64,000 bases of DNA from positions 39,864-103,863 of the forward strand of contig JAIOZA010000008.1 in assembly GCA_021740825.1 (NCBI GenBank), in the 5' to 3' direction. The notes under the pieces are model-generated. The model made no database searches and was not told the origin of the DNA. It was given only the letters and a program-made list of their open reading frames with translations. The DNA is from Bacteroidia bacterium. Its GTDB lineage: Bacteria > Bacteroidota > Bacteroidia > B-17B0 > Aurantibacillaceae. Below are positions 1 to 64,000 of this stretch, one piece after another; the stretch's first letter is position 1; the number at the start of each line of letters is the position of its first letter. A program made the position numbers and the translations under genes.

Positions 1-384
1 ACTCATAATAAAAAAATCAACACAATAATTAATAAAGAATTAATTGAATTAGCGGGGAACATGTCTACAACCTTTCATAGAGCGATTGATGAATGTGCCG
101 ATATGATTGAAGCTATGAACGATATTGTTTCACTTGGCTTTAAAAGAGTCTTAACATCCGGAGGAAAATCAAGCGCCTTAGAAGGAGTTGCTATTTTAAA
201 AAATTATCAAAATAGCTTTGGAAAAACCATCATCATCATTCCTGGTGGCGGAATTAGAAGCAATAACATTGCGCAGATTGCAACACAAACAAATTGTAAA
301 GAATTTCATTCAGCAGCGCTCACGCAAAACACAGAGTTTGTAAATGCTACTGAAGTAAGCCTTTTAAAAGAAAAAATAGCTTGA
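1..384 (+). CDS. cutC: Copper homeostasis protein CutC, C-terminal part (5' end lies upstream of the window)
   Basis: Frame 1 is open from nt 1 to TGA 382-384. The tail TFHRAIDE...FKRVLTSGG...IIPGGGIR matches the conserved C-terminal half of CutC. Confidence 0.8.
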   Translation, partial: THNKKINTIINKELIELAGNMSTTFHRAIDECADMIEAMNDIVSLGFKRVLTSGGKSSALEGVAILKNYQNSFGKTIIIIPGGGIRSNNIAQIATQTNCKEFHSAALTQNTEFVNATEVSLLKEKIA

Positions 385-2870
385 AAAAATTCCTACTATA
401 TATATTCTTTTTCATGTATGCGCTAGCATCTTCTCAAGTGCTTTTTCTCAGTTTAAATGATAAACAATGGAAGTTTCGTGAAGTCGGTACAAAAACATTT
501 TATCCTGCTGAAGTACCAGGAACAATACATACAGACTTAATGAATAATCATTTAATTCCTAATCCCTACTTTGAGAAAGGAGAACAACAAGTGCAGTGGA
601 TCGCAGAAAAAGATTGGGAATATGTGTGTGAATTTGAAAATGCCAGAGTAAATAAAAATTCCCACTATGAAATAAGTTTTCAAGGTTTAGACACGTATGC
701 GAAAGTGTATTTAAATGGGCAGCCAATTTTACAAAGTGATAACATGTTTTTGCACTATAATGTTGATGTGAAAAAATATTTAAGAAAGGGCACAAATACA
801 TTAAAAATAGTTTTTGAATCTTCTGTGAAGAGGGGAAAAATAGAAGCGAAAAAATTACCATACACATTACCTGGCGACGAAAAAATATTTACTCGCAAAG
901 CGCAATACCAATATGGTTGGGATTGGGGACCACGCCTAGTGACTTGTGGGATTTATAAGAGTGTTGGATTAAGTGCATGGAATGGTGTAAAAATAAAATC
1001 ATTTTATCATCAAGTACATTCAATCACTGATACATTAGCTGAGGTGTACTTGATTTTAGAAACAGAAAGCGATACTATTCAAAAACAAAAATTTCATTTA
1101 TCGGTATCCTCTATTTCAAACCAAATTATGATTGACTCGTCTATCACGTTGAGGAAAGGTTTTAATAGAGACAGTATTTTAATTAAAATACAAAATCCAA
1201 CATTATGGAATTGCAACTTGCAAGGAAAACCTAATTTATTTCATTGTCTATTTCAAACCATTGAAAATAATCATCAGGTTGAAATGATGACCACAACATT
1301 CGGACTGCGAACTATCGACCTCGTAAAAGATAAAGACTCCATTGGTGAATCTTTTTATTTTAAAATAAATGGTCATCCAACTTTTATGAAAGGAGCAAAT
1401 TTTATTCCTCCTGATAATTTTATGCCCAAGAAAAAGCATTCTTATTACGACATTATTCAAAAAGCTAAAGATGCCAACATTAATATGTTGCGTGTTTGGG
1501 GAGGTGGCTTATACTTAGATGATGAGTTTTATGATTTATGTGATCAAAATGGTATTTTAGTATGGCAAGATTTTATGTTTGCTTGTGCCATGTATCCTGG
1601 TGACACACTATTTTTAAATAATGTTAAACAAGAAGCTGAGCAACAAGTCAAACGTTTGCGCCATCATCCCTGTTTAGCTTTATGGTGCGGTAATAATGAG
1701 GTAGATGAAGGTTGGCACAATTGGGGTTGGCAAAAACAATACAATTACTCTATAACAGATTCAGCTAAAATCTGGAATGATTATCAAAAACTATTTCATA
1801 AAATTTTACCTAATGCAGTTAAAAAGTATGACGCCAAAACAGCTTATGTATCTTCTTCACCTATGATAGGTTGGGGTAAAAAAGAAAGTTTGCTTCGAGG
1901 CGATTCTCATTATTGGGGCGTTTGGTGGGGGATGGAACCTTTTGATGTTTACGAAAAAAAAGTAGGTCGTTTTATGAGTGAATATGGCTTTCAAGGAATG
2001 CCTAGTTACTTTACCTTGAAGCACTACGGAGATAGTTTAGATTTAAATTCAGCTTACATCAAAGCGCATCAAAAGCATCCAACTGGTTATCAAACCATAC
2101 AAACCTATATGGAACGAGATTACATTATCCCTAAAGATTTTTTTAAGTACGTTTATACCTCACAACTCTTGCAACGTGATGGGATGCAGATAGCCATTGA
2201 AGCGCACCGACGAAACAAACCCTACTGCATGGGAACCTTATATTGGCAATGGAATGATTGCTGGCCAGTAACCTCTTGGAGTGCTATTGATTATGATCAT
2301 CATCCTAAAGCATTATATTATGCAACCAAAAGGTTATACGCTAATTTTTGTATTAGTGTAACCAAAATTAAGGATCAATATCAAGTTTATGTTATTAGTG
2401 ATTCTCTAAAGAATATAAACGCCACTTTAGAAATCAAACTCAAAAACACTAAAGGTGAAACACTTTTAACCAAAACAAAAGCTATATCTGTAAACGAAAA
2501 TAGTAGTGATGCATTTGAGCATTTTTTGGATGACGAATTAAAATCATTTAAAAAAAATGAAATTTATTTGAGTTGTAATTTAATGGTGAAGGAAAAAATA
2601 ATCGCGCATAAAAACTATTTTTTTGTAAAACCAAAAGAACTTGCTTTATATAAGCCTACGATTAAATTCACTCAAACCGATGCTACTATAAAAATAAATT
2701 CGGATGTCTTTGTTAAAGACTTGTATTTATTTACCGAAAAAGACGAGCCCATTATTTCTGATAATTTTATAGATGTAGAACCCAATCAATTCGTAGAACT
2801 AAAAACAACCTTAGGATTAGAAGAATTAAAGCAATTACAACATATTTCCTTGTACGATATCAATCATTAA
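381..2870 (+). CDS. Glycoside hydrolase family 2 beta-mannosidase, secreted
   Basis: 829 aa. Motifs YQYGWDWGPR, NMLRVWGGGLYLDD, WQDFMFACAMYP and WCGNNE are typical of GH2 beta-mannosidases. Has a hydrophobic signal peptide. The TTG start overlaps the cutC stop (TTGA). Confidence 0.9.
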   Translation: MKKFLLYIFFFMYALASSQVLFLSLNDKQWKFREVGTKTFYPAEVPGTIHTDLMNNHLIPNPYFEKGEQQVQWIAEKDWEYVCEFENARVNKNSHYEISFQGLDTYAKVYLNGQPILQSDNMFLHYNVDVKKYLRKGTNTLKIVFESSVKRGKIEAKKLPYTLPGDEKIFTRKAQYQYGWDWGPRLVTCGIYKSVGLSAWNGVKIKSFYHQVHSITDTLAEVYLILETESDTIQKQKFHLSVSSISNQIMIDSSITLRKGFNRDSILIKIQNPTLWNCNLQGKPNLFHCLFQTIENNHQVEMMTTTFGLRTIDLVKDKDSIGESFYFKINGHPTFMKGANFIPPDNFMPKKKHSYYDIIQKAKDANINMLRVWGGGLYLDDEFYDLCDQNGILVWQDFMFACAMYPGDTLFLNNVKQEAEQQVKRLRHHPCLALWCGNNEVDEGWHNWGWQKQYNYSITDSAKIWNDYQKLFHKILPNAVKKYDAKTAYVSSSPMIGWGKKESLLRGDSHYWGVWWGMEPFDVYEKKVGRFMSEYGFQGMPSYFTLKHYGDSLDLNSAYIKAHQKHPTGYQTIQTYMERDYIIPKDFFKYVYTSQLLQRDGMQIAIEAHRRNKPYCMGTLYWQWNDCWPVTSWSAIDYDHHPKALYYATKRLYANFCISVTKIKDQYQVYVISDSLKNINATLEIKLKNTKGETLLTKTKAISVNENSSDAFEHFLDDELKSFKKNEIYLSCNLMVKEKIIAHKNYFFVKPKELALYKPTIKFTQTDATIKINSDVFVKDLYLFTEKDEPIISDNFIDVEPNQFVELKTTLGLEELKQLQHISLYDINH

Positions 2871-2906
2871 ATTATTATTTTTCATTAAATTTACTATGCT
2901 AATATT

Positions 2907-5837
2907 ATGAGACCGTTATACTTTTTACTACTTATTTATTTATTTTCTAATTCGTGTTTTTTTGCACAAAGCAAGTATGCTAGCCTGGTTAATCCGTTTA
3001 TTGGAACCGGTGGAGCAGGGCATACATTTCCTGGCGCTACCATGCCATTTGGAATGGTTCAATTAAGTCCAGATACGCGTGTGGATGGAAGTTGGGAAGG
3101 CTGTGGCGGCTACCACTATTCAGATTCAATTATTTTTGGATTCACGCATACACATTTAAGTGGAACAGGTGTGAGTGATTATGGAGATATTTTAGTGATG
3201 CCAATAACAAATTCAAAACAGTATGCAAACAAAACGTATCCAACAAAATTCTCCCATCTTAAAGAAAAAGCGAGTGCCGGTTTTTATCAAGTAAATTTAG
3301 AAAATAATATTGATGTGAAATTAACGGCAACAGAGCGTGTTGGAATTCATCACTACAGTTTTCCAAAAATGGACACAGCTTCTATTGTAATTGATTTATT
3401 GCATAGAGACAAAACATTAACAAGCACATTAAAAATTATCGATAGCGTTACAATTGTTGGCTCACGCATCAGCGACGCATGGGCCACACAGCAATACGTT
3501 TACTTTGTTATGAAGTTTAATAAGCCTATTCTTTCAACTAAATCAACCTACATTAGCAATGAAAATAAAAAGCTAAATAAAGAAGAACAAACTGCTGCTT
3601 CTTTAATTCAATTCAATAACAAAGACGGTAAGCCACTTATTATTAAAGTAGGAGCTTCACAAACAGGTATTGAAGGAGCTATTAAAAATTTAGAAGCCGA
3701 AGCCATGCATTGGGATTTTGATAAATATAAACTGAATGCAGAAGCTGCGTGGGAAAAAGAATTATCAAAAATTAAAATTCAAACAAATGACATTCAAAAA
3801 GCTATTGTATTTTATACGGCGTTATACCATTGTTTCATTCATCCTTCATTAGCGAGCGATGTGGATGGAAAATACAGAGGTCGTGATTTTAAAATACATC
3901 AAGCAATTGGATTTACGCCATACACTGTATTTTCTTTATGGGATACTTTTCGCGCCCTACATCCTTTGTTTACAATTATCGAACAAAAGCGCACAAGCGA
4001 TATTATCAATACATTTTTAGAACAACACAAAGAAAGTGGACGACTGCCCATGTGGGAACTATCTGCTAATGAAACTAATTGTATGATTGGTTTTCATAGC
4101 GTATCAGTAATAGCAGATGCGATGACTAAAAATATGGTCGGTTTTGATAAAGAAGCCATTTATAATGCTATGTGTGCAGCGGCAACATATACTAATTGGA
4201 GCATTCCTGAGTTCAACAAAAATAATTTTTTACAAATTGATGATGAATCAGAAAGTGTATCCAAAACGTTAGAATATGCTTATGATAATTGGTGCATAGG
4301 CCAAGTGGCTAAACAGTTAAATAAACAAGCAGATTACAACATATTTATTGAACGTGCTCAGGCCTATAAAAATATGTATGATTATAAAACAGGATTTATG
4401 CGTCCTCGTAAAAATGGTAATTGGTTAAGTCCATTTGAGCCAAGAGAAGTGAACAACCATTTTACAGAAGCTAACAGTTGGCAATATAGTTTTTTTGTTC
4501 CGCAAGATATTTCAGGACTAATTGATTTAATGGGTAGTGAGCAAAATTTTGAAAAAAAATTAGATGAGCTATTTACCGCAAGCACAAAAACAGAAGGACG
4601 AACGCAAGCTGATATTACAGGACTTATTGGGCAATACGCGCATGGTAACGAGCCGAGTCATCATATGGCTTACTTATATAATTATATTGGTAAACCACAT
4701 AAAACGCAAGAAAAAATAAATCGAATAGTAACCGAGTTTTATAAAAATGATCCAGATGGATTAATTGGTAACGAAGATTGCGGCCAAATGAGTGCTTGGT
4801 ATGTATTAAGTTCTATGGGATTTTATCAAGTTTGTCCGGGTAAACCAGAATATACAATTGGTTCTCCATTATTTGATGAAGTAAACATTTATTTAGAAAA
4901 TGGGAAAATATTTGAAATCAAAAAACAAAATCCAAATCAAAAGTTTCAATATATTCAATCATCTAAACTTAACGGAAAAGCATCAAACAGTTCTGTATTA
5001 ACCCATGCAGATATTGTTAATGGAGGAAAATTAGAATGTATTATGAATGAAAAATTAGACTCGAAATCATTATTTGGAAAAACAGCTTTGTTACGACCAA
5101 ATACAAAAATAACAGACAAATCAATAATACAATCTCCGATCATTAATGCGCCTACTAAAATAACTGAAACAGAAAGAACAGTTACTATTGAACATCCTAA
5201 TAGTAAAGCGGTATTGTATTATACCACAGATGGAACAGAACCTAATGCTAATTCAAAGATTTATACAAGTCCTTTTTATTGTGATTCTTCTACAATAGTT
5301 AGCGCGAAAGCATTTCTTAATCAACAAAGCAGTACAACCTCCACTGCGCGATTATTTAAAAAACCAAATAATTGGGGATTACAAATAAAAAGCAACTACA
5401 CAAAGCAGTATGATGCAGGTGGCGATGAAGGTATTATTGATGGGCAACATGGAACGGTAAATTGGCGAAGCGGCGGTTGGCAAGGTTACCAAGCGCAAAA
5501 CTTTGAATGTACGATTGATTTAAAGAAAACAACAACGATACAAACGATGAGTGCTAATTTTTTACAGGATACGCGGTCGTGGATTATTTATCCAAAAGAG
5601 GTAGAATTCTTAAGTTCTATAGATGGTATCAATTATTCATCAGTAGGAAAAATAAAAAATTCAGTACCTGCAGATGATTATACCAGTCAAGTTCATGCAT
5701 TTACTTATATACAAGATACGCAACTAGCTGTACGTTATATTAAAATAATTGCAACAAATTATGGTAAATTACCCGATTGGCATCAAGGAAAAGGTGGAGA
5801 TGCTTATTTATTTATTGATGAAATAGAAATTAAATAA
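2907..5837 (+). CDS. Glycoside hydrolase family 92 alpha-mannosidase with C-terminal discoidin (F5/8 type C)-like domain
   Basis: 976 aa. Motifs NPFIGTGGAGHTFPGATMPFGMVQLSPDT, HGNEPSHH and NEDCGQMSAWY are typical of GH92. Has a signal peptide. The last ~150 aa resemble a carbohydrate-binding discoidin fold. Confidence 0.9.
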   Translation: MRPLYFLLLIYLFSNSCFFAQSKYASLVNPFIGTGGAGHTFPGATMPFGMVQLSPDTRVDGSWEGCGGYHYSDSIIFGFTHTHLSGTGVSDYGDILVMPITNSKQYANKTYPTKFSHLKEKASAGFYQVNLENNIDVKLTATERVGIHHYSFPKMDTASIVIDLLHRDKTLTSTLKIIDSVTIVGSRISDAWATQQYVYFVMKFNKPILSTKSTYISNENKKLNKEEQTAASLIQFNNKDGKPLIIKVGASQTGIEGAIKNLEAEAMHWDFDKYKLNAEAAWEKELSKIKIQTNDIQKAIVFYTALYHCFIHPSLASDVDGKYRGRDFKIHQAIGFTPYTVFSLWDTFRALHPLFTIIEQKRTSDIINTFLEQHKESGRLPMWELSANETNCMIGFHSVSVIADAMTKNMVGFDKEAIYNAMCAAATYTNWSIPEFNKNNFLQIDDESESVSKTLEYAYDNWCIGQVAKQLNKQADYNIFIERAQAYKNMYDYKTGFMRPRKNGNWLSPFEPREVNNHFTEANSWQYSFFVPQDISGLIDLMGSEQNFEKKLDELFTASTKTEGRTQADITGLIGQYAHGNEPSHHMAYLYNYIGKPHKTQEKINRIVTEFYKNDPDGLIGNEDCGQMSAWYVLSSMGFYQVCPGKPEYTIGSPLFDEVNIYLENGKIFEIKKQNPNQKFQYIQSSKLNGKASNSSVLTHADIVNGGKLECIMNEKLDSKSLFGKTALLRPNTKITDKSIIQSPIINAPTKITETERTVTIEHPNSKAVLYYTTDGTEPNANSKIYTSPFYCDSSTIVSAKAFLNQQSSTTSTARLFKKPNNWGLQIKSNYTKQYDAGGDEGIIDGQHGTVNWRSGGWQGYQAQNFECTIDLKKTTTIQTMSANFLQDTRSWIIYPKEVEFLSSIDGINYSSVGKIKNSVPADDYTSQVHAFTYIQDTQLAVRYIKIIATNYGKLPDWHQGKGGDAYLFIDEIEIK

Positions 5838-5841
5838 TTTT

Positions 5842-7071
5842 ATGATGAAATTATCTTTATTACTTGTTTTTTTTAGCGTTATAGGTGTTGCTCAGCCAAA
5901 ATTAGGAATGTGGCGAGGAATACTATTATTGAATGCAGAAAAGAATATTGAGCTCCCATTTAATTTTGAAATTAAAAAGGTAAATGCTAAACTAATAGTA
6001 GTTATTCGCAATGCACAAGAACGTATTATGGTTGATGAAGTTGTTTTTACTAAAGATTCATTAAATTTTAAGATGCCCATTTTTGATACAGAATTTAAAA
6101 CTGAATTAATTGGTGATACCATTCTTAAAGGCGTGTGGATTAATCACACTAAAAAAGAAAACAATACCATTGCCTTTATAGCCAAGTTTGGAAATAAAAA
6201 TCGCTTTAACGTTCCAATGAAGCGAGCGACTAATTTTTATGACGGAAGTTGGGAAACAACCTTTAGCCCAGAATCAAAAGACATTAGCAAAGCCATTGGA
6301 GTTTTTAAATACATTCCTAATTCAGCAATAGTTGAAGGAACTTTTTTAACTGAAACTGGCGACTATCGATTTTTAGAAGGCATAGAAACCAATGGTAAAT
6401 TATTCTTGAGTTGCTTTGATGGCTCACATGCATTTTTATTTATTGCCGAACATAATGAAACAGAAATTATAAAGGGAGATTTTTATTCAGGGTCTATTTG
6501 GCACGAAAACTGGGTAGCAAAACGTAATGATACATTTCAATTACACGATCCCGAGAGTTTAACCTATTTAAAAAATCCTGAAGAGAAAATTGACTTTACT
6601 TTTTACAATACCCAAAAACAAAAAGTAAGTTTAAGCGATGCTAAATACAAAAACAAAGTTGTCATTATACAAATTATGGGTAGCTGGTGCCCAAACTGCA
6701 TGGATGAAAGTGCTTATTTAGCGAAGGTTTACAAACAATACAATCAAAGAGGATTAGAAATTATTGCATTAGCTTACGAGCGAACAGCTGATAGTGAGCG
6801 GGCGACAGCAAATATAATGCGATTAATGAAAAAGTTTGATATCGGTTACGACATCTTGCTTACTGGTTTAACAGGAAAAGATAAGGCCTCTGAAAGTTTA
6901 CCTTTTTTAAATGTTGTGATGGCATTCCCCACCACTATTTTCTTAGATAAAAATCATCAGGTAAAATCGGTTTACACAGGTTTTAGCGGCCCCGCAACCG
7001 GCAAGGCTTATGAGAAATACTCCTTAAAAACGGAGAATTTAATTAATAATTTACTTTACAATAAAGATTGA
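5842..7071 (+). CDS. TlpA/ResA-like thiol-disulfide oxidoreductase (thioredoxin fold) with N-terminal domain of unknown function
   Basis: 409 aa with a signal peptide and a C-terminal thioredoxin fold carrying the WCPNC redox motif. Confidence 0.75.
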   Translation: MMKLSLLLVFFSVIGVAQPKLGMWRGILLLNAEKNIELPFNFEIKKVNAKLIVVIRNAQERIMVDEVVFTKDSLNFKMPIFDTEFKTELIGDTILKGVWINHTKKENNTIAFIAKFGNKNRFNVPMKRATNFYDGSWETTFSPESKDISKAIGVFKYIPNSAIVEGTFLTETGDYRFLEGIETNGKLFLSCFDGSHAFLFIAEHNETEIIKGDFYSGSIWHENWVAKRNDTFQLHDPESLTYLKNPEEKIDFTFYNTQKQKVSLSDAKYKNKVVIIQIMGSWCPNCMDESAYLAKVYKQYNQRGLEIIALAYERTADSERATANIMRLMKKFDIGYDILLTGLTGKDKASESLPFLNVVMAFPTTIFLDKNHQVKSVYTGFSGPATGKAYEKYSLKTENLINNLLYNKD

Positions 7072-7072
7072 T

Positions 7073-7106
7073 TAATAAAATAAATTACTGTAAGGAAAAC
7101 GAATCA
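7073..7106. repeat. Left 34-nt direct repeat, an orphan copy of the hflX 3' terminus
   Basis: taataaaaTaaattactgtaaggaaaacgAAtca is 31/34 identical to 7788-7821 in the same orientation. On the minus strand it still reads IRFPYSNLFY-TAA. It directly abuts the TGA (7069-7071) of the convergent TlpA-like gene. Confidence 0.75.
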
Positions 7107-7649
7107 TTTTTTCTTAGGAAGCTTAAAACCAATTTGTGGTCGTTCCTTTTTGTTTTCTTTCTTTTCTAATAGCTCATCTAAGTACTGAAATACTAATTCG
7201 ATATTTTTATCATGATTACTCACTTTTTTCTTTATGTATTCTATTTCTAACCGAAGATCCGTGTGATTTGATAAAGTTTCTCTTAATAAAATAAATACGT
7301 CGATAATTTTAATACTAACTTCTATTGCTCTTTTACTTTTTAAAACATTGGCTAACATCATAACTCCTTGTTCGGTAAAAGCAAGAGGTAAGTACTTAAT
7401 ATTATCTCCTCTCTTCAAGGTCGCAATTTGCGACCTTGAAACTGTCGCCTCTTCTATTGTCAATTCAAACATGTAGTGTTTTGGAAACCGCTCCATATTA
7501 CGTTTCACTTGTTCTTTTAATCTTTTTGTTTCAACCCCATAAAGTTCGGCTAAATCTCTATCTAGCATTACTTTTTGGTTTCTGATGAAGTAAATCTTTT
7601 GCATTATCACCTCATCAGGTAATAATATTGAATTATTAGTTTCTGCCAT
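7104..7649 (-). CDS. ORF6N (KilA-N-related) domain DNA-binding protein
   Basis: 181 aa. IYFIRNQKVMLDRDLAELYGVETKRLKEQVKRN..RFP..MFELT and YLPLAFTEQGVMMLANVL resemble the ORF6N domain common in Bacteroidota. The stop codon is the last 3 nt of the left direct repeat. Confidence 0.8.
   Translation of the reverse strand: MAETNNSILLPDEVIMQKIYFIRNQKVMLDRDLAELYGVETKRLKEQVKRNMERFPKHYMFELTIEEATVSRSQIATLKRGDNIKYLPLAFTEQGVMMLANVLKSKRAIEVSIKIIDVFILLRETLSNHTDLRLEIEYIKKKVSNHDKNIELVFQYLDELLEKKENKKERPQIGFKLPKKK
7414..7440. repeat. Perfect 27-nt palindrome inside the ORF6N CDS
   Basis: ttcaaggtcgcaa-t-ttgcgaccttgaa has 13-nt arms that are exact reverse complements. On the minus strand it encodes SRSQIATLK. 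Confidence 0.9.
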
Positions 7650-7663
7650 TTTTATACTGATTT

Positions 7664-7686
7664 AGGTATCACAATATGTGACACCT
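7664..7686. promoter_or_regulatory. Imperfect 23-nt palindrome 15-37 nt upstream of the ORF6N start (operator-like)
   Basis: In aggtatcacaatatgtgacacct, 9 of 11 symmetric positions pair. Confidence 0.3.
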
Positions 7687-7754
7687 TGGTTCAATATAAA
7701 ATTAAATAATATAATAGCAGGAATTTGCTATGAAATATAGCAATATTTGTTTTT

Positions 7755-7781
7755 TTCAAGGCCGCAATTTGCGACCTTGAA
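7755..7781. repeat. Second copy (26/27) of the 27-nt palindrome, intergenic, 6 nt from the right direct repeat
   Basis: ttcaaggCcgcaatttgcgaccttgaa differs from 7414-7440 at one base. It lies between the hflX stop and the ORF6N upstream region. Confidence 0.85.
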
Positions 7782-7786
7782 AATTT

Positions 7787-8986
7787 CTAATAAAACAAAT
7801 TACTGTAAGGAAAACGCTTCACATGTATTTCTTTAACGACATCATAAAGTGTTTTTTTAAACTCATTCGTGTTTTCTTTGTTTTGAGCACTAATAAAAAG
7901 CGAAGTTTGATCTAAATTACTCATCCAGGTTTTTTTCAATTCGTCTAAGGATAAATTTTCACGGGTCATTGGTGTTAAATCATCTTCATCTTTCTTAATG
8001 TATTTAAAAGCATCTATTTTATTAAATATTAAAATAGTTGGTTTGTCTTTAGCACCAATATCAATTAAGGTTTGGCGAACTACATTTATTTGATCCTCAA
8101 AATTTGGATGTGAAATATCTACAACGTGAAGTAATACATCCGCTTCTCTTACTTCATCTAGCGTACTTTTAAAGCTCTCCACTAATTGCGTTGGCAATTT
8201 TCTTATAAACCCAACGGTATCACACAATAAAAAAAACAAATTATCAATTGTTACTTTTCTAACAGTGGTATCCAACGTTGCAAATAATTTATTTTCCGCA
8301 AACACTTCGCTTTTACTAATCATGTTCATGATAGTAGATTTACCAACATTGGTATAACCAACTAACGCTACACGCACAAACTCTCCGCGGTTTTTACGCT
8401 GCGTAGCCATTTGCTTATCAATCATTTTTAAATCTTCTTTTAACTGAGCAATTTTGTCACGGGCAATTCGTCTATCTGTTTCAATTTCTTTTTCTCCCGC
8501 TCCCCCGCGTGTTCCAGTGCCACCTCGTTGCCGTTCAAGGTGAGTCCACATACCTGTTAATCGTGGAAGTAAATATTGCATTTGTGCTAACTCAACTTGT
8601 GTTTTAGCATGAGCCGTTTGTGCCCGCTGAGAAAAAATTTCGAGAATCAATGTGGTTCGATCTAAAATTTTTACACCTAATTCTTTTTCTAAATTACGTT
8701 GTTGAGAAGGTGTTAGTTCATCGTCAAAAATAACGATATCAATTTTATGTTCTACAATGTAAGTTTTTACTTCAGTGAGTTTTCCTTTACCAATAAAGGT
8801 GGCTTTGTCTGCTTTTTCTAATTTCTGAGTAAAAACTTTTTTTGTTTCTACGCCATAGGTTGCCGCTAAAAAGGCCAATTCATCTAAATACTCGTATGCT
8901 AAATCCTCGTTTTGTTTTTTATTGATAACGCCTATTAAAACTGCTACAAGTTTTGGTTTTTCTGTTGAGTGAGTGCTTGATTTCAA
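7787..8986 (-). CDS. hflX: GTPase HflX
   Basis: 399 aa. Has the HflX N-terminal domain plus G-motifs GYTNVGKST, DTVGF and NKID. Confidence 0.95.
   Translation of the reverse strand: MKSSTHSTEKPKLVAVLIGVINKKQNEDLAYEYLDELAFLAATYGVETKKVFTQKLEKADKATFIGKGKLTEVKTYIVEHKIDIVIFDDELTPSQQRNLEKELGVKILDRTTLILEIFSQRAQTAHAKTQVELAQMQYLLPRLTGMWTHLERQRGGTGTRGGAGEKEIETDRRIARDKIAQLKEDLKMIDKQMATQRKNRGEFVRVALVGYTNVGKSTIMNMISKSEVFAENKLFATLDTTVRKVTIDNLFFLLCDTVGFIRKLPTQLVESFKSTLDEVREADVLLHVVDISHPNFEDQINVVRQTLIDIGAKDKPTILIFNKIDAFKYIKKDEDDLTPMTRENLSLDELKKTWMSNLDQTSLFISAQNKENTNEFKKTLYDVVKEIHVKRFPYSNLFY
7788..7821. repeat. Right 34-nt direct repeat, the functional hflX 3' terminus
   Basis: taataaaaCaaattactgtaaggaaaacgCTtca encodes KRFPYSNLFY-TAG, the end of HflX, on the minus strand. 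Confidence 0.75.
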
Positions 8987-8991
8987 TGCTA

Positions 8992-9603
8992 TTATTTACC
9001 TTTTAAATCAGTTTCAATGTAAGAGGCAACTGCTTCAATTTGCTCAGAAGTTAAAGTTTCTTTGTAGGCAGCCATTGTATTTTTACCATTAGTAATAATA
9101 TCAACAATTCCCGAATGTTGTAATTGTGTTACAGATAAATCTTTTGCTCCACCCACACCTAATTTTCCATCATTACCATGACAAAGCATACATTTTTGTT
9201 CAAAAATTTCTTTACCACTTAATGCAATAATTTTATCTCCTGCTTTAGCTGCCTTTGCTTTGTAGGCTAAAGAAAAAGAAACAACAATTAAAAAAAACGA
9301 AAGCGTGGCCAATACCTTGTTTTTTTTCTTAAACCCAATAACTGCTAAAGGAATTGAAAGTAATACCAAAGCAATTTTTATATACATAAGTGTTGGAAAT
9401 GGCGAATGAGGCAATTGCGTAATTAAAAAAATACCTGTTGCTAAAAAGCCAAAACTTACTACCCTTTCTGCAACTTTTGTCTTCTTTTTAAATTTTTCTA
9501 AAAGTTCATCTCTATCACTTAATAATAAAATTGTTTTAATCAAATAAATTAAAGTAAATAACACTACAAATAATGTGTGTGAATGAAGCATGCCTGTAGC
9601 CAT
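8992..9603 (-). CDS. Membrane-anchored c-type cytochrome
   Basis: 203 aa with about four N-terminal hydrophobic helices, followed by a class I cytochrome c domain with the CMLCH haem-binding motif. Confidence 0.8.
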   Translation of the reverse strand: MATGMLHSHTLFVVLFTLIYLIKTILLLSDRDELLEKFKKKTKVAERVVSFGFLATGIFLITQLPHSPFPTLMYIKIALVLLSIPLAVIGFKKKNKVLATLSFFLIVVSFSLAYKAKAAKAGDKIIALSGKEIFEQKCMLCHGNDGKLGVGGAKDLSVTQLQHSGIVDIITNGKNTMAAYKETLTSEQIEAVASYIETDLKGK

Positions 9604-9688
9604 AGGTTAGTTTTTGATTTGATTCAAAATTAACAAATTATCTGTAATTAAAAACCATAAACTAATTTTAATAAATGAGTGATAATGC

Positions 9689-9696
9689 TATATTTG
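9689..9696 (+). promoter_or_regulatory. Candidate Bacteroidota -7 promoter box (TAnnTTTG)
   Basis: TATATTTG lies 20 nt upstream of the ATG at 9716. Confidence 0.3.
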
Positions 9697-9715
9697 TTAT
9701 AATAAAAACCAACTT

Positions 9716-12700
9716 ATGCATAAACTTCTTTTATTATTTTGCTCTGTATTTATAATTAGTAATAGTTTGAATAGTCAAACTACTTTTCCAGTTAATGGGG
9801 CACCAAATATAGTTCATACTATGTATGCTTTTACAAACTGCACACTGCATGTTGACGCCGATAATATAATTAATAACGCCACACTACTTATTCAGGATGG
9901 CGTGATAATTAAAGTTGCTGAAAAATTGGATTCGCCGAAAGAAGCCATTTCAATAGACTTAAAGGGAAAACATATTTATCCCGCATTTATTGATTTGTAT
10001 AGTGAATACGGAATGCCTGAAGTAAAAAGAAGCGAGCAAGCAGACGCTCCAAAAAAAGGGGCCTATGGTTGCAACCAAGCAATAAAAAGTGATTTTGAAG
10101 CCCATAAATTATTTTTGCATGATCAGCAAAAAGCTGACGAATTAAGAAAATTAGGATTTGCCTCTGTTTTAACTTCTCACAAAGATGGAATTGTGAGGGG
10201 ATCAGGATCATTGGTAAATTTGTGTAATGCCAAAGAAAATGAAAGTATTATTATGGATAGAGCAGCATCTTTTTATGCACTAAATAAAGGGACCTCGCCA
10301 CAAGATTATCCGTCCTCTTTAATGGGCGCCGTGGCTTTATTAAGGCAAACCTACTACGATGCCGATTGGTATAAAAACAATCAAACAAAAACGGAATATA
10401 ATATCACGTTAGATGCATTTAATAAATTAAAAGAATTACCTGCCATTTTTGAAGGGAATGATAAATACAATGATTTACGAGGAAAATTAATTGCAGATGA
10501 ATTTAAAATAAAATATATCATCAAGGGTGGTGGTAATGAATATCAAAGATTGTATGATATTCAAAATACAAATAGCGAGTTTATCATTCCTGTAAATTAT
10601 CCTGATGCTATTGACGTTGAAGATCCTTATGATGCAGAGCAAGCATCTTTAACAGACTTAAAACATTGGGAAATGGCTCCTTCCAATTTAGCAGCACTCG
10701 AAAAAAATTATATTCAATTTTGCATAACCACTGCCGATTTAAAAGATAAATCGCTCTTTTTAAAAAATGTAAGAAAAGCTATTGCTTATGGTTTATCTGA
10801 AAAAACAGCGCTAAGAGCTTTAACTTTTAATCCGGCAAAATTTATTGGAGTTCAAAATAAAATAGGCAGTTTAAAACAAGGTATGTTGGCTAATTTTTTC
10901 ATATGCTCTAAACCTATTTTTGAAGAAGACGCGATAATTTATGAAACTTGGAGCAAGGGTGTAAAACACGCTTATGATAATTTATCTCTTCCAAACATTG
11001 CAGGTACGTATGAACTAACGTATGGAGGAATTAAAAACAAAGTACTAATTTCAAAAGAGCAAGATAATTTATCCGGACTAATTTTCTTAAAAGACAGTAT
11101 GAAGGCAAAAGCGAATGTTGTATTTAAAAACAACTTGATAACTGTTAGCTTTCCATATGATTCAACATTTACAATGCGTTTGTCAGGCAATTATAATGAA
11201 TTGACAAAATCATTTGCTGGTGCCGGACAATATGCGAATGGCAGTTGGACCGACTTCACTTTAATTTATAAACCAATTTTAGATACTGCAAAAACTAAAA
11301 CGTCAGCCAAGGCAAAACAAACCATTGATTGTGGTAAGGTTTTTTATCCGTTTGTAGCTTATGGTGAACCAGAAGCAGAAAATACTGGATTAATAAAAGA
11401 TACGTGGTTGAAATTTAAAAAACGCTATGATGCATTACTTATTAAAAATGCTACAATCTGGACAAACGAAACGGACTCTATTTTAAAAGAACAAGATGTT
11501 TACATTGTTGATGGAAAAATTGTGCGTATTGCTCCTAATATTGATGTTCCTAAAACTGCCTTTGCTAAAATTATTGATGCAAAGGGCATGCACTTAACTC
11601 CTGGTATTATTGACGAGCATTCGCACATTGCCTTGTTTAGTGTGAATGAAGGTGCTGATGCTAGTAGTGCTGAAGTACGAATGGCAGATGTAATTAATCC
11701 GGATGATATTAATATTTACCGACAATTATCGGGAGGTGTTACAACTGCGCAATTATTGCATGGCTCTGCAAATCCTATTGGCGGACAAAGTTGTTTAATA
11801 AAGTTACGTTGGGGTAAGAGTCCACAAGAATTTAAATACGAAAAAGCCCCAGGATTTATAAAATTTGCTTTAGGAGAAAACGTAAAACATTCTAATGGTT
11901 TAAATCCTGATCAGGTTAGATTTCCTCAAACCCGAATGGGCGTTGAACAATTGTATTATGATTATTTTACAAGAGCAACGGCATACAAAAAACAATTTGC
12001 AGATTTCACAAAACTTGCCCCAAAAGAAATAGAAAAAAACAAAATCACATCTCCTCGCAAAGATTTAGATTTAGAAGCGCTTACTGAAATACTAGATGGT
12101 AATCGTTTTATTACTTGCCACAGTTATGTGCAAAGCGAAATAAACATGTTAATGCATGTAGCTGATAGTATGAAATTTAAAGTAAACACCTTTACTCATA
12201 TTTTAGAAGGGTATAAATTAGCTGATAAAATGAAAGCGCACGGTGCAAATGCTTCTACGTTTGCCGATTGGTGGGCTTATAAACTAGAAGTTATGGATGC
12301 TATTCCGCACAATGCAGCAATGCTTACAAAGGCAGGCGTAAATACGGCAATCAATTCTGATGATGCTGAAATGGGAAGACGATTAAATCAAGAAGCTGCG
12401 AAGTCAATTAAATATGGAGGATTAACGGAAATACAAGCGTTAAAATTAATTACTTTAAACCCTGCAAAAATGTTACACATTGATGATAAAGTGGGAAGTA
12501 TTAAAGTAGGTAAAGTTGCAGATTTAGTTTTATGGTCGGATAACCCGTTAAGTATTTACACTAAAGTAAACACTACCATTATTGATGGGCAAATTTATTA
12601 TGACAAAGATGAAGATGCTAAATTACGAGAAGACATCAAAAAAGAACGTGCTCGCATTATTGCGAAATTAATAGTAGAGAAAAATAAGGGTGCTAAAGTA

Positions 12701-12763
12701 ATAAAGCCGCAACCTAAAAAACAAAACCGCTTTCACTGTGATACCGAGGACAGTGGTTTGTAA
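9716..12763 (+). CDS. Large amidohydrolase-family protein (two metal-dependent hydrolase modules), secreted
   Basis: 1015 aa with a signal peptide. GIIDEHSHIAL and INSDDAE motifs indicate the amidohydrolase superfamily. Confidence 0.85.
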   Translation: MHKLLLLFCSVFIISNSLNSQTTFPVNGAPNIVHTMYAFTNCTLHVDADNIINNATLLIQDGVIIKVAEKLDSPKEAISIDLKGKHIYPAFIDLYSEYGMPEVKRSEQADAPKKGAYGCNQAIKSDFEAHKLFLHDQQKADELRKLGFASVLTSHKDGIVRGSGSLVNLCNAKENESIIMDRAASFYALNKGTSPQDYPSSLMGAVALLRQTYYDADWYKNNQTKTEYNITLDAFNKLKELPAIFEGNDKYNDLRGKLIADEFKIKYIIKGGGNEYQRLYDIQNTNSEFIIPVNYPDAIDVEDPYDAEQASLTDLKHWEMAPSNLAALEKNYIQFCITTADLKDKSLFLKNVRKAIAYGLSEKTALRALTFNPAKFIGVQNKIGSLKQGMLANFFICSKPIFEEDAIIYETWSKGVKHAYDNLSLPNIAGTYELTYGGIKNKVLISKEQDNLSGLIFLKDSMKAKANVVFKNNLITVSFPYDSTFTMRLSGNYNELTKSFAGAGQYANGSWTDFTLIYKPILDTAKTKTSAKAKQTIDCGKVFYPFVAYGEPEAENTGLIKDTWLKFKKRYDALLIKNATIWTNETDSILKEQDVYIVDGKIVRIAPNIDVPKTAFAKIIDAKGMHLTPGIIDEHSHIALFSVNEGADASSAEVRMADVINPDDINIYRQLSGGVTTAQLLHGSANPIGGQSCLIKLRWGKSPQEFKYEKAPGFIKFALGENVKHSNGLNPDQVRFPQTRMGVEQLYYDYFTRATAYKKQFADFTKLAPKEIEKNKITSPRKDLDLEALTEILDGNRFITCHSYVQSEINMLMHVADSMKFKVNTFTHILEGYKLADKMKAHGANASTFADWWAYKLEVMDAIPHNAAMLTKAGVNTAINSDDAEMGRRLNQEAAKSIKYGGLTEIQALKLITLNPAKMLHIDDKVGSIKVGKVADLVLWSDNPLSIYTKVNTTIIDGQIYYDKDEDAKLREDIKKERARIIAKLIVEKNKGAKVIKPQPKKQNRFHCDTEDSGL

Positions 12764-12770
12764 ACTAAAT

Positions 12771-13232
12771 TTACTTTGTTAAGTATTTTTGTAGCCACGT
12801 ATGATGCAATGGCTGCTTCCAATTAGTTTCTAATTGCTTAGATTCAGTAATTGTATTATCAAATACTAAAGTGTTACCAGAAATAATATTAGCTGATAGC
12901 AACTCTTTTATTTGTGCAGATTTAACCACCTCCACTTGATTATTATTTTCGTAAGCTACTAATAAACGATTTAGCAATTCAATCGAAAATGCTTGTTCTA
13001 ATTCTTTTACAAAGCGAACTTGTTTATCAATACTACAACCACTGGCGTTATATTTATCTTCATTAACTTTAAAAATCAATAATCGATTTTGGTATAATTC
13101 AAAAGAAGCATCTAAACTCACGTCGTGCGCCGTCCAGCCGCTTACAAAGTTTTGACAACGATTTTTGAAATCAACTAATTGTTCGATGCTTAACTCTTTA
13201 CTTAAAGTATAAATCCAAATACGCTCGTTCAT
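12771..13232 (-). CDS. Conserved hypothetical protein (153 aa)
   Basis: The listed ORF extends to 13367, but that extension overlaps the upstream gene. An ATG at 13232 (MNERIWIY...) lies 10 nt after the upstream stop. I recognise no motif. Confidence 0.6.
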   Translation of the reverse strand: MNERIWIYTLSKELSIEQLVDFKNRCQNFVSGWTAHDVSLDASFELYQNRLLIFKVNEDKYNASGCSIDKQVRFVKELEQAFSIELLNRLLVAYENNNQVEVVKSAQIKELLSANIISGNTLVFDNTITESKQLETNWKQPLHHTWLQKYLTK

Positions 13233-13242
13233 AATATTACTC

Positions 13243-14661
13243 TTAAATAAATTTACATTTACGACTGGCAAAAGCGCACATACGTAATAAAATGATGCCG
13301 TGTTTAAAACGAGAAATATTGGTTTCTCCATAAGTACGATCTCTGTACTTAATTGGAATTTCAACAATTTTTAAATTCAATTTATGCGCGCCGAACAATA
13401 AATCAAAATCTCCGAAAGGATCAAACTCACCAAAATAGGTTCTGTTCTTAGTTAGTTTAATGTAGTCTTTCCTAAACATCACTTTCGTTCCACATAATGT
13501 ATCCTTAAATCGTTGGTCGAGTAACCAAGTAAATACCCAACTAAAGAAATGATTACCTAAATAATTTAAAAAACGCATCGCTTCTCCCTCCATCGGATAT
13601 ACTAAACGTGTGCCATTAATAAAATCGCCTTTGCTTCCTGCAATCGCATCATAAAATTTAGGAATATCTTCTGGTGGCACCGTTAAGTCAGCATCCAAAA
13701 TCATTAAGATGTCGCCTGTTGCAATTTTATAGCCTTCACGCACCGCATCTGCTTTTCCTTTTCCTTTTTGCTGGCCAATTTTTATATCATGTGTGTCCTT
13801 ATATTTGTATTGAATCTCTTGAATTTTTTGCCAAGTATCATCTGTACTATTTCCTTCAATAAAAATAATCTCTACATGCTTCCCAAATTTTGGTAACCGG
13901 CTAATGGCATTTTCAATATTACCACTTTCGTTACGAGCAGGAATAACAACCGTTGTAGAGTATTTCGTTTTATAATCGTCTGGATTGCTTAATGGTAAAG
14001 GTTTTGCAAACGAATAGGTATTTAAACTAAAGAATCTAAAGAAAGGAAACTTCGCTAAAAACAAATTATGTAACTCTGCAATTAACGGAATATAAAAAGG
14101 AAAAATAAATCGTTTACTATTTCTATAAACATCAAATCCAGATACAAATAATAAATTGTTTACATCTTTTGTGTTTAACCAATTTTGAGTAGGTGTTTTA
14201 GTTTTTAATCCAATTAATTCCGCAAATTTCAACGCGGGTTCCCATAAGGAGTTATAGTACTGAACAATTATTTTTGTGTTTGGGTGACATACTTTTTGTA
14301 CTTGTTCAAATACCACTTGTATATCTTCAACAAAACCAATCAAATTACTTATAATAACAAAATCATACTTTTGTGTAAGTGTTATATTATTAGCGTCCAT
14401 TAAAATGAATTCAATATTCTTGCCCGAATGTTTTTCTTTAGCCCAAGCAATTTGTCCTTCGCTAAAATCTATTCCTACTTTTCTGCTTCCGGCAATTCCT
14501 GCTAACAAATCTCCACATCCACAACCAACTTCCAAAACAGAACTATCTTCGTGCGAAAAATAATTACAATAATTCGTAATTTCTTTCCAATAGTAATTTG
14601 ATAGTCCACGCCCTTTTCTTTTAGAAGCAATGATGTTAAAATATTCTTTAATGTTTTGCAA
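13243..14661 (-). CDS. Fusion of class I SAM-dependent methyltransferase and family 2 glycosyltransferase
   Basis: 472 aa. The N-terminal part has the VLEVGCGCGDLL SAM-binding motif. The C-terminal part has VVIPARNESGNI and ILDADLT GT2 motifs. Confidence 0.8.
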   Translation of the reverse strand: MQNIKEYFNIIASKRKGRGLSNYYWKEITNYCNYFSHEDSSVLEVGCGCGDLLAGIAGSRKVGIDFSEGQIAWAKEKHSGKNIEFILMDANNITLTQKYDFVIISNLIGFVEDIQVVFEQVQKVCHPNTKIIVQYYNSLWEPALKFAELIGLKTKTPTQNWLNTKDVNNLLFVSGFDVYRNSKRFIFPFYIPLIAELHNLFLAKFPFFRFFSLNTYSFAKPLPLSNPDDYKTKYSTTVVIPARNESGNIENAISRLPKFGKHVEIIFIEGNSTDDTWQKIQEIQYKYKDTHDIKIGQQKGKGKADAVREGYKIATGDILMILDADLTVPPEDIPKFYDAIAGSKGDFINGTRLVYPMEGEAMRFLNYLGNHFFSWVFTWLLDQRFKDTLCGTKVMFRKDYIKLTKNRTYFGEFDPFGDFDLLFGAHKLNLKIVEIPIKYRDRTYGETNISRFKHGIILLRMCAFASRKCKFI

Positions 14662-15049
14662 AATCTGTTTTTTTAGATAGGCTAATTTACAAGTTTAAAT
14701 TAAATGTATGAGCTTTAAACTAAAATAATTGAATTTCGAGAAGTTAAATAGGCGATTTACTTAAACACGTATTATTACTTATTTCTACCAACACAGTACT
14801 TAAAAATGAGTTGTTTGATAGTTTATTAAATCACTTTAATAATTAGGATTAAATCATCGCAACTTTTGACAACCCTCATTTAAAAAAACGACTCCATCAT
14901 TTTACTTTACCAATAGTTTATGATTATTTGAAGGTATTGAACAAGTACATCATGGATTAAGAAAATTAGCTTGTTTATTATTTAACACTAATAATATAAT
15001 ACGTCTAATTTGCAATAAAGTGGCAGAACTTTTTTAAAAAAAGGAAAGA

Positions 15050-16519
15050 ATGAGTAAATATAAATTGCTTTTATGTTTTTTGTACATGATGATTATTGGA
15101 TGTAAATGTCAGGACAGCAAAATGGATTTTATGCACAAAAAGAATACTGAAAGCGTATTTGAAGAAAAGCAAAGAAAGGATAGTGAAATTCTCCATCTAA
15201 ATTCTAAAGAAAAGTTGCAAGGCCAACATTATACGTTTAGAGAAGCAGCAAAAAAAGTGATATCAGGTGTGGTGCACATCAAATCTACATATACCAATCA
15301 ATTTAATCAATTTTCGGACCCAACTATTAGTGATTTTTGGCGCCATTTTTTTTCGGAATTTGATGAGCAAAAATATAAAATTGAGGCTTCGGGCGTTATT
15401 GTAAGTAGCGATGGTTATATTGTTACAAATGATCATGTAGTTGAAAATGCAGATGAGGTGGAGGTAATACTTCACAATAAAAAATCGTATAAGGCAAAAA
15501 TTATTGGAATTGATCCTGATACCGATCTAGCATTATTAAAAATTCAGGAAAAAAATTTGAATTTTATAGAATTTGGTAATTCCGATAATACAGAAGTTGG
15601 TGATTGGGTTCTTGCTGTTGGCAATCCTTTCAATTTAACGTCAACGGTCACATCGGGTATTATAAGTGCTAAGGCAAGAACAATTAATATCTCTAGCAAG
15701 AAAAACGCAATTGAATCTTATATACAAACAGATGCTGCCATGAATGTTGGAAATAGTGGCGGCGCATTAGTTGATGAGCAAGGAAAATTAATTGGCGTTA
15801 ATGCTGCTATTACAACCTCTACTGGTTCTTATGCTGGCTATTCCTTTGCAATTCCAATAAATATAGTAAAAAAAATAATTGACGATTTATTACTTAATGG
15901 AAAAGTCAAACGAGGTTATTTAGGAATGATTTTAAAGGATATTTCTGAGAATAGTGCTAAGCAACTTAGCACCACTATTACAAATGGTGTTTATGTGGAT
16001 AGCTTACTAAAAGGTGGAGCAGCTTTTGAAGCCAATATGCAAACGAAAGATATAATTTTAGCAATAGGAAATCGAAAAGTAGAAACACTATCGCAACTTC
16101 ATGAAGTGATAGCGCAACATAGTCCCGGAGAGAAAATTATACTTACTATTGATCGTATGGGCCAAGAAAAAAAAATTCTCCTCACACTAAAAGAATACGA
16201 TGGCACTGAAGCAAATAATTTAATTGCCAATGTTGAAACGTTAGTTAAATTAGGAATTAAAATAGATGAATTGAGTGAAAAAGAAAAGAATAAATTCAAG
16301 CTTAGAAATGGTTTGAAAATAACTGAAATACTTCCAGGAAAAATAAATGATTATACTACTATTAAAAAAGGGTTTATTATTTTAAAAATTAATGATAAAT
16401 CTGTTTTTACAAGAGAGGATTTTATAAAAGAATATTTAACTGCTGAAAAACTAATTACGATAGAAGGAACTTATGCAAATTTCCCAGGTTTTTTCTATTT
16501 CACGTTTCCGATTCAATAA
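15050..16519 (+). CDS. HtrA/DegP/DegQ-family periplasmic serine protease with PDZ domains
   Basis: 489 aa. The catalytic triad context is TNDHVV, DLALLKI and GNSGGALV, followed by PDZ-like regions. Confidence 0.9.
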   Translation: MSKYKLLLCFLYMMIIGCKCQDSKMDFMHKKNTESVFEEKQRKDSEILHLNSKEKLQGQHYTFREAAKKVISGVVHIKSTYTNQFNQFSDPTISDFWRHFFSEFDEQKYKIEASGVIVSSDGYIVTNDHVVENADEVEVILHNKKSYKAKIIGIDPDTDLALLKIQEKNLNFIEFGNSDNTEVGDWVLAVGNPFNLTSTVTSGIISAKARTINISSKKNAIESYIQTDAAMNVGNSGGALVDEQGKLIGVNAAITTSTGSYAGYSFAIPINIVKKIIDDLLLNGKVKRGYLGMILKDISENSAKQLSTTITNGVYVDSLLKGGAAFEANMQTKDIILAIGNRKVETLSQLHEVIAQHSPGEKIILTIDRMGQEKKILLTLKEYDGTEANNLIANVETLVKLGIKIDELSEKEKNKFKLRNGLKITEILPGKINDYTTIKKGFIILKINDKSVFTREDFIKEYLTAEKLITIEGTYANFPGFFYFTFPIQ

Positions 16520-16736
16520 TGGCCTGTTTACTTTAACACGCAAATTAACTCGTTTTAGTTTAATTACTAATTCCATTTTTATTGTTATGATGTACTTATT
16601 TTATTAGTAAAATGAGCGTTTAATTTAAAATAGTAGCTTTGACAGCTATATTGTTTGCATAATAAAAAAATCACAACTATTTTTTATATAGAAGTAAGTC
16701 TTGTATCTTTTTTAATTAATTTTACAAGACTAAATT

Positions 16737-17702
16737 GTGCAAAAAATAAAACAAAGCCACCTTACCTTTATAGTAAAAATACTGATTGGTGTTTTAAGCT
16801 TTTGGATTATTTATAATCGCTTAACAACCCTGCCAAATTTAACAGTAGATTTCCTTTTATTATTTACAAAGCCAAGCGTGTATGGCGCAATATTATTAGT
16901 TTTATTTTTAATGCCAATAAATTGGGGCATTGAAAGTTATAAATGGAAGTCTATCACCACGCAAACTGAGTCCGTTTCTTATTTTACCGCTTTAAAATCA
17001 GTTTTTTCAGGCGTTTGTGTTGGGAATATTGCGCCTGGTAGAGCACTTGAATTTGCAGCCAAAATTATTTTCTTTAAACAAGAAAACAGACCAACTATTG
17101 CTGTATTGCATTTTATTAATGGGATGTTTCAAATGCTTATTACTGTTGCTGTTGGTGTTTTATCAATTACTATTAAGCTCAATCAAAACAATCATTCTAA
17201 TACTATTATCTATTTTGCAATAGCAGCAGGAATAGCGTTCATTTTTTTCTTTTTGTGGGCAATTAATAATGTTTCAATTATTCAAAATAAAATAAAATTC
17301 ATTAAATGGTTTCAAAAAATGAGTGATGTTGCAGATATTAAATTATCAAAAGCACTTATTTTGAAGCTCATATCGTTATCCATTGTTAGATATTTAGTTT
17401 TTACCAGTCAATTTTATATCATTTATAATGCTCTTTTACCGCAAAACCAATTAGTGGATATTTTTATTAGTATTGCCGCGTATTTTATGCTTACTAGTCT
17501 TATTCCAATGATTAGTGTTATTGAACCGGCTATTAGAGCTGCTATTGCATTATTTGTTTTCAACAATACCGGAAGCGATAGTATTATTATTGTATTATCT
17601 TCAACATTTGTTTGGTTAATTAATGTCGTTTTACCGAGCATTGTTGGTTATATTATTATTTTAAAGGAAAATATAGATTTTAAATTTAGCCGTGCTAGTT
17701 GA
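16737..17702 (+). CDS. Polytopic membrane protein, flippase-like (lysylphosphatidylglycerol synthase TM-region/UPF0104-like)
   Basis: 321 aa with about 8 hydrophobic segments and a GTG start. Its pairing with a downstream GT2 gene is typical of this family. Confidence 0.6.
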   Translation: MQKIKQSHLTFIVKILIGVLSFWIIYNRLTTLPNLTVDFLLLFTKPSVYGAILLVLFLMPINWGIESYKWKSITTQTESVSYFTALKSVFSGVCVGNIAPGRALEFAAKIIFFKQENRPTIAVLHFINGMFQMLITVAVGVLSITIKLNQNNHSNTIIYFAIAAGIAFIFFFLWAINNVSIIQNKIKFIKWFQKMSDVADIKLSKALILKLISLSIVRYLVFTSQFYIIYNALLPQNQLVDIFISIAAYFMLTSLIPMISVIEPAIRAAIALFVFNNTGSDSIIIVLSSTFVWLINVVLPSIVGYIIILKENIDFKFSRAS

Positions 17703-18822
17703 GTTATTTATATATGCACTTATTATACTAGCGTATGGTATTTTTATAGGCATTGCCATTATTGGATTCGTGAGATTAAAGGCAAGTTTATTAGAAAAGA
17801 AAGAAATCAATAGTTCTTATATTTCAATTATCATATCAGCCAGAAATGAAGCTGAAAATATAGAAGATTGCATAGCACAAATTGTAAACCAGAACTACCC
17901 TAAAGATAATTTTGAATTAATTATAGTTGACGATAATTCGGATGATGACACCTACAATATTGTATTTAATGTTTTAAAGGATTCCGGTTTATCTTCCCAA
18001 CTTGTTAAACAAATAAATCATAAAGGCAAAAAGCACAATATAAGCGAATCCGTAAAAATTTCTAAGGGATCTATTATTATTACCACCGACGCTGATGTTA
18101 TATTGAGATCACCAAACTGGTTAAGCACAATTAGCAATTACTTTAACACCTATTCTCCAAACATGTTAGTTATGCCTATTGATTATGAAAGTAATACAGG
18201 TTTGTTAGGTAATTTTCAAGTTATAGAAAACATTGCATTAACAGGTATAACTTCTGGATATTGTGGTTTGCAAAAACCATTTATGTGTAATGGGGCAAAT
18301 TTAGCATTTAAAAAACGTGTTTTTGAGCAAGTACATGGCTATCAATCTCACCTTCATATTTCTTCTGGTGAGGATGTGTTTTTATTAGAAGATATAAAAA
18401 AAATTGATTCAAATTCAATTCATTATGGCTTATTAAAAGATTTAATTGTAAAAACTAAAACTATAAATACAATGCCCGCATTTTTAAATCAACGTATTAG
18501 ATGGGCTTACAAATCAAAATACAATCCAAACCTCATGAATCTTTTTAGTGGATTTGTAATCATTGCGGCTAATCTATTGATTGTTTGTTTGCTTTTAGCA
18601 ATGCTTACAAAATCAGTTGTAGCGCCTTACTTATTAATTTTTGTAATTGTAAAGTTTGTATTTGATTTTTTGTTGGTATTTTTAGCTTCAAAATTTTTAG
18701 GTCGCATCAAATTTATGTGGTGGTTTATTCCTTTTGAAAGCATATATTGGATGTATGTTTTAATTGTAGGAACAGCCTCGTTATTTTTAAAACCGAATTG
18801 GAAAGGAAAAAAAATTAATTGA
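17692..18822 (+). CDS. Membrane-bound family 2 glycosyltransferase
   Basis: 376 aa. SIIISARNE, IVDDNSDD, TDAD and QRIRW motifs are present, with C-terminal TM helices. The GTG start overlaps the upstream gene by 11 nt. Confidence 0.8.
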   Translation: MLVELFIYALIILAYGIFIGIAIIGFVRLKASLLEKKEINSSYISIIISARNEAENIEDCIAQIVNQNYPKDNFELIIVDDNSDDDTYNIVFNVLKDSGLSSQLVKQINHKGKKHNISESVKISKGSIIITTDADVILRSPNWLSTISNYFNTYSPNMLVMPIDYESNTGLLGNFQVIENIALTGITSGYCGLQKPFMCNGANLAFKKRVFEQVHGYQSHLHISSGEDVFLLEDIKKIDSNSIHYGLLKDLIVKTKTINTMPAFLNQRIRWAYKSKYNPNLMNLFSGFVIIAANLLIVCLLLAMLTKSVVAPYLLIFVIVKFVFDFLLVFLASKFLGRIKFMWWFIPFESIYWMYVLIVGTASLFLKPNWKGKKIN

Positions 18823-20078
18823 TATTTAACAAAAAACATACGGACTATAGTTCAGAATCTTTGTCTGCGCAAACATGGCAACGATTTAAACGCAATAAAT
18901 TAGCCATGTTTGGGTTAATTCTGATTTTTATTGCTACTTGTATTTCTATTTTGGGGTTTTTAATTACTCCCGATTCTACTCCGTATGCAAATGACCAAAA
19001 GCCTGAACTGCACATTAAAAAACCTGGATTTAAAGCCCAATTTTTGCTAGTTAAAAAAAATGAATTATCTCATCATTGTAATTGGTTTAATAAAATGCTT
19101 TTTGGCGAGGTTAGCGATTTTATATCTATTCCCATTTATTCATATGCATTTAAAGGATTTGATATTGTTATTGAAGAATACACTGGCAGTATACCAAATA
19201 ATGGGAGCCAAGTAAAATATAATTTAGCTGACGTTGTTTATGATGTGAATAGCAATTTTCCGATACATAATGATTCTATCAAAAACGAAATAGAATTTTA
19301 TCAGCTAAGCTCCGCAAAAAAAATAAAAATAAGTTTAAGCGAATTACAAACAACAATAGCAGCCAATCATATTAAATTTAATAGATATATTTTAGGGACC
19401 GATTTAGCAGGCAGAGATTTATTAAGTCGACTTATGATTGGAACTCGCATATCATTGTCAGTAGGGCTTATTTCTGTTATTATTTCTATTGTCATTGGAA
19501 TTTTATTAGGTGCAACAGCAGGATATTTCCGAGGAAAATTGGACGATTTGATTATGTGGTTAATTAATGTGGTTTGGTCAATACCAACTTTACTCCTTGT
19601 TATTGCTATTACATTAGTTTTAGGAAAAGGTATTTTTCAAGTTTTTGTAGCAGTTGGTTTAACAATGTGGGTAGATGTTGCACGCTTAATTCGTGGACAA
19701 ATATTAAGCATACGCGAAAAAGAATTTGTTGAAGCGGGCAAAGCTTTAGGCTATTCAAATAGGAGAATTATATTAAAGCATATTTTGCCAAATGTAATAG
19801 GACCTGTCATAGTAATTGCAGCTTCAAATTTTGCAGCAGCTATTTTAACGGAGGCAGGATTAAGTTTTTTAGGCATTGGAGCTCAGCCGCCAACGCCATC
19901 TTGGGGCGAAATGATAAATGCTCATCGCGGCTATATACTGGTAGATTCAGCCTATTTGGCGTTTATTCCTGGAATTGCAATTATGATTTTAGTGTTAGCG
20001 TTTATGCTTGTTGGCAATGGACTAAGAGATGCGCTCGATTCTAAATCATTAGACAGCAAACCTGTAATGGGGCACTAG
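18819..20078 (+). CDS. ABC transporter permease, OppC/DppC family, with long extracytoplasmic insertion
   Basis: 419 aa. N-terminal WQRFKRNKLAMFGL and the C-terminal EAA-loop region (EAGKALGYSNRRIILKHILPN) fit this family. The TTG start overlaps the GT2 stop by 4 nt. No ATPase or binding-protein gene is nearby. Confidence 0.85.
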   Translation: MIFNKKHTDYSSESLSAQTWQRFKRNKLAMFGLILIFIATCISILGFLITPDSTPYANDQKPELHIKKPGFKAQFLLVKKNELSHHCNWFNKMLFGEVSDFISIPIYSYAFKGFDIVIEEYTGSIPNNGSQVKYNLADVVYDVNSNFPIHNDSIKNEIEFYQLSSAKKIKISLSELQTTIAANHIKFNRYILGTDLAGRDLLSRLMIGTRISLSVGLISVIISIVIGILLGATAGYFRGKLDDLIMWLINVVWSIPTLLLVIAITLVLGKGIFQVFVAVGLTMWVDVARLIRGQILSIREKEFVEAGKALGYSNRRIILKHILPNVIGPVIVIAASNFAAAILTEAGLSFLGIGAQPPTPSWGEMINAHRGYILVDSAYLAFIPGIAIMILVLAFMLVGNGLRDALDSKSLDSKPVMGH

Positions 20079-20134
20079 AATAATTTACTAACAGAAAAAT
20101 ACCTGCATTTGTATAGAAGAAGTTTAAATACAAT

Positions 20135-20455
20135 TTAATCCTCTAACATCCAAATAGCTTCATTTAATTCGCCTAAAGCTTTAGTGTTGTTTTGTAATTT
20201 TGCTAGTTCAACTCCTTGTTTATAAAAAGAAATTGCCGTGTCATTATTACCTAATTTTTCATTTAATTGCCCCAATTGATAGAAACAAGGTAGGTAATCA
20301 GGTTGTATATATAATACTTTATTAAATTGATTTGCAGCTTCATTAAAATCAGCGCTAGCTAAATATTCCATAGCTAAAGCATAATTTAAAAACACGTCGT
20401 TTGGTTCCTTTGCCAACATGTCAGCAATCATTTCTTTTCTTGGAAGCTTTTCCAT
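20135..20455 (-). CDS. Small tetratricopeptide-repeat protein
   Basis: 106 aa with TPR-like helical repeats (ALAMEYL..., FYQLGQL..., AISFYKQGVELA). Confidence 0.65.
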   Translation of the reverse strand: MEKLPRKEMIADMLAKEPNDVFLNYALAMEYLASADFNEAANQFNKVLYIQPDYLPCFYQLGQLNEKLGNNDTAISFYKQGVELAKLQNNTKALGELNEAIWMLED

Positions 20456-20458
20456 GTG

Positions 20459-21484
20459 TTATTCTCCAGAGAATTGTTTTAAAAATCGAACATCATTTTC
20501 AAAAAATAAACGCAAATCTTTCACTCTATATTTTAACATGGTAATACGTTCAATGCCCATTCCAAATGCAAAACCGCTGTATTTATTACTGTCAATTCCG
20601 CAATTGTCTAATACTTGAGGATCAACCATTCCACAACCTAAAATTTCTACCCAGCCGGTGTATTTACAAACATTACATCCATCTCCTTTGCAAAGCGTGC
20701 AGCTAATGTCAACTTCAGCACTTGGTTCGGTAAACGGAAAATAACTTGGACGCATTCTTATTTTTGTTTCTGTCCCAAACAACTCTTTAGCAAAGAAATT
20801 CAAGGTTTGTTTTAAGTCAGCGAAAGAAACTTTTTCATCAATATATAAGCCTTCAATTTGATGAAACTGGCAATGTGCTCGCGCACTAATCGCTTCATTA
20901 CGATATACTCGGCCTGGTGAAATAGTTCTTATAGGAGGTTTTTGATTTTCCATAATATGAACTTGAACCGAAGATGTTTGTGTACGTAATACCATTTCAG
21001 GATTTAACTCTACATAAAAGGTATCCTGCATATCGCGCGCTGGATGATTTTCAGGAGTATTTAAAGCTGTAAAGTTATGCCAATCATCTTCAATTTCTCT
21101 TCCATCGCTTACGGTAAAACCAATACGTGCAAATACATCAATAATTTGATTTTTTACAATCGATAAAGGGTGACGCGAGCCTACTTGAATGCTAGGATCT
21201 GATGGTAAAGTTAAATCTATTTCTTTTGAATTGGATTTGTCTGAAGCGTTTTCATATTGATCTTTTAGCTCATTAATTTTATCTTGCGCTTTATTTTTTA
21301 GCTCATTCAATCTTTGACCAACTTCTCTTTTTATGTCGGGCGCAACTGCTTTAAAATCGTCAAATAAAGAAGTTATTTCTCCTTTTTTACTTAACCATTT
21401 AATTCTGTATTCGTCAATTTGCTCTTTGCTTTGTGCTTTAAACTCTTCAACTTCTTGTAATAGCTTGTTTATTCTTTCTAACAT
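20459..21484 (-). CDS. pheS: Phenylalanine--tRNA ligase alpha subunit
   Basis: 341 aa with class II aaRS motifs (FPFTEPSAEVD, GFAFGMGIERI) and an N-terminal coiled coil. Confidence 0.97.
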   Translation of the reverse strand: MLERINKLLQEVEEFKAQSKEQIDEYRIKWLSKKGEITSLFDDFKAVAPDIKREVGQRLNELKNKAQDKINELKDQYENASDKSNSKEIDLTLPSDPSIQVGSRHPLSIVKNQIIDVFARIGFTVSDGREIEDDWHNFTALNTPENHPARDMQDTFYVELNPEMVLRTQTSSVQVHIMENQKPPIRTISPGRVYRNEAISARAHCQFHQIEGLYIDEKVSFADLKQTLNFFAKELFGTETKIRMRPSYFPFTEPSAEVDISCTLCKGDGCNVCKYTGWVEILGCGMVDPQVLDNCGIDSNKYSGFAFGMGIERITMLKYRVKDLRLFFENDVRFLKQFSGE

Positions 21485-21524
21485 AATATTTGATAATTAG
21501 AACAAATTTAAGCAATTTTATATA

Positions 21525-22682
21525 GTGAAAAGCCTCCTTCTTTGTATTATATACTTTAACCTCTATTTCCTCTTTGGTTTTACTTCCAAAGCTCAATCAA
21601 TGCTAACCTATAAAGTATACGAAAGTGATACCATTAATGTTATTGATAAAGACAGTTTAAAGCAAGGTGTATGGAAAGAGTTTTGGTCAAATGGAGATTT
21701 AAAAAGTGAAGTTTCGTTTAAAAATAATAAAAAACAAGGCTTAGAAATTTCTTGGTTTGACGAGTTAGATTGTGTGGAACATGAATCCTATTACAAAAAT
21801 GGCGCGTTAGACGGACCATCTATCTATTATTCTAAAAAATGTAAAAAAGATTTTTTTGAAACTTTTAAGAATGGTATTAAAGAAGGACTAGAAATTTCCT
21901 ATTATTCAAATGGAAACATTAAAGCAGAAGGTAATTTTAAGAAAGGAAGTTTAGATGGCTATTATAGAGTATATGATAAAAAAGGAAATTTTTCGTTTGA
22001 AAGTAGGAGTACAGATATTGAAACTAACCTAACGCCAAATATTACTGATACTGCAAATAATGTTGTTTTTAATGTGCTGAAACGAAATAAACAATGGAAA
22101 AATAAATTAGTGGTAGCAGATTTAACCGGAAGCATGTACCCTTACGCGCAGCAAATAAGTACGTGGTTAAAATTGCAATTTTTAAAAGATTCAACAAGCC
22201 AGCATTTTGTTTTTTTTAATGATGGCGACAATAAAAAAGATGTAGATAAAAAAATTGGATCAGCCGGTGGAACATATTATTGTAGAGCAAAAACTATAGA
22301 GGAGTTGATTACTTCTATGGAATTAACTATTAAAAGAGGACAAGGTGGAGATGCGCCTGAAAACCCTGTTGAAGCAATGATTTACGGATTAAGCAAAAGT
22401 GGTAAGGTTGAAGATGTTATTTTAGTGGCTGATAATTGGGCAAAAGTACGAGATATAAAAATCTTATCGCGCATAAAAATTCCTGTTCGCGTTGTTTTAT
22501 GTGGAGTTTATGAAGGAATGGAAATTAATGAGGATTACTTAAATATTGCATACAAAACAAAAGGATCTGTGCACACCATTGAGCAAGATATTACTGATTT
22601 AATGAAACAAAGTACAGGCAAAAAATTTAGCATAAATGGCGTTGATTATATAATTAAAAACGGTAGTGTTAAAGTATTTTAA
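21525..22682 (+). CDS. Secreted protein with MORN-variant (YwqK-like) repeats and a vWA-like C-terminal domain
   Basis: 385 aa with a signal peptide and repeated G.W..(F/Y)..NG motifs. A DLTGSM segment resembles a MIDAS DxSxS motif. GTG start. Confidence 0.55.
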   Translation: MKSLLLCIIYFNLYFLFGFTSKAQSMLTYKVYESDTINVIDKDSLKQGVWKEFWSNGDLKSEVSFKNNKKQGLEISWFDELDCVEHESYYKNGALDGPSIYYSKKCKKDFFETFKNGIKEGLEISYYSNGNIKAEGNFKKGSLDGYYRVYDKKGNFSFESRSTDIETNLTPNITDTANNVVFNVLKRNKQWKNKLVVADLTGSMYPYAQQISTWLKLQFLKDSTSQHFVFFNDGDNKKDVDKKIGSAGGTYYCRAKTIEELITSMELTIKRGQGGDAPENPVEAMIYGLSKSGKVEDVILVADNWAKVRDIKILSRIKIPVRVVLCGVYEGMEINEDYLNIAYKTKGSVHTIEQDITDLMKQSTGKKFSINGVDYIIKNGSVKVF

Positions 22683-22710
22683 ATCCCCTATCTTTACCTT
22701 TTAGTTTATT

Positions 22711-23634
22711 GTGCTCATTTATAATAATATATCCGAATTATCTAATTTAACCAATTCGATTGTTACCATTGGTACTTTTGATGGGGTACATTTAGGACAT
22801 CAAAAAATAATTAAGCGACTAGTTGAGTTAAAAGAGAAGCAAGGAGGAAAGGTCGTGCTCTTTACGTTTGATCCTCATCCACGAAAAATTTTATTTCCAG
22901 AACAATTAGATTTAAAATTAATAACTACAACTCCTGAAAAATGCGAATTATTTCAAAAATTTGGAGTGGATTATGTATTAGTATTTCCATTTACAAGGGA
23001 GTTTTCGCAAATGAATGCTAGCGATTATGTTTCTGATATCATTGTTAAAGGATTGAAAACAAAAACATTGGTAATTGGTTACGATCATCGTTTTGGAAGC
23101 AATAGAGAAGGTAATATCGAAACTTTAAAGCATTTATCTGAAGTGTATAATTTTATTATCGAAGAAATTCCTGCACAAGAAATTAACCAATTAAATGTTA
23201 GCAGTACTCGCATCAGAAAAGCAATTAACGAAGGTGATATAAAAACTGCAAATGCATTTTTGGGATATCCTTTTTTTATTAGCGGTGCGGTAATTAAAGG
23301 AAAGCAATTGGGCAGAACAATTGGTTATCCAACAGCAAATATTTTTATAGAAGATACTGATAAACTACTTCCAAAAATGGGAGTATATGCCGTGAAAGTT
23401 TTTATTGGATCAAATTCTTTTAAAGGGATGTTAAACATAGGATTAAATCCAACAACTGATTTTGATAATAAAATAAAAATAGAAGTTAATATTTTTGATT
23501 TTGATAGAGATATTTATGGCGAAATTTTAAAAGTGGAATTTATAAAGCGAATTAGAGATGAGCAAAAATTTACTAACTTAGATGAACTAAAAATAGCTTT
23601 GGCAAATGATAAAATGGCTTGTGAAAATGTTTAA
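22711..23634 (+). CDS. ribF: Bifunctional riboflavin kinase / FMN adenylyltransferase
   Basis: 307 aa with IGTFDGVHLGHQ, GYDHRFG and GRTIGYPTANI motifs. GTG start. Confidence 0.93.
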   Translation: MLIYNNISELSNLTNSIVTIGTFDGVHLGHQKIIKRLVELKEKQGGKVVLFTFDPHPRKILFPEQLDLKLITTTPEKCELFQKFGVDYVLVFPFTREFSQMNASDYVSDIIVKGLKTKTLVIGYDHRFGSNREGNIETLKHLSEVYNFIIEEIPAQEINQLNVSSTRIRKAINEGDIKTANAFLGYPFFISGAVIKGKQLGRTIGYPTANIFIEDTDKLLPKMGVYAVKVFIGSNSFKGMLNIGLNPTTDFDNKIKIEVNIFDFDRDIYGEILKVEFIKRIRDEQKFTNLDELKIALANDKMACENV

Positions 23635-24241
23635 CTATTTTTTTAAAGTAGCTTTAATTCTGTTGTTTGTTTTTACAACTAAATTTACCAATGCTCAAAA
23701 TCAATTACTTGATTCTTTAACTTTAGACACTTTAACAGGTTTTACAAATTTACAAGAGGCGCTAAAAAATCCGGATGCTGTTGTTAAATTAGTTTTAAGA
23801 AAGCAGCATTTAAAATCCTTTCCGATTGAAATTTTTAAATTTAAAAATTTACAATATCTAGATATTAGTAAAAACTATATTTCTGAACTACCTGACAGTA
23901 TAAATTTATTGAGTAATCTTCAATATTTTGCTTGCAGTAAAACAGGATTAAATCGCTTACCTAAAGAAATTGGAAAGTTAACAAACTTAACGTACTTAAA
24001 TTTTAATCAAAATGATTTAGAGAGTTTACCTCCACAAATTGGTAATCTCGAAAAGCTAGAAGTATTAGATTTATGGAGCAATAATTTGGATGAATATCCT
24101 TCCACACTTTCAAGTTTAAAATCTTTGAAGGTGCTTGATTTACGAAATATTTTAATCAGCGATGAAGTTCAGGCCAGTATCATTCGCATGCTTCCTAATA
24201 CAAAGGTTTATATGTCGCCAAGTTGCCGTTGTAAATGGTAG
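23606..24241 (+). CDS. Small secreted leucine-rich-repeat protein
   Basis: 211 aa with about six LxxLxLxxNxL repeats. The start is uncertain. ATG 23627 gives a cleaner signal peptide (MFNYFFKVALILLFVF...). Confidence 0.75.
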   Translation: MIKWLVKMFNYFFKVALILLFVFTTKFTNAQNQLLDSLTLDTLTGFTNLQEALKNPDAVVKLVLRKQHLKSFPIEIFKFKNLQYLDISKNYISELPDSINLLSNLQYFACSKTGLNRLPKEIGKLTNLTYLNFNQNDLESLPPQIGNLEKLEVLDLWSNNLDEYPSTLSSLKSLKVLDLRNILISDEVQASIIRMLPNTKVYMSPSCRCKW

Positions 24242-24243
24242 TT

Positions 24244-25176
24244 TTAAATGGTCATAGCTTTTAACTGCTCTTCTAAAAATTTTATTCCTTCAACAAAACT
24301 ATGCGGATTATATCCTAAATCTCGTTTTGCTTTATCAATAATAAAACCAGTTATTGGCGGGCGTTTAGCAGGTTGTTTAATGTCGGAAGATTTTGAAGGT
24401 TTAATTAATGTCTTATCCAATTTATAATAATCTGCAACTAGGTGAGCCACTTCTAAAATATTTAAAAAATCTTTACCAGAAATATTATAAATGCCATTGG
24501 CTTTTTTTTCCGCTATTAAAATACAGCCATCTGCTAAATCTTCTGCTAGAGTAGGTGTGCGGTACTGATCATCTACCACATTAATTGTTTTACCTTGTTC
24601 TAAGTTTTGTTTTACCCATAAAACAATATTGCTGCGGCTCATATTATCTACAATGCCATAAACTAATACTGTACGAGCCATTGCCCAATGTAATTTAGAA
24701 GCTTGCACAATTTTTTCGGCAGCTAATTTACTTTCGGCATAATAACTTAAAGGGTTTGGTGTTTCGTTTTCATCTAATGGTCCATGCGTTCCATCAAAAA
24801 TAAAATCGGTAGAAAGGTGAATAAAATGCGGTTTATAATTTGGATTTTTTTCAGATAAATCTTCTAAAACACTTACTTGATTTTTAACTGCAGTTACATT
24901 TAATAACCAACAATTTTCTTGATCGGTTTCGCAAGCATCAACATTTGTCATGGCTGCTGTATTTATAACAACATCAGGCATAAATTTAGTAAATACAGAT
25001 TTTACATTGTCATAATTAGTAATATCTAATTCAGCATATTCATAGCCTGATTTATTTACTAATCTGTTTTCTCCTCTTGCAGTTGCAATACATGCAACAT
25101 TAGGATTGTCCTTTAGTTTGTATACCAATTTTTGACCTAATAACCCGTTTGAACCTGTAATTAATATTTTTTGCAT
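24244..25176 (-). CDS. NAD(P)-dependent SDR-family sugar-nucleotide reductase (dTDP-4-dehydrorhamnose reductase-like)
   Basis: 310 aa with an ILITGSNGLLG Rossmann motif and a YAESK catalytic motif. No rfbABC partners lie in the window. Confidence 0.75.
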   Translation of the reverse strand: MQKILITGSNGLLGQKLVYKLKDNPNVACIATARGENRLVNKSGYEYAELDITNYDNVKSVFTKFMPDVVINTAAMTNVDACETDQENCWLLNVTAVKNQVSVLEDLSEKNPNYKPHFIHLSTDFIFDGTHGPLDENETPNPLSYYAESKLAAEKIVQASKLHWAMARTVLVYGIVDNMSRSNIVLWVKQNLEQGKTINVVDDQYRTPTLAEDLADGCILIAEKKANGIYNISGKDFLNILEVAHLVADYYKLDKTLIKPSKSSDIKQPAKRPPITGFIIDKAKRDLGYNPHSFVEGIKFLEEQLKAMTI

Positions 25177-25232
25177 GGGTAAATATAAAAATAATGATTC
25201 GTTTTTATTGAAAATAGCGAACGTGTTTTATT

Positions 25233-25268
25233 AAAAAATCCCATCCGTATATTACCGAATGGGATTTT
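25233..25268 (-). terminator. Hairpin plus T-run downstream of the esterase gene
   Basis: aaaatcccat / atgggatttt forms a 10-bp stem with a 14-nt loop, 23 nt after the stop at 25291, flanked by A/T runs. Confidence 0.5.
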
Positions 25269-25290
25269 AATTTTTTTAAAGTTTGATATT

Positions 25291-26616
25291 CTATTTGAAT
25301 ATAATTTTTTGCGTTGTTGTATTTCCTGTTTTTGTAGTGATTTTTAAGAAATATAATCCTTCAGAAATAGTATTCTTTTTAATCATAAAATTTGATTGTT
25401 CTGTTTCATTATATGAAATTAATTTCCCAGTAACATCAAACAATTCAATGCGATGAGTCGTGTTTGAGTTTGCAAATTCAATCATCATTTCATTATCAGA
25501 TGGGTTAGGATAAACAGATGAAATAATTGAATTATTACTTAACTCATTAATGCTAACTACTCCTGGAGAGCCACAAGTCATTAATACATTTGTAGTACAG
25601 GTTGTGTATGCATATAAATTTGCATTTTGTGATGGGGTGTTTGGATTTATTAAAGGGGCATTAGTACATCCAAGATTAGAAATTAAAAAATCTCGCACAA
25701 ATTTAATGGTGCTATCCATGTATAAAGTAGATGATGCAAAGGGTACATGGTTTACTCCATACCAGGTGTAAAATGGATTATTTACGCCTATTGCATTTGC
25801 TTGTGCGTTTAACATTCTGCTTCCATCCAATAAAATTAATTGAATTCCTAAAGGTGCAGCAAATCCTCGGTTGTATTTTACGGTTCCATCAATTGTTCCG
25901 TGTAATGAAACAAATGGAACATCACCTGCTTCAATCCAACCATATCGTCCTAATGCACCGCATAAATTAATAACTCCTTTAATTTTTGAAGAATAACATT
26001 GATTTCCGCTATAACCTTCCATGCCACCAAGTGCAAGTAAATTTGTGGGATTAATGTAATAATTTACTTCACACGATTTATCTAGATATGCCATATGAAG
26101 CGCGGTAATAGCACCGGCCGAACTACCACCAATAAAAATATTAGTTGTGTCAATTTTATAGGTATTGGTAGTTAATTTATCTTTATAAAAAAAACGAACA
26201 GATGCTTTCATGTCTTGAACTGCTCTCAATACAGCTTTTACAGCTCCAACTGAATCAAATGGTGTTAAGCCTAGGCGATAGTTAATGGACGCGCATACAT
26301 ATCCTTTTTTAGTAAATGCCTGCGATAATGCAACCATATCTGCATCCGTTTTAGTTCCTCCAATAAAACTTCCACCATGCGCCCATACAATTAGTGGGCG
26401 ATTAGTTTCAATATCGCCTGTTGGCTGATAAATATCCATAGTTAAGGATTGCGTTGTACCACTAGCTGTTATGTTAGAACCAAACACAACATTACTAGTT
26501 GTTGTTACATTTGTGAATGTATCAGACGCATACCTTCCTGTTGCACATGGTGTTTGTGCTTTTAAATTGCACGCTAATAGTAATGCGGAAAATGTTAGTG
26601 AGTAGATTTTTTTCAT
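25291..26616 (-). CDS. Secreted alpha/beta-hydrolase (carboxylesterase/lipase-like) with T9SS C-terminal sorting domain
   Basis: 441 aa with a signal peptide, an HGGSF oxyanion region and a GGSSAGA nucleophile elbow. The C-terminal ~80 aa (VYPNPSDNEMMIEF...KIIFK) resemble a type-A Por/T9SS CTD. Confidence 0.8.
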   Translation of the reverse strand: MKKIYSLTFSALLLACNLKAQTPCATGRYASDTFTNVTTTSNVVFGSNITASGTTQSLTMDIYQPTGDIETNRPLIVWAHGGSFIGGTKTDADMVALSQAFTKKGYVCASINYRLGLTPFDSVGAVKAVLRAVQDMKASVRFFYKDKLTTNTYKIDTTNIFIGGSSAGAITALHMAYLDKSCEVNYYINPTNLLALGGMEGYSGNQCYSSKIKGVINLCGALGRYGWIEAGDVPFVSLHGTIDGTVKYNRGFAAPLGIQLILLDGSRMLNAQANAIGVNNPFYTWYGVNHVPFASSTLYMDSTIKFVRDFLISNLGCTNAPLINPNTPSQNANLYAYTTCTTNVLMTCGSPGVVSINELSNNSIISSVYPNPSDNEMMIEFANSNTTHRIELFDVTGKLISYNETEQSNFMIKKNTISEGLYFLKITTKTGNTTTQKIIFK

Positions 26617-26689
26617 AATTTTAATTTTAGATATTATAAATATAATAAATTTTTTTTAAGGTTTAATATTAGATTGACTAATTGATTGT

Positions 26690-28009
26690 TTAAGGAAAAA
26701 TAATCCCTGGATATTTATTTGCATTTATTTGAGGGATGGTTGAACTATAAGTTGTATTTATTGATTTTATAAATTCGTTTGCTATTAAAGCATTTCCTCT
26801 TGGTGTAAGATTTAAGCCATCTAAAGAGTAAAATCCTCCTGAGACAAAGTTTGCATTGATCGTAACACCATTATAAACATAACCATTTTTGATTTTTGTA
26901 AATAGTGCATTTACATCAACAAATGCTAGCCCTCTTGAATTGGCTATGTTTTTTAAAATAATATTATAATTATTTATAGCAGTTTCTACTGATAAAATTT
27001 CAGAAGCTGTTAAAATATATCTGTCTGGAATTGGAATTAAAGAACCCCATTTATAGCACTTGATAGAATCTAATGGAACATTTAATAAAGCAAATTCACC
27101 TTCTTGCATTTGTCTTAAACTTATAAAAGGGACTGATTGATCTTCAATAATAAAACCATTTGAACCTTCAATAAATGTGAACGGCGCGCCTATTGCGCCA
27201 TAATATAAATTTAAGTTTTTTGCTGTTGTGGTATCAATTTTCAAGGCATTCCAAGCGATTGTATTGAAATATGCCATGGTTTTAATACTTGGTATATTTG
27301 CAATAACACCTTTTGCTCCATTGGCGGTTAATTTATCTATGACGTTATTTATACTAGCTTCAAATCCAAATCCAACAGAACCAGTTAGTGGTGTAATACT
27401 TTCTGAAGCCGCACCTTTTAGGGCATAATTTAACACATCATTTAAACCCAACATGACAGAAAAAAATGTAGGATTTTTAGCAACAGCATCTGATAAAACA
27501 GATGAGGTACTATTTGAATTCATACGCTGATAAAAAGGATTTGTATATCCATTTACATCCATATCGATTACTTTTACATCAGGAATTCCAAAATTATTAA
27601 ATGAACCTTGGCTTGCGTAAATATTTGTAAATACTGATGCATCTCCCTGCGTGGCAATTTTTACAGGGCCTAATGAAATAGTTCCTTGACAGTCAGTTCT
27701 GTTTCCTAAAATGGACGGCGCATTATTAGCATTACCAATTCCTATTGAATTTTGAGCTACATAGGGTATTTTAAATTCACCACCGCCAATTAATTTAAAT
27801 TGTTCGGCTAATAAATTGGCGTATGAGTTTTGTTGTGCATTATAATATAATGCTCCGTCACTATAACCTGCAGTCATTGCTCCACCAATAGCAACATAAT
27901 TAGATACATTGATATCTCCTGCTTCCGAATCAGGAACATCAAATTTTGGTTTACAGCTTGAAATGCTAATAGTTACTGCTATAATGAGGATTGATGTAAA
28001 AACTTTCAT
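26690..28009 (-). CDS. SGNH/GDSL-fold lipoprotein, apparently lacking catalytic Ser and His
   Basis: 439 aa with a lipoprotein signal (SISSC). The SGNH block order is recognisable: block I reads AIGGAMTAGY instead of GDS, block III reads MLGLNDV, and block V reads LDGLNLTPRG instead of DxxH. Confidence 0.6.
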   Translation of the reverse strand: MKVFTSILIIAVTISISSCKPKFDVPDSEAGDINVSNYVAIGGAMTAGYSDGALYYNAQQNSYANLLAEQFKLIGGGEFKIPYVAQNSIGIGNANNAPSILGNRTDCQGTISLGPVKIATQGDASVFTNIYASQGSFNNFGIPDVKVIDMDVNGYTNPFYQRMNSNSTSSVLSDAVAKNPTFFSVMLGLNDVLNYALKGAASESITPLTGSVGFGFEASINNVIDKLTANGAKGVIANIPSIKTMAYFNTIAWNALKIDTTTAKNLNLYYGAIGAPFTFIEGSNGFIIEDQSVPFISLRQMQEGEFALLNVPLDSIKCYKWGSLIPIPDRYILTASEILSVETAINNYNIILKNIANSRGLAFVDVNALFTKIKNGYVYNGVTINANFVSGGFYSLDGLNLTPRGNALIANEFIKSINTTYSSTIPQINANKYPGIIFP

Positions 28010-28019
28010 TTATTTTATA

Positions 28020-29249
28020 TTAAAATTTATATCCTATTGAAATACCGGGAGCAATTACATTTGTTTTAAAATTGCCACTTAAGTTTGTTTCAATATTAGT
28101 GTCCGTTCGTTTAAGATGAGTAAATAAAAAAGAGGCATCTATTTTAAAATGTTTTCCAAATTCGTATCCAATTCCTGCTGTGTAATTTACACGATTGGCA
28201 TCTGGTGTCTCGGGTGTTACGTAGCCATTTTGAACGGGTGTTATACCATATGCTAAACCTATTCGAGCTGCAAAATGAGAATCGATTTTATATTGTGCGC
28301 CAGCTCTAAATGCTAATGTGTTTTTATACATCCTTGCCGATTTTGTATCTATTAAAGATGTAGTGTTGCTTTCATAATCAAATGCTAAAGTATCATATGC
28401 TTTCCAACCAACGTAATTTATATCTAACGCAACATTAAATTTTTGATTTATTTTATAAGCTAACCCTAAAGTAAGTACGCTTGGTAAAGGTAATTTTGAA
28501 GTGAATTTTCCATTAGGGAAACTGGCCGTAACAGATTCAGGAACATTAAATGTCGCATCTCCATCTTTTACTTCCATGTTTACTTTTGAACGATAGGTTA
28601 AACCAATGCTTAGTTTTTCGATTGGTTGAAAGTAAACACCAGCATTAAATCCATAGCCGTTAGCTTTTCCGCTTAACTCGGCATGCCCATAATTACCATC
28701 TTTATCAATTAAGGGAATGTCTTTTTGAAGATTTACTTTTCCGGTTGCATAAACAAAGCCAACTCCTATTCCTATTTTTTTAGTTATTCTGTAACTTACA
28801 GTTGGCTGAAAAAATATAGCTCTTAGTTCTAAGCGCGTTAATGCAAAACGCCCGGTCCAATTATCTTCCCATTGCACCGTGCTTCCAAACGGTGTGTAAA
28901 CGGCTAATCCTAATTTTAATTTAGAACTGTCCTTAATGTCAAAAAGACCATATGCTGCAAAAGGAGTGCTCACTGGAGAGTTTGTTCGTGATACCTGATT
29001 TGTGTTTGCATCTAAAAATGCTCCTCTTGCAAAAGTTGGTGTTACGCCTAAATCAATTGAACTACCATTTACAAAACTAACTCCACCGGGATTGAAAAAT
29101 AAAGAAGTTGCGTCTTGCATAAAAGCTGTTCCAGCGCCACCCATACCTTGTTGCTTTTGTCCTTGCAAGTTTACTTGAAAGCCTTGAGCGTTAAAGCATG
29201 CGGGCGTTATTATAGAAATAGCAAAAAGTAGTTTGTAGAAATGCTTCAT
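28020..29249 (-). CDS. Outer-membrane hydrophobic-compound/long-chain fatty acid channel (FadL/OMPP1/TodX family)
   Basis: 409 aa with a signal peptide, an alternating beta-strand pattern and a terminal aromatic residue (GYKF). The N-terminal GMGGAGTAF region is typical of FadL-like proteins. Confidence 0.85.
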   Translation of the reverse strand: MKHFYKLLFAISIITPACFNAQGFQVNLQGQKQQGMGGAGTAFMQDATSLFFNPGGVSFVNGSSIDLGVTPTFARGAFLDANTNQVSRTNSPVSTPFAAYGLFDIKDSSKLKLGLAVYTPFGSTVQWEDNWTGRFALTRLELRAIFFQPTVSYRITKKIGIGVGFVYATGKVNLQKDIPLIDKDGNYGHAELSGKANGYGFNAGVYFQPIEKLSIGLTYRSKVNMEVKDGDATFNVPESVTASFPNGKFTSKLPLPSVLTLGLAYKINQKFNVALDINYVGWKAYDTLAFDYESNTTSLIDTKSARMYKNTLAFRAGAQYKIDSHFAARIGLAYGITPVQNGYVTPETPDANRVNYTAGIGYEFGKHFKIDASFLFTHLKRTDTNIETNLSGNFKTNVIAPGISIGYKF

Positions 29250-29282
29250 GTAAATGTATCTGAATAGTTGTTATGTTGTTTT

Positions 29283-29747
29283 TTATTTTTTTGATTTCAC
29301 GAAAGCGTCTTGATACATTTTTATCCAATCATTTACAGTTATTTTCTGTATCAATTCTTTGATTAAATCATATGGTATTTGATCGGCTTTTTTAAAACGG
29401 ATACAGCCTTTTCCCATATCTAGTTTTGTTTTGCTATGTTTCGGGTATTCAGCCACAAACCAATCTAGTAGTTTTGAACTGGCATAAATTCCCATGTGGT
29501 GAAGTGCTATGAAATTTTTTTGAGAAGCAATACTCACAAATGGTAACGGAATTTTTGGATCGCAGTGATAACCATCGGGAAATATTGATTTAGGAACAAC
29601 GTAACTAATCATACCGTATTGCATAACTTCTTCAAATCCTTTAGGGATATTTTTTAAAATCGTATCTCTTAATTTTGAAAAATAGATTTCGCGATCTTGA
29701 GGAATTTCCTTTAAATAATCATTTACGTTATTCGCTTTTGAGATCAT
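29283..29747 (-). CDS. DUF1801 (YdhG-like) domain protein
   Basis: 154 aa. The pattern is familiar from YdhG-like proteins (VNDYL..IP.., MISY.., FVSIASQKNFIALH). Confidence 0.65.
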   Translation of the reverse strand: MISKANNVNDYLKEIPQDREIYFSKLRDTILKNIPKGFEEVMQYGMISYVVPKSIFPDGYHCDPKIPLPFVSIASQKNFIALHHMGIYASSKLLDWFVAEYPKHSKTKLDMGKGCIRFKKADQIPYDLIKELIQKITVNDWIKMYQDAFVKSKK

Positions 29748-29789
29748 TGCAACTAATTTAACTATAAATATAGCACAATTTGTAAAATG

Positions 29790-29811
29790 AAAAAACCTCC
29801 TTTAAAAAAGG
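29790..29811. repeat. A-rich 22-nt sequence repeated at 35262-35284 (possible islet boundary)
   Basis: aaaaaacctcctttaaaaaagg aligns with aaaaaaccccctttaaaataagg. The first 18 nt match at 17/18. Low complexity weakens significance. Confidence 0.3.
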
Positions 29812-29846
29812 TCAATTTTCTAAATTATATTTAAATAAAATATTCT

Positions 29847-29860
29847 TTACAACCTTGTAA
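29847..29860. promoter_or_regulatory. Dyad TTACAA-CC-TTGTAA upstream of the orphan gene
   Basis: A perfect 6+6 dyad lies 62 nt before ATG 29922. A related TTACAA-G-TGTAA lies at 29879-29890. Confidence 0.3.
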
Positions 29861-29921
29861 CTTTTTGGTTAAAACACATTACAAGTGTAAATTGATTAAT
29901 TTTAAAATGTAAAACTACTAA

Positions 29922-31619
29922 ATGAAGAATTACGGTACAAAAAAATACGCTTTAATACCAGCAAATGAAAAGTTTTTTGATTTTAGTTTATTACTGGCAA
30001 AATTCTTCTTTTTTCGAATTCTAAAAAAATTAAGGTTTAATTATAAAAAAAGTAAGCAAACAAATCAAAGAGAAAGAGCTAAATGCTTTGGCTTTAATAA
30101 TTACGATATTTTACTTAATTGCAAATACAATGGTTATAAAGTATTAATATATGCAAATAAAGAAAATCATTACACAAAGAAAAAGCTAATTTCTAAACTT
30201 GAGTTCTTAGTAAAACTTGGGTTAGTAGAAGAAATTATAGAAAACATTGATGTTGATTATTTTGATGATTTAATATTAAAATATAGTATAAGTACAGTAA
30301 ACTCTATTTTTATTACTGATGATGTTGAAACTTGGCATAAATTATATAATAAATATCATTCTGATGATAATAATAAATTAAATAATTGCGCGAGACATGA
30401 ATTTGCAATAAAATACTGGAATTTCGTAGGATTCAATAGTATTTATCCTAACTCATTTAATAACTCACATAGTTTATTATATTCATTGTTCTACCAGCAG
30501 TTTAGACCTGTAAGAGAAATTTTCTCGCTCCAATCTGCTGATTTTGTTAAAAATCAGGTTATTTATATTGGTGGAAATAAGGATGAAAACATAAAAACAT
30601 ATATTGATCAAAATTATGATTTATTAAAAGAAAAATTTAATGAGAAGGATCTTACTTTTATTTATTTTCCTAAACTTAAGGATGATATTGAAGAATATTT
30701 AAAAGTCATTAAACCTACTTTTGATTATGTATTTCCTCAGTTCAGATCACTTGATTTTAGTTTTATTAAAATCTTTTTTGAATCTATGACAGAAGAGGAC
30801 TATTATAGTTATATCATAAATACTCTTCAATTACCTGATTTTCATGCACCTTCACTTCTTAAAAATTTATATAGCATCAATGATTCCGAAGAAAATTTAT
30901 TTTATTATCATCCTTTAACCAAAGATTTTCGTGAAGAGTTGATGTGGTATGCAAAAAACACGGTTAAACCAAATACAAGTTACGAGGGTAATGAATACTA
31001 TCAAAAACCAAAAATTAAAATTGAATATAATGCGGATGATAATTTTGATAAAGAAGCACAAAACATTTCAAAAGAAATAAAGTCAAAAATTGATATTCTG
31101 GTTGCTAATGGCAAGCATAAAGCATTAGCCGAAATGGTTCTTCATATTTGCTCAAATTTAAAAAATATGAAGCCCGAACTTTATGAAAAAATAAAATCAC
31201 TAAACATTGAAGAAAATAAAGTAAAACTCAGTCCATTGCTAATTGAGTCAAATTACCGAATTTTTTTACCGGAATATGATAATATTGAAATAGTAATGTC
31301 GCCACTACCTAAAACTTTATATTTATTTTTTCTGAAACAACCAAATGGTATTATGCTGCATGATTTAGCGGAGCATAGAAAAGAACTACTAGCTATTTAC
31401 AATAAAATAACCAATAGCTCAGAACCAACAGAAATTATTAAACGAATTGATGACATGGTTGATATGACTAATAATTCTATCAATGAAAAATGTTCGCGAA
31501 TTAAAGAAGCCTTTGTATCAAAAATAGACGATTCACTTGCTAAACACTACTATGTTAACGGCAAACGTGGAGCACCTAAAAAGGTTTCTATAACTTCTGA
31601 ACTAATAATTTTTAAATAA
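29922..31619 (+). CDS. Orphan 565-aa protein of unknown function, extremely AT-rich
   Basis: Long uninterrupted ORF, rich in Lys/Asn/Tyr/Ile. I recognise no catalytic or binding motif. Spot counts give 10/60 G+C for lines 30241-30300 and 30601-30660. Confidence 0.6.
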   Translation: MKNYGTKKYALIPANEKFFDFSLLLAKFFFFRILKKLRFNYKKSKQTNQRERAKCFGFNNYDILLNCKYNGYKVLIYANKENHYTKKKLISKLEFLVKLGLVEEIIENIDVDYFDDLILKYSISTVNSIFITDDVETWHKLYNKYHSDDNNKLNNCARHEFAIKYWNFVGFNSIYPNSFNNSHSLLYSLFYQQFRPVREIFSLQSADFVKNQVIYIGGNKDENIKTYIDQNYDLLKEKFNEKDLTFIYFPKLKDDIEEYLKVIKPTFDYVFPQFRSLDFSFIKIFFESMTEEDYYSYIINTLQLPDFHAPSLLKNLYSINDSEENLFYYHPLTKDFREELMWYAKNTVKPNTSYEGNEYYQKPKIKIEYNADDNFDKEAQNISKEIKSKIDILVANGKHKALAEMVLHICSNLKNMKPELYEKIKSLNIEENKVKLSPLLIESNYRIFLPEYDNIEIVMSPLPKTLYLFFLKQPNGIMLHDLAEHRKELLAIYNKITNSSEPTEIIKRIDDMVDMTNNSINEKCSRIKEAFVSKIDDSLAKHYYVNGKRGAPKKVSITSELIIFK

Positions 31620-31624
31620 AATCT

Positions 31625-31638
31625 TTACAAGGTTGTAG
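31625..31638. promoter_or_regulatory. Second dyad TTACAA-GG-TTGTAg, 6 nt after the orphan gene stop
   Basis: It shares tctttacaa..ttgta with the 29844-29860 copy, and its core is the reverse complement of the upstream dyad. Confidence 0.3.
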
Positions 31639-31785
31639 AGATTATATGTCTTCTTTTTGTATGCTTATTTTTGAATAAGATATTTTATTAAAGATTGTAT
31701 CTTTTATTTAATTACTTCGTTACACAAATACAACTAAACCATCATAAAATGGATAAAATTTACTTCACTACTAAACATAATCCTT

Positions 31786-33123
31786 ATGAAAACTCAAAAA
31801 ATGATTTCAGGTTTATTACTTACTATTTTATTTTGTTTCAGTTTTGGTTTAGTAAATGCACTCTCTTTTTCTATTAAGCTAAAATCGATAAATAAAGCTC
31901 CTGCCCAATTAAAATATGTTTTTGTAAACGAAGTTGATTCAATTAATAAGGATATTCTAAAGTTGTACGATGATTTTACGTATGAGTTTTTGTTTTTTCA
32001 AAAAAATAAGAATAAGCCAAAAGTAAAACGAGAAGAAGGCACTTATAGTTTAAAGAAAGATAAACTAGTTTTAGACAAAGAAACAAAAGCTGAAGTACAA
32101 GATCATGAATATCGTTTTGTATTCATTGAAAATAAAGGTTTAGCCAAATCTCAAAGATTCAATACATCTAAAAAAGAACCTGAATTACTATATGTATTAA
32201 ATATTGATGCTAAATATTGGCTGCCAATTTATCACGACCCCTATTTTGGAGATATTACAAACGATAAAAAGGCTAGTAAAAAAATTATTGACAAGAAACC
32301 AGAATATACTCCTATTGCAGCATTGCCAACATATACAATTAATAATATTAACACAGCAAATACATTCTCTAATAATATAAGTTTATCAAAGGATAGTTTA
32401 AAAAAAATAAAGGCTATTTTTATTGTAGGCCCTGTTGAAGAAAGTACAAAGGAATTTATTGATGAACAAAAAAAGAACGCTAAATATTTAAAAGACCTTG
32501 GAGTGCAAGTTATTGAATTTTATCACCCTAATGCAAAATGGAAAGATATTGTAAAAGCAAGTGAAGGGGCAAATATATTAGTTTATTCAGGTCATGGCGG
32601 AGTAGCAGTATTTTGTGTAACAGGTGAAATTGTTGAAGGGGAAATAATACAACGTGATTTAAAACTACATAAAAATGCCATTGTTATTTTCAACCATGCT
32701 TGCGAGTCAGCAGGTTCTTCAGCAGTAGATACAAAAGATATAGGTCAAACCGAAGCTTTTAGAAGAGTTGGTGATTACGCTAAACCATTTATAGAATCAG
32801 ATGTGTCGCTATATTATGCTAATAATTATAGTGACTGCTTGATCCCCTTTTTCACTTCTTTTTTTGAGCGCAAAACAGTTAAGGAAATATATAATAAACA
32901 AGCTACAAAATGGAATAAAATTGAAGCCATAAAAAAATATTCATATGACCCTAATTACGAAATAAGCATTGCTAGTAAAAAAGGTTCAAATGAAATAAGA
33001 ACATTGACATGGCATCTAAATGGTAAAGTAAGTAAGGTTGAAAAATTTAAGGATTGTAAATCTTATGAAATAGCGTTTGTTGGCAAACCAAATTTTACAG
33101 TAGTTGATTTATTCAAACAATAA
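31786..33123 (+). CDS. Exported protein with C-terminal clan CD (legumain/C13-like, caspase-fold) cysteine peptidase signature
   Basis: 445 aa with signal peptide MKTQKMISGLLLTILFCFSFGLVNA. The motif order is KAIFIVG ... ANILVYSGHGG (His270, nt 32593-32595) ... NAIVIFNHACESAGS (Cys306, nt 32701-32703). ACESxGS matches the legumain catalytic Cys motif EACESGS. Confidence 0.5.
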   Translation: MKTQKMISGLLLTILFCFSFGLVNALSFSIKLKSINKAPAQLKYVFVNEVDSINKDILKLYDDFTYEFLFFQKNKNKPKVKREEGTYSLKKDKLVLDKETKAEVQDHEYRFVFIENKGLAKSQRFNTSKKEPELLYVLNIDAKYWLPIYHDPYFGDITNDKKASKKIIDKKPEYTPIAALPTYTINNINTANTFSNNISLSKDSLKKIKAIFIVGPVEESTKEFIDEQKKNAKYLKDLGVQVIEFYHPNAKWKDIVKASEGANILVYSGHGGVAVFCVTGEIVEGEIIQRDLKLHKNAIVIFNHACESAGSSAVDTKDIGQTEAFRRVGDYAKPFIESDVSLYYANNYSDCLIPFFTSFFERKTVKEIYNKQATKWNKIEAIKKYSYDPNYEISIASKKGSNEIRTLTWHLNGKVSKVEKFKDCKSYEIAFVGKPNFTVVDLFKQ

Positions 33124-33139
33124 TTTTAGATATTATACT

Positions 33140-33748
33140 ATGATTTCATTTAAATGTAAAACAAAAGACATTAAAGCCACTTTAAAATTGTTAAAAGGGG
33201 TGCACAAACACAAACATATAATTGGCATAAAAGTAACATGTGAAATAACATTAACAGATGGCAATGTTCAACTTGCTATACCAGGCGCAATATTTAACTT
33301 CAAATGTCAAAGTAAGGGCACGGCTAAGGCAACCATGGAATTTCGAAAACTATACAATCTCATTGATCATCACAGCTACGATGAATTATATGTTGAATTC
33401 TTTGATGGCTCTTTAAGATTTGGTTCTGTGACACTAGAAGCAAAAACCATATTTTTTAAAAATGATAGCATTTTAAAAACAATAAATTTACCTGATAAAT
33501 ATTCAGACCTTGACCTTTTATTAATGAAAAATGAAGGTTATACAAAGGAAGAACTTGAGTTTAATAACATATCAGGAATAATAGAAATGGCAGAAAGGCG
33601 AGTTTATTATAATGTTAGAAGATCGGCTGGATATTTAAGAGAATATGGTATTACACCGCAAGAAATTAAAAATTTACTGATGGAGAAACTAGGTATAAGA
33701 TTAGACTTAGACGAAAAAGATATGAAAGTTTTATTGGCTAAAGATTAA
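33140..33748 (+). CDS. Hypothetical cytoplasmic protein (202 aa)
   Basis: ATG 33140 lies 16 nt after the upstream stop. The listed TTG 33104 would overlap the upstream gene. No motif recognised. Confidence 0.55.
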   Translation: MISFKCKTKDIKATLKLLKGVHKHKHIIGIKVTCEITLTDGNVQLAIPGAIFNFKCQSKGTAKATMEFRKLYNLIDHHSYDELYVEFFDGSLRFGSVTLEAKTIFFKNDSILKTINLPDKYSDLDLLLMKNEGYTKEELEFNNISGIIEMAERRVYYNVRRSAGYLREYGITPQEIKNLLMEKLGIRLDLDEKDMKVLLAKD

Positions 33749-33799
33749 TTAGAAGATAAAACAAAAACACTATTTTTACACATACCTAAAACTTAAAAT

Positions 33800-33979
33800 A
33801 TGAATATTATTGCAGGTTTAATATTGTTTTACACAAGTTATAAAGTAAATAAAAAATTTGCTTTTAAAAACAATGGTCATGATGCAAACATTCATCGTTA
33901 TCCTGCATTTGGATTATTAATAAATTTGATTTGCTTAGGACTAATAATAGGTGGTATATACTTAATTATAGAAAAATAA
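33800..33979 (+). CDS. Small hydrophobic peptide (59 aa), absent from the ORF track
   Basis: A hand translation gives MNIIAGLILFYTSYKVNKKFAFKNNGHDANIHRYPAFGLLINLICLGLIIGGIYLIIEK, with two hydrophobic segments. The stop lies 1 nt before the next ATG. Confidence 0.4.
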   Translation: MNIIAGLILFYTSYKVNKKFAFKNNGHDANIHRYPAFGLLINLICLGLIIGGIYLIIEK

Positions 33980-33980
33980 A

Positions 33981-34364
33981 ATGATTGAGTTAATAATCAT
34001 TACTTTTGTAGTTTTTATAATATGCAAACTTTACAAAAGTTATAGTCGGCACATAGATAAAATAAAAAGAGCTGAAAAAGACATTATTTTATTTTCTTCA
34101 GCAGTAGAAAAAAATCCAAAGAATCCAAGATTTTATTTTTTAAGAGGTACTTGTTATCATGATCTTAATAATTACAGATTAGCAATTTATGATTACACAA
34201 AGGCTTTTGAGTTAAATAAAGACAACCAATCCTATAACTTTTTATCAGGTAATGCCGTCTTTAGTAATTATTTGATTTTAAAAAACAGAAGCAGCGCTAA
34301 AAGTGAAATAGGAGACAAAGATGGCTCTAAGCAAGATGGGGAGTTAGCATTAAAATATAAATAG
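33981..34364 (+). CDS. N-terminally membrane-anchored TPR protein
   Basis: 127 aa. A TM helix (IELIIITFVVFIICKL) is followed by a TPR-like repeat (FYFLRGTCYHDLNNYRLAIYDYTKAFELNKDN). Confidence 0.65.
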   Translation: MIELIIITFVVFIICKLYKSYSRHIDKIKRAEKDIILFSSAVEKNPKNPRFYFLRGTCYHDLNNYRLAIYDYTKAFELNKDNQSYNFLSGNAVFSNYLILKNRSSAKSEIGDKDGSKQDGELALKYK

Positions 34365-34439
34365 TTACTATTAATCATTATATGTGGCAAGCTTTAAAAC
34401 AAATTTTTATTAAAAATAGAATTATTTTAAAGTGATAAT

Positions 34440-35174
34440 ATGGGAAATGAAACAGATTTAACGAGAGCAGATTTAATAAAGCTCATAGCAACATCAAGCA
34501 AGCCATTAAACTTAAAAGGTGTAAATTTAAATGGTTTAGATTTAAAGTTTTTAGATTTATCTGGTGCTGACTTGCGTGATGCGGTTTTAACTGGTATTTC
34601 ATTATATGGTGCCAATTTAAATGGTGCCAATCTTAAAGGTGCTAATTTGAGTGTTTCGGATTTGATAAATATAGACTTGAGTAGTGCTAATCTTCAAGGC
34701 TCAAATTTATACGGATCATCTCTTCGAGGAGCCAATCTAAAAGGAGCTATACTTACCGATTCTAATTTAAGTAAGGCTGGTTTGGTTAATTTAAACCTTT
34801 CCAAAATTAATATGACAAGATCTAATTTAGCAGAAGCTGACCTTCGAAATGCTAATTTAACATATGCTGAATTATGTGATACCAATCTAATAGAAGCTGA
34901 TTTAGAAAATGCAATTCTCAATAATTCAAATTTGCAAAATGCAGACTTAACAGGGGCTTATTTAAAAGGTTCAAATTTGAAAATTGCAAATTTATCTTAT
35001 GCTGATCTTATAGATTCTAATTTAGTTGGGGCTGATCTTTCTGGTGCTATACTTATTGGCGCCAATTTAAGCGGGGCTGATTTAAGTAATTCTATTTTAA
35101 GAAATGTAGATTTAACTAATGCTGATTTAACAGGCGCTATTTTAAAAAATGTTAAGGGGCTTAAATTTCCATAA
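34440..35174 (+). CDS. Pentapeptide-repeat protein (entire length)
   Basis: 244 aa, almost wholly A(D/N)LxG-type 5-residue repeats (GADLSGANLSGADLSN...). Confidence 0.9.
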   Translation: MGNETDLTRADLIKLIATSSKPLNLKGVNLNGLDLKFLDLSGADLRDAVLTGISLYGANLNGANLKGANLSVSDLINIDLSSANLQGSNLYGSSLRGANLKGAILTDSNLSKAGLVNLNLSKINMTRSNLAEADLRNANLTYAELCDTNLIEADLENAILNNSNLQNADLTGAYLKGSNLKIANLSYADLIDSNLVGADLSGAILIGANLSGADLSNSILRNVDLTNADLTGAILKNVKGLKFP

Positions 35175-35261
35175 CGTAATTTAAAACTAACATTGTAAAA
35201 GTTAAGCGCATTTATTAGCCCCTTTTTTTAATTTTTTCAATTGTGGGCTAATTCTATAAAT

Positions 35262-35292
35262 AAAAAACCCCCTTTAAAATAAGGAGGTTTTT
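35262..35292 (+). terminator. Hairpin with T-run closing the five-gene cassette
   Basis: ccccctt / aaggagg forms a stem (one mismatch) with a 6-nt loop. It is followed by ttttt and preceded by aaaaaa. Confidence 0.5.
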
Positions 35293-35309
35293 GTGATTCC
35301 ATTCGGATT
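35291..35309. repeat. Degenerate copy of the tRNA-Arg 3' end (possible att remnant)
   Basis: ttgtgattccattcggatt matches 37355-37373 (ttgtgatcccgattggatt) at 15/19 in the same orientation. Confidence 0.3.
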
Positions 35310-35486
35310 AATTTTTGACATTCAAAAAAATCATTAAATTTCAATTTGCTTTAATATCAATGCTTTTATAGTGTATTGCTTTTAGCTGCATTAAATCTTG
35401 TTCATAAAAATATAAGAAACACAGATATATGCTAAAATTGTAAATAAAGAATTAGATAAAGCGATGGATGTTTTCAATGATTAAAG

Positions 35487-35623
35487 TGCATTATAATACA
35501 CATTGCGATTTACTTTGCACTTATTTGGCACTTATTTCACGTATATGTGCAGTAAAATGCATAAAAGAGTGTAATTTAAACATAAAGTTCGTACATTTGT
35601 ATTCAAATATGCAATTTAATGCA
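35487..35623 (+). promoter_or_regulatory. Three TGCA-N6-TGCA boxes plus an 11-nt tandem direct repeat upstream of hipB (candidate operators)
   Basis: TGCAttataaTACA lies at 35487-35500, TGCAgtaaaaTGCA at 35548-35561 and TGCAatttaaTGCA at 35610-35623 (2 nt before the ATG). gcacttattt occurs twice, at 35517-35526 and 35528-35537. Confidence 0.35.
35592..35599 (+). promoter_or_regulatory. Candidate Bacteroidota -7 promoter box for the hipBST operon
   Basis: TACATTTG fits TAnnTTTG and lies 27 nt upstream of ATG 35626, between operator boxes B and C. Confidence 0.35.
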
Positions 35624-35625
35624 CT

Positions 35626-35832
35626 ATGAAAGCAGATAAAATAGGAGAATATATTAAAAACAGGCGTAGTACTCTACGTCTGCAACAGAAGGATTTAGCT
35701 GAACTTTCAGGAGTAAGCTTGCGTACAATTATTCAAATTGAAAATGGAACTGGTAACCCCTCGATTGATACATTAAATAAATTAACTAAGGTGTTGGGCG
35801 TAGAAATAGAATTTAAAATAATCAGTAAATAA
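35626..35832 (+). CDS. hipB: XRE-family helix-turn-helix protein, HipB-like
   Basis: 68 aa with a typical Cro/C1 HTH (LRLQQKDLAELSGVSLRTIIQIENG). It lies 2 nt upstream of the split hipA genes. Confidence 0.8.
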   Translation: MKADKIGEYIKNRRSTLRLQQKDLAELSGVSLRTIIQIENGTGNPSIDTLNKLTKVLGVEIEFKIISK

Positions 35833-35834
35833 AA

Positions 35835-36158
35835 ATGGCAAAGGAAGGTGTTGTATTTGTTAATAATGAAGAAGCTGGTAATATTAGTTACCGCGACAGC
35901 CAATATATTTTTAAATACAGTGATGATTATTTTAATGATTCACAGAAGAAAGCAATTAGTGTAACCTTACCAAAAACACAACAAGAGTATAAATCACAAA
36001 CATTATTTCCTTTCTTTTTTAATATGTTAAGTGAAGGAGTAAACAGAAAATTACAATGCCGTCAATTACAAATTGATGAAAACGATTATTTTGGATTACT
36101 CCTTGCAACTGGAGGTACCGAAACTATTGGAGCAGTTAGTGTAAAACTAAATAAATAA
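35835..36158 (+). CDS. hipS: HipA N-terminal subdomain protein (HipS-like)
   Basis: 107 aa. The pattern VFVNNEEAGNISY...LFPFFFNMLSEG matches the HipA N-terminal coupling domain, encoded here as a separate gene. Confidence 0.8.
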   Translation: MAKEGVVFVNNEEAGNISYRDSQYIFKYSDDYFNDSQKKAISVTLPKTQQEYKSQTLFPFFFNMLSEGVNRKLQCRQLQIDENDYFGLLLATGGTETIGAVSVKLNK

Positions 36159-36161
36159 AAA

Positions 36162-37211
36162 ATGAGTCTTCAAATAAAATATTGTCCTGGTTCTTTAAAA
36201 GATGGCTTTTCAACTTATAGCGGAGCTGTTCTCAAACGTATGTTTGATAATAAAAAGGTAAACCATGTATTACCTTTTTCTTCGCCGGACACCGAAGGTC
36301 CACAACAAGAAAAATTTATTGAAAACAGAAAACGGATTTCAATTTCTGGTGTACAGGAAAAGCTATCTATTGTTTTAGTAAAAAACAAATTACAACTCAC
36401 CGAACCTGAACAACAAGGCCAGTATATTTTAAAACCAATACCGCGCGATATAAAAAAAGTAAGTCAGGTTCCCGCCAACGAGCATCTTACTATGCAAATT
36501 GCACGTCAGGTTTATAATATTCCCACGGCTGAAAATGCACTAATCTTTTTTGATAATGATAAGCCAGCTTACATAACAAAACGTTTTGATTTAAAGCCTG
36601 ATGGCGGTAAATATTTACAAGAAGATTTTGCTGCTATTGCTGGGAAAACAAAAGATACAGCCGGCGAAGATTTTAAATATGAATACAATTATCTTGATTT
36701 AGGTAAATTAATTGCCAAACATATTAATGCTGCCGAAGTAGAACTTGAAAAATATTACAAATTAGTATTATTCAATTATCTGTTTTCAAATGGTGATGCT
36801 CATTTAAAAAATTTCTCATTAATAGAATCATCTGATGGCGATTTAATAATGAGTCCGGCTTATGATCTTGTATGCACGCGCATTCATGTTAATGATTCAT
36901 ATATGGCATTAAAAGAAGGTTTAACTGTAGATTCACTTAATCATCCTTCCTTTTCCGTATTAGGTTATTTTGGGTATGATGATTTTTTTGATTTTGGATT
37001 ACAACTCGGTTTAAAAGATTCAAGGATTATTAAAATAATAGATCAAATGCGAACAGAAAACAATAGTGTTTATGTTTTGATTGCTCATTCTTATCTTGAT
37101 AATGAGACAAAACTTGAATATACAACATTGTATAAAGACAAGTTAGTTCGATTAAACACTTCGTATAAAAAAGTAAATAGTATTTATAGTAAGTACATAA
37201 ATTATCCATAG
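36162..37211 (+). CDS. hipT: HipA-family Ser/Thr kinase toxin lacking the N-terminal subdomain (HipT-like)
   Basis: 349 aa. The Gly-rich loop reads RISISGVQEKLS (S60-I-S62), and the catalytic motif NGDAHLKNFSL is present. ATG lies 3 nt after the hipS stop. Confidence 0.85.
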   Translation: MSLQIKYCPGSLKDGFSTYSGAVLKRMFDNKKVNHVLPFSSPDTEGPQQEKFIENRKRISISGVQEKLSIVLVKNKLQLTEPEQQGQYILKPIPRDIKKVSQVPANEHLTMQIARQVYNIPTAENALIFFDNDKPAYITKRFDLKPDGGKYLQEDFAAIAGKTKDTAGEDFKYEYNYLDLGKLIAKHINAAEVELEKYYKLVLFNYLFSNGDAHLKNFSLIESSDGDLIMSPAYDLVCTRIHVNDSYMALKEGLTVDSLNHPSFSVLGYFGYDDFFDFGLQLGLKDSRIIKIIDQMRTENNSVYVLIAHSYLDNETKLEYTTLYKDKLVRLNTSYKKVNSIYSKYINYP

Positions 37212-37280
37212 TATAAGCATAGATGAATTATGTGCTTGTGAAAATTAAAGTAGGGGAGCGTTATGAGAAGAAAAAATGAA

Positions 37281-37302
37281 ATGTTCCCCCTATGTTCCCC
37301 CT
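37281..37302. repeat. Perfect tandem duplication of an 11-mer
   Basis: atgttccccct occurs twice, between the hipT stop and the tRNA terminator. Confidence 0.9.
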
Positions 37303-37307
37303 TTAAT

Positions 37308-37340
37308 GAAAAAAGCCTGTAATCTATTGATTTACAGGCT
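37308..37340 (-). terminator. Rho-independent terminator of tRNA-Arg
   Basis: On the minus strand, agcctgtaa / ttacaggct forms a 9-bp stem with a 9-nt loop, followed by TTTTTT. It lies 18 nt past the tRNA 3' end. Confidence 0.7.
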
Positions 37341-37357
37341 TATTAGTTGATTAATTG

Positions 37358-37431
37358 TGATCCCGATTGGATTCGAACCAATGGCCCACAGCTTAGAAGG
37401 CTGTTGCTCTATCCAGCTGAGCTACGGGACC
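37358..37431 (-). tRNA. tRNA-Arg (anticodon UCU)
   Basis: The reverse complement is GGTCCCGTAGCTCAGCTGGATAGAGCAACAGCCTTCTAAGCTGTGGGCCATTGGTTCGAATCCAATCGGGATCA. It folds as a 74-nt cloverleaf with 7/4/5/5-bp stems, a TTCGAAT T-loop and anticodon loop CTTCTAA. CCA is not encoded. Confidence 0.93.
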
Positions 37432-37554
37432 AGTTTTTAAGTAATTCACTTAAAATTTGGAATGCGAATTTAATACTTTTTTTCCAATTTTGTTGGACTT
37501 TTTTAAATACTTTATTTATTGTATTATTTTGTTATTTTTAGCGCTTTATAGCTT

Positions 37555-39510
37555 GTGACTAAATTATCGGTTGTTATTGTAAACTACAATGTAAAGCACT
37601 TCATTGAGCAGTGCCTTTTTTCTGTGCTTAAAGCGGCGGAGAATATAGCGTGTGAAATATTTGTAGTTGATAATAATTCGGTGGATGGTTCTGTTACAAT
37701 AATAAAAGATAAATTCCCTCAAGTAAATCTTATAGTAAATAAAGTCAATACAGGCTTTTCTGTTGCAAATAATCAAGCCATCAGATTAGCAAAAGGCGAA
37801 TACGTATTATTGCTAAACCCGGACACCGTAGTTCAAGAAGATACTTTTACTAAAGTAATTACTTTTATGGATACCCATGCCGACGCGGGCGGTTTAGGCG
37901 TTAAGATGTTAGACGGACAAGGGAACTTTGCACCTGAATCAAAAAGAGGTTTGCCAACACCATTTGTGGCTTTTTATAAAATGGTGGGATTGTCTAGGTT
38001 TTTTCCAAAGTCCGCTAAATTTGGAAAGTATCATTTATCCTATTTACCACAAGATCAAATTAACGAAGTTGATGTGCTAAGTGGCGCTTTTATGCTTATG
38101 CGCAAATCAGTGCTAGATAAAATTGGGTTGTTAGATGAAACTTTTTTTATGTATGGAGAAGATATTGATTTATCGTATCGTATTCAAAAAGCTGGGTATA
38201 AAAATTATTATTTCCCCGAAACGCAAATAATACATTATAAAGGCGAAAGTACAAAGCGCAGTAGTTTAAACTATGTGATTATTTTTTACAAAGCAATGGC
38301 TATTTTCTCAAGGAAACATTTTAGTGGTTCTAATGCGTTTTGGTTTAATGCTTTAATACATTTTGCGATTTTTTTAAAAGCTGGAATAGCAATTCTAACT
38401 AGATTTTTTAAAGCGTTTACAGTCCCTATTTTGGATTTTCTTGTTATTACGCTTGGCTTGTTTATTATAAAAGATATTTATCAGCAGCGTACCGGATTTT
38501 CAGAAGATATTTATTCGCAAAAATTAATAAGCGTTGCATTTCCTTTATATGCTATTGTTTGGATAGTGATGGTTTATTTTAATGGGGGTTATTATAAGCC
38601 GATAAAATTGCTTAAAATTAGTAGAGGCATTTTATTTGGTACTGTTTTTATTTTAATGGGATATTCTTTATTGCCAGAATATTTGCGGTTTTCGAGGGCA
38701 TTAATTTTATTAGGAACAAGTTGGGCCTTAGTAAGTTTTATAGTTACTCGATTCTTATTTCATTTATTAAATATTAAATCATATAGTTTATTTAGCGCTA
38801 AAACAAAACGAATTGCTATTATTGGAGAAGAACAAGAGTTTAATAGAGTTTCTGCTTTATTAAAAGAAACGCAAGCCAACCCTTCATTTGTTGGCTTTGT
38901 AAGTGCAGAAAATAATGGAGTACACAATCCTAATTATATTGGAAAAATAATTCAGATTGATGAAGTAATTAAAGTGCACCAGATTAATGAAATTATTTTT
39001 TGCGCAAAGGATATTAGCACGCAATTTATTATTAATAATATGTTAACTCTTGTCTCTAGCGGTGTCGATTTTAAAATTGCACCTCCCGAAAGTTTGTCTA
39101 TTATTGGCAGTAATAATATTGATACCGCGGGCGATTTATATATGATTGATGTAAATAGTATTTCAAAATCAAGCAATAAAAGAAATAAAAGATTGTTGGA
39201 CATTGGAGTAAGTACTTTAGTTCTAATTTTTAGTCCAATTTTATTTTTTATACAAGAGAAAAAACAAAACTATTTTTTAAATTGTCTTAATGTGCTGTTT
39301 GGTTTTTATTCATGGGTTGGCTATGGCAAATTAAATGATAAATCTCTGCCACAAATTAAACGTTCAATCCTTTCTCCTTCAATGCTTATTAGTGCTGATA
39401 TAGTTGATAGCGATAAGGTAAAACTTGCCAACTTACGTTATGCTAAGGATTATAAAGTTGAAAAAGATATTCTATTAATTTGGAAGTGTAGAAAAAAATT
39501 GGGGGCATAA
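37555..39510 (+). CDS. Family 2 glycosyltransferase fused to a polytopic membrane region and a degenerate sugar-transferase-like C-terminus
   Basis: 651 aa. The N-terminal part has LSVVIVNYN...VDNNSVDGS...NPDT...YGEDIDL GT2 motifs. The C-terminal KRLLDIGVSTLVLIFSPILFF and LNVLFGFYSWVGY resemble the ends of bacterial sugar-transferase domains. GTG start. Confidence 0.75.
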   Translation: MTKLSVVIVNYNVKHFIEQCLFSVLKAAENIACEIFVVDNNSVDGSVTIIKDKFPQVNLIVNKVNTGFSVANNQAIRLAKGEYVLLLNPDTVVQEDTFTKVITFMDTHADAGGLGVKMLDGQGNFAPESKRGLPTPFVAFYKMVGLSRFFPKSAKFGKYHLSYLPQDQINEVDVLSGAFMLMRKSVLDKIGLLDETFFMYGEDIDLSYRIQKAGYKNYYFPETQIIHYKGESTKRSSLNYVIIFYKAMAIFSRKHFSGSNAFWFNALIHFAIFLKAGIAILTRFFKAFTVPILDFLVITLGLFIIKDIYQQRTGFSEDIYSQKLISVAFPLYAIVWIVMVYFNGGYYKPIKLLKISRGILFGTVFILMGYSLLPEYLRFSRALILLGTSWALVSFIVTRFLFHLLNIKSYSLFSAKTKRIAIIGEEQEFNRVSALLKETQANPSFVGFVSAENNGVHNPNYIGKIIQIDEVIKVHQINEIIFCAKDISTQFIINNMLTLVSSGVDFKIAPPESLSIIGSNNIDTAGDLYMIDVNSISKSSNKRNKRLLDIGVSTLVLIFSPILFFIQEKKQNYFLNCLNVLFGFYSWVGYGKLNDKSLPQIKRSILSPSMLISADIVDSDKVKLANLRYAKDYKVEKDILLIWKCRKKLGA

Positions 39511-39541
39511 CTTGCAAAAAGTACTTTATAGTAGATTTATT

Positions 39542-40531
39542 CTAAATCAATTTTGCTTCAATTAAATATTCTGCAATTTGAATGGCATTGGTGGCAGCGC
39601 CCTTTCTTAAATTATCTGATACAATCCACATGTTTAAGGTTTTTGGCTGAGATTCATCTCTTCTAATACGGCCAACAAAAACGGCATCTTTATCATGCGC
39701 ATTTAATGGCATTGGATAAACTTGATTGGCAATATCGTCTTGTACAACAATTCCCTTTGTTGTTTTCAGAATTTCAAATATGCCCTTCACCTCAAACTCA
39801 TTTTCAAACTCAATATTGACACTTTCGCTATGACCTCCTATTACTGGAACACGAACAGTTGTAGCCGTTACTCGTATTGAGTCGTCACTCATTATTTTTT
39901 TTGTTTCGTTTACCAATTTCATTTCCTCTTTAGTATAACCATTTTCAGTAAACACATCAATTTGAGGAATCACATTTAAATCGATTTTATATTTGTATGC
40001 CATTTCGCCCTCTATCCCAGCACGTTCATTCATTAATTGATTTACAGCTTTTACACCTGTTCCGGTAACCGATTGATAAGTAGAAACTACAACTCTTTTT
40101 ATTTTATATTTTTTATGTAATGGATTTAATGCCACAACCATTTGGATGGTTGAACAATTTGGATTGGCAATAATTTTATCTGTTGCTTTTAATTCTTGTG
40201 CATTAATTTCGGGAACAATCAATTTTTTTGAATCATCCATTCTCCAAGCACTTGAATTGTCAATTACTGTAATGCCTGCCTCTGCAAATTTTGAAGCCCA
40301 TTCTATGGATGTACTTCCTCCTGCCGAAAATAATGCTATTTGAGGTTTACCAGCAATTGCATCATCCATTGAACATACCTTGTACTTCTTGCCGTTATAC
40401 TCTAATTCCTTACCTACTGATTTTTCAGATGCCACTAAAATTAAATCTGTTAATGGAAAATTTCTTTCCGCTAACACTTCCAACATTTTTGTACCAACTA
40501 AACCTGTTGCTCCAACTACTGCAATTTTCAT
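39542..40531 (-). CDS. asd: Aspartate-semialdehyde dehydrogenase
   Basis: 329 aa with KIAVVGATGLVG, active-site NPNCSTIQMV and GGHSESV motifs. Confidence 0.95.
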   Translation of the reverse strand: MKIAVVGATGLVGTKMLEVLAERNFPLTDLILVASEKSVGKELEYNGKKYKVCSMDDAIAGKPQIALFSAGGSTSIEWASKFAEAGITVIDNSSAWRMDDSKKLIVPEINAQELKATDKIIANPNCSTIQMVVALNPLHKKYKIKRVVVSTYQSVTGTGVKAVNQLMNERAGIEGEMAYKYKIDLNVIPQIDVFTENGYTKEEMKLVNETKKIMSDDSIRVTATTVRVPVIGGHSESVNIEFENEFEVKGIFEILKTTKGIVVQDDIANQVYPMPLNAHDKDAVFVGRIRRDESQPKTLNMWIVSDNLRKGAATNAIQIAEYLIEAKLI

Positions 40532-40624
40532 TATTAAATTTTCATTAAATACTTAGTTGCAAAGTTGTTAAATTATTCTCTATCAAAAAAATTTCTTATT
40601 TTAGATTTCTATAAATTTTTCAAG

Positions 40625-43600
40625 ATGATCCGGATTTTTTTTATCATATTTTCCTGTTTTTTATTAACGACTTCTAATGCTCAAGTAATCGATAATTTTA
40701 CTGACGGCGATTATACTTTAAATCCGGTTTGGGCGCCAAGCGCCCCCATAGACTTTACAATTGCTTCCGGACAATTAAAGTCAGTCAATACAACTACTAA
40801 TACAAGTTTTTACATTAGCACAACAAATACATTAGCCGTTAATTGCGTTTGGGAATTTTGGGTAAACCTTCAATTTGCTACTTCGGGGGCTAATTATGTG
40901 GACGCTTATTTAACGGCTGATAATAGTAATTTGTTAAGCCCTGCACTTAATGGGTACTTTGTGCGAATAGGAAATACATCTGACGATATTTGCTTATATA
41001 AAAATACCGCTGGCACACAAACTATAATTATTGACGGTGCTAATGCAAGTGTATCCAGCTCAAGCAATAACCTTATTAAAATTAGAGTAACCCGTACTTC
41101 CTCCAATTTATTTACTTTAGAAAGAGATATAACAGGAACAGGAACTACCTATATTACCGAAGGGACAGTTACTGATGGTACTTTTTCAAGTTCTTTATTT
41201 TTTGGCTTTGCCATAAAACAATCTACAGCAAGTTTTTTTGGTAAACATTTTTTTGATGATATTTCTGTTTCTACTATTGTTTTAGACGTAACGGCTCCCA
41301 CAATTATTAGCGCTACAGCAACTTCTTCTACTAGTATTGATGTGTTCTTTAATGAATCCTTAGATTTAACTACATCGCAAACAAGCACTAATTATAGCAT
41401 TAATCCAGCAATTGGAAATCCCATTACTGCAATTCGCGATGTAAGTAATTTAAGTTTAGTGCATTTAACTGTTGGAACGCCTATAAGTAATGGAAACTAT
41501 ACAATTAGTATAAATGGCATTCAGGATTTAGTGGGTAATGCAATGACAACGTCAACGGTTAGTTTTAATTATTTTGTAGCAGCAACTCCAAATTTTAAGG
41601 ACATTGTTATTAATGAAATATATGCTGACCCATCACCAATAGTCAACTTAACCGCCGCGGAATTTATTGAACTCTACAATAACAGTTCAAATTCTTTTAA
41701 TTTAAACGGCTTAAAACTAACGGACGGAACAAGTATTGCTACATTGGGTAATTATACATTACTACCAAATGGTTATGTGATAGTTTGTCCTATTGCAGAT
41801 ACGGCGCAATTTACTGCTTTAGGTTCTATGAATAAATTAGGAGTAAGCTCTTTTCCTTCTTTAAATAACGCTAGTGATAATATTTATTTAGAAAATAGTT
41901 CAAATGTAGTTTTAGATAGTGTAAATTATTTTGACACCTGGTACCAAAATACTATTAAAAAAAATGGAGGTTGGACTTTAGAACAAATAAACCCAAATCA
42001 AAATGTGGCATGCTCACAAGCTAATAATTGGACTGCTTCAAATGATGTTGATGGCGGAACTCCGGGTTTTGTAAATTCTGTATATTCAATTGCCCCTGAT
42101 ATTACAGGGCCAAATATAGCAGCTTTAACAATTATCGACTCAACACATATTTCAGTTTGTTTTAATGATGTGATTAGCACATCTCAATTAACTAACAATT
42201 TAAATTACTCAATTAATAATTCTATTGGCTCTCCAAGTTTATCAGTAAGCGGAAGCGGGAATATGTGTGCAATTATTTCATTAAGTAATCCCTTGATAAA
42301 TAATACAAGTTATACACTTTCGGTTTCTGGAATTACAGATTGTAACGGAAACAGTATTAGTACGCCAACAGTTAGTTTTACATTTATCGTGTATAGCACT
42401 CCCTTATTCAAAGATGTTGTTATTAACGAAGTGCTGATTGATGTAAATCCTATACCGGCAGGCATTCCAGCTACTCAATATTTAGAACTGTATAATAAAA
42501 GCACGAAAAACTTTAATCTAAATGGTTGGCAGTTTACCGATGGGCAAACTATTTCAACAATTACTACTAACTATGCGTTATTTCCAAATTCGTATGTAGT
42601 AATTGCCAAAAGTGCAGATACAGCTTTATTTATAGGAACACCTAATAAAATTGGAACCAGTACTTTTCCAACGTTTAATGTTACTGGTGATTTAATTTCT
42701 TTATCAGATAATTTTGCAACAACAATCGATTCATTAAGATACACCACCCTTTGGTATAAAGATGCTGTAAAAGATGATGGAGGTTGGAGTTTAGAGCAAA
42801 TAAACCCAAATCAAAATGTGGGATGCTTGCAAGCTAATAATTGGATGGCTTCAAATGATATAGATGGCGGAACTCCAGGATCAGTAAATTCTGTTTATTC
42901 TATTGCACCCGATATTACAGGGCCAAGCATTTCTTCCTTAACGATTATTGACTCAACTCATGTTTCTGTTTGTTTTAATGATGTTATTAGCACTACTCAA
43001 TTAACGAACATCTCAAATTACTCTATCAATAATTCCATTGGCTCACCGTCTTTAGCTTTAACTAGTAACGACAATTTTTGTGCTACGTTATCGCTCAGTA
43101 ATACTTTGGTAAATAATACAAGTTATACATTAGCGGTTTCCGGCATTTCAGATTGCAGTGGAAATGCAATAATGACTGCAACCCTTAGTTTTACTTATGT
43201 TGATTTTGGAACGCCTAATTTTAAAGACATTGTAATTAATGAAATTTATGCCGATCCTTCACCATTAGTTAACTTAACAAGTTGTGCGTTTATTGAACTA
43301 TACAACAAAAGCGTAAATCCGTTTAATTTAAATGGACTAAAAGTAACAGACGGTACTTCGATTGCCACCTTTGGAACATATACCTTGGCGCCAAATAGTT
43401 ATGTTATTATTTGTCCGATAGCTGATACCGCTCAATTTACTGCCTTAGGATATAACAACAAATTAGGAGTAAGTAGTTTTCCATCTTTGAACAATGCCAG
43501 TGATAATTTGTATTTAAAAACAGCTACCAACAATGTAATTGATAGTGTTAATTATTTTGACACTTGGTATAAAAATGCCATAAAAAAAGATGGTGGTTAC

Positions 43601-45673
43601 ACCTTAGAACTCATAAATCCTACCCAAAATGTAACTTGCTCGCAAACTAATAATTGGATTGGTTCAAATGATGTAAATGGTGGAACCCCCGGTTTTGTAA
43701 ATTCGGTTTATTCTGTTTCTCCTGATTTAACAGGACCAAAAATTAATTCGATTAATGTGATTGATTCAACGCATATTTCAGTATGTTTTGATGATGTAAT
43801 TTCTGCTTCACAATTAAGTGCAATAATAAATTACACCATAAGCGGTTCAATTGGCTCTCCAATAGCAGCTTCTGCATCAAATGGAAATACGTGCGTTAAT
43901 TTAACTCTTTCAAATAAATTAATAAATGCTACTAACTACACACTAACGGTTTTTGGATTAACAGATTGTAATGGAAATTTAATTACTCCAAACACAGGTA
44001 CGCTTTCTTATTACAAGCATAAAGCACTAGATGTTGTAATTAATGAATTAATGCCAGATCCAGACCCCGCTATTGACTTACCAAATGAAGAATATGTTGA
44101 ATTGAAAAACCGAACACCTTTTAATATTAATTTAAAAAACTGGAGTTTTTCTACAACAACATCTTCAAAAAAATTACCAGATATAACCATTAAGCCAGAC
44201 AGCTTTATTGTATTGACAGGTTCAGGGAATGCGCCGCAATTTTTTGATAATTTTGGAATAGTTGTTAATGAAGTAATTAGTTTTCCGGCCTTAACAAATA
44301 GTAGTGGCATATTAACACTGAGAGATAGTAATGGTGTTGTGATAAATACGATTAGTTATTTAACAAGTTGGTATAACGATGCTAACAAGCAAGACGGAGG
44401 TTGGAGTATGGAACAAATCGATTCAAATAATCCATGTGCAGGCCAAAGCAACTGGCGAGCTAGTAATCATCCTAGCGGAGGAAGCCCAGGAAGAAGAAAT
44501 TCGGTTTTTGCAGCCAATCCCGATAATAATTTTCCTCAATTAGATAGAATAGCAGTCATAAGTGCTGACACTATTATTTTAATTTTTACAGAACCTTTAG
44601 ACAGCATTAGCTTAATCAATGCAGCTAATTATAATTTTGATAATGGATTAACACAACCCACTTATGTATTGCCATTAGCACCAGATTACAGAAAAGTAAA
44701 GGTTAAGTTATCTAACGCTATGCAAGTAGGTGTTATTTATAATTGTACTGTTTTAAGTGGGATTACCGATTGCGTTGGGAATAATTTAATTAATGGAACA
44801 GCCCCATTTGCTTTACCGCAAGCTCCTGAGCCAAATGACGTTGTGATAAATGAAATATTATTTGACCCAAATACTGGTGGAGTAGATTTTGTGGAATTGT
44901 ATAACAGAAGTAGCAAAGCTATCAATTTAAAAGATATACGCATTGGCTCAATGGATACAATTACCGGTAATTTGACCTATACAGAAGATATTACAACAGA
45001 AGGTTATTTATTATTCCCTGAAAAATATTTAGTAATTAGCGAAAATGGAACTGCTATAAAACAAATTTACTTAACCCCCAACCCTAAAGGGTTTTTAGAT
45101 ATTCCCACTTTACCTAGTATGAATACTACAAATGATGTGGTGACATTAAGTGATGCAAATCTTATTGTTATTGATAATTTTAAATATACCAGTAAAATGC
45201 ATTTTCCTTTATTAGTTAGTACTAAAGGTGTATCCCTTGAACGTATTGATTTTAATAGGCCTACAAATGATAGAACGAATTGGAATAGTGCATCCGAAGG
45301 CGTTGGATTTGCAACTCCCGCTTATCGTAACTCTCAATATTTACAAGCCGATGGCGGAAGTGGGGTTTCTATTTCAAATCCTTTATTTTCGCCTGATAAT
45401 GATGGTTATAATGATGTATTAAATATCAGTTATCAATTAGATGAGCCTGGAAAAGCAGCCAACGTTTATATTTATGATAGCAGAGGCCGACAAGTGCGTC
45501 ACTTAATTAGGAACGAACAATTAGCACAAGACGGTACTTTAAGTTGGAATGGCATTAATGATGATAACGAAAAAGCACCCATTGGAATTTATGTAGTTTA
45601 TGTTGAACTGTTTAATTTATCAGGAAAAGTAAATAAATATAAATTAAGCTGCACTTTAGCAGGTAAACTTTAA
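40625..45673 (+). CDS. Giant secreted surface protein with five lamin-tail-domain (LTD)-type modules and a C-terminal sorting-type beta-sandwich
   Basis: ATG 40625 gives signal peptide MIRIFFIIFSCFLLTTSNAQ, whereas the listed TTG 40565 does not. The VINE(I/L)..DP......E(F/Y)(I/V)ELYN motif repeats five times. The C-terminus FSPDNDGYNDVL...WNG...GIYVVYV is like the T9SS/gliding CTD. Confidence 0.8.
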   Translation: MIRIFFIIFSCFLLTTSNAQVIDNFTDGDYTLNPVWAPSAPIDFTIASGQLKSVNTTTNTSFYISTTNTLAVNCVWEFWVNLQFATSGANYVDAYLTADNSNLLSPALNGYFVRIGNTSDDICLYKNTAGTQTIIIDGANASVSSSSNNLIKIRVTRTSSNLFTLERDITGTGTTYITEGTVTDGTFSSSLFFGFAIKQSTASFFGKHFFDDISVSTIVLDVTAPTIISATATSSTSIDVFFNESLDLTTSQTSTNYSINPAIGNPITAIRDVSNLSLVHLTVGTPISNGNYTISINGIQDLVGNAMTTSTVSFNYFVAATPNFKDIVINEIYADPSPIVNLTAAEFIELYNNSSNSFNLNGLKLTDGTSIATLGNYTLLPNGYVIVCPIADTAQFTALGSMNKLGVSSFPSLNNASDNIYLENSSNVVLDSVNYFDTWYQNTIKKNGGWTLEQINPNQNVACSQANNWTASNDVDGGTPGFVNSVYSIAPDITGPNIAALTIIDSTHISVCFNDVISTSQLTNNLNYSINNSIGSPSLSVSGSGNMCAIISLSNPLINNTSYTLSVSGITDCNGNSISTPTVSFTFIVYSTPLFKDVVINEVLIDVNPIPAGIPATQYLELYNKSTKNFNLNGWQFTDGQTISTITTNYALFPNSYVVIAKSADTALFIGTPNKIGTSTFPTFNVTGDLISLSDNFATTIDSLRYTTLWYKDAVKDDGGWSLEQINPNQNVGCLQANNWMASNDIDGGTPGSVNSVYSIAPDITGPSISSLTIIDSTHVSVCFNDVISTTQLTNISNYSINNSIGSPSLALTSNDNFCATLSLSNTLVNNTSYTLAVSGISDCSGNAIMTATLSFTYVDFGTPNFKDIVINEIYADPSPLVNLTSCAFIELYNKSVNPFNLNGLKVTDGTSIATFGTYTLAPNSYVIICPIADTAQFTALGYNNKLGVSSFPSLNNASDNLYLKTATNNVIDSVNYFDTWYKNAIKKDGGYTLELINPTQNVTCSQTNNWIGSNDVNGGTPGFVNSVYSVSPDLTGPKINSINVIDSTHISVCFDDVISASQLSAIINYTISGSIGSPIAASASNGNTCVNLTLSNKLINATNYTLTVFGLTDCNGNLITPNTGTLSYYKHKALDVVINELMPDPDPAIDLPNEEYVELKNRTPFNINLKNWSFSTTTSSKKLPDITIKPDSFIVLTGSGNAPQFFDNFGIVVNEVISFPALTNSSGILTLRDSNGVVINTISYLTSWYNDANKQDGGWSMEQIDSNNPCAGQSNWRASNHPSGGSPGRRNSVFAANPDNNFPQLDRIAVISADTIILIFTEPLDSISLINAANYNFDNGLTQPTYVLPLAPDYRKVKVKLSNAMQVGVIYNCTVLSGITDCVGNNLINGTAPFALPQAPEPNDVVINEILFDPNTGGVDFVELYNRSSKAINLKDIRIGSMDTITGNLTYTEDITTEGYLLFPEKYLVISENGTAIKQIYLTPNPKGFLDIPTLPSMNTTNDVVTLSDANLIVIDNFKYTSKMHFPLLVSTKGVSLERIDFNRPTNDRTNWNSASEGVGFATPAYRNSQYLQADGGSGVSISNPLFSPDNDGYNDVLNISYQLDEPGKAANVYIYDSRGRQVRHLIRNEQLAQDGTLSWNGINDDNEKAPIGIYVVYVELFNLSGKVNKYKLSCTLAGKL
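41591..45250 (+). repeat. Intragenic tandem modules of about 810 nt (five LTD plus Ig-like units)
   Basis: Module starts lie near 41591, 42404, 43219, 44027 and 44836. A 25-nt exact repeat, caaataaacccaaatcaaaatgtgg, occurs at 41984 and 42797 (offset 813 nt). Confidence 0.8.
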
Positions 45674-45674
45674 T

Positions 45675-46361
45675 GTGATGCTTGATGATTTTCTTGCACT
45701 TATTTATCCTCGTAATTGCGTCGCTTGTGGTAATTCACTTTACAAGCACGAAGAACAAGTTTGTAATTTCTGTTATTTAAATTTACCTAAAACTAATTTT
45801 CATAAACAAACACGTAATCCGGTAGACGCTTTGTTTTATGGCAGAACACGTTTATTATTAGCAAGCAGTTTTTATTTGTTTACCAAAAAAGGAAGTATTC
45901 AAAAGATACTGCATGCCATTAAATATAAAAGTAATAAAGACTTAGCGGTGCTTGTTGGAAAATGGTATGCTGAAGATTTATTACAAAATCCCATCATCAG
46001 CAAAGCAGATTATATTATTCCTGTTCCTTTACACAGCAAAAAATTTAAAACGCGAGGATATAATCAAAGTGAAGAATTTGCTAAAGGTTTATCAGAAGGA
46101 TTGAAAATACCATTAAATACAAGTGTTTTACAGCGAAAAGAATTTACTGAAACACAAACTAAAAAAAGTAAATATGAGCGTTGGGAAAATGTAGAAGAAG
46201 TTTTTGAATTAATTAATTCTGACACATTTAAAAACAAACATGTTGTATTAGTTGATGATGTGATAACAACCGGCGCAACTATTGAAGCTTGTTGTCAGTT
46301 GTTACAGCAAATCGAAGGAATACAAATTAGCGTATTAAGTATTGCATACGCAGATAAATAA
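45675..46361 (+). CDS. comF: ComF-family phosphoribosyltransferase-domain protein
   Basis: 228 aa. The N-terminal part has CVACG...CNFC zinc-finger cysteines. The C-terminal part has the VVLVDDVITTGATI PRTase motif. The start is GTG 45675 or ATG 45678. Confidence 0.85.
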   Translation: MMLDDFLALIYPRNCVACGNSLYKHEEQVCNFCYLNLPKTNFHKQTRNPVDALFYGRTRLLLASSFYLFTKKGSIQKILHAIKYKSNKDLAVLVGKWYAEDLLQNPIISKADYIIPVPLHSKKFKTRGYNQSEEFAKGLSEGLKIPLNTSVLQRKEFTETQTKKSKYERWENVEEVFELINSDTFKNKHVVLVDDVITTGATIEACCQLLQQIEGIQISVLSIAYADK

Positions 46362-46404
46362 TCTTTAGTGGACCCTTTTTAAAATATGTTCTGATACAAT
46401 AAAT

Positions 46405-48396
46405 TTAGCGAGGATATTCTATTCTTACATGATAAATATTCATTAATCGTTTTTTGAATATTTTTTTTATCTGGTTAATATCTTTAAATGTGATGTCAGC
46501 ATTCATAAATTGGTTTTCGTTGATTTGGTGATCAATTATTCTATCAACTAGTTCGTCAATTGTAATTGCATCGTATTTTTTTAAACTTCGGGAAGAGGCT
46601 TCTACACCATCTGCCATCATCAAAATGGCAGTTTCCTTGCTAAAAGGAATTGGCCCTGGATAACGAAACAGATCTTCATTAATAATCTCGCCAACATGTT
46701 CTTTCTTATAATTTTGTAAGAAATAACGTGTTGTGGTTGTGCCGTGATGCGTGCGTATAAAATCAATAATAGTTTCTGGCAGTTTATTTTCTTTTGCAAT
46801 TTCTATTCCTTTGATAACGTGTTCAATAATAATTTGCGCACTGTCTTCTGCCGATAAGTCTTCATGAGGACTAACTTCGCCTACTTGATTTTCAGTAAAA
46901 AATCGAGGGTTACTCATTTTACCAATATCATGATACATTGCCCCAGTTCTAACTAAAAGCGCATTTCCACCAATTTTATAGCATGCCTCCTCAGCTAAAT
47001 TAGCTACTTGCAATGAATGCTGAAAAGTACCAGGCACTTTTTGTGATAATTGTCGCAACAAGGTTGAGTTTAAATCGCATAATTCTAATAGAGTAAAATC
47101 TGAAGTAAATCCAAATAGCTTTTCGAAAAAATAAATCAGTGGAAATGCAAACAATACACATATACTACTTATTAAAAAAGGCACATAACTTTCAAAAGAG
47201 CTAATTGCTGCTGTTGTATTATTTATTAAATGATACGCTATAAAAGTTAGCGCATAAAACACAAATGTAAGTAGTGCTGACACAAAAAGTTTTGAGCGCT
47301 TTCCCATATCTGCAATGCTAAAAATTGTTCCAATGCCAGTTATTAATTGTATAAAAACAAATTCAAATTTATCAGTGGTAAAAAAGGCACAAATTAAAAT
47401 GATATTTAAAAAATTAAAGAGCGCCGTTCGGCTATCAAAAAAAACTCGGATTAATATCGGGACTAAGCAAAATGGAACTGAGTAGATTAAGGCCGAATTA
47501 TACTTAGCAACAATACTTGTAATTAAAACAACTATAGTTATTAGCAAAAATATAAATGTAACTTGAGAATTTTGACTAAAAATTGGTTTTCTAAAAAAAG
47601 CTAAAAACAACATCATAATTCCAAGAATTAATAGGCAAGCTAAAAATTGACCTGCAATTATTGAATATAATGGAGTTAGTTTTTTTTGTTCATTTATTTC
47701 GTCAAGGTAACTTCTTAAAATTAGTAGATGTTCTGCGTTTACAACTTCATTTTTGTGGATTAGCACTTCTCCTGTTTTAATTTTTGATTTGTAAACAGTA
47801 TTTTCTTTTGCTTCATCTGCAGTAATATCATTCGAAAGCAACTCATCGTATATGATATTCGGAACTAGGTGCGATTCAATTCTATTTATTAAAGATTGAT
47901 TATTTATTTTTTGTAATAAGAATAGTCTAATTTTTTCTTTATTGTATAAGTTTTGTTTTTGGGTTAATGTAACTTCATTATCGCTTACAACATACATAAT
48001 TGAATCTTGCAGTGAAAGTGGCGTTGATGAAAAATAAACACCAACTTTATATATGCTATCTAAATAGGTGCTTACATTCTTTTTTTCATTTTGCGTTAGC
48101 TCGGCAGCATTTTGCAAAATCTCAATAGATGTAATATTGTTCTTTATAAAATAAGCTATTTTTTTTGTGGACTCTTTTTCTTCTAAAGTCAGTTCAGAAG
48201 TCGATTTTTTAATTAAAAAGTCAAAGGGAGCAATTAAATCTTCATGCAGCCAAACGTCACCAACTAGATTGTTTTTTGGTTCTATATAGGTATGTTTTGG
48301 TAATAATACAGTACAGGTTAGTACAACAATTGTAAATACTATTCCTTTGTACCAAAGAGCATGTTTATCTCTTATTTTTGTTAGGAAGGGATTCAT
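46405..48396 (-). CDS. 7TM-receptor HD-domain phosphohydrolase (PgpH/HDIG family)
   Basis: 663 aa with an extracellular N-terminal region, about seven TM helices and a C-terminal HD domain (HSLQV, YHDIGK, THHGTT). Confidence 0.85.
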   Translation of the reverse strand: MNPFLTKIRDKHALWYKGIVFTIVVLTCTVLLPKHTYIEPKNNLVGDVWLHEDLIAPFDFLIKKSTSELTLEEKESTKKIAYFIKNNITSIEILQNAAELTQNEKKNVSTYLDSIYKVGVYFSSTPLSLQDSIMYVVSDNEVTLTQKQNLYNKEKIRLFLLQKINNQSLINRIESHLVPNIIYDELLSNDITADEAKENTVYKSKIKTGEVLIHKNEVVNAEHLLILRSYLDEINEQKKLTPLYSIIAGQFLACLLILGIMMLFLAFFRKPIFSQNSQVTFIFLLITIVVLITSIVAKYNSALIYSVPFCLVPILIRVFFDSRTALFNFLNIILICAFFTTDKFEFVFIQLITGIGTIFSIADMGKRSKLFVSALLTFVFYALTFIAYHLINNTTAAISSFESYVPFLISSICVLFAFPLIYFFEKLFGFTSDFTLLELCDLNSTLLRQLSQKVPGTFQHSLQVANLAEEACYKIGGNALLVRTGAMYHDIGKMSNPRFFTENQVGEVSPHEDLSAEDSAQIIIEHVIKGIEIAKENKLPETIIDFIRTHHGTTTTRYFLQNYKKEHVGEIINEDLFRYPGPIPFSKETAILMMADGVEASSRSLKKYDAITIDELVDRIIDHQINENQFMNADITFKDINQIKKIFKKRLMNIYHVRIEYPR

Positions 48397-48470
48397 TAAA
48401 GCAAAAGAAAGTAAATTTTAATGACAAATGGCAGGAAGTATTTTTGATTATGAACAAAACGATTTTAATT

Positions 48471-51224
48471 TTACCTCACTAATGTAACATGTCCTACATG
48501 TATTTCAGTTTCTTTAGAGAGTATATTTTTAAATTCGCATTTCCAGGCATACACATCATCCGTACAAGCTTGGTTTTTATAAGTTCCATTCCATCCTGAT
48601 TCGGTATCATCTGTTTGAAAAATTAATTCCCCCCATCTATTAAAAATCATAAAACTGTAATCTTCAACGCCAATGACTAATGGTTTAAAAACATCATTTA
48701 AATTATCTTTATTGCCTGGAGTAAATGCATTTGGAATCCAAAATCTAAATTCAGGGATAACTTTAATTACTAAAGTAGCCGAATTTGAACATGCGTAAAT
48801 ATTAGTGATTGTTTGGGTTACAAAATAATCATCCCACGTTAAATAAGTATGCAATGGATTAACTTCGTTTGAAGTAACTCCATCATCAAAATTATAATTC
48901 CAACTTACAATATCAGGAGAAGCGGATGTATTATAAAAGAAAATAGTTGGATCAAAAATAGATGTTACTAATGGAGTGGCCGTAAAATTAGCTATTGGCG
49001 AAGGATTAACGGTTATGCTAGAGGCCGTTGAAAGTTGATTAACATCAACGCATTGGCTATTGGTTGAAATACTAAGCGAAAATGTGTAAATACCCGGCGG
49101 ACTAAAAGTATGCTTAGGATTTGATTCCGTTGAGGTTGTTCCGTCGCTGAAACTCCAAAGATAACTGATGGTTGATGCAGCCGAACTTGTACTTGAAAAT
49201 TGTACTTCAAGCGGATCGCAACCTACAGTTGTTATGGGATTAATAGCAGCAACTGGATTTTGGTATAATTCGATGATACTTGTAGTAGTATCTATACAGC
49301 CATTTTCATTGGCAATTAATTGTACAGGATATAAGCCGGGAGCATTATATGAGATATTTGAAACTAGTGGATTAGTTGAATTCTGTATTGATGAATTAGC
49401 GCCAAAATCCCACGTTAATTGCCCGTTAATTCCTTGAAAAATGGATGTGCTTGTAAATGAAAAATTATTTAAATTGAAGCATAATCCAGTGGCCGAAATA
49501 AAATTAAAACTTGCTACGGGAGTTGGGTTTACTGTTATAGAATTTACAGACGCAAGCAAACTTGTATCTACACAATTTTGATTTGTAATTACACTTAACG
49601 AAAAACTATAAATGCCTGCAGGCGAAAAAACATGAGTGGGGTCTTGAGCAGTTGAAGTACTGCCATCACTAAACGTCCAGAGGTAAGTCATAGGAGTAGC
49701 AGCGGTGCTTGTATTTAAAAAATTGACTGTTAAAGGGTCGCAACCTACAGCGGGAAAGGTGCTGACAGATGCATTTGGATTTTCAAATACTTCAATAGTT
49801 TTTGTTGAAGTAGCTGTGCAACCGTTTTCGTTAATCGTAAATGCTACTGGATAAACTCCGGGCGCATTAAATGTTACATTATTAACGGTTAAAGTGTTTG
49901 CGGTTTGAGGATTTGCATTTGTCCCAAAATTCCAATTAAACGTGCCGTTACCTTGAAAAAGTCCAGTCCCATTAAAGTTAAAGTTGTTACCATTTAAACA
50001 CTGAGCATTTGGTGCAATATAATCTGGAGATAATAAGGGATAAACGTTAAATACTTCTGTTGTAGTATCTCCGCAACTGCTTCCTGGATTAACAATTAAT
50101 GTTACAGTGTATGTTCCGCTATTTGTAAACGTATAAGTAGGGTTATAAGAAGTAGAAGTATCTGCTAATGTTGATGAGTCTCCAAAGTCCCAAAAATAGG
50201 TTGAGCCGTTAAAACTATTATTCCAATACGAAATAGTGAAGCCGTTGCAATACCCAGTTCCCTGACCGTTATTAGTGGAAGTTTGAGATAGAATATCGGC
50301 TGATACTACAAATGGACAATTAATAACATTAAACTGAAAGTCACGATGATGAACATCGATTAGTTGACCATTTCTATATTCACTTACACAAACGCCAACT
50401 ACCCACTGTCCTAATATATTTGGCACGCCATCTAAAAAACCAGTATTAGGATTAATGTTGATCGCAGGACTTGAAGCTAAAGGGTAACTAGCAGAATAGG
50501 GAGCAATAAATGGTACGCTAAAATAAGGTTGTGGAGTATTAACAGTTGGACAAGCGGGTGGTGGGTTTGTACATAAAGGACTTCCAGACACACCATTATT
50601 TAAGGTAGGACAGCATGCATCAAGTCCATTAAACGGCGTGCACAAACTATATACTAATGAATCTCCATCAGGATCTATCGCAGAATGATCAAATGCAATT
50701 GGTAATCCGCTACAAATATAAATTGGTGGCCTTTTAGTAAAACGCGGACTGTTATTAACAGCTACAACTTCAGGACCAGGGATATGTTGCCAATAAGTAG
50801 CTCCTACTGCACCTGGATTTATTAAATTTAAGATTGTTCCATTTCTGCAGCATCTCTGATAAACGACATAATAGCCGCCAGTGATAGGGGGTAAATTAAC
50901 CGTTATTTCGTATAATGCTTCCTCTACACAGGCATTACCTGAGGTGGTGGGTGCACAAGGGCTATTATTGCTCGGCGGAACAGTGTTAAATGATAAAGCC
51001 GTAAAATTTCCAGAAATAACGACATTATTAAAAACATCATAAATTGTAAAATAAGCTGGAATAATATTTCCTTGACTGTCTGGAAAACCATCAAAAGGTG
51101 GAATTCCATTTAAACAATCCCTGTATACCTTCATGTGTATTTTATAATTATTTCCCCCTAAATTATCATAGTATATTTCTCCGCCCACAATGTGGGTTGC
51201 AGAAGCTACTTTACATAGCAACAA
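48471..51224 (-). CDS. PKD-repeat surface protein with gliding-motility-associated (T9SS type B) C-terminal domain
   Basis: 917 aa in the listed ORF. It has several PKD-like modules (W.FGDG....NP.H.Y...G.Y) and the C-terminal IPNAFTPGNKDNLNDVF...WNG motif. The true start probably lies upstream at a non-canonical codon (see findings). Confidence 0.8.
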   Translation of the reverse strand: MLLCKVASATHIVGGEIYYDNLGGNNYKIHMKVYRDCLNGIPPFDGFPDSQGNIIPAYFTIYDVFNNVVISGNFTALSFNTVPPSNNSPCAPTTSGNACVEEALYEITVNLPPITGGYYVVYQRCCRNGTILNLINPGAVGATYWQHIPGPEVVAVNNSPRFTKRPPIYICSGLPIAFDHSAIDPDGDSLVYSLCTPFNGLDACCPTLNNGVSGSPLCTNPPPACPTVNTPQPYFSVPFIAPYSASYPLASSPAININPNTGFLDGVPNILGQWVVGVCVSEYRNGQLIDVHHRDFQFNVINCPFVVSADILSQTSTNNGQGTGYCNGFTISYWNNSFNGSTYFWDFGDSSTLADTSTSYNPTYTFTNSGTYTVTLIVNPGSSCGDTTTEVFNVYPLLSPDYIAPNAQCLNGNNFNFNGTGLFQGNGTFNWNFGTNANPQTANTLTVNNVTFNAPGVYPVAFTINENGCTATSTKTIEVFENPNASVSTFPAVGCDPLTVNFLNTSTAATPMTYLWTFSDGSTSTAQDPTHVFSPAGIYSFSLSVITNQNCVDTSLLASVNSITVNPTPVASFNFISATGLCFNLNNFSFTSTSIFQGINGQLTWDFGANSSIQNSTNPLVSNISYNAPGLYPVQLIANENGCIDTTTSIIELYQNPVAAINPITTVGCDPLEVQFSSTSSAASTISYLWSFSDGTTSTESNPKHTFSPPGIYTFSLSISTNSQCVDVNQLSTASSITVNPSPIANFTATPLVTSIFDPTIFFYNTSASPDIVSWNYNFDDGVTSNEVNPLHTYLTWDDYFVTQTITNIYACSNSATLVIKVIPEFRFWIPNAFTPGNKDNLNDVFKPLVIGVEDYSFMIFNRWGELIFQTDDTESGWNGTYKNQACTDDVYAWKCEFKNILSKETEIHVGHVTLVR

Positions 51225-51265
51225 AAGCAGAATAAATAAATATGATTTAATTCTTTGAATTGTTG

Positions 51266-53800
51266 TTAATCTTTAAATACATGAAAAAATCCATTCAATT
51301 TTCTTCCATCAGATACATTAAGAACATAAAAGTAAGTTCCATCACTTAAAATAGGTGACCAATCATTTTTATAATCATCACTAGTATATAATTTATTTCC
51401 CCATCTACTGAACACATTTAATGATGAGCCAGGGAAATATTCTAATCCATTAATTCTAAAGAAATCATTTATGCCATCTCCGTTAGGAGTAACAACGTTA
51501 GGAGCTAAAATGTTGCAATCTATACTATTAATATCAATTGCCAAAGTATCTGTATATAAACATTGATCGGTAACTACAATGGTGTATGAGCCATTGCTTG
51601 GAGTTAAGCTCTGCGTAAAATAAAATGTATAGTTAGTCGTATCAAACGGAACAATACCACCACCAGGGATTAACCAACTAATTGTGTATGGTTGATTACC
51701 GCCATCTACTCTCACAGTAATTGCTTTGATAGAATCCAAACAAAATATAACTGGAGACGTATTAATAATTTGTGGCGCAGTAGTAATTAGGCTAGGGGTA
51801 AAAACTATTGTGCTAGTGCAGGAAGGCAAGCTTGAACCTATTAATGTATAAGTAGAATTTATAAGCGGAGAAACTACAATAGAATTAGTTATTGCTCCAG
51901 TGCTCCAAGTATAACTATTGGCGCCACTTGCTGTAACGGTTGTAGTTTGTCCGGCGCAGTATGGCGTGCCTGTGACAGTAAGAGTTGGCGGAGGCGTAAC
52001 GCTAACGGTATAAACGGCTGTGTTTGAGCAAGACGCAGCTATTGAACTTACCGTGTAATTTGTAGTGATAGTAGGTGAAACATTTATAGAGGAGCTATTA
52101 GAACCTGTATTCCAAGTATAACTTGTGCTGCCTGATGCTGTTAGAGTGGTGTTTTGTCCTAAACAAATAGAGTTATTTCCAGTTACAGAAAGTGATATGC
52201 CAACAACACTTACTGTTGAAACAGCAGAATTGGTGCAAGCACCATTTGCTCCTATTACCGTATAAGTTGTATTTACATTAGGACTCACAAATAAAGTATC
52301 ATTTGCAACTCCATTACTCCAAGTATAGGTTGTTGCTCCAGATGCCGTTAAAGAGGCTGTTGTGCCAATGCAAATTAAAGTGTTTGAACTAACAATTGTA
52401 GGAGTAGATACAGGATTTATAGTAATTGTTTGCGTTGTGGGCTTATTGCAAATATCATTTACTGCAATGGTAAAATTTGTTGGTGCATTTATTGGCCCAG
52501 TGTTTAAGGTGGGAGTATTTACTGGCGGTGCTGTCCAAGTGTAAGTATAAGGCGGATAACCGTTGGTTGCACCTGCATTTAGTAAAATCGAGTTTCCGGT
52601 GCAAACTGAAGTGCTATTTTGCCCAATACCAATAGGTACATAATCTTCAATGTATAAATTAAATTTTATAGAATTAGTTGATAAACAAGATAAAGTATTG
52701 GTTACAAAACTCGACATTTCAAATTTTATAGTGTCTGTCCCTTCAATTAAATTATCTTGCAGCGCATTGATATTACAAATCTTAATTGTGTCCTGGTTTG
52801 CGGCAAAAATTAATTTTGTTGGCCAAGAAAATCCCGGGTTTCCAGTTTGAATATAATCTGGACCTAATAATGCATTCCCAGTAACCTGAAGGTTAAATGA
52901 ATCTACAACAGATATATTGCCATTTCTAATAAAATAAGCACAATAGGTATTACAATCTTCCACTAAAACTGAATCAGGAATGTTTGAATTTGAATTTATT
53001 GTATAAACATTTAACGGAGGGGCGCTACTAAATGATCCGCCTTGTAAAAATACTCCAGAATCCCATACGCCATCACCACCATCAGCAATAGCAATTTTTA
53101 TATGATAGGTTTGCCCACAAATCACATTCTCTAGCGCATATAAAGCTGTTGTAATTCCATCAAATTCGCAATTAATTGTATTACCAGCATTGCTTCTGTA
53201 ATATAATGCGTTTAAACCGCCGTTCACATTATCAATCGATACTGGAGTGTTAGTTCCGGGCAAAAGCGCTACATTTTTATTCACGAAATTTCCACCAGCG
53301 GGATTAGGCCCACTTAAAAAGAAAGCAAACGCGTCATTTACTCCCGCATTTACATATTCTGGGTATTCCTCTGAACCGAAACAATATCTAAATTTAAGGG
53401 AGTCGCCGTTTGGTATAAAATCAAATTCAAGTACTGCTGCATCAAAAGTAAAAACACCAGAGACAGCATCTAATAAAGGATCGCCAGCACCAACCCAGTT
53501 TGTTCCAGTGCCACCAGAATTATTTGGACCTTGAGGGCCATTTGCATTAGCAGTAGAAGCATGACCAGTGCTTAAATAAACACCAGACGGAATTCCTAAA
53601 TTAGTGCTAGCTGTAGCAAAAAATTGAGCTATTTGCAGTGGATTGCCTGTATAGGTAATATTACTTGCAGTAACGCCATTGCCCAGCAGTACATTTTGCA
53701 CTAATTGCTGGGGAGTTAATGTTTGCGTAGTTGTTAACTGTGCTTTTATGTTAACAGAAGCAAAAAGGATAAAAACTATTATAAAATAAAATATTCTCAT
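51266..53800 (-). CDS. Choice-of-anchor-L-type surface protein with Ig-like repeats and T9SS type B C-terminal domain
   Basis: ATG 53800 gives signal peptide MRIFYFIIVFILFASVNIKAQ. The N-terminal segment LEFDFIP..D.L.F.Y.FGSEEYPEY..VNDAFAFF is typical of this family. The C-terminal motif is APNVVTPNGDGINDFF. Confidence 0.8.
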   Translation of the reverse strand: MRIFYFIIVFILFASVNIKAQLTTTQTLTPQQLVQNVLLGNGVTASNITYTGNPLQIAQFFATASTNLGIPSGVYLSTGHASTANANGPQGPNNSGGTGTNWVGAGDPLLDAVSGVFTFDAAVLEFDFIPNGDSLKFRYCFGSEEYPEYVNAGVNDAFAFFLSGPNPAGGNFVNKNVALLPGTNTPVSIDNVNGGLNALYYRSNAGNTINCEFDGITTALYALENVICGQTYHIKIAIADGGDGVWDSGVFLQGGSFSSAPPLNVYTINSNSNIPDSVLVEDCNTYCAYFIRNGNISVVDSFNLQVTGNALLGPDYIQTGNPGFSWPTKLIFAANQDTIKICNINALQDNLIEGTDTIKFEMSSFVTNTLSCLSTNSIKFNLYIEDYVPIGIGQNSTSVCTGNSILLNAGATNGYPPYTYTWTAPPVNTPTLNTGPINAPTNFTIAVNDICNKPTTQTITINPVSTPTIVSSNTLICIGTTASLTASGATTYTWSNGVANDTLFVSPNVNTTYTVIGANGACTNSAVSTVSVVGISLSVTGNNSICLGQNTTLTASGSTSYTWNTGSNSSSINVSPTITTNYTVSSIAASCSNTAVYTVSVTPPPTLTVTGTPYCAGQTTTVTASGANSYTWSTGAITNSIVVSPLINSTYTLIGSSLPSCTSTIVFTPSLITTAPQIINTSPVIFCLDSIKAITVRVDGGNQPYTISWLIPGGGIVPFDTTNYTFYFTQSLTPSNGSYTIVVTDQCLYTDTLAIDINSIDCNILAPNVVTPNGDGINDFFRINGLEYFPGSSLNVFSRWGNKLYTSDDYKNDWSPILSDGTYFYVLNVSDGRKLNGFFHVFKD

Positions 53801-53902
53801 AAATTCAAAAATAAGTGATAAACAAGTCATTAACAACTTTTTCAATCATTCAAAATGGCATTTTAAATAAAAAAAGTACATTAGTACCAAAATTTTACAA
53901 CA

Positions 53903-55288
53903 ATGGAGCAAAATCAAATACAAACCTATGTAAACGCTCATAAAGAGCGTTTCTTAAATGAACTTGTAGATTTATTAAAAATACCATCTATAAGTGCTAA
54001 GCTAGAACATAAACCCGATATGCAAAAAACAGCAGAAGCTGTAAAACAACGATTAATTGAGGCTGGTGCAGATAATGTAGAAATTTGTCAAACAAAAGGT
54101 TATCCGGTTGTTTATGGCGAAAAAATAATTGATTCATCAAAACCAACAGTAGTAGTTTATGGGCATTATGATGTACAGCCTGCCGATCCAATTAATTTAT
54201 GGGATTCACCTCCATTTGAACCTGTCATTAAAAAAACGGACATTCATCCTGAAGGCGCCATTTTTGCCCGTGGAAGTTGTGATGATAAAGGCCAAATGTA
54301 TATGCACGTAAAGGCTTTTGAAACAATGATGAAAACGAACACATTGCCTTGTAATGTGAAGTTTATGATTGAAGGCGAAGAAGAAGTTGGCTCTCCAAAT
54401 TTGGGTCCTTGGATTATTGAGAATAAAGAAAAATTAAAAGGAGATATTATTTTAATATCTGATACCTCTATCATTGCAAATGATATTCCAAGTATTGACG
54501 CCGGCTTAAGAGGCTTAGCTTATATGGAAGTTGAAGTAACTGGACCTAATAGAGACTTACACAGTGGCGTTTATGGTGGTGCTGTAGCAAATCCAATTAA
54601 TATTTTATGTAAAATGATTGCGTCTTGTCACGATGAAAATAATCATATTACTGTTCCTGGATTTTATAATAACGTACAAGAGTTAAGCTCTGAAGAAAGG
54701 TCAGAAATGGCAAAAGCCCCTTTTGAATTAGAGGCATTTAAAAAAGATTTGAATATTGATGAAGAGCGAGGGGAAAAAGGTTATTCAACAAACGAACGAA
54801 CAGGTATTCGCCCAACGCTAGATGTGAATGGCATTTGGGGAGGTTATACTGGCGAAGGAGCAAAAACAGTTTTACCTTCCGAGGCATTTGCAAAAATCTC
54901 CATGCGTTTAGTGCCAAATCAATCTTCAAAAGAAATTAGCGATTTATTTATCAAACATTTTGAGAGCATTGCACCAAAATCAGTAAAGGTAAAAGTTACT
55001 GCTCATCATGGCGGAGAACCTGTTGTGGTGCCGATTACATCGAAAGGATTTTTAGCAGCTAGCAAAGCTATGGAAGAAACTTATGGTAAAAAACCAGTAC
55101 CAACCCGCAGTGGAGGAAGTATTCCTATCGTTGCTTTATTTAAAAAGGAGTTAGGAATGGATAGTATATTATTTGGTTTTGGATTAGATAGCGATGGGTT
55201 GCATTCGCCCAACGAACACTATGGTTTATTTAATTATTACCGAGGTATTGAAACCATTCCATTGTTTTACAAATATTTTACAGCGTAA
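53903..55288 (+). CDS. M20-family metallodipeptidase
   Basis: 461 aa with YGHYDVQP, GSCDDKGQ and IEGEEEVGS metal-ligand motifs. Confidence 0.9.
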   Translation: MEQNQIQTYVNAHKERFLNELVDLLKIPSISAKLEHKPDMQKTAEAVKQRLIEAGADNVEICQTKGYPVVYGEKIIDSSKPTVVVYGHYDVQPADPINLWDSPPFEPVIKKTDIHPEGAIFARGSCDDKGQMYMHVKAFETMMKTNTLPCNVKFMIEGEEEVGSPNLGPWIIENKEKLKGDIILISDTSIIANDIPSIDAGLRGLAYMEVEVTGPNRDLHSGVYGGAVANPINILCKMIASCHDENNHITVPGFYNNVQELSSEERSEMAKAPFELEAFKKDLNIDEERGEKGYSTNERTGIRPTLDVNGIWGGYTGEGAKTVLPSEAFAKISMRLVPNQSSKEISDLFIKHFESIAPKSVKVKVTAHHGGEPVVVPITSKGFLAASKAMEETYGKKPVPTRSGGSIPIVALFKKELGMDSILFGFGLDSDGLHSPNEHYGLFNYYRGIETIPLFYKYFTA

Positions 55289-55296
55289 CACAGATC

Positions 55297-55329
55297 AACT
55301 CTGCCAGAGTTCTAAACTCTGGCAGAGTT
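55297..55329. repeat. Perfect 15-bp-stem hairpin between the dipeptidase and flavoprotein genes (REP-like, possibly a terminator)
   Basis: aactctgccagagtt-cta-aactctggcagagtt has arms that are exact reverse complements. Only a short T-run follows. Confidence 0.6.
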
Positions 55330-55336
55330 TAAAATA

Positions 55337-56596
55337 ATGGCCAAAAAAAACATAGCAATTATTGGAGGTGGCGCATCAGCTTTGATGTTGGCTTGTTCAT
55401 TAGATGCTAGTAAATACAATATTTCTATCTATGAAAAAAATGCAGCCGTAGGACGTAAATTTTTGGTTGCAGGAAAAGGCGGATTCAATTTAACGCATTC
55501 TGAAGACGTTACTCAGTTCGCAGAACGTTATCACCCAAAAAAATTTATTGAACCATTTATTGAACATTTTTCAAATACTGATTTTAGAAATTGGTTAACA
55601 TCAATTGGTATTGAAACCTACGTTGGAAGCAGTAAACGAGTGTTTCCTAAAAAAGGAATTAAACCCATTGAAGTATTAAAAGCGATTGAATCTCAACTTC
55701 AAAAAAATAAAGCTTCTGTTTTCTATAATCATACTTGGCAAGGTTGGGATAATGATGAGCTACTGTTTTCTCATCAAAATGAACTCATCAAAATAAAACC
55801 TGATGTAGTTGTTTTTGCGCTTGGCGGAGCAAGTTGGAAAGTAACAGGAAGCGACGGAAGCTGGACCTCGTACTTTAACGAAAAAGGAATTCAAATTAAG
55901 AAATTTTATCCGTCAAACTGTGCCTATAAAATTAATTGGAATTCTGCTTTTATAAAAATGCATCAAGGTAATGCTTTAAAAAATTGCGAGTTTACCTGCG
56001 GTAATATTTCACGAAAAGGCGAAGCTGTTATCACTGAATTTGGAATTGAAGGAAGCGGTATTTATCCATTGAGTGGAGAGATTAGGAAGCAACTTATTCG
56101 CCCCAACATTAGTCACCCTGAACTCGTTTCAGGGTCTCATGAGATGCTGAAACAATTTCAGCATGGCGGAGTAGCTAAATTATATATCGACTTCAAACCT
56201 GATTTATCTGTAGATGAAATTAAAAAACGTATAGAAAATAAAGGCAATTTATCTACCAAAGATGTTCTTGAAAAAAAAATAAACCTAACTTCTACTCAAG
56301 TAGAATTATTGAAACTTGCTTCTTCAAAAGAAGAATATAATGACACTCATTTTTTAAGTCAGTTACTAAAAAAATACCCATTACATATTGTAGATTTTGC
56401 TCCAATAGACGATGCTATTTCAACAGTTGGAGGATTATCTTTGGAAGAAGTAAATGAAAATTTAGAAATAAAAAAACTGTGTAATACCTATGTAATAGGG
56501 GAAATGCTTGATTGGGATGCGCCTACCGGCGGTTATTTATTACAAGCTTGTTTTAGTATGGGTAAATTTTTGGCCGATAAATTAAACGTAAAATAG
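55337..56596 (+). CDS. FAD-dependent flavoprotein of the BaiN/HI0933 family, carrying an in-frame repeat-element insertion
   Basis: 419 aa. It has the N-terminal IAIIGGGASALM dinucleotide-binding motif and the C-terminal GEMLDWDAPTGGYLLQ segment typical of the family. Confidence 0.85.
   Translation: MAKKNIAIIGGGASALMLACSLDASKYNISIYEKNAAVGRKFLVAGKGGFNLTHSEDVTQFAERYHPKKFIEPFIEHFSNTDFRNWLTSIGIETYVGSSKRVFPKKGIKPIEVLKAIESQLQKNKASVFYNHTWQGWDNDELLFSHQNELIKIKPDVVVFALGGASWKVTGSDGSWTSYFNEKGIQIKKFYPSNCAYKINWNSAFIKMHQGNALKNCEFTCGNISRKGEAVITEFGIEGSGIYPLSGEIRKQLIRPNISHPELVSGSHEMLKQFQHGGVAKLYIDFKPDLSVDEIKKRIENKGNLSTKDVLEKKINLTSTQVELLKLASSKEEYNDTHFLSQLLKKYPLHIVDFAPIDDAISTVGGLSLEEVNENLEIKKLCNTYVIGEMLDWDAPTGGYLLQACFSMGKFLADKLNVK
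56111..56166. repeat. REP-like double-hairpin palindromic element inside the flavoprotein CDS
   Basis: One hairpin is ACCCTGAA-ctcgt-TTCAGGGT (56115-56135). The other is ATGCTGAAA-caa-TTTCAGCAT (56144-56164). The stretch is translated as HPELVSGSHEMLKQFQH. Confidence 0.6.
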
Positions 56597-56608
56597 ATTT
56601 AGTTTATA

Positions 56609-59600
56609 TTACTCTATAATTACTTTTATACTATTTGTTTTACTATTGTTTGTAAAATTGAGTATGTATAATCCACTTCCAAATGCACTTAAATTAATTT
56701 CCTTTTTAAGACTACCATTAAAATCAATTAACTGCTCAGAGTAAATTTTTTTGCCAATAGCATTGAATATTTCTAAGTGATAATTTTCTTTGATGGCTGA
56801 AAATAAATTAAGAGTAATGTTTCCTGAACTAGGGTTTGGATATACAGTAATTTTCGCATCATTAATAAGGTTATTTACCGAAGTAATTACCGAATTTGAA
56901 ATATTAATATTGTCTAAATAAATTGCTTGACCATAAAAACCCCTGTTTTGAAATGATACCATTACATTAGGATCGCCAGCATACGCTGATAAATCAATTG
57001 TATCTCTTTTCCATTGCGTTGCTGTTGGAATGAAAATGGAGCTTGATTTATCGGGAGCTGTTGCTAAATTGGTATTGCCTTTAATGTAAACTTGTGTATA
57101 GCTATAACCACAGTCATTTGATACTAGAACAGCAAGCGTATCTGTATAGGTATTATCATACCTAGCATATGCTCTATCAAATAGGAGTAACGGATGGCTT
57201 GAAAAACTAAAATCAAATTTCGGCGTTCTCAATTCGTCGCGTTTTCTATTAACATCATTATTAAAATTGTCAAAGTAAACAGATTGTGAACTAGTTCCAA
57301 ATCCCCCTGCTAAAAGGCTATGTTCCCAAATAACCCCATCATTTCCTTGGTCGTAGTTTTCCCAGTTACTAGGCGTAGCTGATGCTGTAAACCCTTCAGA
57401 GAAAGGTATTGCTTGGGGTATTGTAACATTAATGAAAGATGTTTTAGTGATAGAATTTGAGCCGTTGCTATTTGAGATGGTGAGTGTAACATTATAAATT
57501 CCGGTTGCTGAATAGGATATTGTTGGATTTGGTAAAGTTGAAGTTGAAGGCGATCCTCCTGCAAATGTCCAGTTCCAAGTTGTAGGGTTGCCGATGCTTA
57601 AATCAGTAAAAGCTACAGATTGATTAACACATATAGTATTTGTATTGGCTGCAAAATCAGGGGCAGGAGCAAAGCTTGTATTGATGGGTAGTTCCCAAAC
57701 TCCTCTGCCATAATATGCAACGCGCAATAAGCTTGCTGCTGTGCCAGGATTGTATAACATAAAATCTCTTATAGATGCAATTGAAGGTAAGTTGTAAGAA
57801 ATATTTATCCAATTTGTCATGGTAGCATCTTTGTAATAAACAGCATTTGCTGAACAGATATAAATTGTTTCATTAGGACTAAATTCGTCGTGATAAATTT
57901 TTAAAATATTAACTAGGGGTAAATTGGATGAAACATTTGTCCATGCAGCTCCTCTGTTTGTTGAGCGGTAAACCCTACTACCACAAGAAATATAAACCAC
58001 ATTTGAATTTGTTTTTACGGTTGCAATGTTGGCAAATAAATTTGTTGACGCTGGTGTTGTGAAATTTGTAAATGTTGGAGCAGCCGACAATACATTATCG
58101 CTTCTATAGATTTTACTATTAGCTGTTATTACATAAAGCACTGAGGAATCAGCTTGTGAAGAATTTATGGCCTTAATAGTTTGATTAAATGTGCTTATTT
58201 GACTCCATGTGGGGCTGCTGTTATTTAGATTAGTAGTTATCCAAACATTTTGTTCGCCACTAAAAGCAAGTGTATTATTTTTTTTAGTGAATTCTAAAAC
58301 ACTGTTATTTGTTGCTACAAATGGCAAGTTATAACTAGTTTCAGAACTGTTAACAGGCCTTCTATCGCCAGTTTCATAATAATAAACAACATTATTTGTC
58401 AAATAATCAAAAGATGATTTACTTGTCCAATCCCCACCTCTATTTGTTCTCCATGTATTTGAATTAAAATAAAGTTCTCCGTTATCTTGAGTTCCGATGC
58501 TAATCATATCTCGTTTAATTGGGCTCTGGCTTGCATGATAAATTTCAGTGGCACCTAGTTCATCACTTTTTGGAACCCAGTTGTCTCCCGCATCATTACT
58601 AAGCCATACACCGCCATCATTAATATTAAATAATTTGTTAGGAAAATTTGGATGAAATTTAATGGCGTGCATATCTGTATGTAATTGATCCCACCAATCA
58701 GTTAATTGTGTCCAGGTAATTCCGCCATCATCACTTCTCCATACTACATGTGCAACTACAAAAACAGTATTTTCATTTAGCGGATCTGCAGTCATGCCAA
58801 AATTATAGTCGCCTTGTCCGCCTCCAGCAGCATCGTAACCAACGAGACTTTGTGCTGGGTTATTATAAATAGTTATAAAGCTAGTACCACCATCAACTGA
58901 TTTTAAAATTGTCCCTTCATCTGCTATCATTCCTAAATAAACCACATTAGGATTAGCTGCACTAACCGCTATCCGCATGCCGTTACCACTTCCTCCACCT
59001 GGAATAACAACCCCATTTGTAATCTGTGTCCAGGTACTTCCAAAGTCAGTTGAGCGCCAAAATTCCGAAAATGTGCATGCATAAAGTGTACTGGAACTTC
59101 CTGGTTTAAATTGCATATCTGTAAAATCGCCACCTGTTTTTACTAAACTCCAATTTGCCCCAGCATTGGTTGATTTATAAATTCCATTATCTGTAGCAGT
59201 AACCAAAACGTTAGTGTTAGTTGGATCCATTAAAATTTCTACCGGCAATCTATTTCCCATTCCAATGCTTGATTGCAGCCAATTCTGACCGCCATCTATA
59301 CTTTTCCAAATTCCAAAATCTGGCGAATAATAATTTGGATCGCCGGTCCCTAAATAAATAATATTATCATTTGTATAATCTATACAAGCCGATGCACAAG
59401 CCGTTGAAGGTAATTTATCTGTGCCAGTTTTTACCCATGTCAATGCGCTATCATTACTTATCCATAAACCTCCTGATGCAGTAACAGCATACATTTTAAG
59501 TGGATTTGTAGGATGAAATTTTAACTGACAAACACGACCAATGCCGTTTACTTGCCCGCTTTCATTAGTGGGAAAGAGATTTGGACCAGTTTGTTGCCAT

Positions 59601-59677
59601 GCAGTGCCAGGTTGCGAAAAACAAGAACATGAAAGTACAAGAAGAATAGCTATAGAAGTTTTGATATTAATTGACAT
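56609..59677 (-). CDS. Secreted BNR/Asp-box beta-propeller protein with PKD domain and T9SS type A C-terminal sorting domain
   Basis: ATG 59677 gives MSINIKTSIAILLVLSCSCFSQ. There are at least eight SxDxGxTW-type Asp-boxes (SIDGGQNW, STNAGANW, STDFGSTW, SDDGGITW...), a PKD module and the C-terminal VYPNPSSGNITLNL...KVIIE. Confidence 0.8.
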   Translation of the reverse strand: MSINIKTSIAILLVLSCSCFSQPGTAWQQTGPNLFPTNESGQVNGIGRVCQLKFHPTNPLKMYAVTASGGLWISNDSALTWVKTGTDKLPSTACASACIDYTNDNIIYLGTGDPNYYSPDFGIWKSIDGGQNWLQSSIGMGNRLPVEILMDPTNTNVLVTATDNGIYKSTNAGANWSLVKTGGDFTDMQFKPGSSSTLYACTFSEFWRSTDFGSTWTQITNGVVIPGGGSGNGMRIAVSAANPNVVYLGMIADEGTILKSVDGGTSFITIYNNPAQSLVGYDAAGGGQGDYNFGMTADPLNENTVFVVAHVVWRSDDGGITWTQLTDWWDQLHTDMHAIKFHPNFPNKLFNINDGGVWLSNDAGDNWVPKSDELGATEIYHASQSPIKRDMISIGTQDNGELYFNSNTWRTNRGGDWTSKSSFDYLTNNVVYYYETGDRRPVNSSETSYNLPFVATNNSVLEFTKKNNTLAFSGEQNVWITTNLNNSSPTWSQISTFNQTIKAINSSQADSSVLYVITANSKIYRSDNVLSAAPTFTNFTTPASTNLFANIATVKTNSNVVYISCGSRVYRSTNRGAAWTNVSSNLPLVNILKIYHDEFSPNETIYICSANAVYYKDATMTNWINISYNLPSIASIRDFMLYNPGTAASLLRVAYYGRGVWELPINTSFAPAPDFAANTNTICVNQSVAFTDLSIGNPTTWNWTFAGGSPSTSTLPNPTISYSATGIYNVTLTISNSNGSNSITKTSFINVTIPQAIPFSEGFTASATPSNWENYDQGNDGVIWEHSLLAGGFGTSSQSVYFDNFNNDVNRKRDELRTPKFDFSFSSHPLLLFDRAYARYDNTYTDTLAVLVSNDCGYSYTQVYIKGNTNLATAPDKSSSIFIPTATQWKRDTIDLSAYAGDPNVMVSFQNRGFYGQAIYLDNINISNSVITSVNNLINDAKITVYPNPSSGNITLNLFSAIKENYHLEIFNAIGKKIYSEQLIDFNGSLKKEINLSAFGSGLYILNFTNNSKTNSIKVIIE

Positions 59678-59712
59678 GATAATAGTATTAAAAATAAATA
59701 TATTTAATTTTT

Positions 59713-60135
59713 TTATTGCTGATCTTGCCATAATTTAAGTCGAGCATCAGCATCTAATATGCTTCCGTCTGCCTGAACGTATGGTTCTACTTTTAATTTC
59801 CAATGGTTAAATTTTTTTACATCAAGTGTATATTTTTTTATATCCTCTTCATCACGTTCTTCTTTTGTTTTAAACCAGCGACTTAAAAAATTTCTTTTTG
59901 ATGATACGTTTTTTGATTGTCCTATAACATCATTTTCTTCTAGAGGTTTTTTTCGGTTTTCCCAAAACACATCATAGGCTTTCATAGCTTCAAAATAATT
60001 CACCTTAGGATCTTTTATCATATCAATCCAATATGGTTTTTTAGAATAGTTGATTGTTTTTTTTTGATTTTGAGAAAATAGTATAATGTTAATGAGCATT
60101 ACACTTGCTGTTAAAACGATTTTTATTTTTACCAT
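59713..60135 (-). CDS. Small secreted hypothetical protein
   Basis: 140 aa with a signal peptide and a charged C-terminal half. No motif recognised. Confidence 0.5.
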   Translation of the reverse strand: MVKIKIVLTASVMLINIILFSQNQKKTINYSKKPYWIDMIKDPKVNYFEAMKAYDVFWENRKKPLEENDVIGQSKNVSSKRNFLSRWFKTKEERDEEDIKKYTLDVKKFNHWKLKVEPYVQADGSILDADARLKLWQDQQ

Positions 60136-60589
60136 TATTTTAATGTTAAAGATGTTCTAGTATTTTTAAGCTCGAAGTTAAAAAATAATTGCAAAGGATT
60201 TAGCGGTTTTGGTTTTTTGATTAAATAGTGTATGATTATAAATTATATTCGTTTGTAATGAATTATAATTTATAGGTCTCTTTTAAATTTCACTCAATTT
60301 TACATCCTCCGTTTTTGAATTCTATAAAACTTACCGAACAGAAATGATTTAGAGGGTTTGAATATTTATTAACTCAATATCCCATTTTTTTTCGAAAACT
60401 ACTTTTGTCAATTAGCTAGCTTGTGTATTTTTTTTAAACTGCAGACCCTGTTTTTAAATTGCTTCCATTTTGTGGAAAAAACATTTTTTAACTAACAATT
60501 AATCGAGTGAATGTTAGCATTTACTTATTAAATATTGGTGTTTTTTTGTAGAGGTGTCATATATTTACATATAATCTTTAACTTTTTTT

Positions 60590-60997
60590 ATGAAAAACTT
60601 CTATTTTACTTTTTTTATAACGCTGTTTACTTTTCTTAGCTCTGAACAGTCTATTGCTCAGGAAATAAATCCAAAAATTCAAGAAGTTTATGGCAACATG
60701 ACTGAACAAATTGCGCAAAACGAGCCAGATAGAATTAAAGCACTAAACGATTTATTAGAAAATAGAATTAAGATTGTTAACTCTCCTATTGTAGGAGACG
60801 ACAAATACACTAAATTATCTAGTGTGCCCCTATTAAATAAATATAATCCTAACTTAGAAAGGGATAAAGAATTTGATCCGGAAAACTTTAATGCATTAAA
60901 ATACAATATGAATTTTTTTACTACACAAACTCAAGTTTACCGAGTTGATAATACTGATTTTATTATTGTAATTGAAAAACAAAGAAAAGAAAATTAA
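60590..60997 (+). CDS. Small secreted hypothetical protein
   Basis: 135 aa with signal peptide MKNFYFTFFITLFTFLSSEQSIAQ. No motif recognised. Confidence 0.5.
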   Translation: MKNFYFTFFITLFTFLSSEQSIAQEINPKIQEVYGNMTEQIAQNEPDRIKALNDLLENRIKIVNSPIVGDDKYTKLSSVPLLNKYNPNLERDKEFDPENFNALKYNMNFFTTQTQVYRVDNTDFIIVIEKQRKEN

Positions 60998-61048
60998 TCA
61001 AATCTACTTTTACTACAAAGCATAAAGAAAAAATTTTATTTAAAAATC

Positions 61049-64000
61049 ATGAAACATATTTTAATATTTATGTTGTCGATTATTTCGACATGTTACTTTT
61101 CTCAAAATTATTTACTCAATGGTACTACAAATGGTACCACTATTTCAGGTTGTAGTGGTAATTTTTATGATGATGGAGGTGCAGGTTTAGGTGCTAATGG
61201 TGAGTATTCCAATAACGCAAACTGGACAATAACATTTTGTCCAAATACTCCAGGCGATAAGGTTAATTTATTGTTTACTGCATTTGATGTTGAAAATGGG
61301 TGGGATTTCATGTACATTTATGATGGCATTAATACAGCTGCCCCTTCTTTAGGTGTTTATTCTGGCGCTGTTACTCCTATTGGTAATGTACAAGCAACAG
61401 CTTCAAATGCATCAGGATGTATTACAATTAGTTTTACATCTGACGGCTCAGGTACTTATGGTGGTTGGCGTGCTGCAATTTCTTGTGTAACTCCTTGCGA
61501 AATTATCAATTCTGTGCTCAATAGTTCTACTCCGGCAGCTGGAGCAGGAGGAGTAATTAGAGTTTGTCAAGGTGCAAGCGTCACTTTTAATGGTAGCGGA
61601 ACTTTTTCGTCAAATAGTTCAGCGGGTGCTAATTATTCTTGGGATTTTGATAATGGCTTAACTAGCTCAAGTCAAACGGCGACTACTACTTATTCGGCTC
61701 CCGGCGTTTATGTGGTTAATTTAAATATTAATAAAGCTGGTTGCATTAATTACAATAAAATTAACCAAATCGTTCATGTATCTACCACGCCCTCTTTTTC
61801 TGCAACAACCACAAGCACCAATTCAATTTGCCTGGGGCAAACAGCAACACTCATTGGTTCCGTTACGCCAACTCCATTTGTTACAAACTGCACTCCTCCT
61901 ATAGCGGGTACAACTTTTTTGCCGGATGGTTCTGGTGTTTCTTATCAAACGTGTATAACGGTTGATTGTTTTCCTTCAAATCAAACAGTTACTTCTGCAT
62001 CAGACATAGCAAATATTTGTATTAACATGGAACACTCTTACCTAGGTGATTTACAAATAGAGATAATCTGTCCAAATGGCACAATCGTGCCTTTAAAAAC
62101 TTACGCGCAAGGTGGTGGAGGAACATACTTAGGAAATGCTTTAGATGATGGAACAACTAATCCAGGAACAGGAGCTAATTATTGTTTTTCTATGACTGGA
62201 ACTGATCTTTTAGTAAACGGACCAACTGTAAATTCTGGCAATCCTACTGGATTATCTATTGCTGCGGGCACTTATTCTCCTGCCGCAAGTTTTGCTGACC
62301 TAGTAGGATGTCCGTTAAATGGTGGTTGGTGTATTAAAATTACAGATAATTTAAATCTTGATAACGGAACTATATTTAACTGGGATGTGAACTTTTCAAC
62401 CGCAATTCCGGCCTCACTATCATTTACACCGAGCATTGTTTCTCAAACCTGGTCTGGAGCAAGCATTACTTCAACAGTTGGTAATAATGCGGTAATTACA
62501 CCAACGTCAACAGGTACAAAATGTTACACTTTAACTGCTGTAGATAATTTTGGTTGTAGTTATACAACCGTTCAATGCGTCACAGTTACACCAGGTTCAT
62601 ATGCTGGAGTTAGTAATACCTTGGCAGTTTGTAACTCTGCAGCCTCTACAAATTTATTTTCTTTACTTGGAACAGGTGTTGCAACAACAGGCAGTTGGAC
62701 TGGCCCTACACCTGCTCTAACAGGTGGTAATTTAGGTACTTTTAATCCTGCTGGGTTAACTGCAGGTGCTTATAATTATACGTATACGGTTCCTGCTTCA
62801 GGTAGCTGTCCTCCATCCACCGCTATTGTATCAGTAACGGTTCGGCCAAAGCCATCAGCCACTTTAACGTTTACTAATCCAACCTGTGCAAATCCAACTG
62901 GAGGTATCATAAATATTATTAATACATCTTCGCCATTACCTCCGCCAGCACAAACTATTTCAAGTTTCGGAAGTAGTTTAGGTTCAATTTCAGGACAAAC
63001 GGTTACCGGATTAGGTTCGGTAACACCAGTTATTACATTAACCAATAATTATGGATGTACATTTACGGTCTCAGCTACATTAACTTTAGCTCCTGGACCT
63101 ACAGCATTTTCTTTGACGCCATCAAATACAACCTGTGGCAATAATAATGGGACCTTAACATTTGGCGCACCCATAACTGGAGGTACTGCGCCCTACACCT
63201 ATTCAGTAAATGGCGCAGCTGCAACTTCGGTAACATCAAGTTTATCAGTAGGCAATTATTCAGTTATAATTAAAGATGCAAACGGTTGTTCAATTACTCA
63301 AACAACGGCTATTACTGCATTATCATCGCCAACAGCTATTTCAGGATCTACTACACAAGCAAGTTGTAATACAAATAACGGAACATTTAGCGTTACAGGA
63401 GTTTCTGGAGGTACAGCCGTTTACACATACAGCGTAGATGGAGTTGGTACAACAAGTTTAACAAGTGGTTTGGCAGCCGGAACTCATACAATTTTAGTAA
63501 GAGATGCTAATGGATGTATTTTCAGCAGAACGTTTATTATTGGAACAGCAAGTGGCCCCTCAAGTTTTGTAGTCAACACAACAAATTCAAATTGTGGATT
63601 AGCGAACGGCACATCCACTGTATCAGGAGTAGTTGGAGGCACCCCAACCTATAGTTTTTCTTTTGATGGCGGAGCATTTGGCACAGGAACCACTGCTTCA
63701 GGTTTAACTGCTGGGAATCATACGGTAGTTGTAAAAGATATTAATGCTTGTACATTGACAGTTACATATAGTGTTTCAAATAATGCACCCCCAACAGCAG
63801 CTATTTCAAGTTCACTAAATGTGCTATGTAATGGCTCATCAACAGGTAGTTTAACAGTAGTTCCCACGGGTGGCACAGGTCCATATACTTATACACTAAC
63901 AAGTCCAACTCAAACCAATACAACTGGAGCATTTGCAAGTTTACCTGCTGGAACTTATAGTATAACTGTGAAAGATAATTTTGCATGTACAGCAACAGTT
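61049..64000 (+). CDS. Giant SprB-repeat-type cell-surface protein, N-terminal 984 aa (3' end beyond window)
   Basis: The frame is open from ATG 61049 to the window end and is not in the ORF track because there is no stop. A signal peptide (MKHILIFMLSIISTCYFSQ) is followed by a CUB-like module and a proprotein-convertase P-domain-like segment (MEHSYLGDLQIEIICPNG). Then come repeated ~80-85-aa units C.N.NGT......GGT.PYTYS..G........L..G.Y...V.D.NGC. Confidence 0.8.
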   Translation, partial: MKHILIFMLSIISTCYFSQNYLLNGTTNGTTISGCSGNFYDDGGAGLGANGEYSNNANWTITFCPNTPGDKVNLLFTAFDVENGWDFMYIYDGINTAAPSLGVYSGAVTPIGNVQATASNASGCITISFTSDGSGTYGGWRAAISCVTPCEIINSVLNSSTPAAGAGGVIRVCQGASVTFNGSGTFSSNSSAGANYSWDFDNGLTSSSQTATTTYSAPGVYVVNLNINKAGCINYNKINQIVHVSTTPSFSATTTSTNSICLGQTATLIGSVTPTPFVTNCTPPIAGTTFLPDGSGVSYQTCITVDCFPSNQTVTSASDIANICINMEHSYLGDLQIEIICPNGTIVPLKTYAQGGGGTYLGNALDDGTTNPGTGANYCFSMTGTDLLVNGPTVNSGNPTGLSIAAGTYSPAASFADLVGCPLNGGWCIKITDNLNLDNGTIFNWDVNFSTAIPASLSFTPSIVSQTWSGASITSTVGNNAVITPTSTGTKCYTLTAVDNFGCSYTTVQCVTVTPGSYAGVSNTLAVCNSAASTNLFSLLGTGVATTGSWTGPTPALTGGNLGTFNPAGLTAGAYNYTYTVPASGSCPPSTAIVSVTVRPKPSATLTFTNPTCANPTGGIINIINTSSPLPPPAQTISSFGSSLGSISGQTVTGLGSVTPVITLTNNYGCTFTVSATLTLAPGPTAFSLTPSNTTCGNNNGTLTFGAPITGGTAPYTYSVNGAAATSVTSSLSVGNYSVIIKDANGCSITQTTAITALSSPTAISGSTTQASCNTNNGTFSVTGVSGGTAVYTYSVDGVGTTSLTSGLAAGTHTILVRDANGCIFSRTFIIGTASGPSSFVVNTTNSNCGLANGTSTVSGVVGGTPTYSFSFDGGAFGTGTTASGLTAGNHTVVVKDINACTLTVTYSVSNNAPPTAAISSSLNVLCNGSSTGSLTVVPTGGTGPYTYTLTSPTQTNTTGAFASLPAGTYSITVKDNFACTATV

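What the first reader, a model, noticed from the sequence alone, without database searches (positions are those of the whole stretch)
7073..7821. Single-gene ORF6N cassette (715 bp) bracketed by 34-nt direct repeats that duplicate the 3' end of hflX
7073-7106 and 7788-7821 are 31/34 identical, in the same orientation and exactly 715 nt apart. The right copy is the genuine HflX C-terminus (minus strand ...KRFPYSNLFY-TAG). The left copy still reads IRFPYSNLFY-TAA in the equivalent frame but is attached to no gene, and it abuts the TGA of the convergent TlpA-like gene. Between the repeats lies only one 181-aa ORF6N/KilA-N-type DNA-binding gene plus a ~138-nt palindrome-rich upstream region. The ORF6N stop codon is the last 3 nt of the left repeat. 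This is the footprint expected from site-specific insertion into the 3' end of hflX that regenerates the target gene, as integrative islands do at tRNA genes. Here, however, the cargo is a single small gene with no recombinase. A trans-mobilised ORF6N mini-cassette is not an element class I know to be described.
Basis: seen in the sequence. Interest (0 to 1): 0.7.

Follow-up and report, generated by a model that had tools for sequence, protein, structure and literature searches.

The report
Single-gene ORF6N cassette at hflX end
A 715-bp insertion carrying one anti-repressor-like (candidate anti-phage) gene sits in the last codons of the GTPase gene hflX, bracketed by two copies of the hflX tail; close relatives have the clean empty site, so it is a real gain/loss cassette, though no enzyme that moves it was found.

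Summary
The repeat copies at 7073-7106 and 7788-7821 match at 31/34, lie 715 nt apart, and exceed chance. Between them is one ORF6N gene and its 138-nt upstream region.

The insertion reading is largely supported:
- Nine independent occupied hflX sites in two sister clades of freshwater Bacteroidia all carry the hflX-tail duplication (22-27 of 27 core positions).
- Precise empty sites, with the hflX stop 1-4 nt from the tlpA stop, occur inside both clades.
- The far copy always starts TGATTCG. That is an Ile-type hflX tail foreign to this Lys-type clade, while both outer flanks are native.
- Cassettes are mosaics exchanged between clades.

What is not supported is a general "ORF6N mini-cassette" class. 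ORF6N singletons elsewhere (rpoC, purB/EVE, OmpA contexts) show no neighbour-gene duplication. No recombinase, circle or tandem junction was found.

The cargo matches PADLOC PDC-S05, a candidate single-gene phage defence. Paralogues sit at the end of tyrosine-recombinase-trio elements.

A further finding is that the "27-nt palindrome" is a covarying, family-wide element inside ORF6N coding sequences, with extra copies at cassette borders.

Verdict: a new variant of an integrase-less, att-flanked islet (CIME-like), of moderate interest.

The parts
5842..7071 (+). Convergent TlpA-like thiol:disulfide oxidoreductase gene. It is the native right-hand neighbour of hflX in empty sites.
   Evidence: ORF. 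Pfam Redoxin and AhpC-TSA. It abuts the hflX stop directly in L011, L200-L205 and L210.
7073..7106 (-). Far (distal) copy of the hflX tail, attached to no gene. The 27-nt core (7073-7099) looks like the native clade tail. The last 7 nt (7100-7106, TGATTCG on the minus strand) are foreign Ile-type hflX sequence and supply the ORF6N stop codon.
   Evidence: Its core and junction match the empty sites L200 and L206. TGATTCG matches the hflX tails of L003, L008 and L085, not this clade's GTGAAGCG.
7104..7649 (-). ORF6N-domain gene (181 aa): N-terminal ORF6N DNA-binding-type domain plus a conserved C-terminal helical tail. It matches the PADLOC candidate defence family PDC-S05 and the PHROG anti-repressor family.
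7414..7440 (.). Perfect 27-nt palindrome inside the ORF6N coding sequence (encodes VSRSQIATLK). It is a family-wide covarying element.
7665..7685 (.). 21-nt palindrome GGTGTCACATATTGTGATACC (minus strand) between the promoter-like AT-rich stretch and the ATG. It has the same sequence family as the internal palindrome of type-2 ORF6N alleles.
7725..7743 (.). Conserved imperfect palindrome TTGCTATATTTCATAGCAA at the left part of the cassette's upstream region.
   Evidence: Conserved in all hflX-linked cassettes. The hairpin is weak.
7755..7781 (.). Upstream copy of the 27-nt palindrome (1 mismatch), 6 nt after the hflX stop. It is a 22-24-nt presence/absence difference among cassettes.
   Evidence: Present in WIN, L001, L081, L096, L085 and L199; absent in L006, L088 and L005.
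7788..7821 (-). Near (proximal) repeat copy: the functional 3' end of hflX (the TAG stop is at 7787-7789).
7787..8986 (-). hflX, the target gene. It is intact at 399 aa, the same length as in relatives with empty sites.

Best explanation
The 715-bp unit is a discrete single-gene cassette. It consists of its own upstream region and one ORF6N/PDC-S05-type gene.

How it got there. The cassette entered the convergent hflX/tlpA junction by recombination inside the last ~27-34 nt of hflX. This works like a Campbell-type or attP x attB exchange. hflX keeps a complete tail, and a second hybrid tail copy is left at the far end.

How it behaves now. It can be lost precisely by recombination between the two copies. 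It is also exchanged, whole or in modules, between related lineages, with the exchange ending at the repeats.

What moves it. The cassette encodes no recombinase. The enzyme must act in trans. The best candidate is a tyrosine recombinase of the kind that carries paralogous ORF6N genes (recombinase-in-trio elements). The alternative is host RecA acting on the short homology.

What it does. The cargo is most likely a DNA-binding, anti-repressor-like protein acting as a single-gene anti-phage or regulatory module. It probably binds the palindromes in and upstream of its own gene.

Shown versus inferred. Shown: the footprint, the empty sites, the hybrid structure of the repeats, mosaicism, and inter-clade exchange. 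Inferred: the integration mechanism, the enzyme, present-day mobility, and protein function.
For: 1. Footprint. The repeat is 31/34 and beyond chance.

2. Recurrence. Nine distinct occupied hflX sites (WIN, L081, L199, L006, L089, L096, L085, L088, L188) all have the duplication, with 22-27 of 27 core positions identical.

3. Precise empty sites inside both clades. Clade B: L011 and L004. Clade A: L200-L206, whose HflX is 95% aa / 88% nt identical to the window. L210 is also empty.

4. Hybrid repeats.
- The far copy starts TGATTCG/TGATTTG in all type-1 cassettes. That is Ile-type hflX, although clade A and the outgroups L010, L012 and L013 are Lys-type (GTGAAGCG).
- The rest of the window's far copy, and its junction (TTTATTTTATTAA|TCAATC), equal the native empty sites L200 and L206.
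- The near copy's right end (TTTGTTTTATTAG) equals clade-B cassettes.
- Both outer flanks are native clade A.

5. Inter-clade exchange, window versus L006.
- Identity is 75.6% in the hflX 3' end but 96.3% in the ORF6N core and 91.4% in its 3' part.
- Identical codons among conserved residues are 61% in hflX versus 81% in ORF6N.
- Distant type-1 genes show only ~50% identical codons. A general nucleotide-level constraint therefore does not explain the excess.

6. Module swapping.
- Two N-domain types (58% aa identity) share the same upstream region, the same C-terminal 50 aa and the same repeats.
- L085, a clade-B host, has a left cassette part that is 89-93% like the window but only 30-82% like L006.

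7. Concerted repeat copies. CAGT occurs in both copies in clade A, CAAT or TATAAT in both in clade B, and TTTCCC in both in L081.

8. Links to mobile elements. ORF6N paralogues of 58-81% identity lie directly after the third recombinase, or after RadC, of three-tyrosine-recombinase elements.

9. Cargo identity. PDC-S05 at E 6.6e-65 and PHROG anti-repressor at 1.6e-28. One PDC-S05 representative reduced T7 and T5 plating about 1000-fold (bioRxiv 10.1101/2024.09.26.614923).
Against: - No integrase-bearing element occupies the hflX tail in about 30 related loci.
- No RIT-type recombinase was detected in the window.
- No circle or tandem junction was found in the data searched.
- The upstream region and the first 90 nt of ORF6N diverge between clades about as much as hflX does (77-81% versus 76%) and are 94-99% identical within clade B. 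This is what vertical descent from one old insertion would give.
- The hflX-linked cassette is confined to one genus-level group.
- A single conservative crossover cannot put the clade-specific CAGT in both copies. That needs mismatch correction, gene conversion or a clade-A donor.
- ORF6N singletons elsewhere have no such repeats.
- The PDC-S05 representative tested in the literature carried a RhuM domain and may belong to another subfamily.
Confidence: 0.55

Rival explanations
1. One ancient insertion that is now immobile. The cassette entered the hflX tail once in an ancestor of both clades and has been inherited vertically since. Empty sites are precise deletions between the two repeat copies. 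Allele types and conserved segments reflect ordinary homologous recombination and gene conversion with other ORF6N copies.
For: - The upstream region and the ORF6N 5' end track host divergence: 77-81% between clades and 94-99% within clade B.
- The left junction is identical in all cassettes.
- The cassette is restricted to one group of relatives.
- No mobilising enzyme or circle was found.
- Other ORF6N singletons lack repeats.
Against: - It needs at least five or six independent precise losses: L003/L008, L011, L004, L200-206, L210 and L002.
- The far copy is Ile-type in a Lys-type clade whose outgroups are also Lys-type.
- The ORF6N core is 96% identical across clades whose hflX 3' end is 76% identical.
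- The exchange tracts stop inside the 27-nt repeat while both outer flanks stay native.
Confidence: 0.3
2. Remnant of a larger integrative element (prophage, ICE or recombinase-trio element). The element once integrated at an attB in the hflX tail and decayed to its terminal ORF6N gene, giving a CIME-like relic that a related intact element could mobilise.
For: - ORF6N is a typical phage or mobile-element gene.
- Paralogues sit at the end of three-recombinase elements.
- The attL/attR-like hybrid repeats fit this origin.
Against: - All nine occupied sites have the same minimal 0.69-0.72-kb content, with no trace of other element genes.
- No intact element was seen at hflX in any relative.
- Sequence after the ORF6N stop in recombinase-trio contexts shows no hflX-tail-like sequence.
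Confidence: 0.15
3. Transposon-like insertion, in which the two hflX-tail copies are a target-site duplication made by staggered cuts.
For: Both copies carry the host-specific variants: CAGT, TATAAT and TTTCCC.
Against: - A 27-nt duplication is far longer than known target-site duplications (established knowledge: typically 2-15 bp).
- The cassette has no terminal inverted repeats.
- There is only a single copy in the window.
- ORF6N singletons at other sites have no duplications.
- It uses the same single target in every case.
Confidence: 0.04
4. Chance similarity or an assembly artefact.
For: None beyond the AT-richness of the region.
Against: - 0 of 20 simulated windows contain such a repeat.
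- The same architecture appears in independent assemblies from NCBI, JGI, ENA and Logan.
Confidence: 0.01

Closest known systems
CIMEs (cis-mobilisable elements): integrase-less elements flanked by attL/attR at the 3' end of a protein-coding gene, e.g. those at fda in Streptococcus (PMC5704250, PMC6323972)
   Same: - Direct repeats duplicate the 3' end of the target gene.
- The target gene is regenerated.
- There are no integration or transfer genes inside.
- Relatives have empty sites.
- The repeats are hybrids of element and host sequence.
   Different: - It is only 0.7 kb with a single gene.
- No cognate ICE or integrase using the hflX tail was found.
- The two repeat copies evolve in concert.
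- The host is Bacteroidia.
- Mobilisation has not been shown.
Minimal mobile elements / variable hot spots between conserved genes (as in Neisseria; from my own knowledge), and defence islets
   Same: - The hflX-tlpA junction holds alternative contents in relatives: ORF6N type 1 or type 2, Por_Secre_tail genes, a lipoprotein, a two-component system, or nothing.
- The cargo matches a candidate defence family.
   Different: - Hot-spot exchange by flanking homology does not create or need a duplication of the target gene's end.
- Here the exchange tracts end inside the short repeat rather than in the flanking genes.
Integrative elements that use host recombinases (IMEX at dif) and integron gene cassettes
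   Same: It is a small recombinase-less cassette, and palindromic sites are associated with the cassette.
   Different: - The hflX tail is not a dif-like inverted-arm site and has no predicted structure.
- The palindromes lie at the 5' side and inside the gene, not as a 3' attC.
- The cassette has its own upstream promoter-like region.
- No arrays and no intI were found.
Recombinase-in-trio (RIT) elements carrying RadC and ORF6N (L103-L106, L082, L087)
   Same: Their ORF6N genes share 58-81% identity with the cassette gene, the same C-terminal tail, and in L087 the same 5'-UTR palindrome.
   Different: - The window cassette has no recombinases.
- The RIT-linked copies have no hflX-tail sequence after the gene.
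Operator pairs with one site inside the coding sequence (lac O2 in lacZ, gal OI in galE) and parS inside parB/spo0J (from my own knowledge)
   Same: Two copies of one palindrome, one upstream of the promoter and one ~340 bp downstream inside the gene, adjacent to a gene for a predicted DNA-binding protein.
   Different: - Binding has not been tested.
- The internal palindrome is conserved family-wide even where no external copy exists.

Membership tests
ORF6N domain family (Pfam PF10543) | Match to the family HMM above the gathering score | tested here: met
   116.8 bits against a cut-off of 27.8, covering model positions 1-86/86.
PADLOC PDC-S05 (candidate single-gene phage defence) | Full-length match to a PDC-S05 HMM | tested here: met
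   PDLC04856, E 6.6e-65, model positions 3-175/177.
PADLOC PDC-S05 (candidate single-gene phage defence) | Protection against phage | not testable with these tools
   One representative, annotated with a RhuM domain, gave about a 1000-fold EOP drop for T7 and T5 (bioRxiv 10.1101/2024.09.26.614923). This protein itself is untested.
CIME-like integrase-less integrative element | Flanking direct repeats that duplicate the target gene's 3' end, with the target regenerated | tested here: met
   Seen at nine occupied sites.
CIME-like integrase-less integrative element | Empty site with a single repeat copy in relatives | tested here: met
   L011, L004, L200-L206 and L210.
CIME-like integrase-less integrative element | No recombination or transfer genes inside | tested here: met
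   One ORF only, and it is an ORF6N gene.
CIME-like integrase-less integrative element | A cognate integrase-bearing element using the same att site | tested here: not met
   None was found at the hflX tail in the related loci. No RIT-type recombinase in the window. Whole genomes were not available.
CIME-like integrase-less integrative element | Excision or circular intermediate | tested here: inconclusive
   The circle/tandem junction pattern was absent from viral contigs and all fetched loci. Reads and the metagenome collection could not be searched.
Integron gene cassette | Promoterless ORF followed by an attC hairpin, in an array next to intI/attI | tested here: not met
   The palindromes are 5' of and inside the gene. 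The cassette has a 138-nt upstream region of its own. It is single, and no integrase is nearby.
IS / MITE / transposon | Terminal inverted repeats, a short target-site duplication, and multiple copies at varied sites | tested here: not met
   No terminal inverted repeats link the cassette ends. There is one copy in 64 kb. Other ORF6N singletons lack duplications.
Recombinase-in-trio (RIT) element | Three adjacent tyrosine recombinase genes | tested here: not met
   Absent from the window. Present next to paralogous ORF6N genes in L103-L106.
Variable hot spot / minimal mobile element | Alternative gene contents between the same conserved flanking genes | tested here: met

The most novel reading that the evidence does not exclude
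ORF6N/PDC-S05 genes carry their own cis-acting site. This is a 12-13-bp-arm palindrome written into the codons of the conserved SQxxT motif, maintained by compensatory changes across the family. In freshwater Bacteroidia, extra copies of that palindrome mark the cassette borders.

If these sites are where the cassette is recombined, the unit would be a new kind of minimal, self-marked mobile defence cassette. A palindrome-to-palindrome deletion is seen in L089. If instead they are where the protein binds to sense or regulate, it would be a self-marked regulatory module. Either way it would be serviced by trans-acting recombinases at the hflX tail.
Probability: 0.2. Interest if true: 0.8.

Novelty: new variant of a known kind. 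Interest (0 to 1): 0.55.

Why it matters
If the cassette really moves as a unit, it would be one of the smallest att-flanked integrative units known: one candidate defence gene, about 0.7 kb, and no recombinase. It would show how single defence genes are slotted into and out of the end of an essential-type gene without damaging it.

It also gives a tractable test bed:
- a defined 27-34-nt site;
- occupied and empty alleles in abundant lake Bacteroidia with long metagenome time series.

Separately, the covarying palindrome inside ORF6N coding sequences is a nucleotide-level constraint on a very large protein family (more than 7,900 close homologues). I found no description of it. It may point to how these anti-repressor-like proteins are regulated or recognise DNA.

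Tried and rejected
- Rfam scan of 6800-8100 at a permissive threshold: only chance-level hits.
- AlphaFold2 on a 38-sequence alignment: mean pLDDT 48. The model is unusable, so no fold search was run.
- Profile search of PDB sequences: nothing meaningful.
- NCBIfam: no hit.
- Exact look-up of the window's HflX: not on record because the start codon was called differently. I used homologues instead.
- NJ bootstrap values from my script were unreliable after re-rooting. Only the topology and clade identities are used.
- Search for a circle or tandem junction (far-copy left part followed by the cassette's left end): none in viral contigs or the 211 fetched loci.
- Idea that the palindrome is a generic terminator of these genomes: rejected. 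CGCAAWTTGCG occurs only at the two ORF6N-linked places in 64 kb. In the fetched loci almost every match is in or next to an ORF6N gene; L009 is the exception. The terminator scan found none in the region.
- Idea that the upstream palindrome is a decayed ORF6N fragment: similarity does not extend convincingly beyond the palindrome (D1). Extragenic copies also keep their own symmetry through compensatory differences.
- Target-site duplication and integron readings: rejected (see the membership tests).
- Neighbour-gene-end duplications at other ORF6N sites (rpoC, purB/EVE, aminotransferase/OmpA): none found.
Full report
**1. The observation**

- The region reads exactly as described. A 34-nt direct repeat (7073-7106 and 7788-7821) is 31/34 identical with a spacing of 715 nt.
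- Its 20-nt core occurs nowhere else in the 64-kb window. No simulated window contains a comparable repeat.
- The right copy is the end of an intact 399-aa hflX. The left copy is an orphan IRFPYSNLFY-TAA whose pseudo-stop touches the stop of the convergent redoxin/TlpA-like gene.
- The only gene between the copies is a 181-aa ORF6N protein (Pfam 116.8 bits). Its TGA forms the last three bases of the left copy.

**2. Relatives: occupied and empty sites**

HflX-based and ORF6N-based searches recovered the same junction from many independent assemblies of freshwater Bacteroidia. By hflX sequence they form two groups:
- Clade A contains the window, L001, L002, L081, L199 and L200-206, with L209 and L210 nearby.
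- Clade B contains L006, L089, L096, L187, L088, L085, L005, L011 and L004.
- L003 and L008, which lack the cassette, are sister to clade B.

Nine distinct occupied sites all show the duplication of the hflX tail immediately after the ORF6N stop. The 27-nt core matches at 22-27 of 27 positions, with spacing of 690-715 nt.

Precise empty sites, with the hflX stop 1-4 nt from the tlpA stop, occur inside both clades:
- L011 and L004 in clade B.
- L200-L206 in clade A (HflX 95% aa, 88% nt identical to the window).
- L210.

The L206 junction (TATTAG|TCAATCTTT) matches the junction of the window's far copy (TATTAA|TCAATCTTT) apart from the last base of the stop codon.

**3. Anatomy of the cassette (alignment A1)**

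In order along the hflX strand:
- The near repeat, which is the hflX tail.
- An optional 27-nt palindrome (PAL1). It is a 22-24-nt presence/absence difference in an otherwise homologous left junction.
- The imperfect palindrome TTGCTATATTTCATAGCAA.
- An AT-rich promoter-like stretch.
- A 21-nt palindrome (PAL2) just before the ATG.
- The ORF6N gene.
- The far repeat.

There are two N-domain types sharing only about 58% aa identity. Type 1 carries PAL1 inside the gene. Type 2 carries a PAL2-like palindrome at the same codons. Both types share the upstream region, the last ~50 codons and the repeats. The cassettes are therefore mosaics of interchangeable modules.

**4. History**

Some segments track the host.
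- The upstream region and the first 90 nt of ORF6N are 77-81% identical between clades and 94-99% identical within clade B. This is similar to the hflX 3' end, at 72-76% between clades and 89% within clade B.

Other segments do not.
- The ORF6N core is 94-96% identical in all type-1 pairs, and its 3' part is 91% identical between the window and L006.
- Identical codons among conserved residues are 81% in ORF6N against 61% in hflX.
- Distant type-1 genes show only about 50% identical codons. This excess is therefore recent shared ancestry, not a general nucleotide-level constraint.
- L085, a clade-B host, has a left cassette part resembling clade A.

The repeats themselves are hybrids.
- In every type-1 cassette the far copy begins TGATTCG/TGATTTG. 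That is the Ile-type hflX tail of L003, L008, L009 and L085.
- Clade A and the outgroups L010, L012 and L013 are Lys-type (GTGAAGCG).
- The remainder of the window's far copy, and its junction, equal the native clade-A empty sites.
- The right end of the near copy (TTTGTTTTATTAG) equals clade-B cassettes.
- Outside the repeats both flanks are native.

This is the pattern of an exchange whose end points lie within the short repeat, like attL/attR hybrids. One detail does not fit a single conservative crossover: clade-specific variants (CAGT; TATAAT; TTTCCC in L081) are present in both copies. That requires mismatch correction, gene conversion or a same-clade donor.

**5. What it is not**

- ORF6N singletons of 78-82% identity sit in unrelated housekeeping contexts: after rpoC, between purB and an EVE gene, and before an OmpA gene. 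None duplicates a neighbouring gene's end. The rpoC-linked copy does have a weak 30-nt flanking direct repeat (77% identical) that includes a palindrome, together with palindromes on both sides.
- There are no terminal inverted repeats, and the window holds only one copy.
- No integron features are present.
- No integrase-bearing element occupies the hflX tail in the relatives. Other contents of the hflX-tlpA gap are ordinary genes.
- No circle or tandem junction was found where I could search.
- So there is no evidence for a general class of duplication-making ORF6N mini-cassettes, and none for present-day mobility.

**6. Links to mobile elements and function**

- ORF6N paralogues (58-81% identity, same C-terminal tail) lie directly after the third recombinase, or after RadC, of elements with three adjacent tyrosine recombinase genes. 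Contigs break shortly after the gene.
- More distant homologues are common in viral contigs and are annotated as anti-repressors in Paenibacillus phages.
- The protein matches PADLOC PDC-S05 over its full length at E 6.6e-65.
- One PDC-S05 representative, annotated with a RhuM domain, lowered T7 and T5 plating about 1000-fold in E. coli (bioRxiv 10.1101/2024.09.26.614923).
- The family is very large, with more than 7,900 hits at E <= 1e-20. The literature held here mentions ORF6N in only 11 papers, and none of the listed titles or abstracts concerns cassettes.

**7. The palindrome**

- The 27-nt palindrome is not a local oddity. In 35 distinct ORF6N genes (40-100% aa identity) aligned by protein, the codons around the conserved SQ motif form a 12-pair helix.
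- 92.6% of cells are paired, against 72.7% in column shuffles (0 of 500 shuffles reach the observed value) and 31-45% when the partner is slid.
- 10 of 12 pairs show changes on both sides.
- The third base of the Ser codon covaries with the second base of the Ala/Val codon. The constraint therefore acts on nucleic acid, not protein.
- Even the four genes left out of the alignment because of register shifts carry a palindrome nearby. A Paenibacillus phage homologue at 32% identity keeps a shorter one, CGTCAAATTGACG.
- As RNA the hairpins are stable, at -19 to -20 kcal/mol with z about -6.8.
- Extragenic copies are found only next to ORF6N genes of the freshwater Bacteroidia set.
- In L089 the segment between the upstream and internal copies is missing, leaving a 5'-truncated gene. 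The two copies therefore do recombine.
- The arrangement is one site upstream of the promoter and one ~340 bp downstream inside the gene. It resembles operator pairs that loop DNA (lac O1/O2, gal OE/OI; my own knowledge). I consider autoregulatory binding by the ORF6N protein the likeliest role, but this is untested.

**8. Verdict**

- The insertion-footprint reading is supported by clean empty sites, recurrence, hybrid repeats and inter-clade exchange that ends at the repeats.
- The mechanism (trans-acting tyrosine recombinase versus RecA on short homology), present-day mobility and the function of the cargo remain inferred.
- The main rival is a single old insertion followed by precise losses and allelic recombination. 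It explains the host-tracking left part but needs many losses, and it does not explain the Ile-type far copy in a Lys-type clade.
- The closest described category is the integrase-less, att-flanked CIME, and more loosely the variable hot spot or defence islet. This cassette is a small, single-gene Bacteroidia variant of that kind.
- The family-wide intragenic palindrome is the most unexpected by-product and deserves its own follow-up.

Noticed in passing
window 7414-7440, and the equivalent codons in L081-L186 (alignment A3): A 12-13-bp-arm palindrome is written into the codons of the conserved SQxxT motif of ORF6N genes and maintained by compensatory changes. 92.6% of cells are paired versus 72.7% in shuffles, and 10 of 12 pairs change on both sides. 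It is family-wide, not local.
   Followed up: yes
L089 4031-4372: This cassette lacks everything between the upstream and internal copies of the 27-nt palindrome. That leaves a 5'-truncated ORF6N directly after the hflX stop, so the two copies have evidently recombined.
   Followed up: partly
L103-L106 (1-4546), L082 (1-1310), L087 (1-875): ORF6N paralogues (58-81% identity) lie at the end of elements with three adjacent tyrosine recombinase genes, with or without RadC. Contigs end within about 1 kb after the gene, as expected for repeated elements.
   Followed up: partly
L009 7201-7250: There is no ORF6N here. Even so, a hairpin with the same CGCAAATTGCG centre (AAAAAAAGCTCGCAAATTGCGAGCTTTTTTT) sits about 20 nt after the hflX stop. 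It could be a terminator or the scar of a lost cassette.
   Followed up: no
hflX-tlpA gap in L006 7890-8690, L089 4401-5357, L096 3575-4543, L187 1202-2191, L003 4834-5595, L010 7216-9758: The junction is a variable hot spot. Different relatives carry a 266-aa gene, Por_Secre_tail genes in either orientation, a lipoprotein, or a two-component system between the hflX tail and tlpA.
   Followed up: partly
L002 1320-1830: In the window's closest relative (hflX 94% nt identical) similarity ends exactly at the hflX stop. The next gene looks like dUTPase by its sequence (not checked with a family search) instead of the cassette and tlpA. This is either a rearrangement with a breakpoint at the repeat or a MAG mis-join.
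   Followed up: no
L101 3778-4616: An 82%-identical ORF6N lies downstream of rpoC. It is flanked by a 30-nt direct repeat (AAAATAGAAT plus a palindrome, 77% identical) whose right copy overlaps the stop codon, and by CGCAATTTGCG-type palindromes on both sides.
   Followed up: partly
window 7104-7649: The ORF6N protein matches the PADLOC candidate defence family PDC-S05 (E 6.6e-65). One family representative has reported anti-phage activity in a preprint.
   Followed up: partly
window 41963-43000 (inside ORF 40565-45673): A long internal direct repeat (up to 32/34 identity, offset 813 nt) lies inside a 1702-aa ORF. It is presumably a repeated protein domain.
   Followed up: no
L196 3345-3830: A cluster of 47-59-nt GC-rich repeats with inverted copies (REP/MITE-like) fills the ~0.9-kb gap upstream of another ORF6N singleton.
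   Followed up: no
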